Below the pieces are notes generated by a model. It did no database searches, was not told the DNA's origin, and saw only the letters and a program-made list of their open reading frames with translations. From Vulcanimicrobiales bacterium (lineage in GTDB: Bacteria; Vulcanimicrobiota; Vulcanimicrobiia; Vulcanimicrobiales; Vulcanimicrobiaceae): 64,000 nt of DNA. Made by a program: the position numbers and the translations under genes. Each line of letters opens with the position of its first letter. Position 1 is the first letter of the stretch. The stretch lies in the NCBI GenBank assembly GCA_038215615.1, contig JBBQQR010000006.1:1-64000 (forward strand), given 5' to 3'. Positions 1 to 64,000 of the stretch are shown here, piece after piece.

Positions 1-1
1 C

Positions 2-157
2 GTCGTAAATTTCGCGGGACCCTGGCGCGTGGACGACGGCTGGTTTGAAAGCGAACACGTCGCGCGGGACGAGTACGACGTATTGCTCGACGGCGGCCTG
101 CTCTGGCGCGTCTTTAAGCAAGGCGAAAAATGGTATCTGCGCGGCGCCTATGACTGA
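2..157 (+). CDS. imuB: C-terminal fragment of ImuB-like Y-family polymerase accessory protein (partial, runs off window start)
   Basis: Frame 2 reads VVNFAGPWRVDDGWFESEHVARDEYDVLLDGGLLWRVFKQGEKWYLRGAYD*, matching the typical ImuB C-terminus (GPWR..W..RD.Y...WxLxGxYD); lies upstream of dnaE2. Confidence 0.8.
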   Translation, partial: VVNFAGPWRVDDGWFESEHVARDEYDVLLDGGLLWRVFKQGEKWYLRGAYD

Positions 158-644
158 GTGCCTGCGATTTCAAAGCGCGGCCGCGGAATGGCTGCGCAGC
201 GGTGAGATCACGCGCACGTCGCACATGCTTTCGCCGCTCGAAGAACTGGCCGGTTTCAATTACGGGTTTATCTACCTCTTAGAGATAGTGGGAGACCCCA
301 CGCCGGTTCGTCTGGTGGGGGCTAATTTTCTTACGAAAATCGGCTACTCCGAACATCCGGTGCGCCGGATCCGGGAATTGCAGCCCGATTATAAAGGAAG
401 ACTGCGGCTGCGCGCCTGTTTCGTGGGCGACCCGCCGGCCGAGCGTTTCGCGCACCGGCGCTTCAAGAGCTTGCGGGTGAAGAACGAGCTGTTTCTGGCC
501 CATCCTATCATCGACGAGTATTTTCGCAGTTCGCGCGAGCAGATGCGCTTGCAGCTCCGCGAGATCCACGTCTGTTCCCAAGCGTGCCCGCAGTTGCTTG
601 CGCGGCTGGACCTCGCGATGTTGAGTGCGTGGCTCGCGCGCTAG
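150..644 (+). CDS. GIY-YIG superfamily nuclease, T5orf172/MUG113-like
   Basis: GFIYLL...KIGYSEHPVRRIRELQ...ERFAHRRFKSLRVKNELF pattern; ATG at 150 overlaps the imuB stop (ATGACTGA) and is preferred over the track start at 45. Confidence 0.7.
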   Translation: MTECLRFQSAAAEWLRSGEITRTSHMLSPLEELAGFNYGFIYLLEIVGDPTPVRLVGANFLTKIGYSEHPVRRIRELQPDYKGRLRLRACFVGDPPAERFAHRRFKSLRVKNELFLAHPIIDEYFRSSREQMRLQLREIHVCSQACPQLLARLDLAMLSAWLAR

Positions 645-647
645 CCG

Positions 648-3600
648 ATGCGTGGCTACGCCGAATTGCACGCGCACAGCAACTTTACGTTTCTCGAAGG
701 GTCGTCGCATCCTGAAGAGTTAGTCGAAGCTGCCGCCGCGCTTGGCCTGGCGGCGCTGGCGCTTACCGACCGCGACGGGCTCTACGGCGCGGTGCGGTTT
801 AGTAAAGCCGCTGCCGATCGCAAACTCCCGGGGATTATCGGAAGCGAACTCACTTTCGGCAACGGAGATCGTATCGTCGCGCTCGTCGAAAATGCCCTCG
901 GGTACGCCAATCTCTGCGAATTGATTTCGCTCGGCCAGCTGCGCGGAAGCAAAGGCGATCCGCGCCTGCAGCTCGAGGATTTCGATAACCGCACCGGCGG
1001 TTTGGTGATTCTTGCCGGCGCCCGAGCCGCCGCTCGAAAAGCGGCCGCCTTGCGCGAGCGCTTCGGCCCGGCGCTTTTTCTAGAAATGCAGCATCATCTG
1101 CACGCCGCCGACGCGCACGCTTGCCGGGAAACGCTCGAGTTATCGCGCCGCTTCGACATTCCTTACGTCGCGACCAACAGCGTCTTTTACGCCACCAAAG
1201 ACGCCGCGCGCTTGGCCGACGTACTGTTTTGTATCAAAGCAAAAACGACCCTCGCCCAGGCGCGCGAAGACGCGGTGCTTCGTCCAAACGCCGAGCATTA
1301 CGTGAAAGCGCCGCGGATGATGGCGCAGATCTTCGAAGGCTACCCGCAGGCGCTCGACAATACGCTCGCGATTGCGGAACGCTGCGCTTTCCGGCTCGAG
1401 CGGCTGACGGGACAGTTTCCGCTCTTTCCGGTCGCACAAGGATATACGCTCCAGAGCTATTTGCGCGAACTCGTCTACCGCGGCGCCGCCGAGCGGTACA
1501 AAATTCCGTTCGATCCCGTGGTCGAACGCCAGCTGGAGTACGAACTGGGGATGATCGCCAAAGTCGATCTGGCCGGATACTTTTTGATCGTTTGGGACAT
1601 CGTGCGCGCCGCCGGTGAACTGGGCGTGCTCTGTCAGGGACGCGGTTCGGCGGCCAATTCCGCAGTCTGTTACGCGCTCGGCATCACGGCGGTCGATCCG
1701 ATCGGCATGAATCTGCTCTTCGAGCGGTTCATGTCGGAAGGACGGCAAGAAATTCCCGATATCGACGTAGATTTTGCGCATCAAGATCGCGAGAAAGTCA
1801 TTCAATACGTTTACGAACGTTACGGTCGGACCCACGCGGCGATGGCGGCGGAAGTGGTGACTTACCATACGCGTTCGGCCATTCGCGACGTCGGGAAGGC
1901 GATTGGACTGACGCTCGCGCAAGTCGATGCCGTCGCGCGCGAGTACGACGCGCGCGAAACGCTGGCGGACGCGCTCGAAGGGGAAGTGGGCGAACGGCTC
2001 GTCTCATTGTGCCGGCGCATCGACGGCTTTCCGCGCCACATGGGGATCCATTCCGGCGGCATGGTGATGACGCGCGATCCGCTTGTCCGCGTCGCTCCGG
2101 TGGAGTGGGCCACCATGCGCGATCGCACCATCGTGCAGTGGGACAAAGACGATCTGCAAGACTTGGGGCTGATCAAAATCGACTTGCTCGGGCTGGGCAT
2201 GCTCTCGCTCTTACGCGAAGCGTTTGCGATTCACGAACGGGTGAGCGGCGAACGCCTCAAACTGCATACGATCCCGCAAGACGACCCGGCGACGTATACG
2301 ATGATCCAAAAAGCTGACACGATCGGCGTGTTCCAAATCGAATCGCGCGCGCAGCAGTCCATGCTGCCCCGTATGAAGCCGGCTTGTTTTTACGACATCG
2401 TGATGCAAGTCGCGATTATCCGGCCCGGTCCCATTCAAGGTCAGATGATCCATCCGTTTTTGCGGAGGCGCTCCGGCGAGGAAGCGGTGACGTATCCGCA
2501 TCCCAAACTCAAACCGGTGCTCGAACGCACGCTGGGCGTACCGCTCTTTCAAGAACAGGGGATGCGCATGGCAGTCGAAGCTGCGGGTTTTTCTCCCGCG
2601 CAGGCGGATCGTTTGCGGCGCGCGATGGGGCATAAGCGTTCGCACGAACGCATGCGCGAGCTCTACCCGAAGCTCGTCGAAGGCATGGTCGAGAACGGCA
2701 TCGATCGCGCCGCCGCCGAGCAGCTCTTCCATATGCTCGAGGGGTTTGCCGATTATGGTTTTCCCGAATCGCACGCTGCCAGTTTCGCGCTGCTCGCTTA
2801 TGAGTCGGCCTATCTCAAATGCCATCATCCGGCCGTCTTTGCCGCGGCGATTCTCAACGTGCAGCCGATGGGTTTTTATTCGACCGAAGTGCTCGTCAAC
2901 GACGCGCGCCGTCACGGTGTTATCGTGAACCCCGTGGCCGTCAACGCGAGTGAATTTTGGAGCTTCGTGGATCCGGCCGGTGCGCTGAGGCTGGGCTTCC
3001 ACGTGATCCGAGGATTGGGCGAAGCGCAGCGCGAGCGTCTGCAATCCGCGCTGGGCCAAGGGCCGTTTGCCGGCTTGCGCGATTTCGCGCAACGCACGCA
3101 GCTCGAAAAGGAAGCGATCGAGAACCTCGCGGTCGCCGGCGCTTTCGATCCGTGGTTCGCATCGCGCCGCGAGGCGATGTGGGCGCTCCGCGGATTGGAC
3201 GAGCGCGAGACGCGCGGCGAATTGGGCCGGCTGATGGACGTCGACGAACCGGCGGTGCGCTTCGCCGCGATCTCGGCGCGGCAAGAAACAGCCTTCGATC
3301 TTTGGTCGACCGGCATCTCGGCGAACATTCAGCCGATCGCGCACGTGCGCGCAGAACTCGAAAAAGAACATGTTATCCCCGCCGCCCGCTTGGCGGAGAT
3401 GCCCGGCAACCTCGTCTGTAAAGTCGGCGGCCTGGTGATCACACGGCAGCGCCCCGGCACCGCGAAGGGCTTTGTTTTCTTAACGCTCGAGGACGAAACG
3501 GGTTTGGTGAACGTCATCGTTCGGCCCGATGTCTACGAACGCTACCGGCGCACGATCCGTCAGTCGATGACCGTTATCGTCGAAGGCACACTGCAGAAGG

Positions 3601-3692
3601 AGGATGGCTGCATCGACGTGCTCGCGCGCAAGGTTTGGAGCTTCGATGCGAGCGACGTCGTCGGCGGAGTCCGCTCGCGAAACTTTCAGTAA
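648..3692 (+). CDS. dnaE2: Error-prone DNA polymerase III alpha subunit DnaE2 (ImuC)
   Basis: PHP domain (ELHAHSNFTFLEG, TDRDG), GRGSAANS, PDIDVDF catalytic motif, YGFPESHA, OB fold (RQRPGTAKG), C-terminal SRNF motif typical of DnaE2. Confidence 0.96.
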   Translation: MRGYAELHAHSNFTFLEGSSHPEELVEAAAALGLAALALTDRDGLYGAVRFSKAAADRKLPGIIGSELTFGNGDRIVALVENALGYANLCELISLGQLRGSKGDPRLQLEDFDNRTGGLVILAGARAAARKAAALRERFGPALFLEMQHHLHAADAHACRETLELSRRFDIPYVATNSVFYATKDAARLADVLFCIKAKTTLAQAREDAVLRPNAEHYVKAPRMMAQIFEGYPQALDNTLAIAERCAFRLERLTGQFPLFPVAQGYTLQSYLRELVYRGAAERYKIPFDPVVERQLEYELGMIAKVDLAGYFLIVWDIVRAAGELGVLCQGRGSAANSAVCYALGITAVDPIGMNLLFERFMSEGRQEIPDIDVDFAHQDREKVIQYVYERYGRTHAAMAAEVVTYHTRSAIRDVGKAIGLTLAQVDAVAREYDARETLADALEGEVGERLVSLCRRIDGFPRHMGIHSGGMVMTRDPLVRVAPVEWATMRDRTIVQWDKDDLQDLGLIKIDLLGLGMLSLLREAFAIHERVSGERLKLHTIPQDDPATYTMIQKADTIGVFQIESRAQQSMLPRMKPACFYDIVMQVAIIRPGPIQGQMIHPFLRRRSGEEAVTYPHPKLKPVLERTLGVPLFQEQGMRMAVEAAGFSPAQADRLRRAMGHKRSHERMRELYPKLVEGMVENGIDRAAAEQLFHMLEGFADYGFPESHAASFALLAYESAYLKCHHPAVFAAAILNVQPMGFYSTEVLVNDARRHGVIVNPVAVNASEFWSFVDPAGALRLGFHVIRGLGEAQRERLQSALGQGPFAGLRDFAQRTQLEKEAIENLAVAGAFDPWFASRREAMWALRGLDERETRGELGRLMDVDEPAVRFAAISARQETAFDLWSTGISANIQPIAHVRAELEKEHVIPAARLAEMPGNLVCKVGGLVITRQRPGTAKGFVFLTLEDETGLVNVIVRPDVYERYRRTIRQSMTVIVEGTLQKEDGCIDVLARKVWSFDASDVVGGVRSRNFQ

Positions 3693-4511
3693 CTAGTCGT
3701 GCGCGACCGGGCACGACGAGTAGTGGTGCTCGTAACAATATGCAACCAGCGGATGCGGATTCGCGTCGGAAGGCAAAATGTAACCCGGCTCCGGACCGGG
3801 GAGCGGCATGCTGCGCCATCCAAGTTTGATCGGATCCAGTGATTGCGGAAAACGAATGGGCCACGGAACGGTTCCCGTTTCGCTCGTTCCATCGGGGTAG
3901 AGTACCCAATAGCGGACGTAATAGTAATCCCACGCCCCTCTTTGCCACGCCTGAAGCGGATAAAGAATGCCTTGTCCGATATTGGGAGAGCCGACACTGC
4001 CCGAAAAATCGTACGTGTAACGTTTGATCGTCGCGGGCGCGGTAACGGGCTGCGCGGCGCTCACCACCGGGTTGTTTTCTTCACGCAGTTTGGCGATCGT
4101 CTTTGTGAATTGCTGTTGCTGCTGCGCGAGCTGCTGACTAAAGCTTTGGGTCTGCGGTCCTCGGTAAAAGCTTGCCCTGGGGATGCTGATTTCCGCGCGC
4201 GGCGTAATGCGCGCGAGTTCACGATGCGGCGCCCTGTCAACTTGTGGGCGAGCGGTCGCCCGCGGTGCGGGCAGCGGCGCCGGAGGCCGGATGAGCGAAG
4301 GCTGCTGCGACTGCGGGCGACGTTCCAGACGAATCGCACCCGATGTAATGGAGATCGTTTCTACCGGCGCAAGGTGCTGCGCGCCGGCGATAAAATGCGC
4401 GCGCAGGAGCCACGCCAGCAGCGGGCCCGCGAGAAGATGAAAAGCGATAGAGAAGAGAAAGGCCCAAAATAAAAATCGCTGCGCGCGGTCGCGCCGTGGT
4501 TTAAAATTCAG
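3693..4511 (-). CDS. Membrane-anchored TonB-like protein (TM helix with SxxxH, Pro/Gln-rich linker, unrecognised C-terminal domain); start codon uncertain and non-canonical
   Basis: Frame of track ORF 3693..4067 stays open upstream: RFLFWAFLFSIAFHLLAGPLLAWLL...RPPAPLPAPRA...QQLAQQQQQF; only CTG (4511), ATT (4535/4538) or similar codons are available as starts. Confidence 0.55.
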   Translation of the reverse strand: MNFKPRRDRAQRFLFWAFLFSIAFHLLAGPLLAWLLRAHFIAGAQHLAPVETISITSGAIRLERRPQSQQPSLIRPPAPLPAPRATARPQVDRAPHRELARITPRAEISIPRASFYRGPQTQSFSQQLAQQQQQFTKTIAKLREENNPVVSAAQPVTAPATIKRYTYDFSGSVGSPNIGQGILYPLQAWQRGAWDYYYVRYWVLYPDGTSETGTVPWPIRFPQSLDPIKLGWRSMPLPGPEPGYILPSDANPHPLVAYCYEHHYSSCPVAHD

Positions 4512-5298
4512 AGACGACTCGTACCGGTTTAAAATAATGCAGCCCCGCCGACTCCAAGATTTGCTTGCCTTGACCGTACAAGATGAAGTTCAAGAAACTC
4601 TGTGCGTTTTGAGGGTTGGCGGCATGCGGCAAGACGGCTATCCCAAAGGCGATTTCGTTTGCGAGATTCGTCCCGGCGGGCAGCTCGATCGCTGGGAGGC
4701 CCATCGGCGCCGTCTCGGTCGAATAGAAGAAGCCCGCGTCGAGCTCGCCGGTCTGGACGCGCACGGCAAGGTCTTCCTCGGGAAACTCGTGCGCCGATGC
4801 GAGCAGATTCCGGGCAAAATCCGCGCGCTGGACGCGCTTTCCGAGCAACGCAATGACGCGTACCGTGCGGGCGCCCTTCGGATCGATCGCGGGGTCGGTG
4901 CGTCCCAGGCGCACCCCGGGTGAGCTCAGCGCATCCAGAATGGAAACCTTGCCATTGGCGGCGGCGGCAAAAAGTTGCGCGCGAGCGGACCTCGGCGAAT
5001 ACGCTACGACCATTCGCGCCGAGCCAAAGACGGTGTAGGAACGCACGAGGCCTTTGAATAGCGCCGGGTCCGCGCTGATAAAAACATCCGGATCGCGCAA
5101 ACCTGCGCGAATCAAGTTCGCAAGCGCGCGGCTTCCCTTCGCTTCTCCGGCGAACCGCAGCCCCGTGCTCTGGGTAAAAGCTCTCGCAACGGGTCCTTCC
5201 ATCACTGCCACCAGCGAGGCGGCGTAGGCGACCGAAACTGCGGGCGACGAACTGGGTATCAACGTAACGGCCGCGGCAAGCACCAATGCCAGCTTCAT
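4501..5298 (-). CDS. Molybdate/tungstate ABC transporter substrate-binding protein (ModA/WtpA-like)
   Basis: Signal peptide MKLALVLAAAV, YAASL, GSRALA, PDVFISAD, GRTDPAIDPKG, GELDAGFFY. Confidence 0.75.
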   Translation of the reverse strand: MKLALVLAAAVTLIPSSSPAVSVAYAASLVAVMEGPVARAFTQSTGLRFAGEAKGSRALANLIRAGLRDPDVFISADPALFKGLVRSYTVFGSARMVVAYSPRSARAQLFAAAANGKVSILDALSSPGVRLGRTDPAIDPKGARTVRVIALLGKRVQRADFARNLLASAHEFPEEDLAVRVQTGELDAGFFYSTETAPMGLPAIELPAGTNLANEIAFGIAVLPHAANPQNAQSFLNFILYGQGKQILESAGLHYFKPVRVVSEF

Positions 5299-5378
5299 CG
5301 GTCCAACTTCCGTGGCGCGAAAAGACATTCCTCATAACGGTGACGAACAAAGCAACCCAAGGGAGCACAGCCGACTCG

Positions 5379-5615
5379 ATGCACGCGCAGCCAATAGACG
5401 AGATCGACATGAACGACGGATCGCAGGGAGAACGCGACGGCAGTATGACCCGCACGCTGGTTTGGGTCGGCGTTGCCGGGCTTTCGGCCGCCCTTGCATT
5501 CGCGCTGATTCGCGCGGCGATTTCGCGGCGGCCCGCGGATCCGACGAGCCGACGCATTCAACAACTGATCGACGAGGCAAACCAACTTCTCAAAACGCTT
5601 GACGATCAGCGTTAG
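5379..5615 (+). CDS. Small single-TM hypothetical protein
   Basis: TLVWVGVAGLSAALAFALI hydrophobic helix followed by an amphipathic tail; overlaps rlmD start; start position uncertain. Confidence 0.55.
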   Translation: MHAQPIDEIDMNDGSQGERDGSMTRTLVWVGVAGLSAALAFALIRAAISRRPADPTSRRIQQLIDEANQLLKTLDDQR

Positions 5616-6942
5616 CCCCGGCTCCGAACTCGAACTTACGTTCACCGACGTCCTCGCCAACGGCCAAGCAGTCGGGCGAGCGGGCAGCGTCGTCGTGTTT
5701 TGCTCCGGCCCGCTCCCCAGCGAGCGCGCGCGCGTGCGCGTCACGGCGGTCAAACCGAAATATGCCGTCGCGCAACTGCTCACGATTCTTGAAACGTCGA
5801 CCGAGCGGGTCGCCCCGTTCTGCCCGGTCTTTGGCGAGTGCGGCGGTTGTCAGCTTCAGCACCTTGCCTATCCGGCGCAGCTGGCTTGGAAGCGCGACGT
5901 CGTTGGGAGCGCGCTCGTTCGCATCGGCGGCTTCGCGGAGATTACCGTGGCCGAAACGATCGGCATGCGTAATCCGCGCGCGTACCGCAACAAGATGTCG
6001 TTGGTCGTGGATCGGTCGTGCCGGCGCGTCGGTTTCTACAAGCAGCGGTCGCACGATGTGGTGCAGATCGACGGCTGCCCGATCGTGCTGCCGAGACTCG
6101 ACGCGCAAATATCCCGGCTGAACGCAGCCAAGGCGGATCTGGAAACCGCGGACGCGTTCGCCCGCACGCGTCACGTCGTCGCGCGAACGGCGCAGGCGAC
6201 CGGCGAAGTCGTTGTAACGTTTACGACGGATCGGCCCGACGAGACGTTAAGAACGAAGGCGGACCAGATCGCTCGCAAACTAGACAACATTTCCGGCCTT
6301 ACGAACTCCTACGATCTTTCCGGATCGAATGCGATTGTCGGGCGGAAGCAGCGCACACTCACGGGGTCGGCCACGATCGAAGAGTCGATGGGCGGTTTGC
6401 GCTACCGCGTTTCGGGCGGCTCGTTCTTTCAAGTAAACGTGGAGATCCTCGAGCGCATTTTGGAACGCCTCGATCTGCTGCTGAGCCGGCCGCTGCGCAT
6501 TCTCGATCTCTACTGCGGCGCGGGCGCATTTGCGCTGTACTTTGCCAAGCGCGGCTCGACGGTTCTGGGGATCGAGGAGAATACGCTCGCTGTCGCCGAG
6601 GCGCGCGAAAATGCCGCACTCAACGGTCTCACGCCGAATGTGCGCTTTCACGCGAGCACGGTGGAGCATGCGCTCACGCACCCGGCCATGGCGAAGGACG
6701 TCGCCGGAACTGAGGCCGTGTTTTTGGATCCGCCGCGCAAGGGCTGCGAGGAGCGCGCGCTTGGCGCAATCGCCGCCCGGCAAATCCCCGCGATTTGGTA
6801 CCTGTCCTGCGATCCGGCAACGCTGGCCCGGGATTTGAAGTTTCTGGCCGCCAAAGGGTACCGCCCCGGCGAGATCCAGCCGTTCGACATGTTTCCGCAA
6901 ACGGGACACATCGAGACCCTGGCGCTTCTCGCCCTTCCTTGA
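5599..6942 (+). CDS. rlmD: 23S rRNA (uracil-5-)-methyltransferase RlmD/RumA
   Basis: TRAM domain, CPVFGECGGCQLQH Fe-S motif, SFFQVN, LDLYCGAG, DPPRKG, YLSCDPATLARD, DMFPQTGHIE. Confidence 0.93.
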   Translation: MTISVSPGSELELTFTDVLANGQAVGRAGSVVVFCSGPLPSERARVRVTAVKPKYAVAQLLTILETSTERVAPFCPVFGECGGCQLQHLAYPAQLAWKRDVVGSALVRIGGFAEITVAETIGMRNPRAYRNKMSLVVDRSCRRVGFYKQRSHDVVQIDGCPIVLPRLDAQISRLNAAKADLETADAFARTRHVVARTAQATGEVVVTFTTDRPDETLRTKADQIARKLDNISGLTNSYDLSGSNAIVGRKQRTLTGSATIEESMGGLRYRVSGGSFFQVNVEILERILERLDLLLSRPLRILDLYCGAGAFALYFAKRGSTVLGIEENTLAVAEARENAALNGLTPNVRFHASTVEHALTHPAMAKDVAGTEAVFLDPPRKGCEERALGAIAARQIPAIWYLSCDPATLARDLKFLAAKGYRPGEIQPFDMFPQTGHIETLALLALP

Positions 6943-6949
6943 GGTAGGC

Positions 6950-7243
6950 GTGGCATCTGAAAAAATAGACGTCCGGTACGTTGCAAAACTCGCCCGAATC
7001 GCGCTTACGCAAGACGAAGTCGAACGCTTTGGCGCGCAGCTCCACGATCTGCTCGCGCACGTCAACGTGCTTTCCGAATTGGAAACGTCTGCTGTCCCCG
7101 CTACCGCGCAAGTCGTCGAATCCACCAACGTCGAGCGTGCCGACGAAACCGGCCCATGCCTGGATCGTGAAACGGTACTCGCCATGGCGCCGCAACGCGA
7201 AGGTGCGTTTTTTCGCGTTCCAAAGATTATCGCCGAACCGTGA
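6950..7243 (+). CDS. gatC: Asp/Glu-tRNA amidotransferase subunit C
   Basis: YVAKLARI...FFRVPKII; first gene of gatCAB. Confidence 0.93.
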   Translation: MASEKIDVRYVAKLARIALTQDEVERFGAQLHDLLAHVNVLSELETSAVPATAQVVESTNVERADETGPCLDRETVLAMAPQREGAFFRVPKIIAEP

Positions 7244-8700
7244 ACGAGCTCGTCAAACGATCGGCGGCGGGGATCGCGCGCGACGTTCGCGCCAGGCGTG
7301 TCTCCGCTCGCGAGGTGACCGAAGCGGTACTGGCCCGCGTCGATGAAGTGGACGGCCGGCTGGGATGTTATCTCACGCGGCTGCACGATCTTGCGCGCGA
7401 ACAGGCACGCCGCGTGGACGAGCGCGTCGCGGTGGGTGAAGTGCTGCCGCTGGCGGGCGTGCCGGTGGCCGTCAAGGACAACATGTGTTTGACCGGGACG
7501 CGGACGACTGCGGCGTCGAAAATTTTAGAAAACTGGATAGCCCCGTACACGGCGACGGCTGTGCAGCGTATGCTCGACGCGGGTGCGGTCCCGATTGGAA
7601 AATCGAATCTCGACGAATTCGCGATGGGCAGTTCGTGCGAAAACAGCGCCCTCGGCGTAACGCGCAATCCCTACGACCTCAAGCGTGTGCCGGGCGGCAG
7701 TTCGGGTGGATCGGCCGCAGCGGTGGCGGCTTTCGAGGCGGCGATAGGATTGGGAAGCGACACCGGAGGATCGATTCGCGAGCCGGGCGCTTTCTGCAAC
7801 GTCGTCGGTTTCAAACCGACGTACGGACGCGTGTCGCGCTACGGTCTGATCGCGTTCGCGTCGAGCTTGGATCAGATCGGTCCGCTGACGCGAACCGTTG
7901 AAGATGCGGCGCTGGCATACGACGTGATGGCCGGGCACGATCCCATGGACTCCACCAGCATCGATCGTCCGGTCGAGCCGGCCGCATCCTCGCTTCGCGA
8001 AGATCTCAAAGGCCTACGCATCGGCATCGTCAAGGAATTCGTGACCGCTAAACTCGGTCCGGAGATCGACGCGCTCTACAAACGGGCGTATGAAGAACTC
8101 GCAGGGCTCGGAGCGGAACTCGTTGAGGTGTCGCTGCCGACCGCTGATTACGGGCTTGCGACTTATTATTTGATAGCGCCGGCCGAATGCAGCAGCAACT
8201 TGGCGAGATTCGATGGCGTTCGTTATGGCTTGCGAGTCGACGGCGCTGATGTCGGACAGATGTACGAACGGACTCGCGCGGCCGGCTTTGGTCCCGAAGT
8301 AAAGCGCCGTATTCTGATCGGCACGTACGCGCTTTCGAGCGGGTATTATGACGCGTATTACGTCAAAGCTCAGAAGGCACGCACCATGTTCGCGCAAGAT
8401 TTCCGCAAAGCGTTTGAACGCTGCGATCTGATCGCCGCGCCGGCCGCAAGCAGCCCGGCGTTCGAATTTAACTCCAAGAGCGATCCGTACAGCATGTACA
8501 TGATGGATTACTACACGATACCGATGTCGCTGGCCGGTTTGCCCGCGCTTTCAGTTCCGTGCGGGTATGCCGGCACGCCGGCGCTTCCGATGGGATTGCA
8601 GCTGGCGGCGCCGCTCTTCGAAGAGTCCAAACTCCTGGGCGCCGCGCACGCGTACGAACGCGCGACCGCGTACGCCGCGAAAGGAGCGCTGGCTGTATGA
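7240..8700 (+). CDS. gatA: Asp/Glu-tRNA amidotransferase subunit A
   Basis: Amidase signature GGSSGGSAA, GSDTGGSIR, GFGPEVKRRILIGTYALSSGYYDAYY. Confidence 0.97.
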   Translation: MNELVKRSAAGIARDVRARRVSAREVTEAVLARVDEVDGRLGCYLTRLHDLAREQARRVDERVAVGEVLPLAGVPVAVKDNMCLTGTRTTAASKILENWIAPYTATAVQRMLDAGAVPIGKSNLDEFAMGSSCENSALGVTRNPYDLKRVPGGSSGGSAAAVAAFEAAIGLGSDTGGSIREPGAFCNVVGFKPTYGRVSRYGLIAFASSLDQIGPLTRTVEDAALAYDVMAGHDPMDSTSIDRPVEPAASSLREDLKGLRIGIVKEFVTAKLGPEIDALYKRAYEELAGLGAELVEVSLPTADYGLATYYLIAPAECSSNLARFDGVRYGLRVDGADVGQMYERTRAAGFGPEVKRRILIGTYALSSGYYDAYYVKAQKARTMFAQDFRKAFERCDLIAAPAASSPAFEFNSKSDPYSMYMMDYYTIPMSLAGLPALSVPCGYAGTPALPMGLQLAAPLFEESKLLGAAHAYERATAYAAKGALAV

Positions 8701-10157
8701 CGGAGTGGACGCGCTACGAAGCCGTCATCGGCGTTGAATGCCACGTCGAGTTGAAAACGCGCAGCAAAATGTTTTGCGCTTGCGCCAACGAGTTCGGCGG
8801 CGAACCGAACACAAAAGTCTGTCCGGTTTGCTTGGCGCTGCCCGGCTCGCTGCCGGTTGCTAACGCCGAAGCGATCCGTCACATGATTCGCGCCGGCCTC
8901 GCCTTCGGAGCGTCGATTCCGGAGTTCTCGAAGTTCGATCGCAAGAACTACTTCTATCCCGATATGCCCAAAGATTATCAAATCTCGCAATACGACATGC
9001 CGTTAACGCTCGGCGGCACCGTGCATTACTGGCTCGAAGACGGTACGCTCAAAGAATGCAAGCTCACGCGCATTCATTTAGAAGAGGATACGGGCAAATC
9101 GATGCACGGCGGCGGCGGGGATGGACGAATTGCGGGCAGTTCGTTCTCGCTAATCGATTTCAACCGCGCCGGCGTCCCCTTGATGGAGTGCGTCAGCGAA
9201 CCGGATCTGCGCAGCGCGCAGGAAGCGGTCGGTTATTTGGAGGCGCTCAAACGAACGTTCGTGCAGTTGGGCGTGAGCGACGTAAAGATGGAGGAAGGCT
9301 CACTGCGCTGCGATGCCAACGTTTCCATTCGCCCCGCGGGCAGTACGGAGCTCGGGACCAAGACCGAGATCAAGAACATGAATTCGTTCCGCTCGGTGCT
9401 GCGCGCCGTCGAAAGCGAAATCAAACGGCAGACGGCGATTCTCGAATCAGGCGGCCGTATCGTACAGGAGACGCGCGGCTGGGACGAAGGTCAAGGCGAA
9501 ACGCACTCGATGCGCAGTAAAGAAGAAGCGCATGACTACCGCTATTTCCCCGATCCCGATCTCGTGCCGATCGAGATCGACGCCGCGCTCATCGACGAAT
9601 TGAAGAGAACGATCCCGGTGCTGCCACCGGAGCGCTTCGCAAAATACCGGGAGTACGGAATGGACGCCAAACAGGCGACGCAGCTCGTCGACAACTCCCC
9701 GCTTGCGACCTACTTCGATGCAACCGTGGCGGCCGGCGCCGACCCGCAAGCGAGCATGAATTTCGTGCTCGGCGACCTTTCGCGGCTGGCAAATGAAACC
9801 GGCACGGCGGTGAACGAATCGGCCGTGACACCGGCGGCGCTGGCAGAGCTCGTCTTGCTCGTGGAAGGCAAAACGATCAATTCGAAGATCGCCAAAGAAC
9901 TGCTCGAGCGCATGTGGGCCGGCGAGGGTTCCCCGAAAGCGATCGTCGAGAAAGAAAGCCTCGCGCAAACCAGCGACACGGGCGAAATCGAAAATCTGAT
10001 CGGCGCTGTCTTGGCCGCGAACGAAAAAGCGGTAACCGACTATAAAGCCGGCAAAACGAACATCCTGGGTTTTCTTACCGGTGCGGTGATGAAGGCGTCG
10101 CGCGGGAAAGCCAATCCTGCCCTCGTCAACGAACTGCTGCGAAAAAGACTGGAGTAA
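8697..10157 (+). CDS. gatB: Asp/Glu-tRNA amidotransferase subunit B
   Basis: YEAVIGVECHVEL, FDRKNYFYPD, RIHLEED, GSLRCDANVS, DYRYFPDPDL; ATGA overlap with the gatA stop at 8697. Confidence 0.97.
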   Translation: MTEWTRYEAVIGVECHVELKTRSKMFCACANEFGGEPNTKVCPVCLALPGSLPVANAEAIRHMIRAGLAFGASIPEFSKFDRKNYFYPDMPKDYQISQYDMPLTLGGTVHYWLEDGTLKECKLTRIHLEEDTGKSMHGGGGDGRIAGSSFSLIDFNRAGVPLMECVSEPDLRSAQEAVGYLEALKRTFVQLGVSDVKMEEGSLRCDANVSIRPAGSTELGTKTEIKNMNSFRSVLRAVESEIKRQTAILESGGRIVQETRGWDEGQGETHSMRSKEEAHDYRYFPDPDLVPIEIDAALIDELKRTIPVLPPERFAKYREYGMDAKQATQLVDNSPLATYFDATVAAGADPQASMNFVLGDLSRLANETGTAVNESAVTPAALAELVLLVEGKTINSKIAKELLERMWAGEGSPKAIVEKESLAQTSDTGEIENLIGAVLAANEKAVTDYKAGKTNILGFLTGAVMKASRGKANPALVNELLRKRLE

Positions 10158-10161
10158 CGAT

Positions 10162-10515
10162 ATGGGCGTTAACGGAATCGACGCGAGCTACTATACCGTC
10201 ATCGACTTAGAGAAGATGACCGGTTTTTACGGCAAGATATTGGGCGAACCGGCGACGCGTGCGCAACGCTGGTCGGAATGGACCTTCGCTGACGGGTCGT
10301 CATTCGGGATATACATGGCCGACGGAAAAACGGGCGGCCGCAGCGGCAGCATCATGTTCGCCGTAGACGACGTGCCGGCGATGGCGAAGCAAGCGGAAGC
10401 GGCCGGCGCGACCATCGACGCCGATCACGAACTCCTTGAGATGCCCAGCTGTCAGATGATGTTTGCCGATGATCCGGAGGGCAATCAATTCATCCTCCAC
10501 AAGCGGAAAACGTAG
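10162..10515 (+). CDS. VOC/glyoxalase-bleomycin resistance family protein
   Basis: 117 aa; FYGKILG, FAVDDV, DPEGNQFILH motifs. Confidence 0.8.
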   Translation: MGVNGIDASYYTVIDLEKMTGFYGKILGEPATRAQRWSEWTFADGSSFGIYMADGKTGGRSGSIMFAVDDVPAMAKQAEAAGATIDADHELLEMPSCQMMFADDPEGNQFILHKRKT

Positions 10516-12845
10516 CGCTCGCCGACGACCGCACCCTCGAAAGCCTCGATTTCGCGGCGCTGCGCGCGCGCGTTGCGGGGCGCTGCGTCACCGAGCGCGG
10601 CCGCGGCCGCGGCGAAGAGCTGCAGCCGTCGCCCGATTTCGATCGCGCGGTTCGCGAACAGGCCAAAACAGCGGCCGTGCGCGGCCTGGTCGTTTCCGCC
10701 GACTTCCACGTTTTGCCCGCGGTCGAAACGGCCGAGCTGACTTCGCGCGCCGCAATCGGTACCGCCCTTTCGTCGATCGACTTGCGTTCGCTTGCGGAAG
10801 CAATTGGTGCCGCTGCGGCGGCCTTCAATAAAACGCGCGAATACGCAGGAGACGCTCTCGCCGAAGTAACCGCGCCATACCGGCCCCTCAAGGAATTGCA
10901 ACGCGCGCTCACCGATTCGATCGACGAGCGGGGCGTCGTGCTCGACCGCGCTTCGCCCGCGCTGGGCCGCATCCGCAGAAACTTGCAGAACGCCCAGCGC
11001 GAAGCTCGCGATCGCGTGAGCGCGCTGCTTCGTTCGCCGAAGTATGCCCGCGCGATCCAGGACTCCGTCGTAACGATCCGCGACGGCCGTTTCGTCGTCC
11101 CGGTGAAAACCGAGTTCAGCGCGGATGTCCCGGGCATCGTGCACGACACGAGCTCGAGCGGGCAAACCGTATTCGTGGAGCCGCTCGCGGCGCTGGAAAC
11201 GAACAACCGGGTGCGCACACTCGAGATCGAGCAAGAGCGTGAAATCGCGAGAATCCTCGCGCAGCTCTCGCGCGAAGCCGGCGCGCATGCACCGCAAATC
11301 GAAGCCAACATGGACATGCTTGCCGAGCTCGATCTGTTGGCAGCCAAAGCAGATGTTGCGCAGGCGATGGACGCACGCGTGCCGGAACTCACACAAGAGT
11401 CGGGAGTGAGCGTACTGTCCGGGCGCCACCCGCTGCTCGGCGATCGCGCCGTTCCGCAGTCGCTTACGCTAGACGAAGACACGCGCGTGCTGGTGATCAG
11501 CGGTCCGAACATGGGCGGGAAGACGGTCGCCCTCAAGATGGTCGGCTTGTTCGTGTTGATGACCTACGCCGGTATGCAAGTTCCGGCCGCGGACGGAACG
11601 CGCATCGGGCGCTTCGACTGCGTCTTCGCAGACATCGGCGACGAGCAGTCGATCGCGGCCAACACATCGACCTTCTCGGCGCATCTTGCGCGGATGCGCG
11701 ACATTCTGGCGCGGGCGGGTCCGCGTTCGCTCGTGCTCGTCGATGAAATCGGCGGCGGCACCGAGCCGGGAAGCGGCGCAGCGCTGGCGGTGGCTATGCT
11801 TGGGCGACTACTCGACGCCGGCGCGTGCGCCATCGTTACGACCCACAGCACCGAGCTCAAGCTTTTCGCCCATGAAGCCGGCAAGGTGACGAACGCAAGC
11901 GTGCGGTTCGATCCGCACACGTTCGCGCCGACGTTTCATCTGGACGTCGGGACCCCGGGGCAGTCGCTGGCCTTTGCGCTGGCGCGATCGATCGGCATCG
12001 ATCGCGAATTGATTACAAATGCTGAAGCGCTGTTGACGACGCGCGATCGCGATTACGAGCGGGCGTTGAGTCAGCTCGCAGACCTTAATGCGAACCTGCA
12101 GCGGGAACGCGAGATGCTTGCGCGCGACCGCGCCCACATCGGTACGTTGCAAGAAAATCTGCGTTCGCGGGCTGAAACGCTTGAGCGTGAGCGCCGTTCC
12201 TTTGCGCAAATTGCCGACACGCGGTTGCGGGAAACGCTGCGAGATTTCGCGGCCGATCTTGCCGCGCTCGGCTCGCGCCAAACACCTCCGAAGGTGACGC
12301 GCGGTCAGGCGGAGCTCTTGGCGCGAACCCTGGACGACCTGCACGGCGATCTCGGAATGACTTCAGATGAGCCGGCCGGCGAAGCCGCCCCGGCGCGCGT
12401 TTTCGTGCAAGGAGATCCGGTACGCGTTCTCTCGCTCGCACAAGACGGTTCGGTCGTCGCCGATAACGGAGAGAACGTGCTGGTCGCTATCGGTCCGATG
12501 AAGACGATGGTGCCCAAGAAAGATCTTCGATCGATCGCGGCGGCGGCAAAGCGTTCGGGACCTTCTCCGGGAGAGGCTCAACTTGAAGCCGCCGGCAGGA
12601 CGAGGGTGGAATTGGACGTGCGCGGCAAGCGGTTTGTCGAAGCGGAGCCACTGGTCGATCACTGGATCGATGAAGCGGTGCTGGCGGGAAATACTCCGCT
12701 GCGGCTGATCCACGGCAAAGGCACGGGGATGCTCGGCCGCGGGCTGCAAGTGTATTTGCGCGCGCATCCGCAGGTCACGGGCGTGCGCTATGGCAGCGAA
12801 GACGAGGGAGGCGGCGGCGTAACGATTTTTGAACTGCGCTCCTGA
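10512..12845 (+). CDS. mutS2: MutS2 family ATPase with C-terminal Smr domain; start non-canonical and uncertain (10488 ATT or 10512 GTA)
   Basis: N-terminal DDRTLESLDF in frame upstream of the track start; VHDTSSSGQTVFVEP, Walker A SGPNMGGKT, DIGDEQSI, DEIGGGT, Smr IHGKGTG. Confidence 0.92.
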   Translation, partial: VALADDRTLESLDFAALRARVAGRCVTERGRGRGEELQPSPDFDRAVREQAKTAAVRGLVVSADFHVLPAVETAELTSRAAIGTALSSIDLRSLAEAIGAAAAAFNKTREYAGDALAEVTAPYRPLKELQRALTDSIDERGVVLDRASPALGRIRRNLQNAQREARDRVSALLRSPKYARAIQDSVVTIRDGRFVVPVKTEFSADVPGIVHDTSSSGQTVFVEPLAALETNNRVRTLEIEQEREIARILAQLSREAGAHAPQIEANMDMLAELDLLAAKADVAQAMDARVPELTQESGVSVLSGRHPLLGDRAVPQSLTLDEDTRVLVISGPNMGGKTVALKMVGLFVLMTYAGMQVPAADGTRIGRFDCVFADIGDEQSIAANTSTFSAHLARMRDILARAGPRSLVLVDEIGGGTEPGSGAALAVAMLGRLLDAGACAIVTTHSTELKLFAHEAGKVTNASVRFDPHTFAPTFHLDVGTPGQSLAFALARSIGIDRELITNAEALLTTRDRDYERALSQLADLNANLQREREMLARDRAHIGTLQENLRSRAETLERERRSFAQIADTRLRETLRDFAADLAALGSRQTPPKVTRGQAELLARTLDDLHGDLGMTSDEPAGEAAPARVFVQGDPVRVLSLAQDGSVVADNGENVLVAIGPMKTMVPKKDLRSIAAAAKRSGPSPGEAQLEAAGRTRVELDVRGKRFVEAEPLVDHWIDEAVLAGNTPLRLIHGKGTGMLGRGLQVYLRAHPQVTGVRYGSEDEGGGGVTIFELRS

Positions 12846-14033
12846 ATGTCCAAGCCAATTGAAGAACTGCTCGACGGGTTCGACCATGTCGAAACGCGGC
12901 GCGAGCTCGAGGAACGGCTAGCCGGCGGCGAACCGCTGACCGTCAAGCTCGGTCTCGACCCGACCTCGCCCGATCTGCATCTGGGGCATGCGGTCGTCTT
13001 GCGCAAACTTCAGGAGTTTGTGGAAGCGGGCCACAAGGTCGTACTGGTCATCGGCTCGTTTACCGCGCGCATCGGCGATCCGTCGGGACGCAACGAATTG
13101 CGTCCGGCGCTGACGACCGCCGACATAACGGCAAACATGAAAACCTACGCCGAGCAAGCCGGCAAAGTGCTCGATATGGATCGCGTGCGCCTAGAATACA
13201 ATTCCACGTGGCTCGACCGCCTGACGTCGGCCGATTTACTGCGGCTGCTCTCCCAGGTCACTGTCGCGCAAATGATTGAGCGAGAAGATTTTCACGAACG
13301 CTACACAGCCGGGACGCCGATCGCGCTGCACGAATTTCTGTATCCGATTGCGCAGGCGTACGACAGCATCGCGCTGCACGCCGACGTCGAGCTCGGTGGC
13401 AACGACCAGCTCTTCAATTTACTCATGGGGCGCCAGTATCAACGCGCGGCCGGTCAGCGCGAACAGGTGTGCATGACGGTTCCGCTGCTCGAAGGTTTGG
13501 ATGGTTCAAAAAAAATGTCCAAATCGGCGGGTAATTCCGTGGGTTTGACCGAGCCCCCCGAGCAACAGTTTGGAAAGCTGATGCGGATTCCGGACGAGGC
13601 GATTCCGCGTTACGCGCGTTTGGCGGCGTTCCGCTCGCAAGACGAGTGCGATCGTCTTTCGCAAGCGCTCGGCAACGGCAAAGCGCATCCCATGCAAGAG
13701 AAGAAGCGGATCGCGCAAGAGGTGGTCGCCCTCTATCACGGCGGTTCTGCGGCGAATGCGGCCCGCGAATATTTCGAACGGACCGTGCAACAGCGCGAGC
13801 TGCCGGCGGGCGACGTGCCCGAGATTAGGCTGGGCGACGCACGGCGCGTCGCGGACGTGCTGGTTGCGTCGGGGCTTGCGGAAAGCCGGCGCGCTGCGGA
13901 GCGTCTGGTTGCGGGTAAGGGGGTACGCATCGATGGTATACTCGTCGAGGATCCGAAGGCGCCTTGGCCCGCGGGCGGCCCGGTGACGCTCTCGGTCGGC
14001 GCGCGAAAATTTGTAAGGGTACTGCCCAACTAA
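12846..14033 (+). CDS. tyrS: Tyrosine--tRNA ligase
   Basis: KLGLDPTSPDLHLGH, QAYDS, GGNDQLFN, KMSKS, C-terminal S4 domain. Confidence 0.96.
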   Translation: MSKPIEELLDGFDHVETRRELEERLAGGEPLTVKLGLDPTSPDLHLGHAVVLRKLQEFVEAGHKVVLVIGSFTARIGDPSGRNELRPALTTADITANMKTYAEQAGKVLDMDRVRLEYNSTWLDRLTSADLLRLLSQVTVAQMIEREDFHERYTAGTPIALHEFLYPIAQAYDSIALHADVELGGNDQLFNLLMGRQYQRAAGQREQVCMTVPLLEGLDGSKKMSKSAGNSVGLTEPPEQQFGKLMRIPDEAIPRYARLAAFRSQDECDRLSQALGNGKAHPMQEKKRIAQEVVALYHGGSAANAAREYFERTVQQRELPAGDVPEIRLGDARRVADVLVASGLAESRRAAERLVAGKGVRIDGILVEDPKAPWPAGGPVTLSVGARKFVRVLPN

Positions 14034-14034
14034 C

Positions 14035-14217
14035 ATGAAAAAATTTATCTGCAAGCGCTGCAAACGCGAATACGCCTATCCCCAGGCCGGGGGCCCGCCG
14101 ATCAAGTGCGAGTGCGGCTGGTGGTACGAAAACGTGCGCGGAAGGATTCGTGAGGCGTTCTGGGAGCGGATCGATCCGTACCGCGACCCGCCGCCTACGC
14201 TTTTTTCAAAAGGGTAA
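14035..14217 (+). CDS. Small putative zinc-ribbon protein
   Basis: CKRC...CECG in 60 aa; starts 1 nt after the tyrS stop. Confidence 0.5.
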   Translation: MKKFICKRCKREYAYPQAGGPPIKCECGWWYENVRGRIREAFWERIDPYRDPPPTLFSKG

Positions 14218-15085
14218 CGAGTTCGGCGAGCTCCGCCGAACTGAACACGTAAATGCTCTTACAGAATTCGCACGTTGCGTCGGTTCGCGGACGCTCCCGC
14301 GACATCTTGAGAATCTCGTCCGCGCCCAGTCCCGCCAAAGCGGTTTCAACCCGCTCGCGCGTGCACAGGCAGGCGAAGCCGACTTCGATGACGCGTTCGG
14401 ATCGCACGGCCGCACTTCCCGCAAACCGTTTTATGAGCGCGTGCGCATCGATTCCGCGCGAAATCAGCGTGGTGATCGGCGGCAACTCCAGCGCGCGCCG
14501 TTCGAGCATCGCGATCGCTTTCTCGTCGGCGTCGGGTAAGACTTGGGCGATAACGCCGCCCGCGGCAACGACTCCCGATGGATCGGCCAGCACGCCGAGT
14601 GCAACGGCGCTCGGAATCTGTTCCGACTTCAAAAGATAGAACGCGAGATCTTCGGCGATCTCTCCGGTTTGGAGCGGAACGACCCCGGAGTACGGCTGTC
14701 CCTCTTCGTAAGCTTTGGTGACATGCAGCGTGCCCGATCCGATCGCGCCGGCGACATCGAACTTGCCGGCGGCGTTTAGCGGGACGTCCGCACGAGGCGC
14801 TTTCACATAAGCGCGCGCTCCGATCCGGCCGGAAGCGGTCAGCCATGCCTCGGCGGCAACCCGCTGCAGCGGACCGTTGCCGGCCGCCTGTAGCGAGATG
14901 CGCAGCGTGTCTTTCAGACCCGCTCCGAGCAGTGCAGCTCCCGTGATCAGGCGGCCCGCGGCGGCTGTCGCGGTGGGGCTCAGAGCGTGCCGGCGCTGGG
15001 TTTCGCGGACCAGCTCGGTCGTAATCGCCGCGGTTATGGCAAAACCGGCTTCGGGGAGTGAGGCGGTGACGATCGCATCGCGCAT
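14195..15085 (-). CDS. hslO: Hsp33 redox-regulated chaperone
   Basis: SPTATAAAGR, GEIAEDLAFYLLKSEQIPSA, C-terminal CLC...CEFC zinc motif; ATG at 15085. Confidence 0.93.
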   Translation of the reverse strand: MRDAIVTASLPEAGFAITAAITTELVRETQRRHALSPTATAAAGRLITGAALLGAGLKDTLRISLQAAGNGPLQRVAAEAWLTASGRIGARAYVKAPRADVPLNAAGKFDVAGAIGSGTLHVTKAYEEGQPYSGVVPLQTGEIAEDLAFYLLKSEQIPSAVALGVLADPSGVVAAGGVIAQVLPDADEKAIAMLERRALELPPITTLISRGIDAHALIKRFAGSAAVRSERVIEVGFACLCTRERVETALAGLGADEILKMSRERPRTDATCEFCKSIYVFSSAELAELVTLLKKA

Positions 15086-15142
15086 GTTCCGGGCCGCATT
15101 TGCCCCGAGGTTCGCTTTCTTTCCTTCCCGAAAGCGCCGCCC

Positions 15143-15571
15143 ATGCGAGTCCTTGTGATTCACGGGCCGAACCTGAATCTGCTCGGCGAGCGTGAGCCCG
15201 CCGTCTACGGTACGCAGACGCTTGCGCACATCGACGCGCGGATCGCCGGGCTCGCCAAGGAGCTGCAGCTCGACGTGCGCAGCGTGCAGCATAATTCGGA
15301 AGGCGCGATCGTCGACGAGCTGCATGCCGCACGCAGTTCCTTTGATTACATTATCCTCAACCCGGGTGCCTACACTCATTACGCGTACGCGATTGCCGAC
15401 GCGATTGCCGCGATCGACGTTCCCGTGATCGAGGTGCACGTATCGAACATTTTCGCACGCGAAGAATTCCGGCGCAACAGCGTAGTGGCGCCCGTCTGCG
15501 TCGGCACGATCGGTGGTTTCGGCGTTGATTCCTATCTGCTGGCGCTGCGCGCCGCGGCCGATAAAATATGA
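15143..15571 (+). CDS. aroQ: Type II 3-dehydroquinate dehydratase
   Basis: HGPNLNLLGEREPAVYG, NPGAYTHY, IEVHVSNIFAREEFR. Confidence 0.96.
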   Translation: MRVLVIHGPNLNLLGEREPAVYGTQTLAHIDARIAGLAKELQLDVRSVQHNSEGAIVDELHAARSSFDYIILNPGAYTHYAYAIADAIAAIDVPVIEVHVSNIFAREEFRRNSVVAPVCVGTIGGFGVDSYLLALRAAADKI

Positions 15572-15675
15572 GGTTTTCGCTGCATGCGCGGAAGGAGGCC
15601 ACCGAGTCCCTCCGTATAACAATCCAGGCGGCGGGCCCATCATCGCACTAGCGCCGCATAAGGAGACTTGAGAAC

Positions 15676-15999
15676 TTGACGAAAGCCGAAATCATAGAGT
15701 CCGTTGCCAGCGAGTCCGAACTCTCGAAACGCCAAGCGACGGAAATTGTCGACCTGATCATCAGCGAGATCACGTCGGCGCTGCAAAAGGGTGATGAAGT
15801 CGCTCTCACGCCGTTCGGAAGATTCAAGGTGCGTGCGCGAAAAGCGCGCGAGGGGCGCAACCCCAAGACGGGCGCGAAGATTAAGATTCCGGCGCGCAAA
15901 GTCCCGGCCTTTGTCGCCGGCAAAGCGCTCAAAGATGCCGTCGCCGGCGGGCGCGGCGGTTCGAAAAAGACAGCAGCGAAGAAAAAACGCAGGCGCTAA
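15676..15999 (+). CDS. hup: HU family DNA-binding protein with basic C-terminal tail
   Basis: MTKAEII...FGRF...ARKAREGRNPKTG..IKIPA..VPAF; SD TAAGGAG upstream; tail SKKTAAKKKRRR. Confidence 0.93.
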   Translation: MTKAEIIESVASESELSKRQATEIVDLIISEITSALQKGDEVALTPFGRFKVRARKAREGRNPKTGAKIKIPARKVPAFVAGKALKDAVAGGRGGSKKTAAKKKRRR

Positions 16000-16042
16000 G
16001 CATCTCCACCGGCCCCTGCGGAGTCCGTTTGGCCCTGGCCAT

Positions 16043-16117
16043 CGGGCTGTAGCGAAGCTTGGTTATCGCGCCTGACTGGGGGTCAGGAGATCGTGGGTTC
16101 GAATCCCGCCAGCCCGA
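16043..16117 (+). tRNA. tRNA-Pro (anticodon GGG), CCA not encoded
   Basis: Acceptor stem CGGGCTG/CAGCCCG, anticodon stem CCTGA-CTGGGGG-TCAGG, T-arm GTGGG-TTCGAAT-CCCGC. Confidence 0.95.
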
Positions 16118-16126
16118 GATTCCTTG

Positions 16127-16558
16127 ATGGAGAAGCTGTTTAAGCCGCCGCCGGTTGAGGCCACGCTTTTTACCGACGGCGGTTCCCGCGGTAATCCCGG
16201 CCCGGCGGCGTCGGGCGCGGTGCTCGTTGGGCCCGACGGTCAGATATTGCACGAGGTCGGGCACTTTCTTGGTGTCGCGACCAACAACGTCGCGGAGTGG
16301 ACCGCCGTGCAGATCGGATTGGAAGCCGCGCTGGAACACGGCCTCAGCAGCCTGTCGGTGCGCATGGACAGCGAACTCGTGGTCCGGCAGCTTTCAGGCG
16401 AGTACCGCGTCAAGCATCCGGACCTTGCGCCGCTTCACGGCCGCGTCAAGAGCCTGCTGCGAAAATTTTCGCATGTCGACATTGCTCACGTACGACGTAA
16501 CGATAACAAACTGGCCGACGCCGTGGTCAATCGCGTGCTCGATCAGGAGGAGCAGTGA
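16127..16558 (+). CDS. rnhA: Ribonuclease HI family protein
   Basis: FTDGGSRGNPG, TNNVAE, MDSELVVRQ, NKLAD. Confidence 0.9.
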   Translation: MEKLFKPPPVEATLFTDGGSRGNPGPAASGAVLVGPDGQILHEVGHFLGVATNNVAEWTAVQIGLEAALEHGLSSLSVRMDSELVVRQLSGEYRVKHPDLAPLHGRVKSLLRKFSHVDIAHVRRNDNKLADAVVNRVLDQEEQ

Positions 16559-17205
16559 TGCGCCGGCCTTGGCTGCCTGCCGCGCTCTTCATTTTCGCGA
16601 TCGTGTTCCTACTGGCTGGGTTTTTGATTAAGTGGCCCGATTTTCAGAACAAACCGCAAGTCGAAAAAGTGCTGCAAGCGCCGACCGCCCTCGACCTGCG
16701 GCTCACGATTGGGTACGACAAGCCGCCCATCTACCAAGAGCAGTACGTCATACGAAACGACAACGGGCTCTCGACCGCACGGTACAAAATCTCGGGCTAC
16801 TCGGGGAAAGTCGTCACGATTACGATCCCGCCGGCCAAGCGCTACGATATGACCTTTTTCTTTGACGACGTTGTCCAAGACGGAATCTGGCAGCTCACGA
16901 ACCGGCCCCCGCGCGGGAACACAGACGTCCACTACACGCTGTACGTGCACGAAATGGTGAACCGCAAACAGGGGTCGCGTACGATTACGTTCACCGATCC
17001 CCACTACTGGGCGGTGACAGCCGGCCGCCAATACGAGATCCACATGAGTCCCAACAGCCCGACGCCGGATTTGCTGAAACTCAAAAGCACCGCCCTAGCC
17101 GATCCGCGCTTTGAGACAATCGTGCGCGCGTTCCGGTCATTCGGCCCGGTCTCGTTTCGTCAGAAGATTCTCCAAGCCCAACGGCTGGTCAGCAACTCGC
17201 ATTGA
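16555..17205 (+). CDS. Hypothetical exported or membrane-anchored protein
   Basis: N-terminal hydrophobic helix; 4-nt overlaps with both neighbours. Confidence 0.7.
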   Translation: MMRRPWLPAALFIFAIVFLLAGFLIKWPDFQNKPQVEKVLQAPTALDLRLTIGYDKPPIYQEQYVIRNDNGLSTARYKISGYSGKVVTITIPPAKRYDMTFFFDDVVQDGIWQLTNRPPRGNTDVHYTLYVHEMVNRKQGSRTITFTDPHYWAVTAGRQYEIHMSPNSPTPDLLKLKSTALADPRFETIVRAFRSFGPVSFRQKILQAQRLVSNSH

Positions 17206-17978
17206 TCGCGCTTCGAATCGCCATCGTCGCGGCCGTGCTTGCGGCTGCGGGTTTCCTGGCATACGAGCACTTCGAGCAGCCGGCTAATCAACTGTTCGGC
17301 CGCACCCTGACGCGCGGCCCTTCGAACGAGCGCGTGATCGCGCTGACGTACGACGACGGGCCGAATCCGCCGTATACGAACCGCATTCTCGACGTGCTCG
17401 AGCGGGAAGGCGTGCATGCGACGTTTTTTCTGGTGGGACGGGCGGTGCAGGCATATCCGGAAGTCGTGCGGCGCGAGGTTCGAGACGGCGACGCGATCGG
17501 CAACCACAGTTGGGATCACAGCCACTTAATCGTCTATCCGTCCTCCGCAGTCGCAACGTCCATCGTGCGGACAGACGCCGCGATCGAAGCGGCCGCCGGT
17601 ATCCATACGCGGCTCTTCCGGCCGCCTTTTGGGGCGCGCGATTGGATCGTGATGCGGGCGGCGCAGCGGCTGGGCTATACCGTTGTCATGTGGTCGGAGC
17701 CGCTGCCGCGCGATTGGGAGTATCCGTCCCCGGCTCAGATCGCGCAGCGCGTCTTGCGCGTGGCCGGCGATGGCTCGATCATCGTACTGCACGACGGCAA
17801 TCGCGGGGAGCTCTGCACACAGAGGCATTTGAATCCGCACGTCTGCGACCGCAGTGCCGATATTGGGGCCACGCGCCTCGTGATTGACGAGCTGAAGAAG
17901 CGCGGCTACCGGTTCGTGACGATCCCCGATTTAATCGCGGGGCGGTCTACGCATAAAAACGCCCGCGCAGCTCGATGA
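17202..17978 (+). CDS. Polysaccharide deacetylase (NodB/CE4)
   Basis: TYDDGP, ATFF, NHSWDH, FRPPFG, IIVLHDG. Confidence 0.92.
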   Translation: MIALRIAIVAAVLAAAGFLAYEHFEQPANQLFGRTLTRGPSNERVIALTYDDGPNPPYTNRILDVLEREGVHATFFLVGRAVQAYPEVVRREVRDGDAIGNHSWDHSHLIVYPSSAVATSIVRTDAAIEAAAGIHTRLFRPPFGARDWIVMRAAQRLGYTVVMWSEPLPRDWEYPSPAQIAQRVLRVAGDGSIIVLHDGNRGELCTQRHLNPHVCDRSADIGATRLVIDELKKRGYRFVTIPDLIAGRSTHKNARAAR

Positions 17979-18240
17979 ACCCGTCGGGGTGCCTTCCTTG
18001 AGGATCGTGGTGCGTCCAGTGCACGATCGGAATGCGGCCGGGATCATGCACCATCTCACCGCGCACTTGGATGCGGTCCCCGGGCTGGACGGGAACGCGC
18101 GGAGCGATCGCGGTGTTATCGATGATTTGCATCGGGCCGGCGGCCGTTGCGACGCCGAACGTCTCGTGCTCGCATCTCGTATGCGTTCCGTAAAAAAACC
18201 GCGCCGGGCTCGTGACCGTGCCGGAAAACGTGACTTCCAT
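17947..18240 (-). CDS. DUF3465-like OB-fold protein
   Basis: PGDRIQVRGE...VHWTHHDP..RHPDGFI...Y signature; GGAGG upstream of ATG. Confidence 0.7.
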   Translation of the reverse strand: MEVTFSGTVTSPARFFYGTHTRCEHETFGVATAAGPMQIIDNTAIAPRVPVQPGDRIQVRGEMVHDPGRIPIVHWTHHDPQGRHPDGFIELRGRFYA

Positions 18241-18323
18241 AGGCCCTCCCGCCTCTCCATCACGACGAGCGCACGCTTAGACAACATGAGCGGGACGCAA
18301 ACTGGTAAAATCCTCTAGAAGAA

Positions 18324-18896
18324 ATGCACACGATCGAAACTCCCCGCCTGCGGCTGGTTCCCGTGACGCCCCGGAACTCGGACACGCTGTGGGAGGTGCT
18401 TCAGCAGCCGGATCTGCGAGCGTATCAAGATCTGCCGGCAGCCGGGCGTAAAGCGTTCGGCCAAATGGTAGCGGCGCGCCCGACCAAGCTTTCCGCCGGT
18501 TCGACGGGCCGCTTCGAATGGCTCGTGCAGTTCGCGAACTCCTCCGGCACCTTGGGCTGGGTATCGCTGCGGATTCACGACCGTAAAGAGGCTGCCGCAG
18601 AGATCGGCTACAGCATCTTGCGCGAACATCGCGGAAAGGGCATAGCGACCGAAGCCGTGCGGGCGCTGCTGACCCAAGCGTTTGATATCGCCGGCGTCGC
18701 GCGCGTCCAAGCTTTTTGCGTTCCGGCAAATCAAGCCTCGCGGCGTTTACTCAAACGGTTGAGATTTCACGCCGACGGCGTGCTGACGCACGGCGCCAGC
18801 GTCAGCGGGCGCCCGGTGGACGTGCTCGTGCATAAGCTGGAACGCGACGTCTGGGTTCAGTCGGGGAAAACGATCGAGACGCCGGCTTCGGCGTAG
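18324..18896 (+). CDS. GNAT N-acetyltransferase, RimJ/RimL family
   Basis: IETPRLRL, AEIGYSI..EHRGKGIATEA, NQASRRLL. Confidence 0.88.
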   Translation: MHTIETPRLRLVPVTPRNSDTLWEVLQQPDLRAYQDLPAAGRKAFGQMVAARPTKLSAGSTGRFEWLVQFANSSGTLGWVSLRIHDRKEAAAEIGYSILREHRGKGIATEAVRALLTQAFDIAGVARVQAFCVPANQASRRLLKRLRFHADGVLTHGASVSGRPVDVLVHKLERDVWVQSGKTIETPASA

Positions 18897-19309
18897 CCCG
18901 CGTAACGCATGCCGTCCCCCAGATAACCGAGCAGCGGTTCGCGGACGACCGCGATCGCAACCCGGCTCGCAATTTGGCCTGCCGAAACCCACGCCACCTC
19001 GACGACGTGGTCTCCATCATGCGCCGGCGCGGCCGGCGTGCCGTCTGCTTCTACCGCAAACGTGACGTTGGTGATCTGCGTGGCTCCGTCGTAGGACTCG
19101 CTCACATAGCACAGCTCGCGCACACTGCCTTGCAACCCGGTCTCTTCGCGCAGTTCGCGTACCGCAGTTTCGGTCAGAAGTTCCCCGTGCATTTGCCGCC
19201 CTCCGGGGAGATTCCACAGCGGCTGCGCGTGATTGGGATATTTCGAGGCGACCAGCAAAATGTTGCTGCCGCGGCGCACGAGTGCGCTCGCTAAATGGAT
19301 ACGGGTCAT
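18857..19309 (-). CDS. NUDIX hydrolase
   Basis: Nudix box GGRQMHGELLTETAVRELREETGL; ATG at 19309 overlaps the upstream GT stop. Confidence 0.88.
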   Translation of the reverse strand: MTRIHLASALVRRGSNILLVASKYPNHAQPLWNLPGGRQMHGELLTETAVRELREETGLQGSVRELCYVSESYDGATQITNVTFAVEADGTPAAPAHDGDHVVEVAWVSAGQIASRVAIAVVREPLLGYLGDGMRYAGYAEAGVSIVFPD

Positions 19310-20346
19310 TGCGCAGCCGTCTCGAGCACGGCGAGCGTTCGTTCGGCGGTCTTGCGCCACGGCATTTCGCGCACGCGGGCGTACCCACGTTCGCGCATTG
19401 CCCGTGCAAGAGCTTCGTCGCCGGTTACGCGCCGCAACGCTTGAGCCAACGCCGGCGCATCGCCGGCCGGAACGTACAGAGGCGCGACGCCGCCGGCTTC
19501 CGGAATGCCCGCGGCCGCCGATGCGACCACGGGAGCGCCGTAGTTCATCGCCTCCAGCACCGGCAAGCCGAAGCCTTCATAGTGCGACGGATACACTGAA
19601 ACCGCGCAGGCGCGATACAGCGCCGCGAGCGTGGCGTCATCAACGTGTCCGAGCGCGTGAAGCCGGCAGTGCGCGCTCGCGGTCAGCGCGCGCGAACGGA
19701 GCGTCGATGTTCCGGCAACCACGAGCGGTATGCTGATGCCCGCGCCTTGCAAGCGCGTGAGGGCCTCGATGACCGTGTCCAGCCCTTTTCGCGGATCGTT
19801 TTCTCCGACAAAAAGAGCGAACCGGCCGAACGCCGCAACGTCGAGCGCTACCGGCTGCACGGGGAGCGGCGTGCCGATGCCCAGCGGAATCGCCGCGACG
19901 CGTGAGGGCTCGAGGCGCAGTTCGCGCACGAGCTCCGCTTTTGAAAACTCCGAATCCGTAATAATCGTGCGGCAGCGCCGCGCCGCGCGGCGGAACGTAG
20001 CGCGATCGGTTTCGGTGTATTCGGGGCGCACGAACGTGGATGCATCGTGCAGCGTCGCGACCGACGGAAGCGAAAACCCGTTCCAACTTGGGCCGTTGAA
20101 TGGAAACCACAGGACATCGAGATTGCTGCGGCCGTGAAGATGACGCGAACGGACCGGATAGGCGCCGCCCGCTTCGGCGCGGTACCGGCCGGCGGCGGTC
20201 CATGTATGCCATTCGGGCACGACCAGCGTGACGCTCACGCGATCGGTAAACGCGGCCCGCCATTCGCCCAGGAGCGCGCGCACATATCTGCCGATTCCCC
20301 GGTGATCGCCGGTCAAATTCCAAGCGTCGACGCCGACCGCAATCAT
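19306..20346 (-). CDS. Glycosyltransferase family 4
   Basis: VDAWNL..DHRGIGRY, PRKGL, YPSHYEGFGLPVLEAM. Confidence 0.9.
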   Translation of the reverse strand: MIAVGVDAWNLTGDHRGIGRYVRALLGEWRAAFTDRVSVTLVVPEWHTWTAAGRYRAEAGGAYPVRSRHLHGRSNLDVLWFPFNGPSWNGFSLPSVATLHDASTFVRPEYTETDRATFRRAARRCRTIITDSEFSKAELVRELRLEPSRVAAIPLGIGTPLPVQPVALDVAAFGRFALFVGENDPRKGLDTVIEALTRLQGAGISIPLVVAGTSTLRSRALTASAHCRLHALGHVDDATLAALYRACAVSVYPSHYEGFGLPVLEAMNYGAPVVASAAAGIPEAGGVAPLYVPAGDAPALAQALRRVTGDEALARAMRERGYARVREMPWRKTAERTLAVLETAAQ

Positions 20347-20400
20347 TACCGGGCGCGTTCGGTACAGGGCGGCGGGGCTCATTGGGCATACTCCAACCCG

Positions 20401-21414
20401 GTGCACGTCGCGGTCGATGCTCATAATCTGCTGACGGACCGGCGCGGCATCGGCGTCTATCTTCGCGCCGTTCTGCGCCGCATGCTCGCAAGCGGTGAGT
20501 GCGAGGTCACGCTGCTGGTACGGCATCCGCTGCCCGGATTGAAGAAGCGCGCGCTGGCCGCGGAGCTCGGCTCGCGGCGTTTTGCCGTCCGGTCGCGCAT
20601 CCCGCCCGAGGCGACCGTCGTGTGGCATCCATGGAACGGCACGTTTTTTCGCGGCGGCCGCCGCAACGTCGTGACGATGCACGATGTCGCGCCGTTCGTC
20701 TATCCCGCGGCCGATCCGGAAAAACGGCGATCGCAGCAGACGCCGTTTGAAATCTCCGCCCGCACGGCCGACCGTATCATTGCCGATTCGCACTTTTCCA
20801 AGAGCGGTATCGAGGCTCACCTGGGCGTTGAGCCGGGACGGATAGTCGTCGTGCCGCTAGCGGCGGACGAGCGTTTCACACCCGGAAAGCCGGAAGAACT
20901 TCCGGCGGCTTTGCGGGATCGGAGATATGTGATGTACGTGGGAACGCTCGAAGAACGCAAAAACGCGGGAACGCTGATTGCCGCGTGGCGCAACAGTTTG
21001 GCTCCGCAGGGGATCGCGCTTGCAGTCGTGAGCGATGAAAACGTTCCCGCTGGTGTGGTGGCGTTGCGCGATCTCGGTTTGGAACGCTTTCGTGACATCT
21101 ACCGCGGTGCGCTGTGCCTGGCATTTCCGACGCTGTACGAAGGTTTTGGCCTGCCGGCGCTGGAGGCGATGGCGTGCGGTGCGCCCGTCGCGGTTTCGCG
21201 CGTCGCATCGCTGCCGGAAGTTTGCGGCGAAGCCGCGCGGTACGTCGACGAACCGCTCAGCGTCGCTGCATGGGAGGCGGCGCTGCTCGAGATTGCGTCC
21301 TCGGATGAGCTGTGTGCGGATCTGTCGCGGCGCGGCCTGGAACAAGCGGCAAGGTTTTCGTGGGACGCGACCGCGCGCGCGACGCTCGACGTGCTTTCAC
21401 AGGCCGGCGCGTGA
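20401..21414 (+). CDS. Glycosyltransferase family 4
   Basis: [45 protein letters not shown]. Confidence 0.9.
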
Positions 21415-22298
21415 ACGCAATGCGTTCGGCGGCGCACCTGATCGTCGGATCGCGCGACGAGCCGTTCCTAGCGCCGCTGCTTGAATCGATGAGCGGAGCC
21501 GTGGATGCGCTCGTCGTCAACGATAACTCCACCGGCGACTCGCCGCATGAGGAGACACTGCGCGCGAGCTGGTTCGGGCGCACCGGACGGCTCTTCGTCG
21601 ACCGGTCGCCGTTCACGGATTTCTCCGCGGCCCGCAACCGATGTTTGGACCTGCACGCGCAAATCGGCGGTGGTCCGTGGGCCGCTTTCGTGGATGCCGA
21701 CGAAGTGCACGGGGAAGCGTTCGGGCACGTCGCGCGCAATCTGGATGTTGTGCCCCAGAAATACGATTTTTTGGACGGCTACACGTGGCACTTCTTTCAG
21801 TCTTTCGATCTCTACACCTCGATCGAGCGCCGGATGGCTTTTTTCCGCGTGCGGCCGGACGTGCGTTGGGAAGGGCCGGTTCACGAACAGCTGCGTGGAC
21901 TCGATGGCCGCCGGCTGGCGCTGCCGTACGTCTACGCGCACTACGGTCATGTTCTGCCGCCCCGGCGACACGCGGAAAAGGGACGGCAATACGCCGGCCT
22001 CGGGCAGATCGGTGAAGTCGTTCCTGAAGAAAAACTCGACGCGATCGATCCGGCCGTTTATTTCCGCAGCATTTGGCCGATCGTGCTGCGGTTTACGGCG
22101 CAGCATCCGGTCGCTGCTCGAGCAACGATCGCCAGACTCCGGCAGGAGTATGCGCACGAACAGCATCGCGCGATGCAGCTCGCATGGGCGGCGCAGCCGC
22201 CGCTGGTGCGCGCGCGCAACGTCACGCTTAAAATGAATTACGAGCAACGCTGGCGTTCCCGCTTCGCCAACGCGATCGCCCGGCGCCTACTGCGCTAA
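21411..22298 (+). CDS. Glycosyltransferase family 2-like protein
   Basis: DFSAARN, FVDADE (DxD), [13 protein letters not shown]. Confidence 0.75.
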
Positions 22299-23315
22299 GC
22301 CCTGCGCGATCGCTTCGCAGAACGCGTCGACGTCTTCTGGTCGCGTGGCATGGTGCGTCATCCAGCGTACTTCGGGAAGCGCCTCGTTGAAGACGTAAAA
22401 AAAGAAACGCTTTTGAATCCGTTCGATAGCGCTTCGGTCGAGCGTCGCAAAGACGGCATTGCAGCGCACGGGACGCGTGATGCGCACGCCGCTGACACTG
22501 CCCAGGCCAGTTTCCAGTTTCTTGGCCATGGCGTTGGCATGATCGGCGTATCTGCGCCAGCGCTCGTCTTGAAGCAGTGCGGAAAACTGCGCCGCGATGA
22601 ACCGCATTTTCGAAGCAAGTTGCATCCCTTGTTTACGCGCGAACGGCGCGGCGCCGCGGTGCAGGCCGGCGTCGAAAAAAACGACTGCCTCGCCGCCCAT
22701 GAGTCCATTTTTCGTTCCACCGAAACTCAGGACGTCGATCCCGAGGTCGCGCGACGCTTCGCGCAATCCCAACCCGAGCGCCGCGGCCGCATTTGAAATG
22801 CGGGCGCCGTCCATGTGAACGAACCAGCCCTGCGCGTGCGCGAATTCACAAAGCTCGCGCAATTCGGCCGGTTCGTACAGCGTGCCGAACTCCGTCGATT
22901 GCGAGATCGAGATAACTCGCGGCTGAACGTGGTGCTCCTCGCGCGACGGATGCGCGAAAACTTTCAGATGCGCGAGTGTCAATTTTCCGTCGGCGCATTC
23001 AACCGCCAGCAGTTTGCAGCCGGCAAAACGTTCGAAAGCGCCGCATTCGTCAGTTTGCAGATGCGCGGTGGCGGGACAGATAACGGCCTCGTACGGCTGC
23101 GTCAAGCAGCTTAGCGCGACGACGTTGGCCCCGGTGCCGTTGAACGTAAAATAGACGTCGCTCCCGGCTCCGAAGACTTCGCGGAATGCCGCCTTCGCGC
23201 GCTCGGTGTATGGATCGTGTCCATAACCGACGGCGTCGCCGTCGTTCGCTTCGGTAATCGCTTGCAGGATCTCGGCGGCGATCGGCGCGTTGTTGTCGCT
23301 GGCGAAAGTGCGAAT
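22287..23315 (-). CDS. ltaE: Low-specificity L-threonine aldolase (PLP-dependent); apparent ATT start
   Basis: In-frame N-terminus (I)RTFASDNNAP..GYGHD..FNGTGAN; HMDGAR; SFGGTKNG PLP lysine; SKMRF. Confidence 0.88.
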   Translation of the reverse strand: MRTFASDNNAPIAAEILQAITEANDGDAVGYGHDPYTERAKAAFREVFGAGSDVYFTFNGTGANVVALSCLTQPYEAVICPATAHLQTDECGAFERFAGCKLLAVECADGKLTLAHLKVFAHPSREEHHVQPRVISISQSTEFGTLYEPAELRELCEFAHAQGWFVHMDGARISNAAAALGLGLREASRDLGIDVLSFGGTKNGLMGGEAVVFFDAGLHRGAAPFARKQGMQLASKMRFIAAQFSALLQDERWRRYADHANAMAKKLETGLGSVSGVRITRPVRCNAVFATLDRSAIERIQKRFFFYVFNEALPEVRWMTHHATRPEDVDAFCEAIAQGLAQ

Positions 23316-23324
23316 GGGCCCCGC

Positions 23325-25088
23325 CTATGTCGGCTGAACGCTGAGCGCTAGCACCTCGGCGCGGATGAGATCTCGCAGAACGGCAATATCGATGTCGGCA
23401 GCGCCGTCAGGCACCGCTCGCGAAAGCAATTCGTAGGCCGTTCCGACGCGGTGCGCCACCAAAGCGAGCGCATCGATCTCCTCGGTCAAATAGTGCGTTC
23501 GTTCGCGTTTGGGTCCAGCGGCGATGAATCCCAGCAACGAGCCGCGGACGCTCATCGGAAGAAGTAGCGCTTCGCTTAATGCGTGCGAACCAAATTCCAA
23601 CTCGAAAGGCTCGTTCCACCGGCGCAACCGGACGATCGCAGCATCGTTAAGTTCCAGTCGTCTCGGAAGTGTCCCGTTGGATGATCGAAGGCATTCGTAG
23701 GTTCCGCTTGCGGCGATATAGATAGCGGCGTAGCGTCCCTCGATGTTTTCGCGGATGGATTCGAACGTTAGCGTGAGCAGTGATTCGGTATCAGTGACGA
23801 CGTCGGCTTCGAGCGCCAACCGGCGGATCGCCGACAACGCCTGCGCCCGTCGACCAAAAAACAGTGCGTTCAACTGCCGATCGACCACCGAGTGGATCGA
23901 GCGCGCGGAAAGACCGACCAGCAACGCCACGCCCAGCGGTACCGCTTTGCCGAGCCACCCGTTTGCGACCGCCGCCCCGAGCCCTCGCTCGAGAATTTGA
24001 GCTGCCACCCATTCGCCGGCGACAAACAGCGCGACCAGGGCAATCGAGACGAAGCCGAAGACTGCCGCGCGGCTGAAAACGATCGTGACGTCGACCAGAC
24101 GGTGCCTCAAAATCGCGTAGGCGATCGCGAGCAGCGGAACGTCCTGAAAAAGAGACATCCAAGCCGACCACGGCTGGGGGTTCGGATTCGCCAGCAGCGT
24201 AAAATTGGTTATGAGCCACGCTGCCTGCGAGAGCATCACGGCGCCCCCGACCCACCGCGCTTGCGCGCGGTGCTCTTCATCTACGCGAATGAGCCCTTCA
24301 ATCGCTCCTGCGAGAAGGATAACGGAGACGAGCGCCCAGGTGAGGTTTCCGAACCAGGCCGGTGCGACAGAGCCGGCAATTTGGAAGAGTTGGTCATGCG
24401 CCACAAACGATGTCAGGTCCGTCCACGCATTGGCGAGGCCTGCGATCAGAATAAGGGGAAGCGCGATGCGGATAATCACTCCGCGCAACTGGGAGACAAC
24501 CGGTGGAAAACACGCGATGAACAGCAAGAGGAAGTAATAAACGAACAGGCTGGTCATCTGATTCAATACGGTCCCAGCAAACGCGACGAGCGGGGAAGGC
24601 GCCACATCGCCAAACCAGAGAAGCGCCATACTCAGGCCGTAACCGGAAAAGAAGAGAGCAAGTAGGGTCACCTCGCGCCGCCGGGCGCCCCGAATTGCGA
24701 CGAGCACACCTGTTAAGGCGAAAATAGTGAGTAAAAACAGCGTCAGCGGGCCCTCTTCGAGTGGCTTCAAGCTTTTATACTCCGCGGCCACGAGCCTGAC
24801 GTTGCCGAGTACTCCGTGTTGAAGGACTGGAAGAATAACCGTCTGACCGGCGCGCTTGAAATTGGCATCGAGCGCAGCTCGCGCGGGCATCGTCAAAAGC
24901 CAAACGTCTCCGGGACGCAATCCTGCCCGCTCGGCCGGGGACTCAGGATAAATGCTCGTTAAGACTTGATCGCCGTTGTTTGCCGTGGTGCTGTCAAAGC
25001 CAAACATGCCGACGCGATACGGATTGGCGATATCATAGCCGCCCAGCCCAATCGCGGCTATGGCAAGAAAAATGACGACGATTCTCAT
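23325..25088 (-). CDS. Multi-pass membrane protein with N-terminal PDZ-like domain and C-terminal GAF-like domain
   Basis: SPAERAGLRPGD (PDZ), about 9-10 hydrophobic helices, YAILRHRL, LLLPM..RGSLLGFIAAGPK...Y..EEIDAL. Confidence 0.65.
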   Translation of the reverse strand: MRIVVIFLAIAAIGLGGYDIANPYRVGMFGFDSTTANNGDQVLTSIYPESPAERAGLRPGDVWLLTMPARAALDANFKRAGQTVILPVLQHGVLGNVRLVAAEYKSLKPLEEGPLTLFLLTIFALTGVLVAIRGARRREVTLLALFFSGYGLSMALLWFGDVAPSPLVAFAGTVLNQMTSLFVYYFLLLFIACFPPVVSQLRGVIIRIALPLILIAGLANAWTDLTSFVAHDQLFQIAGSVAPAWFGNLTWALVSVILLAGAIEGLIRVDEEHRAQARWVGGAVMLSQAAWLITNFTLLANPNPQPWSAWMSLFQDVPLLAIAYAILRHRLVDVTIVFSRAAVFGFVSIALVALFVAGEWVAAQILERGLGAAVANGWLGKAVPLGVALLVGLSARSIHSVVDRQLNALFFGRRAQALSAIRRLALEADVVTDTESLLTLTFESIRENIEGRYAAIYIAASGTYECLRSSNGTLPRRLELNDAAIVRLRRWNEPFELEFGSHALSEALLLPMSVRGSLLGFIAAGPKRERTHYLTEEIDALALVAHRVGTAYELLSRAVPDGAADIDIAVLRDLIRAEVLALSVQPT

Positions 25089-25157
25089 GGGCTTGCCTCG
25101 TTTGGATCGGTGTTTTAACGGCCTTTTGTTGGGCGGGCCTCGGCGGCCTCTCGCCGG

Positions 25158-26654
25158 CTATTCGGCCGCCATCGCCGCCGCGGCTGCGGCCGCGCGTCGC
25201 GAAGGACGCATGAAGATCACGAGCGGCGCGCAGACGAAGAAGACAATTGCTGAGAGCCTGAACAGGTAATCGTAGGCGTTCACCGCCGACTGCTGCGCGA
25301 CCAGCGCCGTGAGGACCGGTATCGAATAGCCGTGAGCGTTGGTAACGCCCGAGGCGAGCTCGCTCCAGGCAACCGCGCTCTGCCTGGCAAGCAGTGTGGT
25401 GAGTATTGCGATCCCAAAGCTGCCGCCGAGCTGACGAATCAGCGCGGAGACGCCGGTCGCGCCGGCAAGTTCTTCTTTAGGGACCGCTCCGAGCGTCACC
25501 GTTGTCAACGGCACGAACATGAAGCCGAGCGCGAGTCCTTGCCAAACCCGCGGCCAAAAAACGTCCCAGTAGCCGGCGTCTTGCGTCAGGCCTCCCATCC
25601 ACCAGGTGGAGAGGCCGAAAAGCAGCATGCCGAAAATAACCATTGCGCGCGAATCGACAAAGCGCATCAGCGCTCCGACCATTAGCATGCTTATCGCGGT
25701 CGCAATCGCGCCCGGCAGCAGCGCCATTCCCGTTTGGAAGGCCGTGAATCCCAGTATCGTTTGAAAGAAGAGCGGCAAGATTAAACTCGTCCCGAATAAT
25801 CCAAAGCCCAACACGATGCCGACGATGTTGCCGATGGTAAACGTCCGGAATCGAAAGACGCGGATATCCACCAGTGGATACCGGTCGCGCATCGTTTTAT
25901 AGATGAACCACGTCAGCGCGACGATCGCGACGATCGAGAGCAGCCAGATCGCGCCCGAGTCAAACCAATCGTCGTGCTGCCCGCGCTCGAGCACGTATTG
26001 CAGCGACGCGAGCCCCGCCGTTAGTAAGCCCAGACCTATCCAATCTACACCGCCCTTCGGTTTCTCTAAGAAGTGAGGATTCGGAATGAACTTGAGCGTC
26101 ATCAAAAACGCCGCGATCCCGATGGGAATGTTAATGTAGAAGATGAGCGGCCAGGTGTAGTTGTCGATGATGTATCCGCCCAGCGTCGGACCAACCGCCG
26201 GCCCAACCATTGCGCCGAGTCCGAAGATCGCCATCGCCGCGCCGCGTTTTGACGGCGGATACGTCTCGAACAAGATCGCTTGCGCAGTCGGCTGCAGTGC
26301 GCCGCCGCCGAATCCCTGAATCACGCGGTAGAAGACCAGTTGCCAAATGCTGTGGGCGGTTCCGCAGAGCAGCGATGCGATGGTGAAAATCGCCAAGCAG
26401 CCGGCATAGAAGTTCTTGCGTCCCAGGTATGCGGTCAGCCAGCCGTTGAGCGGCATGACGACGACGCTTGCCAAGATGTAACCGGTCGCTACCCATGCAA
26501 CCTCGTCGATGGACGCACCGAGGTTTCCCGCAATGTCGTTCAGCGCCACATTCACGATCGTCGCATCGATGATCGCCATGATCAGACCAAGCATCACGGT
26601 TATCGTAATGAGCGCGACCGGCGCGTTTGCGCGTGCGCGCAACGGGTTAGACAC
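25158..26654 (-). CDS. DHA2 (EmrB/QacA) MFS efflux transporter
   Basis: IDATIVNVAL, WVATGY, RVIQGFGGG, GPTLGG, WPLIFYINIPIG, LERGQHDDWF. Confidence 0.92.
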   Translation of the reverse strand: MSNPLRARANAPVALITITVMLGLIMAIIDATIVNVALNDIAGNLGASIDEVAWVATGYILASVVVMPLNGWLTAYLGRKNFYAGCLAIFTIASLLCGTAHSIWQLVFYRVIQGFGGGALQPTAQAILFETYPPSKRGAAMAIFGLGAMVGPAVGPTLGGYIIDNYTWPLIFYINIPIGIAAFLMTLKFIPNPHFLEKPKGGVDWIGLGLLTAGLASLQYVLERGQHDDWFDSGAIWLLSIVAIVALTWFIYKTMRDRYPLVDIRVFRFRTFTIGNIVGIVLGFGLFGTSLILPLFFQTILGFTAFQTGMALLPGAIATAISMLMVGALMRFVDSRAMVIFGMLLFGLSTWWMGGLTQDAGYWDVFWPRVWQGLALGFMFVPLTTVTLGAVPKEELAGATGVSALIRQLGGSFGIAILTTLLARQSAVAWSELASGVTNAHGYSIPVLTALVAQQSAVNAYDYLFRLSAIVFFVCAPLVIFMRPSRRAAAAAAAMAAE

Positions 26655-26690
26655 TAGGGCCGCGGCCGCCGAATCGCATATACTAATCGC

Positions 26691-26879
26691 ATGAAGTTGC
26701 TGCTGGAGATCTTAATTGCGATAATCCTGCACCCGGTTGCATGGATCTTGGTGCTGATCGATCTTGCCGGCCGCGACGACCTGACGACGGCCCAAAAGTT
26801 TATCTGGGGTGTTTTTTCGATCGTCTGGGGCATCGGCCCGATTCTGTACATCCTGGTAGGCGGCGGCAAGCTCTGGTGA
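26691..26879 (+). CDS. Small two-TM membrane protein (PLDc N-terminal-like)
   Basis: 62 aa; two hydrophobic helices, KFIW...IGPILYILVG; TATACT 6 nt upstream of the ATG (leaderless-like). Confidence 0.6.
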   Translation: MKLLLEILIAIILHPVAWILVLIDLAGRDDLTTAQKFIWGVFSIVWGIGPILYILVGGGKLW

Positions 26880-26919
26880 CATAAGGGGCCAAACCGCGGC
26901 CCTTCCGAACTAATTAGGC

Positions 26920-28800
26920 GTGCCGAATTCGATAGTCAGGCGAGGCTTACTCGCCCTCGTGCTGCTGGTCGGAGCTCTCTGCGTTGGGATTGCCTCTGCG
27001 GACACGGACGAGACCACCGCCGGCATCAATCCGGCGACGATTGGCATGCAGCCAATCCGGGGGGCGCTTCCGGCCGCCACGCCGCTTCCCGGCGAATCTC
27101 GGCTCATGCGCCGCGTGGACGGAACCTTTGCGGCTGTTCCGCAATCGAGCGGGCGCACGCGAACTTTTCACCTCGTGGAACGCGATGCGCCGTGGACGCT
27201 CCAGCCCGGACTGACGGTTCTCGCCAAGACCTATAACGGCGTCGTTCCCGGTCCGACCCTAGTCGTTCATCAAGGCGACCGGGTGGTCATCGATTACCGT
27301 AACGAACAGGGCACCCCGGATACGCTGCACCTTCATGGCATTCACGAGATTCCGGTGAGCATGGACGGCGTCGCGGGCATTTCGCAGGCGCTCGTCAGGC
27401 AAGGCGGAGCCTATCGTTACATTTTCACCGCGGATACGCCCGGCACGTTCATCTATCATTCGCATGACAACGAAGAGATGGTCAACAGCGGATTATACGG
27501 CGCGATAGTCGTGTTGCCGTCCCACCCGTCGGCAGCGGAACGATCCGATCGCGATTACGTCGAGGTGCTGTCGTCTTGGGCGATTCAAAGCCTGAGCGAA
27601 AATCATTTCACGATCAACGGAAAAGAGTATCCGTACACGGCTCCCATTGAGGTGCGCAAAGGTCAGCGCGTACGGCTTCGCTGGATCAATATCTCGGGCG
27701 AAAGCATGCACACGATGCATACGCACGGACATTATCAGCGTATCGTAGCGCGCGACGCGCAGCCGGTGACGTACCAGGATATCGAGGATACGGTTTTCTT
27801 GGCACCCGGTCAGCGCGTGGACGTCGTCATCCAAGCGAACCAAATGCCCGGAACGTGGCTGGTGCACTGTCACGTGATCGATCATACCGAGGACGGTTCG
27901 GGAATGCCCGACGGCCTGGTCAGCGCGCTTCATTACCAAGGGACGCCGTATACCGGCGCAGCCATGAACACGGCGATGCGTGCGATGCTTCCCGCGTTCG
28001 GCCGTTCGAAAGGCGGGCTCTCGTTCGGGATGACCGTGCTCCTGGGCGCTGTCGCCGGGCTGACGATCTTTCTTGGATTGCCGGTCGCGCGTATGCGCAA
28101 CGTGTCGCCGTCGGTTATGGCGGCACTGAACGCACTGGCGATCGGGATCCTCGTCTACTTAGTTGTCGAGATCGCCGGAAGCGCGACGGCGCCGCTCGTG
28201 CAGGCGGCGCGATTCTGGCACGGCGGCGGCGCACCGTTGGGAGTGATTTCGCTGGCTCTTGCCTACGTGGGCGGCTTGTTCGCGGGACTGGTCGGATTGG
28301 GTTTCGTGGCCAACAAACTTAGCAGCCGCGCCGCTTCGTCTGTGCATCAGCCGCTCGTGCTGGCCGCGGTCATCGCGGTCGGAATCGGCGCGCACAATTT
28401 TGCCGAAGGGCTGGCCATCGGCGCTTCGGCCGCAAGCGGCGCAACGGCAATTGCGGTCGGGTTGATTATCGGATTCGCCCTGCATAACGCGACCGAGGGC
28501 TTCGGTATTGCCGCTCCGCTTTCGGGGCGCATCATTCCGTCCTGGGGGCAACTCGGCCTAGCGGGCATTGTGGCGGGCGGCCCGACTTTTCTCGGTACGG
28601 TTGTCGGCTATACGTTCCAATCGCCGGTTCTCTCGGTCTTATTTTTAGCGACGGCAATCGGCGCGCTCGTCTTCGTGATCGGCGAAATTTGGGCTGTGCT
28701 GCGGCGGAACTTAGGCATTACTCCGCTGGTGACCTCAATGCTGGCGTGCGGATTCTTGATCGCGTTGACGACGGAGCTAGTCTTGGATTTAAGCGGTTAA
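26920..28800 (+). CDS. Fusion of a two-domain multicopper oxidase and a ZIP-family metal transporter
   Basis: Twin-Arg leader VRRGLL; Cu motifs HLHG, YHSH, HTMHTHGH, HCHVIDH; C-terminal ~8 TM with HNFAEG and HNATEG ZIP motifs; one uninterrupted frame. Confidence 0.88.
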   Translation: MPNSIVRRGLLALVLLVGALCVGIASADTDETTAGINPATIGMQPIRGALPAATPLPGESRLMRRVDGTFAAVPQSSGRTRTFHLVERDAPWTLQPGLTVLAKTYNGVVPGPTLVVHQGDRVVIDYRNEQGTPDTLHLHGIHEIPVSMDGVAGISQALVRQGGAYRYIFTADTPGTFIYHSHDNEEMVNSGLYGAIVVLPSHPSAAERSDRDYVEVLSSWAIQSLSENHFTINGKEYPYTAPIEVRKGQRVRLRWINISGESMHTMHTHGHYQRIVARDAQPVTYQDIEDTVFLAPGQRVDVVIQANQMPGTWLVHCHVIDHTEDGSGMPDGLVSALHYQGTPYTGAAMNTAMRAMLPAFGRSKGGLSFGMTVLLGAVAGLTIFLGLPVARMRNVSPSVMAALNALAIGILVYLVVEIAGSATAPLVQAARFWHGGGAPLGVISLALAYVGGLFAGLVGLGFVANKLSSRAASSVHQPLVLAAVIAVGIGAHNFAEGLAIGASAASGATAIAVGLIIGFALHNATEGFGIAAPLSGRIIPSWGQLGLAGIVAGGPTFLGTVVGYTFQSPVLSVLFLATAIGALVFVIGEIWAVLRRNLGITPLVTSMLACGFLIALTTELVLDLSG

Positions 28801-28803
28801 CCG

Positions 28804-29724
28804 ATGGAAACGGCGCGCGCGCAATTCCCCGACGAACAGAGCGGAGGCGACTTTGCGCGCCAGGACGACGCGTTTCGCGAGTCCATCGTCGGCGAATCCG
28901 GGCGTTATCATCTTTACGTTTCGTGGGCGTGTCCGTGGGCCTCGCGCGCGATCATCGCGCGCAAGCTGAAGGGCCTCGAGGATGCGATCGGCATGAGCGG
29001 CGTCGATCCGATTCGCGACGAGCGCGGCTGGGCGTTTCGGGACGGGCCGGGATACTCGCGTGACCCGATCAACGGCTTTGCATTTTTGAGGGAAGCCTAT
29101 GCAGTCAGCGATCCGCAATACCGGGGACGCGTGACGGTGCCCGCGCTTTGGGACAAGCAGGCCGGACGGATCGTCAACAACTCCGACGACGACATCATGC
29201 GCGCGTTTGAAACCGAGTTCGAAGGCTTTGCGAAGCACGACATCGACCTGTATCCGGCGGAGCACCGCGCCGAGATCGAGGCGCTCAACCAGCTCATTTA
29301 CGAAACCGTCAACAACGGTGTGTACCGAGCCGGTTTTGCGACCTCACAAGGCGCCTACGAAAACGCGGCTTACGGCGTCTTCGAAACGCTCGATCGTTTG
29401 GAGGAACGCCTGGCGCACCGCCGCTACTTGATCGCGGCGCACCCTGTGGAAACGGATTGGAAGCTGTTCGTGACGCTGATCCGCTTTGACGCCGTCTATT
29501 TCGGGCATTTCAAATGCAACGTGCGCCGCATCGTCGACTACCCGAATCTGTGGGGCTACGTACGCGACCTCTACCAAATCGACGGCATCGCCGAAATGGT
29601 CAACTTCGATCACATCAAGCGCCACTATTATATGACGCACGGAGAGATCAACCCGACGCGGATCGTTCCGGTCGGGCCAACCCTGGATCTTCTGACGCCG
29701 CACGGCCGCGAAAGACTATCTTAG
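28804..29724 (+). CDS. Glutathionyl-hydroquinone reductase (YqjG/ECM4-type GST)
   Basis: GRYHLYVSWACPWA, TVPALWD, IVNN, NNGVYRAGFA, RFDAVYFGHFKCN, HIKRHYY. Confidence 0.9.
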   Translation: METARAQFPDEQSGGDFARQDDAFRESIVGESGRYHLYVSWACPWASRAIIARKLKGLEDAIGMSGVDPIRDERGWAFRDGPGYSRDPINGFAFLREAYAVSDPQYRGRVTVPALWDKQAGRIVNNSDDDIMRAFETEFEGFAKHDIDLYPAEHRAEIEALNQLIYETVNNGVYRAGFATSQGAYENAAYGVFETLDRLEERLAHRRYLIAAHPVETDWKLFVTLIRFDAVYFGHFKCNVRRIVDYPNLWGYVRDLYQIDGIAEMVNFDHIKRHYYMTHGEINPTRIVPVGPTLDLLTPHGRERLS

Positions 29725-29727
29725 GGG

Positions 29728-30423
29728 CTAGAGCGACGGAAAACTGACGTTCTGCAGGACGAGCGTGCTGGAAAACGCCCGGTCTTTCGAATTCGGCGCG
29801 GGCTGCCAACTCGCGTCGATCTCGGATATCCACCAAACCGCTTGCGGACCGTACGGCTTGAAAGAATAATCGATCGCGGTGCTCCAGCCGCCGGGGTTTT
29901 CCGCATAGGTCAGCTTGCGAACCTGGAATGTGACGCGATCGATCCAGAGCGCCCGCAGCGGATAATGTTCGGCAGCGTTGATCGGACGCAAGAGCAAGTG
30001 ATAGACGCTGCTGCCGTCGAGTTGCTCTTCGCCTGCGAGCGCGACGTCGTAATGCGCGGCGCGCACCTGCGCGATCACCCGAAGCTTGGAGGGCGCGAAC
30101 GGATCGGGCTGCGTGCTGCCCGGATAGACCGACGAAATGTTGAAGCCCAGCGGAGAATATGCAGGCCCTTCGCAGTTGGGACCTCGGCTCGTTTTTGGCT
30201 GCGCTAATCCTTGGTCGATCTCCACGGTGGCGCACCAATGATCGAACGTGCGCAACACGACGTGCTCGTTTCCGCGGGTGACCACGCCGGCTGCGTCGCG
30301 GTGCGTGATTGCCGTGTCAAAAGCAACGTAGGCCGGAAGTGCGCGAGCTTCCCACGCGTCTTCGGCTTGAAAGAACATTTGCAACGGTGTCAGAACCGCC
30401 GCGAAGATGGCGCCCGGTAGCAC
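29728..30423 (-). CDS. Hypothetical exported protein, possibly LolA/RseB-like fold
   Basis: Hydrophobic N-terminus; GEEQLDG..VYHLLLRP...LWID..TF pattern. Confidence 0.55.
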   Translation of the reverse strand: MLPGAIFAAVLTPLQMFFQAEDAWEARALPAYVAFDTAITHRDAAGVVTRGNEHVVLRTFDHWCATVEIDQGLAQPKTSRGPNCEGPAYSPLGFNISSVYPGSTQPDPFAPSKLRVIAQVRAAHYDVALAGEEQLDGSSVYHLLLRPINAAEHYPLRALWIDRVTFQVRKLTYAENPGGWSTAIDYSFKPYGPQAVWWISEIDASWQPAPNSKDRAFSSTLVLQNVSFPSL

Positions 30424-30443
30424 GCTAACGCCCGCCGGCGGCG

Positions 30444-30878
30444 CTAAGAGGTATAGCGGCGGCTGATCTCCTGTGCGCGCTGATACGTTTGCGTCGCGCG
30501 CGAACGAAACATGGCCTCTCCCGAAGCTTCGGGCGGCATGCGCAGGACGATGTGCGTGCCTTGCGCGCTAGCCTCGACCGTAAGCGGAACGCGCGTTCCC
30601 AACAAGATCGCTCGCCGGTATTCGTTGTGATCGATGCCGATGGCGGGCGGACCCTGTGCGTACAAGTGAATCGTGGGGCCCGCCAGCTCGCTTTCCACTG
30701 AAACGGCCAGCGCCCAGTGCCCACGTTCGGTTTCAGCTGCCAGCAACTCACCGAGTACCAGCTCGAGTCCGAACAGATCGGCGTCCGGATCTGCGGCCAG
30801 CCCCCGCACCGCGTCAATGGCGCTGCGCCGCACGCGTGCGACCGAGAACGCGTCGGCTGAGTCGATCGACCAGTTCAT
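30444..30878 (-). CDS. Degenerate RsbW/anti-sigma HATPase_c-like protein
   Basis: ARVRR...DLFGLELVLGELL resembles the RsbW N-box helix, but the Asn and G-boxes are not evident. Confidence 0.5.
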   Translation of the reverse strand: MNWSIDSADAFSVARVRRSAIDAVRGLAADPDADLFGLELVLGELLAAETERGHWALAVSVESELAGPTIHLYAQGPPAIGIDHNEYRRAILLGTRVPLTVEASAQGTHIVLRMPPEASGEAMFRSRATQTYQRAQEISRRYTS

Positions 30879-30946
30879 TCATTCTGTTGTACCACGATTC
30901 CAGGCTTGCCACGCGCTGCGAGCATGTGTTAGACTCCCCCCGTAAC

Positions 30947-31111
30947 ATGTCGAGACACCATCAATCCTTTGTGGTCGAGGAGATTTTCTTTTTTTCAGCC
31001 TTGCTGCCAATCGCTTGGCTGTTTGCGCTACTTTTCGGGCACAAAATCTTCGACCGCCTCCACCGTGGCCGCCGCTCCGGCCGCGCCCTCCTGACCCAGC
31101 CGGTAGAGTAG
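30947..31111 (+). CDS. Small hypothetical membrane peptide
   Basis: 54 aa with hydrophobic stretch IFFFSALLPIAWLFALLFG. Confidence 0.35.
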   Translation: MSRHHQSFVVEEIFFFSALLPIAWLFALLFGHKIFDRLHRGRRSGRALLTQPVE

Positions 31112-31132
31112 GCCCCTTTTCTCCCGTTACCC

Positions 31133-31175
31133 TTGTAGTGATTTTGGGCGGGTGATATACTATTCGCCTGTGCCC
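31133..31175 (+). promoter_or_regulatory. Sigma70-type promoter of rpoB
   Basis: TTGTAG (31133-31138), 17 nt, TATACT (31156-31161) with extended TG, followed by CTGTGCCC. Confidence 0.7.
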
Positions 31176-31197
31176 TGGCCGCTAGGCATAAAATAGA

Positions 31198-31243
31198 GAA
31201 AGAGCGAGTCACCACATGCGGAGTGGTCGGCTTCGTTCTTTTT
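31198..31243 (+). promoter_or_regulatory. Terminator-like hairpin (possible attenuator) in the rpoB leader
   Basis: AAAGAGCGAGTC-ACCAC...GTGGT-CGGCT-TCGTTCTTT followed by a T run. Confidence 0.5.
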
Positions 31244-31309
31244 AGCGTGCTCGGGTCTGCGCAAAACGGCTTCCTTCCTTATATACACTTCCATAGAGAG
31301 AGATAACGA

Positions 31310-35233
<3,924 letters not shown>

Positions 35234-35235
35234 CC

Positions 35236-35265
35236 GAAAGGGCCCCTAGGCGGGGCCCTTTCTTT
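35236..35265 (+). terminator. Intrinsic terminator after rpoB
   Basis: GAAAGGGCCCC-TAGGC-GGGGCCCTTTC then TTT. Confidence 0.85.
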
Positions 35266-35361
35266 AAAAAGGGATTAGAGAGCCCTGTGGGAATCAGCCA
35301 GACAGGCAGGCGTTGAGCCTACCATCAGCGGCGCTATTTGCAAAATCTGAAAGGGAAGCTT

Positions 35362-38300
35362 ATGAGCTCTTTTCATGGCAAGCAAAGTGCGCGGACGATT
35401 TTACATTTGTTCGCGGCACTTTTCATCACGAGTTTGTTGCTCGTACAAACATGCGCGCCGGCGTTTGCGGGAACCACGGGGATCCTGAGCGGAACCGCAA
35501 CGGATTCCGCAACGCAGGCACCATTAGCCGGTGTCCAAATCGTCGCACTCGCGCCGGTTGGACGCTACACGGCAACAACCAACAACAGTGGATTCTATTC
35601 CTTAGCGGGCCTTCCGCCCGACACATACTCCGTCTCGTTCAACCTTACGGGTTACGAGCCGGTGTCGATACCCGGGCAAAACGTCTTCGCCGATTTGACG
35701 ACGACGGTCAGCACGACGCTGGTGAAGTCGCTGCGCACGATTGCGCACGTGACGTCACGCAGTGCGGGCGGCGCGTTCCAGCCAAATCAGCCGGTGAACA
35801 CGTACAGCGTCACCCAGCATCAAGTACAGACGATACTGGGTACCTCGCTAAACCTGGCGGAATCGACGCTGATCACTTCGCTGCCGGGCGGCTCGGCCGA
35901 CTCGAGCGGCTATCCGGTTATCCGCGGCGGCCGCGAAAATGAAGAGAACTTCGAATTCGAAGGCATTCCGTTCACCGACGCGTTCACAAACCAATTCACG
36001 AACTCGCTGAGCGTTCCGGGCCTGGGCCTGCAGAGCGCGCAGTTGACGCCGGGGCTTGGGAACGCGTCACAGGATAACTACGGAACGGGCACGTTCAACC
36101 TGATTGCCAAGCGCGGAGCGTATCCGGGCTTTGCGACGGGACAGTTTGCCATCGGCGCACCGGCTTTCCGGCACCAGGCAAACCTGGAATGGGGTTTCGC
36201 ATCGCCCAACGGGCGGATTTCCGCCTACATGGCGCTGTCGGACAACAACCAGAACAGCGCGTTCAACACGACCTCCGCGAACTGCTTGACTATCGGAACC
36301 TGTTTCTCACGCTTGTATCAAACAAAGCGGGAGTTTTTAGGAAACCTGGTTTACAAGTTCGGTCGCAATAACAACCAAGCGCTCCAATTCTTCACGGATA
36401 TCGGCCAGTCGATCTTCTTCACGGGGAACGCCTTCGGCGGACCCAACAACAACTGGTTGTGCTACGCATCGTGCGATCCGTTCTCGATGCAGCAGGAAAT
36501 GGCGACTTCGGGGTTTTCGACAGCGGCAATCCCACTGAATGGGACGACGTGTCCGACACCTTTGAACTGCGCCGGATATACGGCGCCGCCGCTTGGGTGC
36601 TCGACTCCGCCGATTCCCGCCTCGTGCGCAGCGGCACTGCTGGCATATTCTCGCGTTCAAACGCTCCAGGGCCTATTACAGCTCTATCCGGGGCAGAGCT
36701 CCTTGAATCAAACGCTGAGTTCGACCGGCGCCATGCCATCAACTAATTTCCAGCCGAACGCCGCGTTCAAACTCGGCTACATTTGGAATATCAATCCCTC
36801 GAGTGTCCTCGAAATGATGGCCTACCATCTGGACTCCGTTACCACGTTCGACCTTGCTCTCTCAGGCGGATACGCTTCGTTTAGTACCGCTCGCAGACAG
36901 TTGCAAGGCGGCAGAACCAGCGGCTATAAGCTCGACTTCACCAAGCAGATGGGTGATAAGAACCTGCTCAAGGCGGGTGGAGAGTACAAATACCTGATTC
37001 CTGTGTTCGATGCTCCCGCGAACGTCTATGGTTTCTTTAACTTCGCGTTCGAACACGGCGAGCAGTTCGACTTCTTGACGGGAGCTCAGTGCAGCGCCAT
37101 TGGCGTCGCACCGGCTTCGTGCGGCTACATCTACGCCAACGGCGTGACCAGCCCGCAGACCCTTCCGAAGGCGTATGAAAATACGTCGGTCGAACGTCAC
37201 GACTACGCAGCCTACATCGACGACACGTGGTCGCCGAACGACAAACTCAAAGTCGAAGGCGGCATCCGCTTCGACGGAGCGAGCTTCGGCTATCCAAATG
37301 CCCAGATCGATCCCTATACGTGCACCTCGGTCTTTTTGCCGACATACTCAACTGACTCCACCGGAGCGCTGTTGACGACGCCGAGCACGAATTCGGGTGC
37401 GCAGACCACCTATCGTAATCCGATCACCGGTGTCGTCACGACGACGGCGCTGGGCACGTGCCCGGTTGCGACATTCCCGCAGTTGACCACCCTGTCGCGC
37501 CGTCCGCTCATCCCGGAGCCGATCTTCGCGGCAACGTACCGCCTCGGCGCAAACGACTCGGTTCGCGCGTCGTGGGGACGTTCGGTCAATTTCCCGACAT
37601 TGGGCCTGGTCGACACTTCCGCCAATATCGACTACTTTGGCGGGCCGAATCGCCAGTTCTTCAAAATCCCGGGATACACGAGTGACTGCGGAGTCTTGTC
37701 CGATCAGGCCTGTGCAAACTACGCCGAGCAACTCTATTGGGATAACGCCCGTGAGTGGGCCGGCGGCGTTCCGCTCGCGCCGGTCCGCCCAACGGTCTTC
37801 GTCAACGCGGACTTTTCATGGGAACACCAATTCACGCGCGGGTTCTTGAACGGCATTTCGTTCAAGCTCACGCCGTGGTATCGCAAGGCTCAAGATGAGA
37901 CCGCCCTGGTTTCAACCCCGAAGATCGTTGGCGGCGTCCCGCTGACCAATCCGATTACGGGCGCGATCATCTTCAACCCGCCGGTGGCTAACAACCTCGG
38001 CAAGAACCAGGCGACCGGCGTCGAGGCGCAGTTCACGAAAGAGCAAACCTACGGCCTCTCGGGTCAGGTGAGCTTCACGTATCAGAACGAACTCTCGAGC
38101 GTCATCCCCGGATCGAGCAGCGAGGACTTCTATCCGTCGATTCCCGCGCAGTCCGTATTGCTCGGAAACATCTACCGCGTCGGATTCCTCTCGCCGTTCG
38201 TGGCGTCGTTCGACTTCTCGTATCAGACACATAACGGTTGGAGAATCTCACCGCAAACGCAATGGAACATCGGTTATCCGATCGGTCCTGGCTTCATCAC

Positions 38301-38778
38301 GTCGGCGTTCGTCAACGGCCAGCCCTACAACGTGCCGTTCACGAACGCATGCCCCGGCTGCTCGACAACGGGCACGGGACAATTCGTGGATCCGATGAAC
38401 CCCGGTTCGTTCTTCGCACCGAACGTTGCGGCGAACAAAGGCATTCCGATGGGGAACGCCAACGGCGGCAAGCTTTCGCATCCGTCGTCGATCACGAACC
38501 TCACAATCGAATACAACGCTCCGAAGACATGGACCGCCGGCGTCGAGGTCTTCAATCTCTTCGGTGCACTGTACGGCGGCCCGTCATTGAACGGACGCTG
38601 GCAGCCGGTTGCTAACGGCATCGGCGGACCGCTTACCGGTCAAAACGCTACGGGATACAATTTCCCGCAGTACGGACAGATCGGAAACACCGGTTCGTTG
38701 CGGCATGGGGAGAACGCCTATATCGATACGCCCAGCGGCCTCCGGACCTTTGTATTCTACTTCCAAGTCAAGATGTAA
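35362..38778 (+). CDS. TonB-dependent outer-membrane receptor with N-terminal carboxypeptidase-regulatory-like domain (Oar-like)
   Basis: Signal peptide, GILSGTATD..PLAGV..GFYSLAGLPPDTYSV, plug LPG...IRGG, YIDDTWS..LKVEGGIRFD, aromatic C-terminal strand FYFQVKM. Confidence 0.82.
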   Translation: MSSFHGKQSARTILHLFAALFITSLLLVQTCAPAFAGTTGILSGTATDSATQAPLAGVQIVALAPVGRYTATTNNSGFYSLAGLPPDTYSVSFNLTGYEPVSIPGQNVFADLTTTVSTTLVKSLRTIAHVTSRSAGGAFQPNQPVNTYSVTQHQVQTILGTSLNLAESTLITSLPGGSADSSGYPVIRGGRENEENFEFEGIPFTDAFTNQFTNSLSVPGLGLQSAQLTPGLGNASQDNYGTGTFNLIAKRGAYPGFATGQFAIGAPAFRHQANLEWGFASPNGRISAYMALSDNNQNSAFNTTSANCLTIGTCFSRLYQTKREFLGNLVYKFGRNNNQALQFFTDIGQSIFFTGNAFGGPNNNWLCYASCDPFSMQQEMATSGFSTAAIPLNGTTCPTPLNCAGYTAPPLGCSTPPIPASCAAALLAYSRVQTLQGLLQLYPGQSSLNQTLSSTGAMPSTNFQPNAAFKLGYIWNINPSSVLEMMAYHLDSVTTFDLALSGGYASFSTARRQLQGGRTSGYKLDFTKQMGDKNLLKAGGEYKYLIPVFDAPANVYGFFNFAFEHGEQFDFLTGAQCSAIGVAPASCGYIYANGVTSPQTLPKAYENTSVERHDYAAYIDDTWSPNDKLKVEGGIRFDGASFGYPNAQIDPYTCTSVFLPTYSTDSTGALLTTPSTNSGAQTTYRNPITGVVTTTALGTCPVATFPQLTTLSRRPLIPEPIFAATYRLGANDSVRASWGRSVNFPTLGLVDTSANIDYFGGPNRQFFKIPGYTSDCGVLSDQACANYAEQLYWDNAREWAGGVPLAPVRPTVFVNADFSWEHQFTRGFLNGISFKLTPWYRKAQDETALVSTPKIVGGVPLTNPITGAIIFNPPVANNLGKNQATGVEAQFTKEQTYGLSGQVSFTYQNELSSVIPGSSSEDFYPSIPAQSVLLGNIYRVGFLSPFVASFDFSYQTHNGWRISPQTQWNIGYPIGPGFITSAFVNGQPYNVPFTNACPGCSTTGTGQFVDPMNPGSFFAPNVAANKGIPMGNANGGKLSHPSSITNLTIEYNAPKTWTAGVEVFNLFGALYGGPSLNGRWQPVANGIGGPLTGQNATGYNFPQYGQIGNTGSLRHGENAYIDTPSGLRTFVFYFQVKM

Positions 38779-38787
38779 GGAGCGACT

Positions 38788-39900
38788 TTGATCAACCACA
38801 AAATCATCGCGGCGGCTGTCGTCGCGGCGCTCCTTGCAGGGTGCTCCGCCAACGGCACCGCGAGCCCGCCGACCTCAGTCGTCAGCAATCTCGGAGCCAA
38901 CGTACTGCAGTTTGCGGTCGGTACGGCAAACATGGGGCAAACCGGAACGGTCGGCCTGAACACGGTCTCGACGTTCCGTCAGCCCAATGGATTGACGGCC
39001 ACGCTCGTCAACACACCGACGATCACGGCACCGGCGGGATTCGTCCCGCCGGCCTGTGGCGCCACGTGCGTTGACAATGCAGTGACCCACCAAATGAGTG
39101 GTGCGCCGCAAAACGTCAATCCGGCTGTCACCAACCCCGTCACGACGTTCGGACAAGCCGGGGGCGTCTTCTCATTCGGCATTGCGCCGGAAAATGAAGG
39201 CGCGACCGGTGCCGCAATTTATACGCGGTACGTCCAGCCCTTCACGGGATCGACGACGGCTTCGGCCACAAATCCGAACTACACTGGTGGACCGCCGGCC
39301 TATCCGTTCTTTAAAGACGGAACCTTCCCGGCGGCATTCTCTGGGTACTCGCAAGGGTTTGATATGTTCAACGCTACACCGGTCGCGGGCGCATACACGC
39401 TCTCGGTCGTCGTGGCCACGAGCAATGCGGGAACCACCACGTTTACGGCGTCCAGCACGCTTGCTAACCTCGTTGCGTTGCCGGCCCTTACCGTGCCGAC
39501 ATTCGTCAAAGACGGTTTGGGCGGCGGCGCCGGAGTAGTCACCGTTCCGGTCGACGCGCGCGTCGTGGAAACGATGGTCTACTTCCAGAATGTCTCGCAA
39601 GGTACGTTCTTTGCGGTCGGTCCGATTCGCGGCACCGGCGCGCAAGCGTACACGTTGCCGGATTTCCTGGGACCCTGCGGCGGAGCCGCGGGCACGGGTT
39701 GCCAGAACAACGCAGCCACACGTTCGGTCACGTTTGCAACCGGAAACACCGTCCGGATCTACGCGGCCACGTATGACTATCCGATGTTCGAAGCATCGCC
39801 GCCGGGAAATACGCAACAGTCCCCCGCCATCAACGGCGGAGCCGCTACGAGCAACCAAGCGGACCTCACCACGTCAGCGGTGACGTCAATAGTCTACTAA
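38788..39900 (+). CDS. Lipoprotein, probable partner of the TonB-dependent receptor
   Basis: Lipobox LLAGC; SD AAGGAG; 9 nt after the receptor stop. Confidence 0.8.
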   Translation: MINHKIIAAAVVAALLAGCSANGTASPPTSVVSNLGANVLQFAVGTANMGQTGTVGLNTVSTFRQPNGLTATLVNTPTITAPAGFVPPACGATCVDNAVTHQMSGAPQNVNPAVTNPVTTFGQAGGVFSFGIAPENEGATGAAIYTRYVQPFTGSTTASATNPNYTGGPPAYPFFKDGTFPAAFSGYSQGFDMFNATPVAGAYTLSVVVATSNAGTTTFTASSTLANLVALPALTVPTFVKDGLGGGAGVVTVPVDARVVETMVYFQNVSQGTFFAVGPIRGTGAQAYTLPDFLGPCGGAAGTGCQNNAATRSVTFATGNTVRIYAATYDYPMFEASPPGNTQQSPAINGGAATSNQADLTTSAVTSIVY

Positions 39901-39923
39901 CCGCTTAGCAGGGCTAAAGCAGC

Positions 39924-39960
39924 ACAAAGGGCCCGGAGAAATCCGGGCCCTTTGTTTTTT
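39924..39960 (+). terminator. Intrinsic terminator (possibly bidirectional)
   Basis: ACAAAGGGCCCGGA-GAAA-TCCGGGCCCTTTGT then TTTTT. Confidence 0.9.
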
Positions 39961-39996
39961 ATTTTGCCTCGGCGTGCGTGCTCGCGTCGGGAGCCA

Positions 39997-40272
39997 TCAT
40001 CTGGGCTTGTTGGCTTGCGTGCTGCTCTTGTCCGGCGCGAGCTCGCCTCGAACGTTGCGCACTCGCCTCGCTTCGTCGGTCAGCTGCTGGAGCTCTCTAA
40101 CATAAAAAGCGATGAGGCGCCGGTCGATGTCGCGGCCAAGGTTTTCGTGGATGATCTTTTGCAGGTCGCGCTCCATCTGATCAACGAGCGGGGGCGCGGG
40201 CAAATGGGAGTACTCCGCAGCCAGATCCTTAATGCTACGCCAGACCCTATCGGGAGCGCCGGGACCGTCCAT
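39997..40272 (-). CDS. Hypothetical protein
   Basis: 91 aa helical-looking ORF converging on the terminator. Confidence 0.5.
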   Translation of the reverse strand: MDGPGAPDRVWRSIKDLAAEYSHLPAPPLVDQMERDLQKIIHENLGRDIDRRLIAFYVRELQQLTDEARRVRNVRGELAPDKSSTQANKPR

Positions 40273-40317
40273 TCAGGGTCCTATCCCCAACTTTGGTACA
40301 ACCAAAACGTAGCGCCG

Positions 40318-40416
40318 CTAGGCGCGGCGGTTCGACTCTGCGATCCCGCCCATGTACATTAAGAGAGTGACCACCATGCCAGCGGCGGCGATGAGCAGGA
40401 CGATCGTTTCGTTCAT
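40318..40416 (-). CDS. 32-aa membrane peptide (below the ORF-track cut-off)
   Basis: MNETIVLLIAAAGMVVTLLMYMGGIAESNRRA*. Confidence 0.4.
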   Translation of the reverse strand: MNETIVLLIAAAGMVVTLLMYMGGIAESNRRA

Positions 40417-40511
40417 GCCGCCGAATTTAGCCGCCGGGGCCGGGCGTTACTGCGCAGCCCGCGCATCACAGCTTGGCAGGCGGCCGTCAGCTGAGCGCAA
40501 ATTCCTGGCCC

Positions 40512-41213
40512 GTGGTTCACACTGAAGAGCGCATTTCCCACGACGACGGCGCGCAGACGACCTTAGAGCGCTGGGGCGAAGGGGGTCCGGCAATTCTCGC
40601 GATTCACGGCATGACCGGCTCGCGCAAAGCGTGGGAGCAGCTGGCTGCCCACTATGGAGGCGAGGCTCGAATCTACGCGTACGACCAGCGCGGCCACGGT
40701 GACGGACCGCCCGATGGTCCGATGACCCTTCACCGGTCGCTGCTCGATCTTTACAACGTCATGTCCGCGATCCCCGAAGGCGTCGACACGCTAGTCGGGC
40801 ATTCGTGGGGCGGCGCCATTGCGATACTGGGCGGCCGCCGCTTTGACTGCAACCGAGTCATTGCGATCGACCCGATGATTCGCCAGGCCGAATCGTCGTG
40901 GTACGATGCGTTTTTGCGGGACTTAAAAAAGCAAAAACTTCCCGGGAAAACGATCAAAAAACTGCGTGATGAGAACCCGCCGGCGATGTGGGATCTGCGC
41001 GCAGATCTCGAGCGCTATCCCAAACCGTTGCTGCTGGCCGTCGGTGAAGGCCCGGAAAGCTTATTCGCGCTCGACGATATGAAGTTCGTTCGGGAGCGCG
41101 GCGGCCCGAATGTGGCGCTGCGCGTTTTCGAGGGACAGGGACACAACTTGCACCGCACGGACTTCGAGCGGTTCACGCGCGAATTCGATACGTTCCTGGC
41201 GCGCACACCGTAG
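40512..41213 (+). CDS. Alpha/beta fold hydrolase
   Basis: IHGMTG, YDQRGHG, GHSWGG nucleophile elbow, GQGHNLH. Confidence 0.88.
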   Translation: MVHTEERISHDDGAQTTLERWGEGGPAILAIHGMTGSRKAWEQLAAHYGGEARIYAYDQRGHGDGPPDGPMTLHRSLLDLYNVMSAIPEGVDTLVGHSWGGAIAILGGRRFDCNRVIAIDPMIRQAESSWYDAFLRDLKKQKLPGKTIKKLRDENPPAMWDLRADLERYPKPLLLAVGEGPESLFALDDMKFVRERGGPNVALRVFEGQGHNLHRTDFERFTREFDTFLARTP

Positions 41214-41217
41214 ATCT

Positions 41218-42216
41218 CTACGGCAGCTCCATGCCGGCGGTGCCGGGAGGTGCAGCCGGCGTCCAATCGGGAGAACACACGCGCATATAGTCGGCAGCCG
41301 GTGTGGCTTGGCAGGGCGGCGGAAGGTCTCCACCGGTCGGTTCGCTCAAGCCGCCCTCGCTGTGTGTCTGGGTGTCGAAGAGCGCCCACGTATAGCCGCG
41401 ATCGTAACTCTCGTAGTAACGCGACGTGGTCGTTTGCAACCAGTGGTATTTGGGCCACTCTGCGTTCGAGCAGTCAGCCCGGCTCGGACAATCTTGCCAA
41501 CGCCCGATGACTTGGGCGCGCACTATCGCCGCGGTGAAACGATTGCGCGCCGGCGAATTGGACGGCGCCGGTGTATAACGTAGCACGATCGTGAAACCGC
41601 CCGGCGCGGTTTGCGTGGAAAGCTGCAACTCTCGGGTGATGCGCGCAAATCGTATACGCGCGAACGTGATTTGATTGCCGCCCGCCACCCACGGACGCGT
41701 GCGATCAAAACGCACTTCCGCCGGGTGCAGTCCGGCGCCTCGATACAGGTCCGAATACACGGGTGAGCCGGGATCTTGCAGCGCCGTTACCGGATAGGTT
41801 CGCGCGAAGAATTCCTCGACCCCGGCCACCGGCGCGCCGTCCACCATTGGCGCTGCGCCCACTTGCGCATACAGCAGCCGCGCAATGTGATGCTCGGTCT
41901 TGTCGTAGGAATAGGCAGCGAAGTGAGCGCGATTCTGCGCGTCACGGAAGAAAAAATCCACTTCGTGTCCATCGGCGTTGGAGGAGCCGTACGCATCGAG
42001 CGGTGGCGTGAAGATCGCCCATGCGGAATCTCCGTCCGCCTCCAACCGATCCGCCACCCAACCGATTGCGGCCTCTCCCATGCGATGCTGCGCAAGTGAT
42101 GCATTCCAGCGCAACGCCTGAGCTATCGCAGACAAAGCGAAAAACCCGATGACGGTGACCACCGCCACGGCGACGACCGTTTCCAACAGCGTGAATCCGC
42201 GCTGCGGTCGCTTCAC
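41218..42216 (-). CDS. Prepilin-type N-terminal cleavage/methylation domain protein (minor pilin/pseudopilin-like)
   Basis: MKRPQRG|FTLLETVVAVAVV class III signal peptide with Glu at +5. Confidence 0.75.
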   Translation of the reverse strand: MKRPQRGFTLLETVVAVAVVTVIGFFALSAIAQALRWNASLAQHRMGEAAIGWVADRLEADGDSAWAIFTPPLDAYGSSNADGHEVDFFFRDAQNRAHFAAYSYDKTEHHIARLLYAQVGAAPMVDGAPVAGVEEFFARTYPVTALQDPGSPVYSDLYRGAGLHPAEVRFDRTRPWVAGGNQITFARIRFARITRELQLSTQTAPGGFTIVLRYTPAPSNSPARNRFTAAIVRAQVIGRWQDCPSRADCSNAEWPKYHWLQTTTSRYYESYDRGYTWALFDTQTHSEGGLSEPTGGDLPPPCQATPAADYMRVCSPDWTPAAPPGTAGMELP

Positions 42217-42259
42217 CCACCGAAGAGTGCCCTTCATCGCGCTGCCGAAGCCCTCCGGG

Positions 42260-43783
42260 ATGTCGGCATCGCTCGAAAAGCGAGGAACGCTCGTGATCGT
42301 AGCCGCCATTCTCGGTTCTGGGATGGCGCTGCTCGACGGCACGGCGGTAAACGTCATTCTACCGCTCGTCCAGCGCGATCTGCACGCGGGCGCGCAGTTT
42401 GTGCAATGGGTCGTCGAGGGGTACGCACTGTTCGCGTCTGCCTTGATCCTCGTTGGCGGTGCGCTCGGCGATGTTTACGGACGGCGCAGGATGTTCGTCG
42501 CAGGGACGGCACTTTTCGCCGCTGCTTCAATCGGCTGTGCCGTGGCGCAAACGATCGAAGAGCTCATCGTCGCGCGCTGCGTGCAGGGTGTCGGCGCCGC
42601 GCTGCTCGTCCCGGAAAGCTTGGCCCTCATCAGCGCGCAGTTCGATCCGAAAGCTCGCGGCAAGGCGATCGGAACCTGGGCGGCGTTTTCCGCGATCAGC
42701 GGGGCGGTAGGGCCGGTTCTCGGCGGCGTCATCGCGCAGAGTTTCTCGTGGCGCTGGGTGTTCTTGTTGAACGTGCCGATTGGTGCACTCGTTGTCTTCA
42801 TTTCCTCGCGCTGGATCAAAGAAAGCCGCGATGAGTCGGCCGGCCCGCATATCGATTTTAGCGGCGCTGCATTGGCGACTGCCGGCCTTGGAGGGCTCGT
42901 GTACGCGTTGATCAGTTTGCAGGGTGCGCACAACGCGTTTTCGCTCGCGATCGGCGTCGCATCGCTGGCCCTACTCGTGTTCTTCGTCATGTATGAGAAG
43001 CGCGCGCGCTCACCGATGATGCCGCTGCGTTTTTTTGGTTCGCGCGACTTTGCAGCCGCCAACGCGTACACGTTTCTGCTGTACGCTGGTCTAGGCGGCA
43101 GTTTGTTCTTCGTTCCCTTCGACCTGATCAATGTGCAGCATTACACGCCCGTGCAAGCCGGCGCATCGATGTTGCCCATGACGACGATCATCTTCTTGTT
43201 TTCGCGTTTCAGCGGCGCGCTGCAAGTGCGTTTCGGAGCGCGCGCGATGCTCTCGTCCGGCGCATTCGTGGCGGCTCTGGGATTCGTTTTGTTCGCGATC
43301 GCCGGCGAAGGGAAGAGCTACTGGGTGTCATTCTTCCCGGCGTCGGTCGTCTTGGGAATTGGCGCGGCACTTTTTGTCGCCCCGCTTACCGCTACCGTGA
43401 TGAACTCGCTGGAGACCGCTCATGCGGGCGTGGCGTCCGGAGTAAATAACGCGATTTCGCGAGCCGCCGGCCTGCTTGCGGTAGCAGCTCTCGGGCTGCT
43501 TCTAAGCGCGGCGTTCTATCGCGCTTATGACGCGGAGATCGGCCAGGCCGCGATTGCAGCGCAGACGCGGCAGGCGCTGTCGCGCGACCGCGCGCGGCTG
43601 CTGACCGGCTACGTGCCGGCCAATATCGCGCCGGCTGACCGGCCGGTGGTCCGTGCGATCGTCGACCGCGCGTTCGTCGGCGGGTTCGCCTGGGCTATGG
43701 TGAGCTCGGCGGCGCTCGCGTTCGCTGCCGCCGGGATTGCAAAATTTTCGTTCGGGCTTGCGCAAGCGGCTAGAACCGGCTGA
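42260..43783 (+). CDS. DHA2 family MFS transporter
   Basis: LDGTAVNV, QWVVEGY, GDVYGRRR, GPVLGG, WRWVFLLNVP. Confidence 0.92.
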   Translation: MSASLEKRGTLVIVAAILGSGMALLDGTAVNVILPLVQRDLHAGAQFVQWVVEGYALFASALILVGGALGDVYGRRRMFVAGTALFAAASIGCAVAQTIEELIVARCVQGVGAALLVPESLALISAQFDPKARGKAIGTWAAFSAISGAVGPVLGGVIAQSFSWRWVFLLNVPIGALVVFISSRWIKESRDESAGPHIDFSGAALATAGLGGLVYALISLQGAHNAFSLAIGVASLALLVFFVMYEKRARSPMMPLRFFGSRDFAAANAYTFLLYAGLGGSLFFVPFDLINVQHYTPVQAGASMLPMTTIIFLFSRFSGALQVRFGARAMLSSGAFVAALGFVLFAIAGEGKSYWVSFFPASVVLGIGAALFVAPLTATVMNSLETAHAGVASGVNNAISRAAGLLAVAALGLLLSAAFYRAYDAEIGQAAIAAQTRQALSRDRARLLTGYVPANIAPADRPVVRAIVDRAFVGGFAWAMVSSAALAFAAAGIAKFSFGLAQAARTG

Positions 43784-43838
43784 CCAGACATGCTAACTTT
43801 AGGGTGGTGCTGCTCCTTTTGAGCCGGCCGGTTTTTCA

Positions 43839-44168
43839 ATGTCGCAAACACAAACTCGGGTCGTTGTTCTCGACGGCGATTGGGATATCGCCCGGCGTGA
43901 CGAGCTCGAACGGTTGCTGACGCCCGCCTACGACTTCCTGGGCGGCCTGATTATCGACATGCAGGCCGTCAACTACGCCGACAGCACGACTCTGGCTGCC
44001 CTCATCGTGCTGCGGAACCGGCGCCGGAAAAAGGGCCTGGCCCTCCCGAGCCTGGTCATCGGCTCCCGCCAGGTCCGCCGGCTTCTGAGCATTGCCGGGC
44101 TGGGCGAGGCCTTTTCGCTCTACGAAAGCGTCGAAGAGGCCAAAGCCCGCGACGCCTTGACCCCTTAG
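43839..44168 (+). CDS. STAS-domain anti-sigma factor antagonist
   Basis: LDGDWD, IIDMQAVNYADSTTL (phosphorylatable Ser), LLSIAGL, YESVEEA. Confidence 0.85.
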   Translation: MSQTQTRVVVLDGDWDIARRDELERLLTPAYDFLGGLIIDMQAVNYADSTTLAALIVLRNRRRKKGLALPSLVIGSRQVRRLLSIAGLGEAFSLYESVEEAKARDALTP

Positions 44169-44199
44169 AGTCGGAGCCGTATAATAGCCCTCTGTGCCC
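44157..44199 (+). promoter_or_regulatory. Near-consensus sigma70 promoter of rpoC
   Basis: TTGACC (44157-44162), 17 nt, TATAAT (44180-44185), followed by CTGTGCCC. Confidence 0.8.
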
Positions 44200-44299
44200 G
44201 CCCTTGGCGGCCAGCGGCAACGGTGGGACTCCTTACGTGACCACGTGAGATGAGCGCCCTGCGTAAGCCCGGCCAACGCGCGATGGCTCCGGAGACTCC

Positions 44300-48115
<3,816 letters not shown>

Positions 48116-48121
48116 ATCGCA

Positions 48122-48745
48122 GTGAGGGGTCGCGCTGCCGTTTTTGTTCGTTACCTCAGCGGCGACGGCGCGGGACACGTCGGCTGGGCGTTCGAGTACG
48201 ATCCGCCTAAGCTGATTGATTCGGGATCGGTTGAGAATCACACGGGAGGCATCCATGCGGATGCCTCCCACATGGATTTTTGGAACGAACTGAGTTCCGA
48301 TCCCGTCGCGTGCATGCGCAAGAACCAGTACGACGACGTAAAGTTCGTCGACGTGGACGATCCCGACCCCGTAACCGCTTATGAGACGGTGCTCTGGATC
48401 GGGAAACACGCCTACATGGCCATTTTGCGCAATTGCCTCGACGACGCATACGACGTGCTGCGCGCGTACGGCGTCCCCGATCTCGAACCACCCTCCCACG
48501 ACTGGCTTCCGAGAAATTGGTTTGCCCATTTCAACGGTACGCAGCGGCCCGTGGCCGAGTTTGATTGGCACGAGGGTCTTACGGAACGAGCCGGAGGAAG
48601 CCAAACGCTGCCGGCCCCCGATTCACTCGAACCGAAAGCTCCGGATTGGCGCAACCCGTTGCGCACGGTCTTTTCCTTATTTCGGTTGGAACTTTTTCGC
48701 GATTTCTTTCGCGGGCTCGTTCACCGCCGCCGCCGCCGGGGTTAG
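48122..48745 (+). CDS. Hypothetical protein, possible permuted papain-like (His-before-Cys) enzyme
   Basis: GHVGW...YMAILRNC motif order. Confidence 0.5.
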   Translation: MRGRAAVFVRYLSGDGAGHVGWAFEYDPPKLIDSGSVENHTGGIHADASHMDFWNELSSDPVACMRKNQYDDVKFVDVDDPDPVTAYETVLWIGKHAYMAILRNCLDDAYDVLRAYGVPDLEPPSHDWLPRNWFAHFNGTQRPVAEFDWHEGLTERAGGSQTLPAPDSLEPKAPDWRNPLRTVFSLFRLELFRDFFRGLVHRRRRRG

Positions 48746-51700
48746 CTGTACGGCGCGCGCGGCTTCCTGATACGCGCAGAGCAAATTCACCAGCGCCATC
48801 TGTTCGGGCGTCTTGCACGGCGATTCCAATAGGCGGGGGCTGCAGACGATAATGCTCGCGCATTGAGCGCGCGATATCGCGACGTTGAATCGGTTTTTAT
48901 CAAAAAGGAAGGCTGCGTCGCGCGGCAACGTCTGCGAACTCGAAGTCGCCATGCTGTAAATCACGACGGCCGCTTCTTGACCCTGGAATTTATCCACCGT
49001 GCCGACGCGCACGCTGCCGTGTCCCTCCGACTCCAGCAACTCTTTGATGCGGATCCGCTGCAAGTTGTACGGCGCGACGATCAGGATGTCGGCTTGCGTC
49101 ACCGGTCGCGGCGGAGCCGCGCCTATCGTCACGCTGCCCTGCAATAACCGGCTGACCGCGCCGGTAATCCAGGTGGCTTCCTCGTCGGACTTGCGGCCGT
49201 TGCCATCGTGTACCACCGGCGCGAACAGCGGTCCGGCGGCCGCAAAATCCGGTGCGTCGATCGAGTTGGGTTCGGTCGTAGGCGAGTTGTGAAGCCGGCC
49301 TTCGTAGATGTTCTCTGAAATAAAACCGGTTAACGCGGGGTTCAATCGATAGGTCGTATCCAAAAAGACGCCGCGGTCGGGCGGAATCGTGCGGTCGCCC
49401 GCAAGTAAATGCTCTAAGATCGAAAGATCGGTCCCGGCGGGATGCGTCCCCTTCGTCACTTGCGGGAGCTGCAGCGGATCGCCCAGCAGTACGACGTTTT
49501 TTCCAGCCAAGGACGCGATCAAGGCGTCGGCCAGCGAAACTTGCCCGGCCTCATCGATGAAGATGTAGTCGAACTCCCGCACGAGGCTCTCATCCGCCCA
49601 TGCGTACGTCGTGCCGGCGGCCAGCAGGCACAGCTCGGACGTGAGCGCGCCGAGGTCGTCCTGGCTCTCCATCATCGGCCAATCGGTCAGCGCTTCGTAC
49701 CTCGATCCTTCGGTTGTCGCGCTTTCTTTGTGGCAGCCGTGAAAGCGAAACTCCCGTTCTCTTGCGACTTCCTCGACTTTTCGCAGCAAGTTGTGCACGG
49801 CTTTGTGACTTTGCGCGGCTACGCCGACGCGTTTGCCGGCCTGCAGCAGGTCGACGATCGCGTAAGCTCCGGCAGTCGTCTTCCCCGAACCGGGCGGACC
49901 CTGCACGAAGAGCGCGCTCCGACCGAGATTTCCAATGACGCTGGAAACGGAAGCCGGTGTAACGAGCGCGGGTTGAATCGGGGCCGAGCTTTTGAGCGCC
50001 GGCGCGCGCGCGAAGAGCATCTGCAGGGTCGCCGGGTAATCGGCTTGTAGCGTCCCTGCGGCGTACCCTTGCGCGATCCGTTCCATAGCAGCGCGTTTCT
50101 TGTGTTGCGGAATCGGCGTGCCGGGGATGAGCGCGCGCAAGGCGGCCGGCTCGATCGCCTTGGTGAGTTTTATTTTCAGTTCGCGTTTCGCGCCGTCGAT
50201 GGAGACAATTTCGCCGGCCCCTTTTTGCGAGTACGGGTCGTGACAGCCTTTGAACGGGAGTCTGTGCTCCTGCGGCGGGAACGTGTAGGTGTAGACCAGA
50301 TTGCGATCTTCGGGACTGCGCTTGTATGGCTCGATCTCCACGCGCAACGTGAGATTTCCGAGCGCCTCGTCATCATATTCTTGCAGATCTTGCGGGTTCG
50401 CGCAGCGGTCGAAATATTTCCACCACTCGGGTTTGTGTTCGCGCCTGTGATACTGCAGCAGATTGCCCAGTAGCCACCGGGCGCGAAGCTCATCGCTCCA
50501 GCCGCGCAGCTCGGCGGCCGAGTCCGGAGCCGGAAGGCCCTCGAGAAAGCCTTTCTCGAGATCGGTTTGACTGGTTTCCTCCGCGGGTTTGACCACCGGC
50601 GCGCCCCGCCACTCGAGCGGCTCTTCACGACCGGTGTTGAGCTCGTCGCGGAGAACGCGCAGCCATTCCCGCAGCTGGAACGTGGAGCGGCAGTCGTCTT
50701 CGTTATAAGCGCGGATGTCTTCTAAGATGGCGTCGTCGGGCTGGTCGAGCCACGATTCGAACATGACGATCGACTCGTCGCCGCCCTTGACTTGCGTCTC
50801 GCGCTGCAGGCCGTAAAATGCCTCAACTTTTTTGATCGAGTAAGACGGCTGAGAGATCACCAAGCCTTGCCGCACCACCGGGTAGAGATCGACGAAGATG
50901 CCTTGCCGCAGGAAATCGTCAACCTCGCGTTCACGCGACCCGTAACGGCCCATGAGTCGCTTGAGAACGGAAATCTCGTACGAAGCGTAATGGTAGACGT
51001 GCGCGTCCGGGTATTCTTCGCGACGCCGCACGACGAAATCGACAAACGCTTCAAAGGCCGCGCGTTCGAGTGCCGGATCGGTTCCCCAAAAGGCCTGATA
51101 CGTGTCTTCGGCCGGGAGATAGAACCCCCAGAGATATTCCAGGCCGCGGTCGGCGCGGTACAGCGGGTCGCCTTCGATATCGAAGAAGATGTCGCCGGGA
51201 TCGGGTTTGGGGAGCTTCGCGAACCCGCCAAGCTCGTCGCACGGGCGGAACTTGTAAAAGTGTTCGCCTTCCCCGTTTGCGCGGGACGTGCGGTGCAGAT
51301 GCTGCTGCTGCGCCTGATCTTTCAGTCGCTCGAACGCAGCTGCCGACATCTTGTTCGGCTTCTCGACGGCGGTAGCCAGTTGTGCGAGCGTATGGATTCC
51401 GCTCTTTTCGAGCTTGGCGATCTGATCGCGCCGGATGCCCGCGACCAAACTCAAGTGGTCGTCGTCATCGCGTCGCTTCGTGCACTGAGCGCTCCATGGA
51501 CAGATAACGCAGTGAGCGCATTCGAACGGGTAGACGTCGCCGCCGGTCTTGACGCTTTCCAAGAACGATTGTTTCAAGTGCCGGTAATACGCCGCAAAGT
51601 CGGCTAAGAGAAACGGTGCATCCTCGCCGCTCCCGAGCACGATGTGTCCGAACTTCGGGGCGGTGCCTTGCACGCGCTCGACGTGCTCGCTGTAATTACA

Positions 51701-52159
51701 GAGCTGAATGAGGAAATACGGTTTGGGATGCAGCGCGAGCTTCGTGTCGATGACTTCGTAGCTCCAGTCCCAGTGTGCCGATTTCGTCTCGGTGCGCCGC
51801 AAGAAATCCGCGTGGCCCACGAATGTGCCGTCGAAAAATGTGGCCTGGTAGATGTAGCGGACGCCTTGCTCCATGGCGCGTACCGTCCGGGCTTCGGCTT
51901 CGCGCAAGCCGGCGATCGTCTGTTCGGGGGGACGATCGAATATCTCGACCTCCGCTTGGAGTTCGGTCAGACGCCGTAGGTAATGCCGCTCGTGTTCCTC
52001 ACCCTTGCGGGCGATGAGCGCGGTCATGGGGTCGACTTGTGCCGGGCGCTCTTTCTGCCCCAGCGCGACCAGGCGGTCTAGCTCGGTGAGATGGCGGCAC
52101 TCCAGAAAGTTGTTGAGGTCGGAAGCCGAGTAGACGGGGGCGCGATCGATGCGCTGCAT
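48677..52159 (-). CDS. TM0106-family RecB-like nuclease fused to an RNase H-like domain and a DNA2/NAM7-like SF1 helicase
   Basis: GHADFL..YEVIDTK, CAHCVIC, FFDIEGDP, YNEDDC, Walker A QGPPGSGKT, IDEAGQ, GDPLQL, GTVDKFQGQE, NVAISRA. Confidence 0.88.
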   Translation of the reverse strand: MQRIDRAPVYSASDLNNFLECRHLTELDRLVALGQKERPAQVDPMTALIARKGEEHERHYLRRLTELQAEVEIFDRPPEQTIAGLREAEARTVRAMEQGVRYIYQATFFDGTFVGHADFLRRTETKSAHWDWSYEVIDTKLALHPKPYFLIQLCNYSEHVERVQGTAPKFGHIVLGSGEDAPFLLADFAAYYRHLKQSFLESVKTGGDVYPFECAHCVICPWSAQCTKRRDDDDHLSLVAGIRRDQIAKLEKSGIHTLAQLATAVEKPNKMSAAAFERLKDQAQQQHLHRTSRANGEGEHFYKFRPCDELGGFAKLPKPDPGDIFFDIEGDPLYRADRGLEYLWGFYLPAEDTYQAFWGTDPALERAAFEAFVDFVVRRREEYPDAHVYHYASYEISVLKRLMGRYGSREREVDDFLRQGIFVDLYPVVRQGLVISQPSYSIKKVEAFYGLQRETQVKGGDESIVMFESWLDQPDDAILEDIRAYNEDDCRSTFQLREWLRVLRDELNTGREEPLEWRGAPVVKPAEETSQTDLEKGFLEGLPAPDSAAELRGWSDELRARWLLGNLLQYHRREHKPEWWKYFDRCANPQDLQEYDDEALGNLTLRVEIEPYKRSPEDRNLVYTYTFPPQEHRLPFKGCHDPYSQKGAGEIVSIDGAKRELKIKLTKAIEPAALRALIPGTPIPQHKKRAAMERIAQGYAAGTLQADYPATLQMLFARAPALKSSAPIQPALVTPASVSSVIGNLGRSALFVQGPPGSGKTTAGAYAIVDLLQAGKRVGVAAQSHKAVHNLLRKVEEVAREREFRFHGCHKESATTEGSRYEALTDWPMMESQDDLGALTSELCLLAAGTTYAWADESLVREFDYIFIDEAGQVSLADALIASLAGKNVVLLGDPLQLPQVTKGTHPAGTDLSILEHLLAGDRTIPPDRGVFLDTTYRLNPALTGFISENIYEGRLHNSPTTEPNSIDAPDFAAAGPLFAPVVHDGNGRKSDEEATWITGAVSRLLQGSVTIGAAPPRPVTQADILIVAPYNLQRIRIKELLESEGHGSVRVGTVDKFQGQEAAVVIYSMATSSSQTLPRDAAFLFDKNRFNVAISRAQCASIIVCSPRLLESPCKTPEQMALVNLLCAYQEAARAVQLTPAAAAVNEPAKEIAKKFQPK

Positions 52160-52228
52160 GGTTCGAGCTTACCGTGGCATTGTGCCATACGCCTGGCACA
52201 CGGGAGCTAAGGATGCGCGAAGAACAGC

Positions 52229-53086
52229 TTAGATCGGATGGGGCTTGCGGTCGGCGAGTCGCAGGCGGCGCCGCAACTCTTGGCTCGGGACTCGAACGCG
52301 ATCTGCCAGCCGGACCAGCCAGAGTAAGCGGATCGTCCACCAGGTCATATCGACCTCGTACCAAGCCATGCCATGGCGAGCCGAGTACGGAAATGCGTGA
52401 TGGTTGTTGTGCCAGCCCTCGCCGAAAGAGAGGAGGGCGACCCACCAAGAGTTGGTCGAGCGATCGCTCGTTTTGTAGGTCCGGTACCCGAACATATGCG
52501 TGGCGCTGTTGACCAGCCAGGTCGAGTGGTAGGCGAAAACCAGGCGTCCGAAGATGGCCCACACGACGAACGGCCAGCCTCCAAGCGCGAACATGATACC
52601 CGCGAACGCGAGTTGGATCGGAAAATTCAACCGGTAGAGCGCGCGGTAGAAAGGATCGCTCCACAAGTCCGGACAGTACTTCTGAAACTCCGGAATCGTG
52701 CGCGGCACGTCAGGATTCGGTTTGAAGATCCACTCGATGTGCGCCCAGCTGAAGCCGCGGCGAACGTCGTGCGGATCGCCGTTCTGATCGGCATGGGCGT
52801 GGTGCCGGCGGTGCGTCGCCACCCACGAAATCGGGTCGCCTTGCATAGCCAGCAATCCCATGATCGCCGTTGCGTATTCGACCGGCTTGACCAAGCGGAC
52901 GCTGCGGTGCGTCAACGTGCGATGGTAGCAAAGTGTCACGCCTAGCGCGCCCGTCGCGTATGCGACGCATGCTGCGGCGATAATCGCCGGCCAGGTGAAG
53001 AACAGCGGCACAAAAACTGCCAGGGCGCAGAGGTGAATGATTAAAAGGCCTATGCCGTTTGGCCAGTTTGGACGCGCGTCTACCAT
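52229..53086 (-). CDS. Delta-9-type fatty acid desaturase
   Basis: His boxes YHRTLTH, HRRHH, GEGWHNNHH; LVNSATH. Confidence 0.92.
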   Translation of the reverse strand: MVDARPNWPNGIGLLIIHLCALAVFVPLFFTWPAIIAAACVAYATGALGVTLCYHRTLTHRSVRLVKPVEYATAIMGLLAMQGDPISWVATHRRHHAHADQNGDPHDVRRGFSWAHIEWIFKPNPDVPRTIPEFQKYCPDLWSDPFYRALYRLNFPIQLAFAGIMFALGGWPFVVWAIFGRLVFAYHSTWLVNSATHMFGYRTYKTSDRSTNSWWVALLSFGEGWHNNHHAFPYSARHGMAWYEVDMTWWTIRLLWLVRLADRVRVPSQELRRRLRLADRKPHPI

Positions 53087-53128
53087 TTACAGAGCTTTCC
53101 CAATCCAGCTTCGCTTGAAGCGTGCCGG

Positions 53129-53563
53129 TCAGACTAATCCGGCACGGATGGCGTGTACGGCGACTTGAGTGCGCGCCGTCAGACTCATCTTCGCCAAGAC
53201 GTGCGAAATATGATTCTTCACGGTTTTGTCGCTGAGTTTGAGCCGGCTGGATATTTCCTTGTTCGAAAGCCCTTCGGCAACCAAGCGAACGACGTCTAGT
53301 TCGCGATCCGACAATGTTGAAAATGCACGGACGGCGGGCCCTGAAACTGCTTTCAGCGGCGGGGGTAACGCGTCGGGCGCCATTCGTCTGAGCGTATCGA
53401 TGGCCTCGGCGATGGTCATCGCCCGCAGCGTGGCTGCGAGCGAGGAAGTCTCACCTAGGTCGTCGATTTGGCGGTCCAGCTCGAGCAACCGGCCGAGGGT
53501 CCCGGAAATAGTGGGGTCTGGGCCGGAAAAGACTTCTCCGGCAGCTTCTTGAGAAACAGCCAT
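53129..53563 (-). CDS. LuxR-type HTH regulator lacking a receiver domain
   Basis: LSDRELDVVRLVAEGLSNKEI...SDKTVKNHISHVLAKM...RTQ. Confidence 0.88.
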   Translation of the reverse strand: MAVSQEAAGEVFSGPDPTISGTLGRLLELDRQIDDLGETSSLAATLRAMTIAEAIDTLRRMAPDALPPPLKAVSGPAVRAFSTLSDRELDVVRLVAEGLSNKEISSRLKLSDKTVKNHISHVLAKMSLTARTQVAVHAIRAGLV

Positions 53564-53598
53564 ATCCGAACAGGGTACCCGGCAGGCTTGTCCTGGGC

Positions 53599-53638
53599 CT
53601 TACGGACTATAACAAGCTCCTTACAAAGTGCTTACAAG
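53599..53638. promoter_or_regulatory. Phased direct repeats, putative SARP/OmpR-type operator
   Basis: CTTACGG (53599), ATAACAA (53609), CTTACAA (53620), CTTACAA (53631): 10-11 bp period. Confidence 0.55.
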
Positions 53639-53690
53639 AAAGGCCCCGTCCGAGGAGTCCGGGGCGGTCCGCCGTCGTAATGAGAGCGCG

Positions 53691-56561
53691 ATGGGGGCCG
53701 GTGTGAAGCCTGCCGGACTGGAGATCCGGCGCGACGCTCTGCTTGACCGGCTTGAGAGGGCCCGGCCGAAGATTTCGGCCTTGCTCGCCCCGGCAGGTTT
53801 CGGAAAATCGACGCTGGCTCGCCAGCTTCTCGCGGGCAAGACGAACGCGGCCATTTGCGACGCCAGCGAGGTTTCGGGCGAACTGGAGCTCGCGCGCCGG
53901 CTTATCCCCGCCCTGGCCGCCGAGAATCCGAAGCGTACGCAGACCCTTACCCAACGCGAGCTCATGATGGGCGACGCGGGGACGGCCGTCGCCGACCGCG
54001 TGAACCTCGCGCTGGAAGCGTGGAAGGAACCGATCGAAGACTCGACCTTCGTATTTGAAAATGCCGAACATTTGGTGCGCGATCCCGCAGCGCGTGATTT
54101 TTTTAGCCGCCTATTAGCCCAACGCCCGCCCGGTCGCGACGTCGTCATCTGTTCGCGCGAAAATCTGCGCGTGCATCTGACGAGGTTCGCGCCGCCGCAC
54201 GAGATCGTGACGTTGCGAGCCGAAGACTTGGCGCTCGATCGATCCGAGCTCGGCGACCTCTTCGAACCCTACAGTGACCGACCCGGATTCGTCGCGCGGA
54301 TCATGCAGCTCTCGCAAGGCTGGCCGATCGCGGTTTTTCTGCTCCGCCGGTTTGCCGGCGAAGGCCGGATCGACAGTTTGCTCGAGAGTTTGAATGACGT
54401 CGCGTTCGAAGAGCTGCACGACTATCTTGCGGATCAGGTGCTCGCTTCACTCGATCCGCCGCTGGTCGATGCGCTCTTCGCGTGCGCGTGCATCCCCAAC
54501 GCTCGCGTTGCCGACTTGCGTGCCGCACTCCCCAAAGAGCAAGCGGTCGTCGCGCTCCAAGAGTTTGCAAAAGGATCGCCGTTCATCACGCGTTCGGATG
54601 AGGCGTTCGTTCTGCATCCGCTGCTCAGCTCGTTGTTGACGGAGCGCCGGGGAGACGAGCGCGCGGATCTGTTGGCGCGGGTCGCCGGGGCTCATACCCA
54701 AGCCAAACGTTATCAGCGCGCCGCCGAGCTGCACTTGGCGCGGGATGATCAAGAAGCGGCGGCCGAAGTGCTGGCGCGCCACGAAGTGATCCGTGACCGC
54801 GCCCCATCGATGGAGTATGCGCGCGTCTTGGCGTCGCTCGACCATTCCCAGGTTCACCGCTACCCGCGGCTCTGGGCCGTGACCGCGATGTTGCGCATGT
54901 TCTGCATTGATTGCGAAGAACTGCTCGACGAAGCCGAATCGCTTTGGCGGACGCTCTCGCCCGAGGTAAGTGCCTCCGAGCGCGGTTACGTTTTGCTGTT
55001 CCGCATCATGCTCATGAGTTACATCGGCTTAATCGACGATGCTGAGAAGATGCTTGCGGAATTTCTATCCGGCCCGCGCGCAGCGGTTCAAAGCAAGGAC
55101 TACGTGGAAGCATACCTTGGATACGTCCTAGGCGTCATGCGATCGCGTGTGGGCCGCCTGGAACAAGCCGAGCGCGATTTAACCATTGCGCTTCCCAAAA
55201 TAGGCAGCACGGATATCGCCGGTTCGGGAGCGCTCCTGACGCTAGGCGCCGATATCGCGCGAGTGCGCGGCGAATTTGCCGTGGCGCGGCAATTTATCGA
55301 CCGCGCGCTGGAAAGCGCGCGCCGCTCGGGTCTATGGAACTTCATCGCGTTCGATTTGGCGGAAGCGTGTTTCGGAGCTTGGTTTGCCGGCGACGACGCG
55401 GCGTTCGTCCGGTACGGCATAGAACTCGACGACGTCGTCCACCGCAACGGTATTCGGTGCATCTCATTTTTTGCGGCGGCCGCACGCGGGCGGGCCGAAG
55501 AGCCGGCGGATGCCGACTTACTTAAATTCGTCGCTTGCGGGCGGATGATCGCGGCCGCCGCTTCGCACGACCGCAGAACGGCCGTTCGTCAGGCGCGCGC
55601 GGCCGTTACCGCCGCACAGCGGCTTCGCTCGCCGTTTACGCTTTGTTTGGCTTTCTTAACGCTGGCGGCTTACGACGACGCAAACACAGCGGAGCATTTT
55701 GAAAGAGCGGTTGAAGCGGCGGCGCGATGCGACTCGCCGCCATTGCACAATGCCGTTCGTGCCGTGGCCGAAGGCCGCGCCGACTACGGAATGCTCAATC
55801 CGTTCATGATGCGGCTGCAGCATGAACGAACGGGAACGGCGCCGCTGCTGGAGGTCGTACTCACGGCCGGCGTTGCGCGCGCGGCCGGAGAAGAAGTGGC
55901 GCTATCGGAACGAGAGTTTGCGCTGCTGGCGGCGCTCTCGATTCGCCGCGAGACCGTCCCGCGAGCGCGCCTAACCGATCTTCTGTGGCCGGAACTGGAT
56001 GAACGCGCGGCGCGGAATGCGCTCAGCGTTTGTCTACACCGTCTGCGGTTGCATCTGCGCATCGATCAGAGTGTCATACGCAAGAAGGACGGATACGCAC
56101 TGCACGACGACGTACGCGTCGATCTCTGGGAGATCGATCGCACGGTGACAGCCTTGCGATCGCGAACCGCGCTGGGGGACAGCGAGCGGGCACTCTTTTC
56201 CGGCATCTACGAACAGTTACGGCGCAAAAGACCCGAGCGGATGCTTCAGTGGGACTGGTTCGAACCGACTGAACGGCATATTCGCGAACTGCGCTTGGAA
56301 GTGGCGCACCGGCTTGCGGGGGATGCCCTAAGCCACGGACAAGTGCACCACGCGCTTGAGCTTGCCGAAGAAATGATCGGCTACGATCCTTGCGATGAGG
56401 CGGGCCGCGAGCTTGCAATCACCGCGCACTTGCGTCGCGGAGATCGGGCCGCCGCAATGCGCCAGTACCGGCAATACCGCGAGACGCTTCTCGCCGAATT
56501 GCAGTGCGAGCCGTCCGATGAAATCAAGGAACTCGTCGGCCTTGCGCAACACACGGCGTAG
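53691..56561 (+). CDS. MalT-like STAND ATPase regulator with C-terminal winged-helix and BTAD (SARP) domains
   Basis: Walker A APAGFGKS, GWP, DYLADQV; LTDLLWPE...NALSVCLHRLR; VDLWE; DPCDE...AMRQYRQYRETLLAELQCEPS. Confidence 0.85.
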   Translation: MGAGVKPAGLEIRRDALLDRLERARPKISALLAPAGFGKSTLARQLLAGKTNAAICDASEVSGELELARRLIPALAAENPKRTQTLTQRELMMGDAGTAVADRVNLALEAWKEPIEDSTFVFENAEHLVRDPAARDFFSRLLAQRPPGRDVVICSRENLRVHLTRFAPPHEIVTLRAEDLALDRSELGDLFEPYSDRPGFVARIMQLSQGWPIAVFLLRRFAGEGRIDSLLESLNDVAFEELHDYLADQVLASLDPPLVDALFACACIPNARVADLRAALPKEQAVVALQEFAKGSPFITRSDEAFVLHPLLSSLLTERRGDERADLLARVAGAHTQAKRYQRAAELHLARDDQEAAAEVLARHEVIRDRAPSMEYARVLASLDHSQVHRYPRLWAVTAMLRMFCIDCEELLDEAESLWRTLSPEVSASERGYVLLFRIMLMSYIGLIDDAEKMLAEFLSGPRAAVQSKDYVEAYLGYVLGVMRSRVGRLEQAERDLTIALPKIGSTDIAGSGALLTLGADIARVRGEFAVARQFIDRALESARRSGLWNFIAFDLAEACFGAWFAGDDAAFVRYGIELDDVVHRNGIRCISFFAAAARGRAEEPADADLLKFVACGRMIAAAASHDRRTAVRQARAAVTAAQRLRSPFTLCLAFLTLAAYDDANTAEHFERAVEAAARCDSPPLHNAVRAVAEGRADYGMLNPFMMRLQHERTGTAPLLEVVLTAGVARAAGEEVALSEREFALLAALSIRRETVPRARLTDLLWPELDERAARNALSVCLHRLRLHLRIDQSVIRKKDGYALHDDVRVDLWEIDRTVTALRSRTALGDSERALFSGIYEQLRRKRPERMLQWDWFEPTERHIRELRLEVAHRLAGDALSHGQVHHALELAEEMIGYDPCDEAGRELAITAHLRRGDRAAAMRQYRQYRETLLAELQCEPSDEIKELVGLAQHTA

Positions 56562-56567
56562 CCTAAA

Positions 56568-57170
56568 ATGATCGCAATCATCTTGGCCGCGCTGACTGTG
56601 AAGCAGTCTCCGTCTCGACAACCATCCCCGGTCCGGCAGTACGACGTGCTCGTCTCCGCCGGTCACGAGGGCCGCCCAACGAGCTGCGCGCGGTTCCCGA
56701 AACGTCGTTGTAACTTAGGAGCTGCGGGCGAGCGGCAGTGGACTCCGATCGTCGCCGACGAAACCGCCCGCTCTCTGCGCGCCTCGGGATTCAGCGTCGC
56801 TCGCGAGCCGGCGGATTTCGATGGCTCCTTCAATGTCAAGGCTGCTGTGTTTATCCATTTCGATGGCAGCGATCGCCCGTGCTCGACGGGTGCATCCATC
56901 GGCTACCACGACAGCGGATCGAGCGCTGCGGCCAAGCTTTGGCGCGACATGTATTCGCGGTATTTTCCGTTCACGTTTATGGCAGATAACTTTACGGACA
57001 ATTTGCGCGACTACTACGGGTTCCGGCAAGTGCATGCGGCCGCCGGCGCGCTGGTGATCGAGCTAGGCGAAGTCTCGTGTCCGGCGCAGCGGCAGTGGCT
57101 GGCGGCGCGGCTGAAGCCGGCTGCGGACTTCATCGCGGACTTCATAAGGGAGCTGATCGCCAAGAAGTGA
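56568..57170 (+). CDS. N-acetylmuramoyl-L-alanine amidase (Amidase_3-like)
   Basis: VSAGHEG...GE...FIHFDG...VIELG zinc and catalytic residues; short signal peptide. Confidence 0.7.
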   Translation: MIAIILAALTVKQSPSRQPSPVRQYDVLVSAGHEGRPTSCARFPKRRCNLGAAGERQWTPIVADETARSLRASGFSVAREPADFDGSFNVKAAVFIHFDGSDRPCSTGASIGYHDSGSSAAAKLWRDMYSRYFPFTFMADNFTDNLRDYYGFRQVHAAAGALVIELGEVSCPAQRQWLAARLKPAADFIADFIRELIAKK

Positions 57171-57199
57171 ATGCAACAACGCGCGGCTAAAGCGCCCGT

Positions 57200-60100
57200 A
57201 TGCGCCGATTGCTTCTTGCGTTTGCCCTACTAGCCGCGACACCGCAGCCTTCCCCTACTCCCGGGTTCTTCGATCAGATGCGTTTTCGCAGCGTCGGTCC
57301 GGCCGTTTCAGGCGGACGTCTGGGCGCCGTAGCGGGAACTGACGCCGACCCATCGCTCTACTATGTAGGCGCGGCCGGGGGCGGGGTCTGGCGCAGCACG
57401 AACGGCGGTCAGACGTTTTCGCCCGTTTTCGATTCGCAGCGCATCGGTTCGATCGGCGCGGTTGCAATCGATCCGCGCGATACGAAGATCGTTTGGGTGG
57501 GCACCGGAGAAGGCGCGCCGCGCAACGATGTTTCGCAAGGCGACGGCGTCTACCGCAGCGCGGACGGCGGCAGGACGTGGAGCCACGTCTTAGTTTTGGG
57601 AAATGCGCTTGTCGCGGCGATCCTTGTCGATCCGCGCGATTCCAATACGGTGCTCGTTGGGGTTCTGGGCGATCCGTTTGCGGACAACGAGGCGCGCGGA
57701 ATGTACCGCACTTCCGACGGCGGAAAAACTTGGCAGAAAACGTTGTACGTAGACGCGCGCACCGGCGCATCGGATATTGCAGCGTCCGTCAAAGAGCCTG
57801 GCGTTGTATACGGCGGAATGTGGCCGTACCGGCGAACCGGATGGAGTTCGGAGAGCGGCGGAACGCAAGGCGGGCTCTACAAATCTTCCGACTTCGGCGC
57901 AACCTGGCAAAAACTGACCGGCAATGGATTGCCGGAGGGTGAGACAGGACGTATAGGCGTCGCGGTGGCGCCGTCGGATCCGCAGCGCGTTTACGCGCTG
58001 ATCGAATCGAAGCAAGGTTTGCTTTGGCGCAGCGATGACGGCGGCGCGACTTGGAAACTCACGAGTTCGAACACGCTCATCAATGAGAGGCCTTTCTACT
58101 ACACCCACGTGTTTGTCGATCCGACCAACGAAAATCATCTTTGGGCGCTTTCCGTTCACGTGGCAGCGAGCAGCGATGGCGGCAAGACGTGGAGATTGGG
58201 AGCGCGCGGCGTGCACGGCGATAATCACGCGATGTGGATATCAAAGGACGCCAAACGCATCATTGAAGGTAATGACGGCGGCCCTTCGTTTTCATATGAC
58301 GATGGCACAACGTGGCAGATGCCGCACAATTTGGCAATCGCGCAACTCTACCACATCGGGTTCGACCGGCAGAATCCCTATCACGTGTGCGCTCCGCTGC
58401 AAGATAACGGCGTGTGGTGCGCGCCCAACGACGGGTTAAGCGGCGGCATCAGCTCGAGCCAGTGGCAGAGTATGGGAGGCGGCGACGGCACCTGGGTCGT
58501 TCCCGATCCGCTCCAGCCGAAAGTCGTGTGGCTGACGAGCGGTGGCGGCAATTTCGCCGGGGAAATCAGCGTCATCGATACGCGGACCAACGAGATTCGC
58601 ACCGTATCGCCGTTTCTGCACGATCAAAACGTTGTCGATCCGCGCAATCTAAAGTACCGCTTTAATTGGGAGACGCCGATTGCGTTCGATCCGTTCGATC
58701 CGCATACAGTCTACACGGCCGGCGACGTCGTGTTTAAGACGCGCGACGCCGGGCAGCACTGGCAGGCAATAAGCCCAGACTTGACCCGGAACGCCCGCAG
58801 CCACGAAACCCTTAGCGGCGGCATTACGCTCGACGGCACGGGAGCCGAAACGTCGGAGACCATCCTTTATATAGAGCCTTCTCGCGTGAAGCGCGGACTG
58901 CTGTGGATTGGGACCGACGACGGCTATGTTCAGCTGACGCAAGACGGCGGGAAGAGCTGGCGCAACGTTACGCCGACGGGCTTGCCTCCATTCGGACGAT
59001 TTGCGAGTCTTTCGGCGTCTGTGCATAATGCCGGAGTTCTGTATGCGGTCTACGATCTGCATATGGTGGGCGACCGTGCGCCGCACGTCTTCGTAACCGC
59101 AGATTACGGGCGGCACTGGCGCGACATCGCGGCCAACTTGCCTGCCGGGCAGGAAGTGCGCAGCGTTCGTGCCGATCCGCGAAATGCGCAACTCGTGTAC
59201 GCAGGACTGGAAAATAGCCTGTGGGCCACGTTCGATGGCGGCGCGCACTGGCGCGATATCAACCTCAATCTTCCGCCGAGCTCGGTGCGCGACATTGCCG
59301 TGCAGCCGGATCGCAACGACTTGCTGCTGGCAACGCACGGGCGCAGTGTTTGGATACTGGACGATATCTCGCCGCTTCAGAACCTTCGGACAGCGCAAAG
59401 CGCGGCTTCGGGCGTTTATCTTTTTCCGTCACGGCCTGCCACTCTGTGGAACGAGCACAGCTATTTTGGAACGCGTACCGATGGCGCGGGGCCTCCGTAC
59501 GGAACGATCGTCACATATTATTTGAAACGTCCGGCTGCGTTTGCTCCCACGGCGGAAATCATCGACTCGTCCGGACGCATCGTGCGCCATTTCAAGGCGA
59601 AAGATCTCTCCAATCAAGCCGGCTTGAATCGCTTTTCGTGGGATATCGCCGAAGACGCGCCGCCCATCTGGAAGTTCACGCCCACATGGAACCAAGGCGG
59701 CGCCTTCAGCCAAGAGAGCGTCACGGTCTTGCCCGGCAGGTACACACTCGTTCTGCACGCCGGTGTGCCGCTGCGACGGCCGATTGTTGTTGAACAGGAC
59801 CCGCGGACGCGATATCCCGCCGCGCAGTTACGCCAAAACTACGTCGCAATGAGTGAGGTCTTCGACGATTTCGGACGCGTGAACGTCGCGCTCAATGTGC
59901 TCTCTACGGTTTTAAATGAGGCACCCTTCCGCACGGCTGCGCTCAACCAAGCGCAGAACGGAACGCTTGCGTTGCAGGTTGCAGCAGTAGCCTCACAAGC
60001 CAGGCTCTTGTTGCTTTCGATCACGCAGAACCCCGTCAACGATCAGGACGACGATTTTTTCACCGACGTTTTGCGCGAACGCTTGCAAACGCAAATGGGC

Positions 60101-60334
60101 ACGTTCGGAGGTTCGGCGGGGCCGCCGACGGCCGTGCAGCTCACCGAAAATGCGGTGCTCCACGCGCTGGCCAACCAGCGCCTGCGCGCAGTGGCCGGCT
60201 TTGAAGCCGGCGCGCTGCGCCAGGTCGACGCGGCATTGCGTGCGGCGAAATTGCCTCTGCTGACGACGCTCACCCAACAGCCCAAGATTTACGACGAAGC
60301 TGTAGGCGGGCGCCGCGGAGACGACTCGCTTTAG
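57200..60334 (+). CDS. Secreted BNR/Asp-box (VPS10-like) beta-propeller glycosyl hydrolase-like protein
   Basis: FRSVGP..SGGR start, about 11 S/T-x-D-G-G-x-T-W repeats, DLLLATHGRS, GLNRFSWD. Confidence 0.85.
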   Translation: MRRLLLAFALLAATPQPSPTPGFFDQMRFRSVGPAVSGGRLGAVAGTDADPSLYYVGAAGGGVWRSTNGGQTFSPVFDSQRIGSIGAVAIDPRDTKIVWVGTGEGAPRNDVSQGDGVYRSADGGRTWSHVLVLGNALVAAILVDPRDSNTVLVGVLGDPFADNEARGMYRTSDGGKTWQKTLYVDARTGASDIAASVKEPGVVYGGMWPYRRTGWSSESGGTQGGLYKSSDFGATWQKLTGNGLPEGETGRIGVAVAPSDPQRVYALIESKQGLLWRSDDGGATWKLTSSNTLINERPFYYTHVFVDPTNENHLWALSVHVAASSDGGKTWRLGARGVHGDNHAMWISKDAKRIIEGNDGGPSFSYDDGTTWQMPHNLAIAQLYHIGFDRQNPYHVCAPLQDNGVWCAPNDGLSGGISSSQWQSMGGGDGTWVVPDPLQPKVVWLTSGGGNFAGEISVIDTRTNEIRTVSPFLHDQNVVDPRNLKYRFNWETPIAFDPFDPHTVYTAGDVVFKTRDAGQHWQAISPDLTRNARSHETLSGGITLDGTGAETSETILYIEPSRVKRGLLWIGTDDGYVQLTQDGGKSWRNVTPTGLPPFGRFASLSASVHNAGVLYAVYDLHMVGDRAPHVFVTADYGRHWRDIAANLPAGQEVRSVRADPRNAQLVYAGLENSLWATFDGGAHWRDINLNLPPSSVRDIAVQPDRNDLLLATHGRSVWILDDISPLQNLRTAQSAASGVYLFPSRPATLWNEHSYFGTRTDGAGPPYGTIVTYYLKRPAAFAPTAEIIDSSGRIVRHFKAKDLSNQAGLNRFSWDIAEDAPPIWKFTPTWNQGGAFSQESVTVLPGRYTLVLHAGVPLRRPIVVEQDPRTRYPAAQLRQNYVAMSEVFDDFGRVNVALNVLSTVLNEAPFRTAALNQAQNGTLALQVAAVASQARLLLLSITQNPVNDQDDDFFTDVLRERLQTQMGTFGGSAGPPTAVQLTENAVLHALANQRLRAVAGFEAGALRQVDAALRAAKLPLLTTLTQQPKIYDEAVGGRRGDDSL

Positions 60335-60387
60335 GCGACAGCCGCCGGTACGACAGCGAGCATACGCTGCAAGGGTGGCAGCTGTAT

Positions 60388-60442
60388 GGCACCGTGCGCG
60401 AACCGTACTGCAATTGCTGTATGGTTCAAATGTCACGGTGCC
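60388..60442. other. Long imperfect inverted repeat / RNA hairpin
   Basis: GGCACCGTG..GAACCGTAC-T-GCAATTGC-T-GTATGGTTC..CACGGTGCC. Confidence 0.55.
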
Positions 60443-60522
60443 GCTTAATATCTTTACAGAGCCTCTCCCAGGTGTGGCCGTCGTCGCGGAGGGGCTCCAA
60501 AGTTTTCGTCGTAGGTCGCGGT

Positions 60523-63159
60523 GTGACGCGGCTGGCCGACGCTGCACGACCCGCCGGACCGGCAACATTTTCGCCGATCGTTCGTCCGCGAATATCGCAG
60601 CGCATCGACGCAGCCGCTGCCGGCCGAATCGTCCTGATTGTCGCCCCTGCCGGATACGGAAAATCCCTGGCGCTGTCGCATTGGCTGGAGTGCCAGCCGC
60701 GCCGGCCCGTGCGCTTCGACGTGCAAACCGAACACGATACGCTGCTCGGGTTTGTGCGCGGAATTGCGGATGCGTTCTTCCAGTTCCCCGCGTTGCGGAA
60801 GACCGTGGCGACCGCATTTCAAAACAGCGCGTCGGCTGCGGCGCCGGGAATTGAAATGGCTCGCTGGATGGCAGCCCATCTTGAGGCATTTGAGGGTACC
60901 GTCGCCATCGACGATTTTCACCGCGCGAGCGAGGATGTCGAGGTTTCGCGGTTCGTCGCCTCTCTGATCGCCCGAACGAAGCCGCGGGTACAGTGGGTGC
61001 TGGCCACGCGCTCGACATTAGATCTGCCGGTCGCGAGTTGGCTTGCTTACGGCGAAGCGCATTTCGTCATCGGCGATCGCGATCTGCGCTTCTTAGACGA
61101 CGAAGCGCTCGAGCTTTCCCAAGGCGCAGGGCAAGTCTGGTCGCCGCGGGCGCTTCGGGGCGTGATGGACGCGACGTCGGGTTGGCCCGTCGCATTGGGG
61201 CTTGCGCTGCGAAGCACGAGCGTATTGAACGGCGCCGATCTTTCACACTCTACGCGCGAGGTACTGTTCCAATACCTGGCGGAGCAAGTCTATGCCGACC
61301 TTTCGCCGGAAGAGCGCGAGCTGTTGCATTTTGCCGCATACTTACCGTCGATCGATATCGGCGTTCTCGAAGTTGCCGGCTATCGCACCAGTGCGAGAAT
61401 GTTGGAAACAGTCCGACGAAGAGCGACATTTCTTTCGCTCGAATCCCCGGGCAGATACAAGTGCCACGATCTATTTCGCGAATTCTTGCGAAGTCAGTTC
61501 GAACTGAATGATCCGGCGGAGGCGAAATGCTCACAGGAGAAGGCGGCCTCAGCTTTGGAGCGGAGCAGCGATGTTGTCGCAGCGTTGCGCCTCTACTCGA
61601 AGCTACATGCGACACCCGCGATTTTGCGGATCCTGCGCGAGCACGGCTTTAACCTAATGGATCACTCTCACGGTGATGTTGTAGAAAGCGCGCTGCAAGC
61701 GGTGCCGCCGAACGTGCGATCTGCCGACGCCATCATCCTCGGCTTGCGCGCCCAACGTGCCGCCGATGCCGGACACTTGGAGCGCGCCGAAGCGCTGTTC
61801 AGGCGTGCGCTAGACTCCACGAAGGATACCGACGCGCGCCTAACACTTGCGGTCTCTTTCGCGGTTTTGCAAAGGAACCAATCGCGCTCCGTTAATGAGA
61901 TTCTTGGTCCCCTAGACGCATCTGCGGGGCGACTTGAGTTGCGAGCCGAGATGGCTGCCTTGCTCGCGACCGACAGCGCGCTGTCAAACGAACAAAATAG
62001 CGCTAAGGAAAGGGTCGCGGCGGCAGAGCAGTTCTGCGCGCTTATTGAATCGCAGGAGGTTCGCGCCAAGCTACTTTTGCGAATCGGAATCGCTAAAATG
62101 ACGCTGGGCTACGCTGCTGACGAAGTGCTGTCAGGATTGTCAGAGGCCGCTACCTTAGCGGAAAGAATTGGGATGCTTGGCATCGCGGCTAGAGCATATA
62201 ATGTTCTGGGCATGGCGCAGTTGTTCTGTCTAAACGCGCCGGACAAAACACTAGAATCCGAAAAGAAAGGTGCAATTGCCGCCATAAAGAGCGCCGATCG
62301 CTTTGCCCTACAAGCTTCAATTACATGCTCAATTACGGCGGAAACAAACCTTGGAAATGCGCGGGCATTAGAACCGTTGCTATCGCGCCTTAGCGACGCT
62401 GCCATATCGGACGCGGAACGGCTGCGCTCCATTAGATCTTACACGCGAGCCACGATTTGTGCTTGGAATGGGCATCTTCAAGACGCCGTCGTGCTGATGG
62501 GCGACCTAGTGTCAAATAATTACGGTTATTATGATTTCGACCAACTGTTCAACATGGCAAGCCATGCTTTATTTGCGGCGGCATGCGACGATATTTCGGC
62601 GAGCAGGAAGCTGCTGGTTGCCGCGGCCGAAAAAAGCAGGCACTGTAAAGTTCCACATGCGTACGCCAAAGCGAAATGGGGCGTTGCAACCGTGTTTTGT
62701 GCAACCGCGGAATATCTAAACGGCCGTCGACAACGCGCTGGGGAATTACTGAAAACGTTACCGATGGACTCCCCTGCGTCCGTGATGCGCCTAAGCGAGA
62801 CGCTAAATGTATTTTTACAGGGAGGTAGCGATTGGAACGATGACGTGTCGACCTTAGTAAAATCAGTCGCGGGCGGATACACCGGTGCAGCTCGGACGCT
62901 TGAGGCGTGCATGAAGTATTGGGCGGCTCTACACGGTGTGGGCGCTCGGCCAAGTGGCGCCTTGACGCCGGCTGAACGACGCGTATTGTTTGATTTAGAA
63001 GCGGGGGAAAGTCCCAAGGAAATTGCTGCTCGCACGGGGCGGAGTATTCACACGATTCGAACGTTGATTCAGCGATCTATTCAGAAGCTTGGTTGTCAGG
63101 GACGTCATGAGGCTTTGGCGATGGCTCGACGGTCCGGAGTATTCACGATAGATCTCTAG
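60523..63159 (+). CDS. MalT-like STAND ATPase with C-terminal LuxR HTH
   Basis: APAGYGKS, IDDFH, GWPVAL, YLAEQV, HDLFREFL, LTPAERRVL..GESPKEIA..TIRT; start approximate. Confidence 0.85.
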   Translation: MTRLADAARPAGPATFSPIVRPRISQRIDAAAAGRIVLIVAPAGYGKSLALSHWLECQPRRPVRFDVQTEHDTLLGFVRGIADAFFQFPALRKTVATAFQNSASAAAPGIEMARWMAAHLEAFEGTVAIDDFHRASEDVEVSRFVASLIARTKPRVQWVLATRSTLDLPVASWLAYGEAHFVIGDRDLRFLDDEALELSQGAGQVWSPRALRGVMDATSGWPVALGLALRSTSVLNGADLSHSTREVLFQYLAEQVYADLSPEERELLHFAAYLPSIDIGVLEVAGYRTSARMLETVRRRATFLSLESPGRYKCHDLFREFLRSQFELNDPAEAKCSQEKAASALERSSDVVAALRLYSKLHATPAILRILREHGFNLMDHSHGDVVESALQAVPPNVRSADAIILGLRAQRAADAGHLERAEALFRRALDSTKDTDARLTLAVSFAVLQRNQSRSVNEILGPLDASAGRLELRAEMAALLATDSALSNEQNSAKERVAAAEQFCALIESQEVRAKLLLRIGIAKMTLGYAADEVLSGLSEAATLAERIGMLGIAARAYNVLGMAQLFCLNAPDKTLESEKKGAIAAIKSADRFALQASITCSITAETNLGNARALEPLLSRLSDAAISDAERLRSIRSYTRATICAWNGHLQDAVVLMGDLVSNNYGYYDFDQLFNMASHALFAAACDDISASRKLLVAAAEKSRHCKVPHAYAKAKWGVATVFCATAEYLNGRRQRAGELLKTLPMDSPASVMRLSETLNVFLQGGSDWNDDVSTLVKSVAGGYTGAARTLEACMKYWAALHGVGARPSGALTPAERRVLFDLEAGESPKEIAARTGRSIHTIRTLIQRSIQKLGCQGRHEALAMARRSGVFTIDL

Positions 63160-63207
63160 CATGTTGCATCTGGAGGAGCAGACCAGAGCACGCCTAAGGC
63201 ATCCGTA

Positions 63208-64000
63208 ATGATTAGGCCAGTCAGGGCAGATGGCCACGTGGAGCGAGGCGGGATCTTTACTCCGGTTGTTCGGCCGCGAGTCATCGACAGAATTGCGTCC
63301 GCGGCCTCTCAGAGGGTTGTTCTGGTTGTTGCTCCCGCCGGCTACGGTAAATCACTTGCCGTCGGCCAATACCTGGACACCTCGAGTGAGCCCTACGTGC
63401 GTTTTGATGCTAAGCCTGAACACGCGCGTCTGTTAGGATTCCTTCGTGGTTTTGCCGATGCGCTGTCGACAGTTACTGTGGATGCGCGGCGAACGCTCAA
63501 GGCCGCCTACGAAGCAAGTTGCCCGTCAAGAACGCAGGGCGCGGATCTAGCGATGTGGATGCATTCGCACATCAAGAGCTATTCGGGGTTAATTGTAATC
63601 GATGATTTGCATGTTACTGAGGCAGATTGTGAAGTAACAGAGTTTTTATCCACCTTGGTCGCTCTCTCGCGTGGACGTACGAGATGGCTGCTCGCGTCAA
63701 GATCTACACTAGATTTACCGGTTGGTTCGTGGCTGGCATACGGCGACATGGATCTGACAATCGATGAGCATGATCTGCGATTCACGCTGGAAGAGGCGCG
63801 ACAGGCTGGGAAGGCCGCGCGCGTCACCGTCCGGGATGAAGAGCTTGAACAGCTATTGCTGATGACGCAAGGCTGGCCAACCGCGTTAAGTTTCGCTTTG
63901 CGTTCATCGACGAGATCCGTAGATCTCAAGAATATCCAGGCAAACACGTTGGAAATGGTGTACCGTTATCTCGCCGAGCAAGTATATCGGGGCCTAAATA
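63208..64000 (+). CDS. Second tandem MalT-like STAND regulator (partial, runs off window end)
   Basis: FTPVVRPRVIDRI..VVAPAGYGKS, IDDLH, LASRSTLDLPVGSWLAYGD, GWPTAL, YLAEQVY. Confidence 0.85.
   Translation, partial: MIRPVRADGHVERGGIFTPVVRPRVIDRIASAASQRVVLVVAPAGYGKSLAVGQYLDTSSEPYVRFDAKPEHARLLGFLRGFADALSTVTVDARRTLKAAYEASCPSRTQGADLAMWMHSHIKSYSGLIVIDDLHVTEADCEVTEFLSTLVALSRGRTRWLLASRSTLDLPVGSWLAYGDMDLTIDEHDLRFTLEEARQAGKAARVTVRDEELEQLLLMTQGWPTALSFALRSSTRSVDLKNIQANTLEMVYRYLAEQVYRGLN

Follow-up and report, generated by a model that had tools for sequence, protein, structure and literature searches.

Oxidase and permease on one chain

A single gene in the window, the 64,000-nucleotide stretch of Vulcanimicrobiales DNA analyzed here, encodes a multicopper oxidase and a ZIP permease on one chain, a single-polypeptide metal system that, to judge by an operator-like motif at its start, is likely repressed by a DtxR-family protein and switched on in iron shortage. 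The reading that we favor, with a probability of about 40%, is that the oxidase oxidizes Fe(II) outside the membrane and hands the ion to the ZIP under this control. Across the three iron readings weighed below, iron is probably the purpose of the fusion.

The gene (positions 26920 to 28800, forward strand) is one open frame of 626 amino acids from GTG to TAA, as the preliminary description of this DNA had it. The motifs picked out in that description also fall where it placed them, with H137 encoded at 27328, Y179 at 27454, H264 at 27709, H316 at 27865, H492 at 28393, and H522 at 28483. Behind a signal peptide (amino acids 1 to 27, ending in A-S-A; 26920 to 27000) lie two cupredoxin domains, at about amino acids 78 to 201 (27151 to 27522) and 209 to 341 (27544 to 27942), a linker with a Met-bearing helix at amino acids 346 to 356, placed by model and alignment (27943 to 28020), and a ZIP domain of eight helices (28021 to 28797), all on the forward strand. 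Pfam assigned Cu-oxidase_3 (99-201), Cu-oxidase_2/Cu-oxidase (225-329), and Zip (472-584); the Zip match (PF02535; 33.6 bits, E = 3e-8) just missed the cut-off of 35.1, and close relatives score 35 to 43. An AlphaFold2 monomer model, calculated from 73 aligned sequences with a mean pLDDT of 81.8, contains two beta-sandwich cupredoxin domains, the helix at 346 to 356, and eight long helices at 369 to 625, which bears out the complete ZIP of about eight helices described earlier; by hydropathy, seven of the eight exceed the threshold. These domains, the model, and the fused homologues together support the single-chain oxidase-ZIP system that had been proposed.

Three base pairs past the fusion stop, a glutathione S-transferase-family gene (GST_N_2, GST_C_2 in Pfam; 28804 to 29724, forward strand) follows and is likely cotranscribed with the fusion at this locus. 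We rejected it as a component of the system, since a look-alike stands at +1 or +2 in 5 of 20 loci, all of them close relatives. A search near the fusion gene found no riboswitch or other RNA, and a sigma-70 promoter scan at the gene gave no match.

Among the best 120 of 991 homologues, the oxidase domains were present in all 120 and a precomputed Zip match in 115; the prospect, raised at the outset, that relatives always carry two separate genes did not materialize, as these 120 are all fused. Some match to the fusion was found in 317 of 401 genomes of the phylum (Eremiobacterota), a search set that includes genomes marked unpublished (five among the 150 best matches). Both halves were spanned by 149 of the 150 best genome matches listed, and four of the 150 show a stop, with an open frame of still at least 622 amino acids. 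At 45 to 51% identity, the fusion is also present in a second order and in divergent genera, again in a search that takes in some unpublished genomes, and oxidase and ZIP in one chain are spread across the class Vulcanimicrobiia. Apart from these counts and the motif-pattern tallies given below, nothing claimed here depends on unpublished genomes. In the ESM Atlas, the fusion matched its own cluster only, and the cytochrome-porin discussed below matched clusters without names. Two genomes carry the oxidase with one C-terminal membrane anchor and with neither ZIP nor operator motif. One assembled contig from run X1, which may derive from the source sample, spans the junction without a difference. 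Given the 120 fused homologues and the 149 genome matches, an assembly artefact or a two-gene read-through was rejected.

The letters VRRGLL in the leader had been read as a twin-arginine signal. They exist, but RR occurs in 18 of 81 readable homologue leaders, relatives having RL, RQ, RF, RH, RY, RI, RC, or WL at this position, and RRxFL, from the Tat consensus S/T-R-R-x-F-L-K, occurs in none of the 120 best homologues. The RR codons moreover fall inside the second operator copy (26936 to 26949) described below. On these grounds we rejected Tat export and infer a Sec signal; an AxA-type end is found in 80 of the 81 leaders. With Sec in place of Tat, one of two puzzles noted earlier, a folded Tat-exported domain on a polytopic membrane protein, disappears. 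The oxidase is predicted to face the outside of the membrane, in keeping with the orientation first suggested. In the 80 reverse-order fusions described below, the oxidase is C-terminal, after the last ZIP helix.

The oxidase half has the type-B copper pattern

Domain 1 supplies the cluster ligands H137, H139, H180, and H182; domain 2 supplies H267, H269, H316, and H318 together with the type-1 ligands H264, C317, and H322. Each of the eight trinuclear-cluster histidines is found in 118 to 120 of the best 120 homologues, and the three type-1 ligands are found in all 120. Domain 1 lacks a type-1 site, its type-1 His and Cys positions being Asp134 and Ser/Thr181 (S181 here). The alignment thus confirmed that the type-1 Cys occurs in domain 2 only and supports the type-B pattern recognized earlier. 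Type-B enzymes are defined by a type-1 copper site confined to the C-terminal domain (PMC13151041), and from its ligands we assign the oxidase half to the type-B two-domain multicopper oxidases. The closest solved relatives by sequence are 2ZWN (E = 1e-45) and 3G5W (7e-42), which also come up by fold. Stand-alone relatives P0359 and P0362 have lost copper ligands; the fusions retain the type-1 set.

The usual axial-Met position, Pro330 here, is Pro in every one of the 120 forward fusions, whereas 77 of the 80 reverse ones have Met there. Met329 adjoins it and is present in 95 of 120, in a loop (321-330) of low confidence in the AlphaFold2 model. Leu333 was considered as an axial ligand and dropped, because the M-x-G-L register puts the position at Pro330. 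Domain 2 also carries the conserved acids E227, E261, and D321: an acid lies 2 to 3 residues N-terminal of the type-1 His in every forward (120/120) and reverse (80/80) fusion, and an Asp stands directly ahead of the other type-1 His in 119 of 120 and 80 of 80, respectively. The Met-rich linker reported earlier is there, with M349 and M353 of its helix invariant (120/120), but 43 of 64 reverse-fusion linkers have 0 or 1 Met, and the feature is peculiar to the forward fusion. M148 and M266 are conserved as well.

PMC13151041 describes two-domain oxidases as trimers whose copper cluster lies at the subunit interface, with the three type-1 sites of type-B trimers facing a central tunnel; the type-B enzyme that it studied oxidized Fe(II) in vitro, and enzymes of this type oxidize phenolics. 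By analogy, the fusion would form trimers, and the symmetry puzzle of a trimeric oxidase joined to a ZIP, the second of those noted earlier, is therefore a real one.

The transport site is shared with unfused ZIPs

The ZIP transport site comprises H492, N493, and E496 and H522, N523, and E526; T556 occupies the position of a BbZIP Glu, and E417, E589, and E619 are conserved acids. A profile of the ZIP subfamily aligned with BbZIP at E = 5e-10, with the TM4 and TM5 metal motifs in register. The same transport residues recur in all the ZIPs compared, 15 from forward fusions, 15 from reverse fusions, 5 joined to redox domains, and 38 unfused. Position 417 is mostly Glu in fused ZIPs and Asp in 35 of 38 unfused ones, a contrast that may merely reflect kinship. 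Chloroflexota and Actinomycetota are among the groups that have unfused members. At 77 non-fused ZIP loci (one cut by a contig end), a DtxR-family gene lay within 5 kb in 19 and an oxidase neighbor in none. The identical site and the lack of oxidase neighbors at these loci argue that the pore works without an oxidase partner. PMC11817551 describes ZIPs as carrying ferrous (divalent) iron and calls ferric permeases rare.

Automatic names call the ZIP a zinc importer, which is unlikely. A separate Fur-family gene adjoins znuABC in this genome, so that zinc looks covered, and the operator-like motif is not linked to znuABC. The genome also holds a second Fur-family gene.

A putative DtxR-type operator overlaps the start codon

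A DtxR/IdeR-type palindrome, TTAGGCGTGCCGAA, overlaps the fusion start codon (TTAGGC-GT-GCCGAA; 26914 to 26927, no strand assigned). It is kept in the same place in the fusion genes of relatives and is the top site of its own genome, with a score of 27.5 versus 19.2 for the next. A single-dimer DtxR/IdeR site consists of two CCTAA-type repeats with a 4-bp spacer (PMC10317159); such a CCTAA-N4 palindrome marks the start of the fusion gene, and the genome also has a DtxR-family gene. A second, degenerate copy 22 bp downstream (26936 to 26949, no strand assigned) encodes V-R-R-G-L and is recognized by its spacing and codon overlap. Over 68 loci, a copy with at most four mismatches was found 22 bp off 40 times, the next offset occurring 7 times. 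A stricter motif pattern found matches in 19 of 41 genomes, usually at a single site, versus 3 for a reversed control; a looser pattern had a noisier control, and both tallies include some unpublished genomes. In G384, a bacterioferritin-like gene lies divergent from the fusion, and the motif is absent between them.

All 40 genomes tested contain a DtxR-family gene. In the related order, the motif lies ahead of a dtxR gene directly 5' of the fusion, forming a dtxR-fusion operon, and the repressor that it encodes has Met10 and Cys102, ligands of a type that favors Fe(II) (PMC10317159). The repressor of the genome under study is a hybrid, with Glu at position 10 and Cys at 102; this pair is family-wide, Cys102 being found in 25 of 25 readable of 30 loci. 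The pair resembles that of Porphyromonas gingivalis MntR, a repressor that binds Mn as well as Fe and has a Mn transporter gene in its operon (PMC4805248).

Genes behind the same motif point to iron

To see which genes follow the motif, we read the first listed exact site in 23 genomes without the fusion and 25 with it, together with some second sites. In the former it preceded an Nramp gene 11 times, a cytochrome-porin 9 times, and FTR1, a three-domain oxidase, and no gene once each. In the latter it preceded the fusion 13 times, the dtxR-fusion operon twice, a cytochrome-porin 6 times, Nramp once, and other genes or none 3 times. Matches to FeoB and FTR1 each turned up in 1 of 80 genomes, both in G125, where the motif lies ahead of both and feoAB follows a near-exact tandem site; neither gave a match in the genome under study, which is 100% complete. 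These 80 genomes were hand-picked from the phylum search and, being kin, are not independent, so no p-value is given.

Motif-led Nramp was present in 36 of 38 genomes of the family without the fusion versus 9 of 32 with it. In the related order it was found in 0 of 7, and in a third family in 3 of 3 as weaker matches only. A sigma-factor gene, recognized by eye, stands divergent to the fusion in three genomes; of 10 Nramp regions, 4 have Nramp divergent from this gene and 5 more place Nramp at most three genes from it. The distributions of Nramp, a divalent carrier, and the fusion are thus largely complementary, the two sometimes sharing a genomic slot. Genomes that use Nramp carry, in addition, an operon behind the motif that encodes a cytochrome-porin, YceI, and a three-domain oxidase; the cytochrome-porins closely fit the Cyc2 motif of 10.1101/228056, mostly with His replacing Arg. 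At loci of unfused subfamily ZIPs, the 14-bp motif was found in 26 of 118 versus 0 to 1 in shuffles, and 8 of these 26 match the 19-bp IdeR consensus with at most two mismatches. The preliminary description had left the metal open; it had put copper first, and the regulatory evidence points to iron.

The same ZIP subfamily is fused to redox domains elsewhere

On a plasmid of Deinococcus sp. KNUC1210, we found the reverse order (ZIP and then oxidase) inside a copper/zinc/cadmium island, at a locus with neither the DtxR-type motif nor a Fur box; the stand-alone oxidase locus L295 likewise has neither. A search with the Deinococcus protein gave at least 80 reverse fusions among the 120 matches listed, under names including Kyrpidia, Aneurinibacillus, Alicyclobacillus, Actinoallomurus, Methylacidithermus, and Proteobacteria. 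Cultured hosts are Kyrpidia, Aneurinibacillus soli, Alicyclobacillus, and Deinococcus sp. KNUC1210. Three reverse-fusion upstream regions were read against the Fur consensus: one contains a Fur box matching at 17 of 19 positions (0 of 1,000 shuffles as good) and another a box matching at 13 of 19 (14 of 1,000). These boxes ahead of reverse fusions are suggestive, Fur-family boxes resembling one another. In the family of the Actinoallomurus genome, a search returned reverse fusions in 0 of 151, a count that lacks a positive control and is uninformative.

Scanning 30 of the 150 profile-search matches listed revealed ZIPs of the same subfamily fused to cytochrome c (P0466), to cupredoxin-like domains (P0490 and P0494), and to cupredoxin plus oxidase (P0361). 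Related oxidases also sit in plasmid copper-resistance contexts. The trees set forward and reverse fusions apart, a quick ZIP tree with starred branches between them, but an AU test did not reject a single ZIP clade for both orders (p = 0.20), and we make no claim of separate origins.

Proposed oxidation-coupled iron uptake and its alternatives

In the reading that we favor, iron shortage would cause the DtxR-family repressor to release the fusion gene, the oxidase would oxidize Fe(II) at the outer mouth of the ZIP, and the ZIP would receive the oxidized ion, much in the way that Fet3 supplies Ftr1 in yeast. Three ZIPs tethered under a type-B trimer would then have an oxidizing tunnel above their pores. 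We favor this hand-over because electron-accepting domains recur on the ZIP subfamily (compare the cupredoxin that partners the Ftr1-like permease of FtrABCD; PMC11966278) and because acids stand at the type-1 site, as in Fet3, where an acidic pocket lies near the type-1 copper (PMC11817551). Fusion in both orders to an oxidase, and to cytochrome c and cupredoxins, suggests that the subfamily is tied to oxidation. We are more tentative about the wider proposal that it has been repeatedly recruited for oxidation-coupled iron uptake and would here carry Fe(III) from the trimer tunnel. Several observations speak against the hand-over: unfused relatives have the same ZIP transport residues, ZIPs are described as divalent transporters (PMC11817551), the gene swapped with the fusion is an Nramp gene, and two genomes keep an anchored oxidase without the ZIP. 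Also against this reading stand the Glu/Cys repressor, with its likeness to the Mn- and Fe-binding MntR (PMC4805248), the second Fur-family gene, and the Deinococcus copy in its metal island with neither motif.

Next after the hand-over, because the pore is unchanged and the fusion swaps with a divalent carrier, comes the somewhat unlikely reading that, under the same iron control, Fe(II) and a little Mn(II) pass through the ZIP without oxidation while the oxidase stands guard, oxidizing Cu(I) or excess Fe(II) near a promiscuous pore opened during starvation. Transport residues shared with unfused ZIPs, the invariant M349 and M353 with the conserved M148 and M266, the copper-resistance plasmids that carry related oxidases, and the motif-led cytochrome-porin, YceI, and three-domain oxidase operon of Nramp-using genomes all suit such a guard. 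Most reverse fusions, however, have no Met-rich linker; the lone cytochrome c and cupredoxin fusions fit electron capture at the pore better than detoxification, single domains of either kind being unable to reduce O2 alone; and the ZIP would probably accept the Cu(II) that the oxidase produces. Manganese filtering, copper uptake, and ligand oxidation are all less likely than hand-over or guard.

If the fusion were a manganese importer with a redox filter, under a Mn-sensing repressor, the oxidase would make Fe(III), which the ZIP would reject, and Mn(II) would pass. The tandem sites have the 22-bp spacing known from Mn-type repressors, the repressor is a hybrid like P. gingivalis MntR, the fusion replaces Nramp, and the second Fur-family gene could handle iron; yet the motif also lies ahead of FTR1 and feoAB, Fur and IdeR boxes occur in other phyla, and, with no match to FeoB or FTR1 in 79 of 80 genomes, a Mn-only system would leave no ionic iron importer among those searched, which makes this reading improbable. 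Slightly more doubtful still is copper import, in which the oxidase would turn Cu(I) into Cu(II) for the ZIP, as proposed for archaeal MCO1/ZIP. There, copper limitation modestly raises the levels of Nitrososphaera viennensis MCO1 and the neighboring permease (log2 0.81 and 1.33), although the model is untested in its authors' own words (PMC7785015). The Met-rich helix and the Deinococcus copper island would agree with copper, but the fusion shares a DtxR-type motif with iron importers, and a copper enzyme would be a costly response to copper shortage. Least probable of all, the oxidase could act as a laccase on catechol or humic ligands, freeing bound iron that would enter through the ZIP as Fe(II): type-B two-domain oxidases do oxidize phenolics (PMC13151041) and a GST-family gene lies 3' of the fusion in close relatives, but that neighbor is limited to them (5 of 20 loci) and the acids kept next to the type-1 ligands suggest that the substrate is a cation.

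Significance and comparison with known systems

ZIPs are generally regarded as carriers of divalent ions that work without a redox partner. The oxidase fusions in both orders, with the cytochrome c and cupredoxin fusions, suggest a second family of oxidase-linked iron permeases. If this is true, it would explain the ionic iron supply of Vulcanimicrobiia, nearly all of which lack FeoB and FTR1 in our sample, and would give a physiological job to one branch of the two-domain oxidases, whose roles are poorly known. Should the ion be Fe(III), the fusion would contain the first ZIP to transport a trivalent ion. It would then parallel Fet3-Ftr1 with unrelated components and serve much of a bacterial class as its chief entry for ionic iron. 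The cultured hosts of reverse fusions make the question testable now, and the archaeal MCO1 plus ZIP idea becomes testable in a single gene.

The preliminary description knew of no characterized MCO-ZIP fusion, and our literature search, which mostly covered material other than subscription papers and supplements, found no study of one. The nearest precedent is the MCO1 plus ZIP gene pair of ammonia-oxidizing archaea, likened to the fusion by gene arrangement and not by subfamily membership. There too a two-domain oxidase adjoins a ZIP and oxidation before uptake has been proposed; the genes, however, are separate and the idea, which concerns copper import, is still only a proposal (PMC7785015). 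Among soluble oxidases without a transporter, type-B CjMCO (PMC13151041) and SLAC share the copper pattern of the fusion, and 2ZWN and 3G5W have the opposite arrangement, with HCH in their first domain and HDH in the second. Compared with BbZIP/ZupT-type ZIPs, whose TM4 and TM5 metal motifs it shares (E = 5e-10), the fusion ZIP has HNF[AG]EG and HN[AT]TEG without Pro, Thr in place of the TM6 Glu, and extra acids at 417 and 619; it belongs to a distant subfamily and, at 27 bits, scores far under the ZupT cut-off of 252.

FtrABCD (PMC11966278) and EfeUOB likewise use Fe(II) through an iron permease that is paired with a cupredoxin or oxidase in the periplasm, but they have an FTR1-type permease and separate subunits, and FtrB, unlike the fusion oxidase, has no O2-reducing copper cluster. 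Yeast Fet3p-Ftr1p resembles the fusion in its outer multicopper oxidase tied to a permease, in the acids near the type-1 copper (PMC11817551), and, as we infer for the fusion, in iron control. It consists of two proteins, a three-domain monomeric oxidase and an FTR1-family permease (PMC11817551), whereas the fusion has one chain, a two-domain oxidase expected to be trimeric, and a ZIP in place of the FTR1-family permease of Fet3/Ftr1-type (OFeT) systems. The fusion may therefore work like an OFeT system but is not one.

Neighbourhood of the fusion gene

Just 5' of the oxidase-ZIP fusion gene, on the forward strand, lies a 62-aa hydrophobic ORF (window 26691-26879), of which a relative's copy gave a weak PLDc_N match under the cut-off. 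On the reverse strand we recognised by eye a DHA2-family efflux transporter (window 25158-26654) and a threonine-aldolase-like gene (window 22287-23105), and both are found upstream of the fusion in close relatives only. In one relative, G384, a ferritin-family gene (L208:8843-9322) is divergent from the fusion, and the operator motif is absent between the two genes. Two other genomes (loci L248 and L249) have, divergent from the fusion, a look-alike of a 168-aa protein encoded in the window's own genome, G000 (C8:65989-66492), where its start is overlapped by a weaker operator site. The exact motif is also present in the relative G143 (L376:2359), immediately upstream of a riboflavin-synthesis-like operon recognised by eye; this occurrence may be due to chance.

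In the related order, the DtxR encoded in the fusion operon (L078:5226-5936; also L079 and L080) retains Met10 and Cys102. Because Gln replaces His79 and His98 is missing, its ancillary metal site looks lost. A second DtxR is also present in these genomes.

Oxidase-only derivatives with one membrane segment are encoded at loci L049 and L050 and represented by proteins P0362 and P0359, of which the latter two are missing copper ligands. Elsewhere (P0466, P0490, P0494, P0469, and P0361), the ZIP subfamily of the fusion is joined to cytochrome c, to cupredoxin-like domains, or to cupredoxin plus oxidase.

Cytochrome-porins and Nramp genes

The operator motif that precedes the fusion also precedes genes for cytochrome-porins with a Cyc2-like heme motif (L182:1525-2658; also L215, L217, L218, L377, L379, and L382). 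Behind these there is often a YceI gene and, in certain genomes, a gene for a three-domain oxidase. Repression of a Cyc2-like protein by iron would, if true, be unusual, and these cytochrome-porins might function in uptake instead of respiration. G000 encodes three distant cytochrome-porin paralogues (C5:5353-7458, C3:43179-47466, and C22:23698-27000), all without the operator motif, whose operon partners are cupredoxin and SCO-like, multicopper oxidase, or cytochrome-oxidase-like genes.

At G000 C19:15872-18451, an MgtE-like gene is directly followed by an Nramp-family gene that probably encodes a magnesium transporter and is not preceded by the operator motif. In the motif-led Nramp (L183:216-1493), helix 1 contains the motif DTEAG and helix 6 has M-P-W, which sets this protein apart from canonical MntH.
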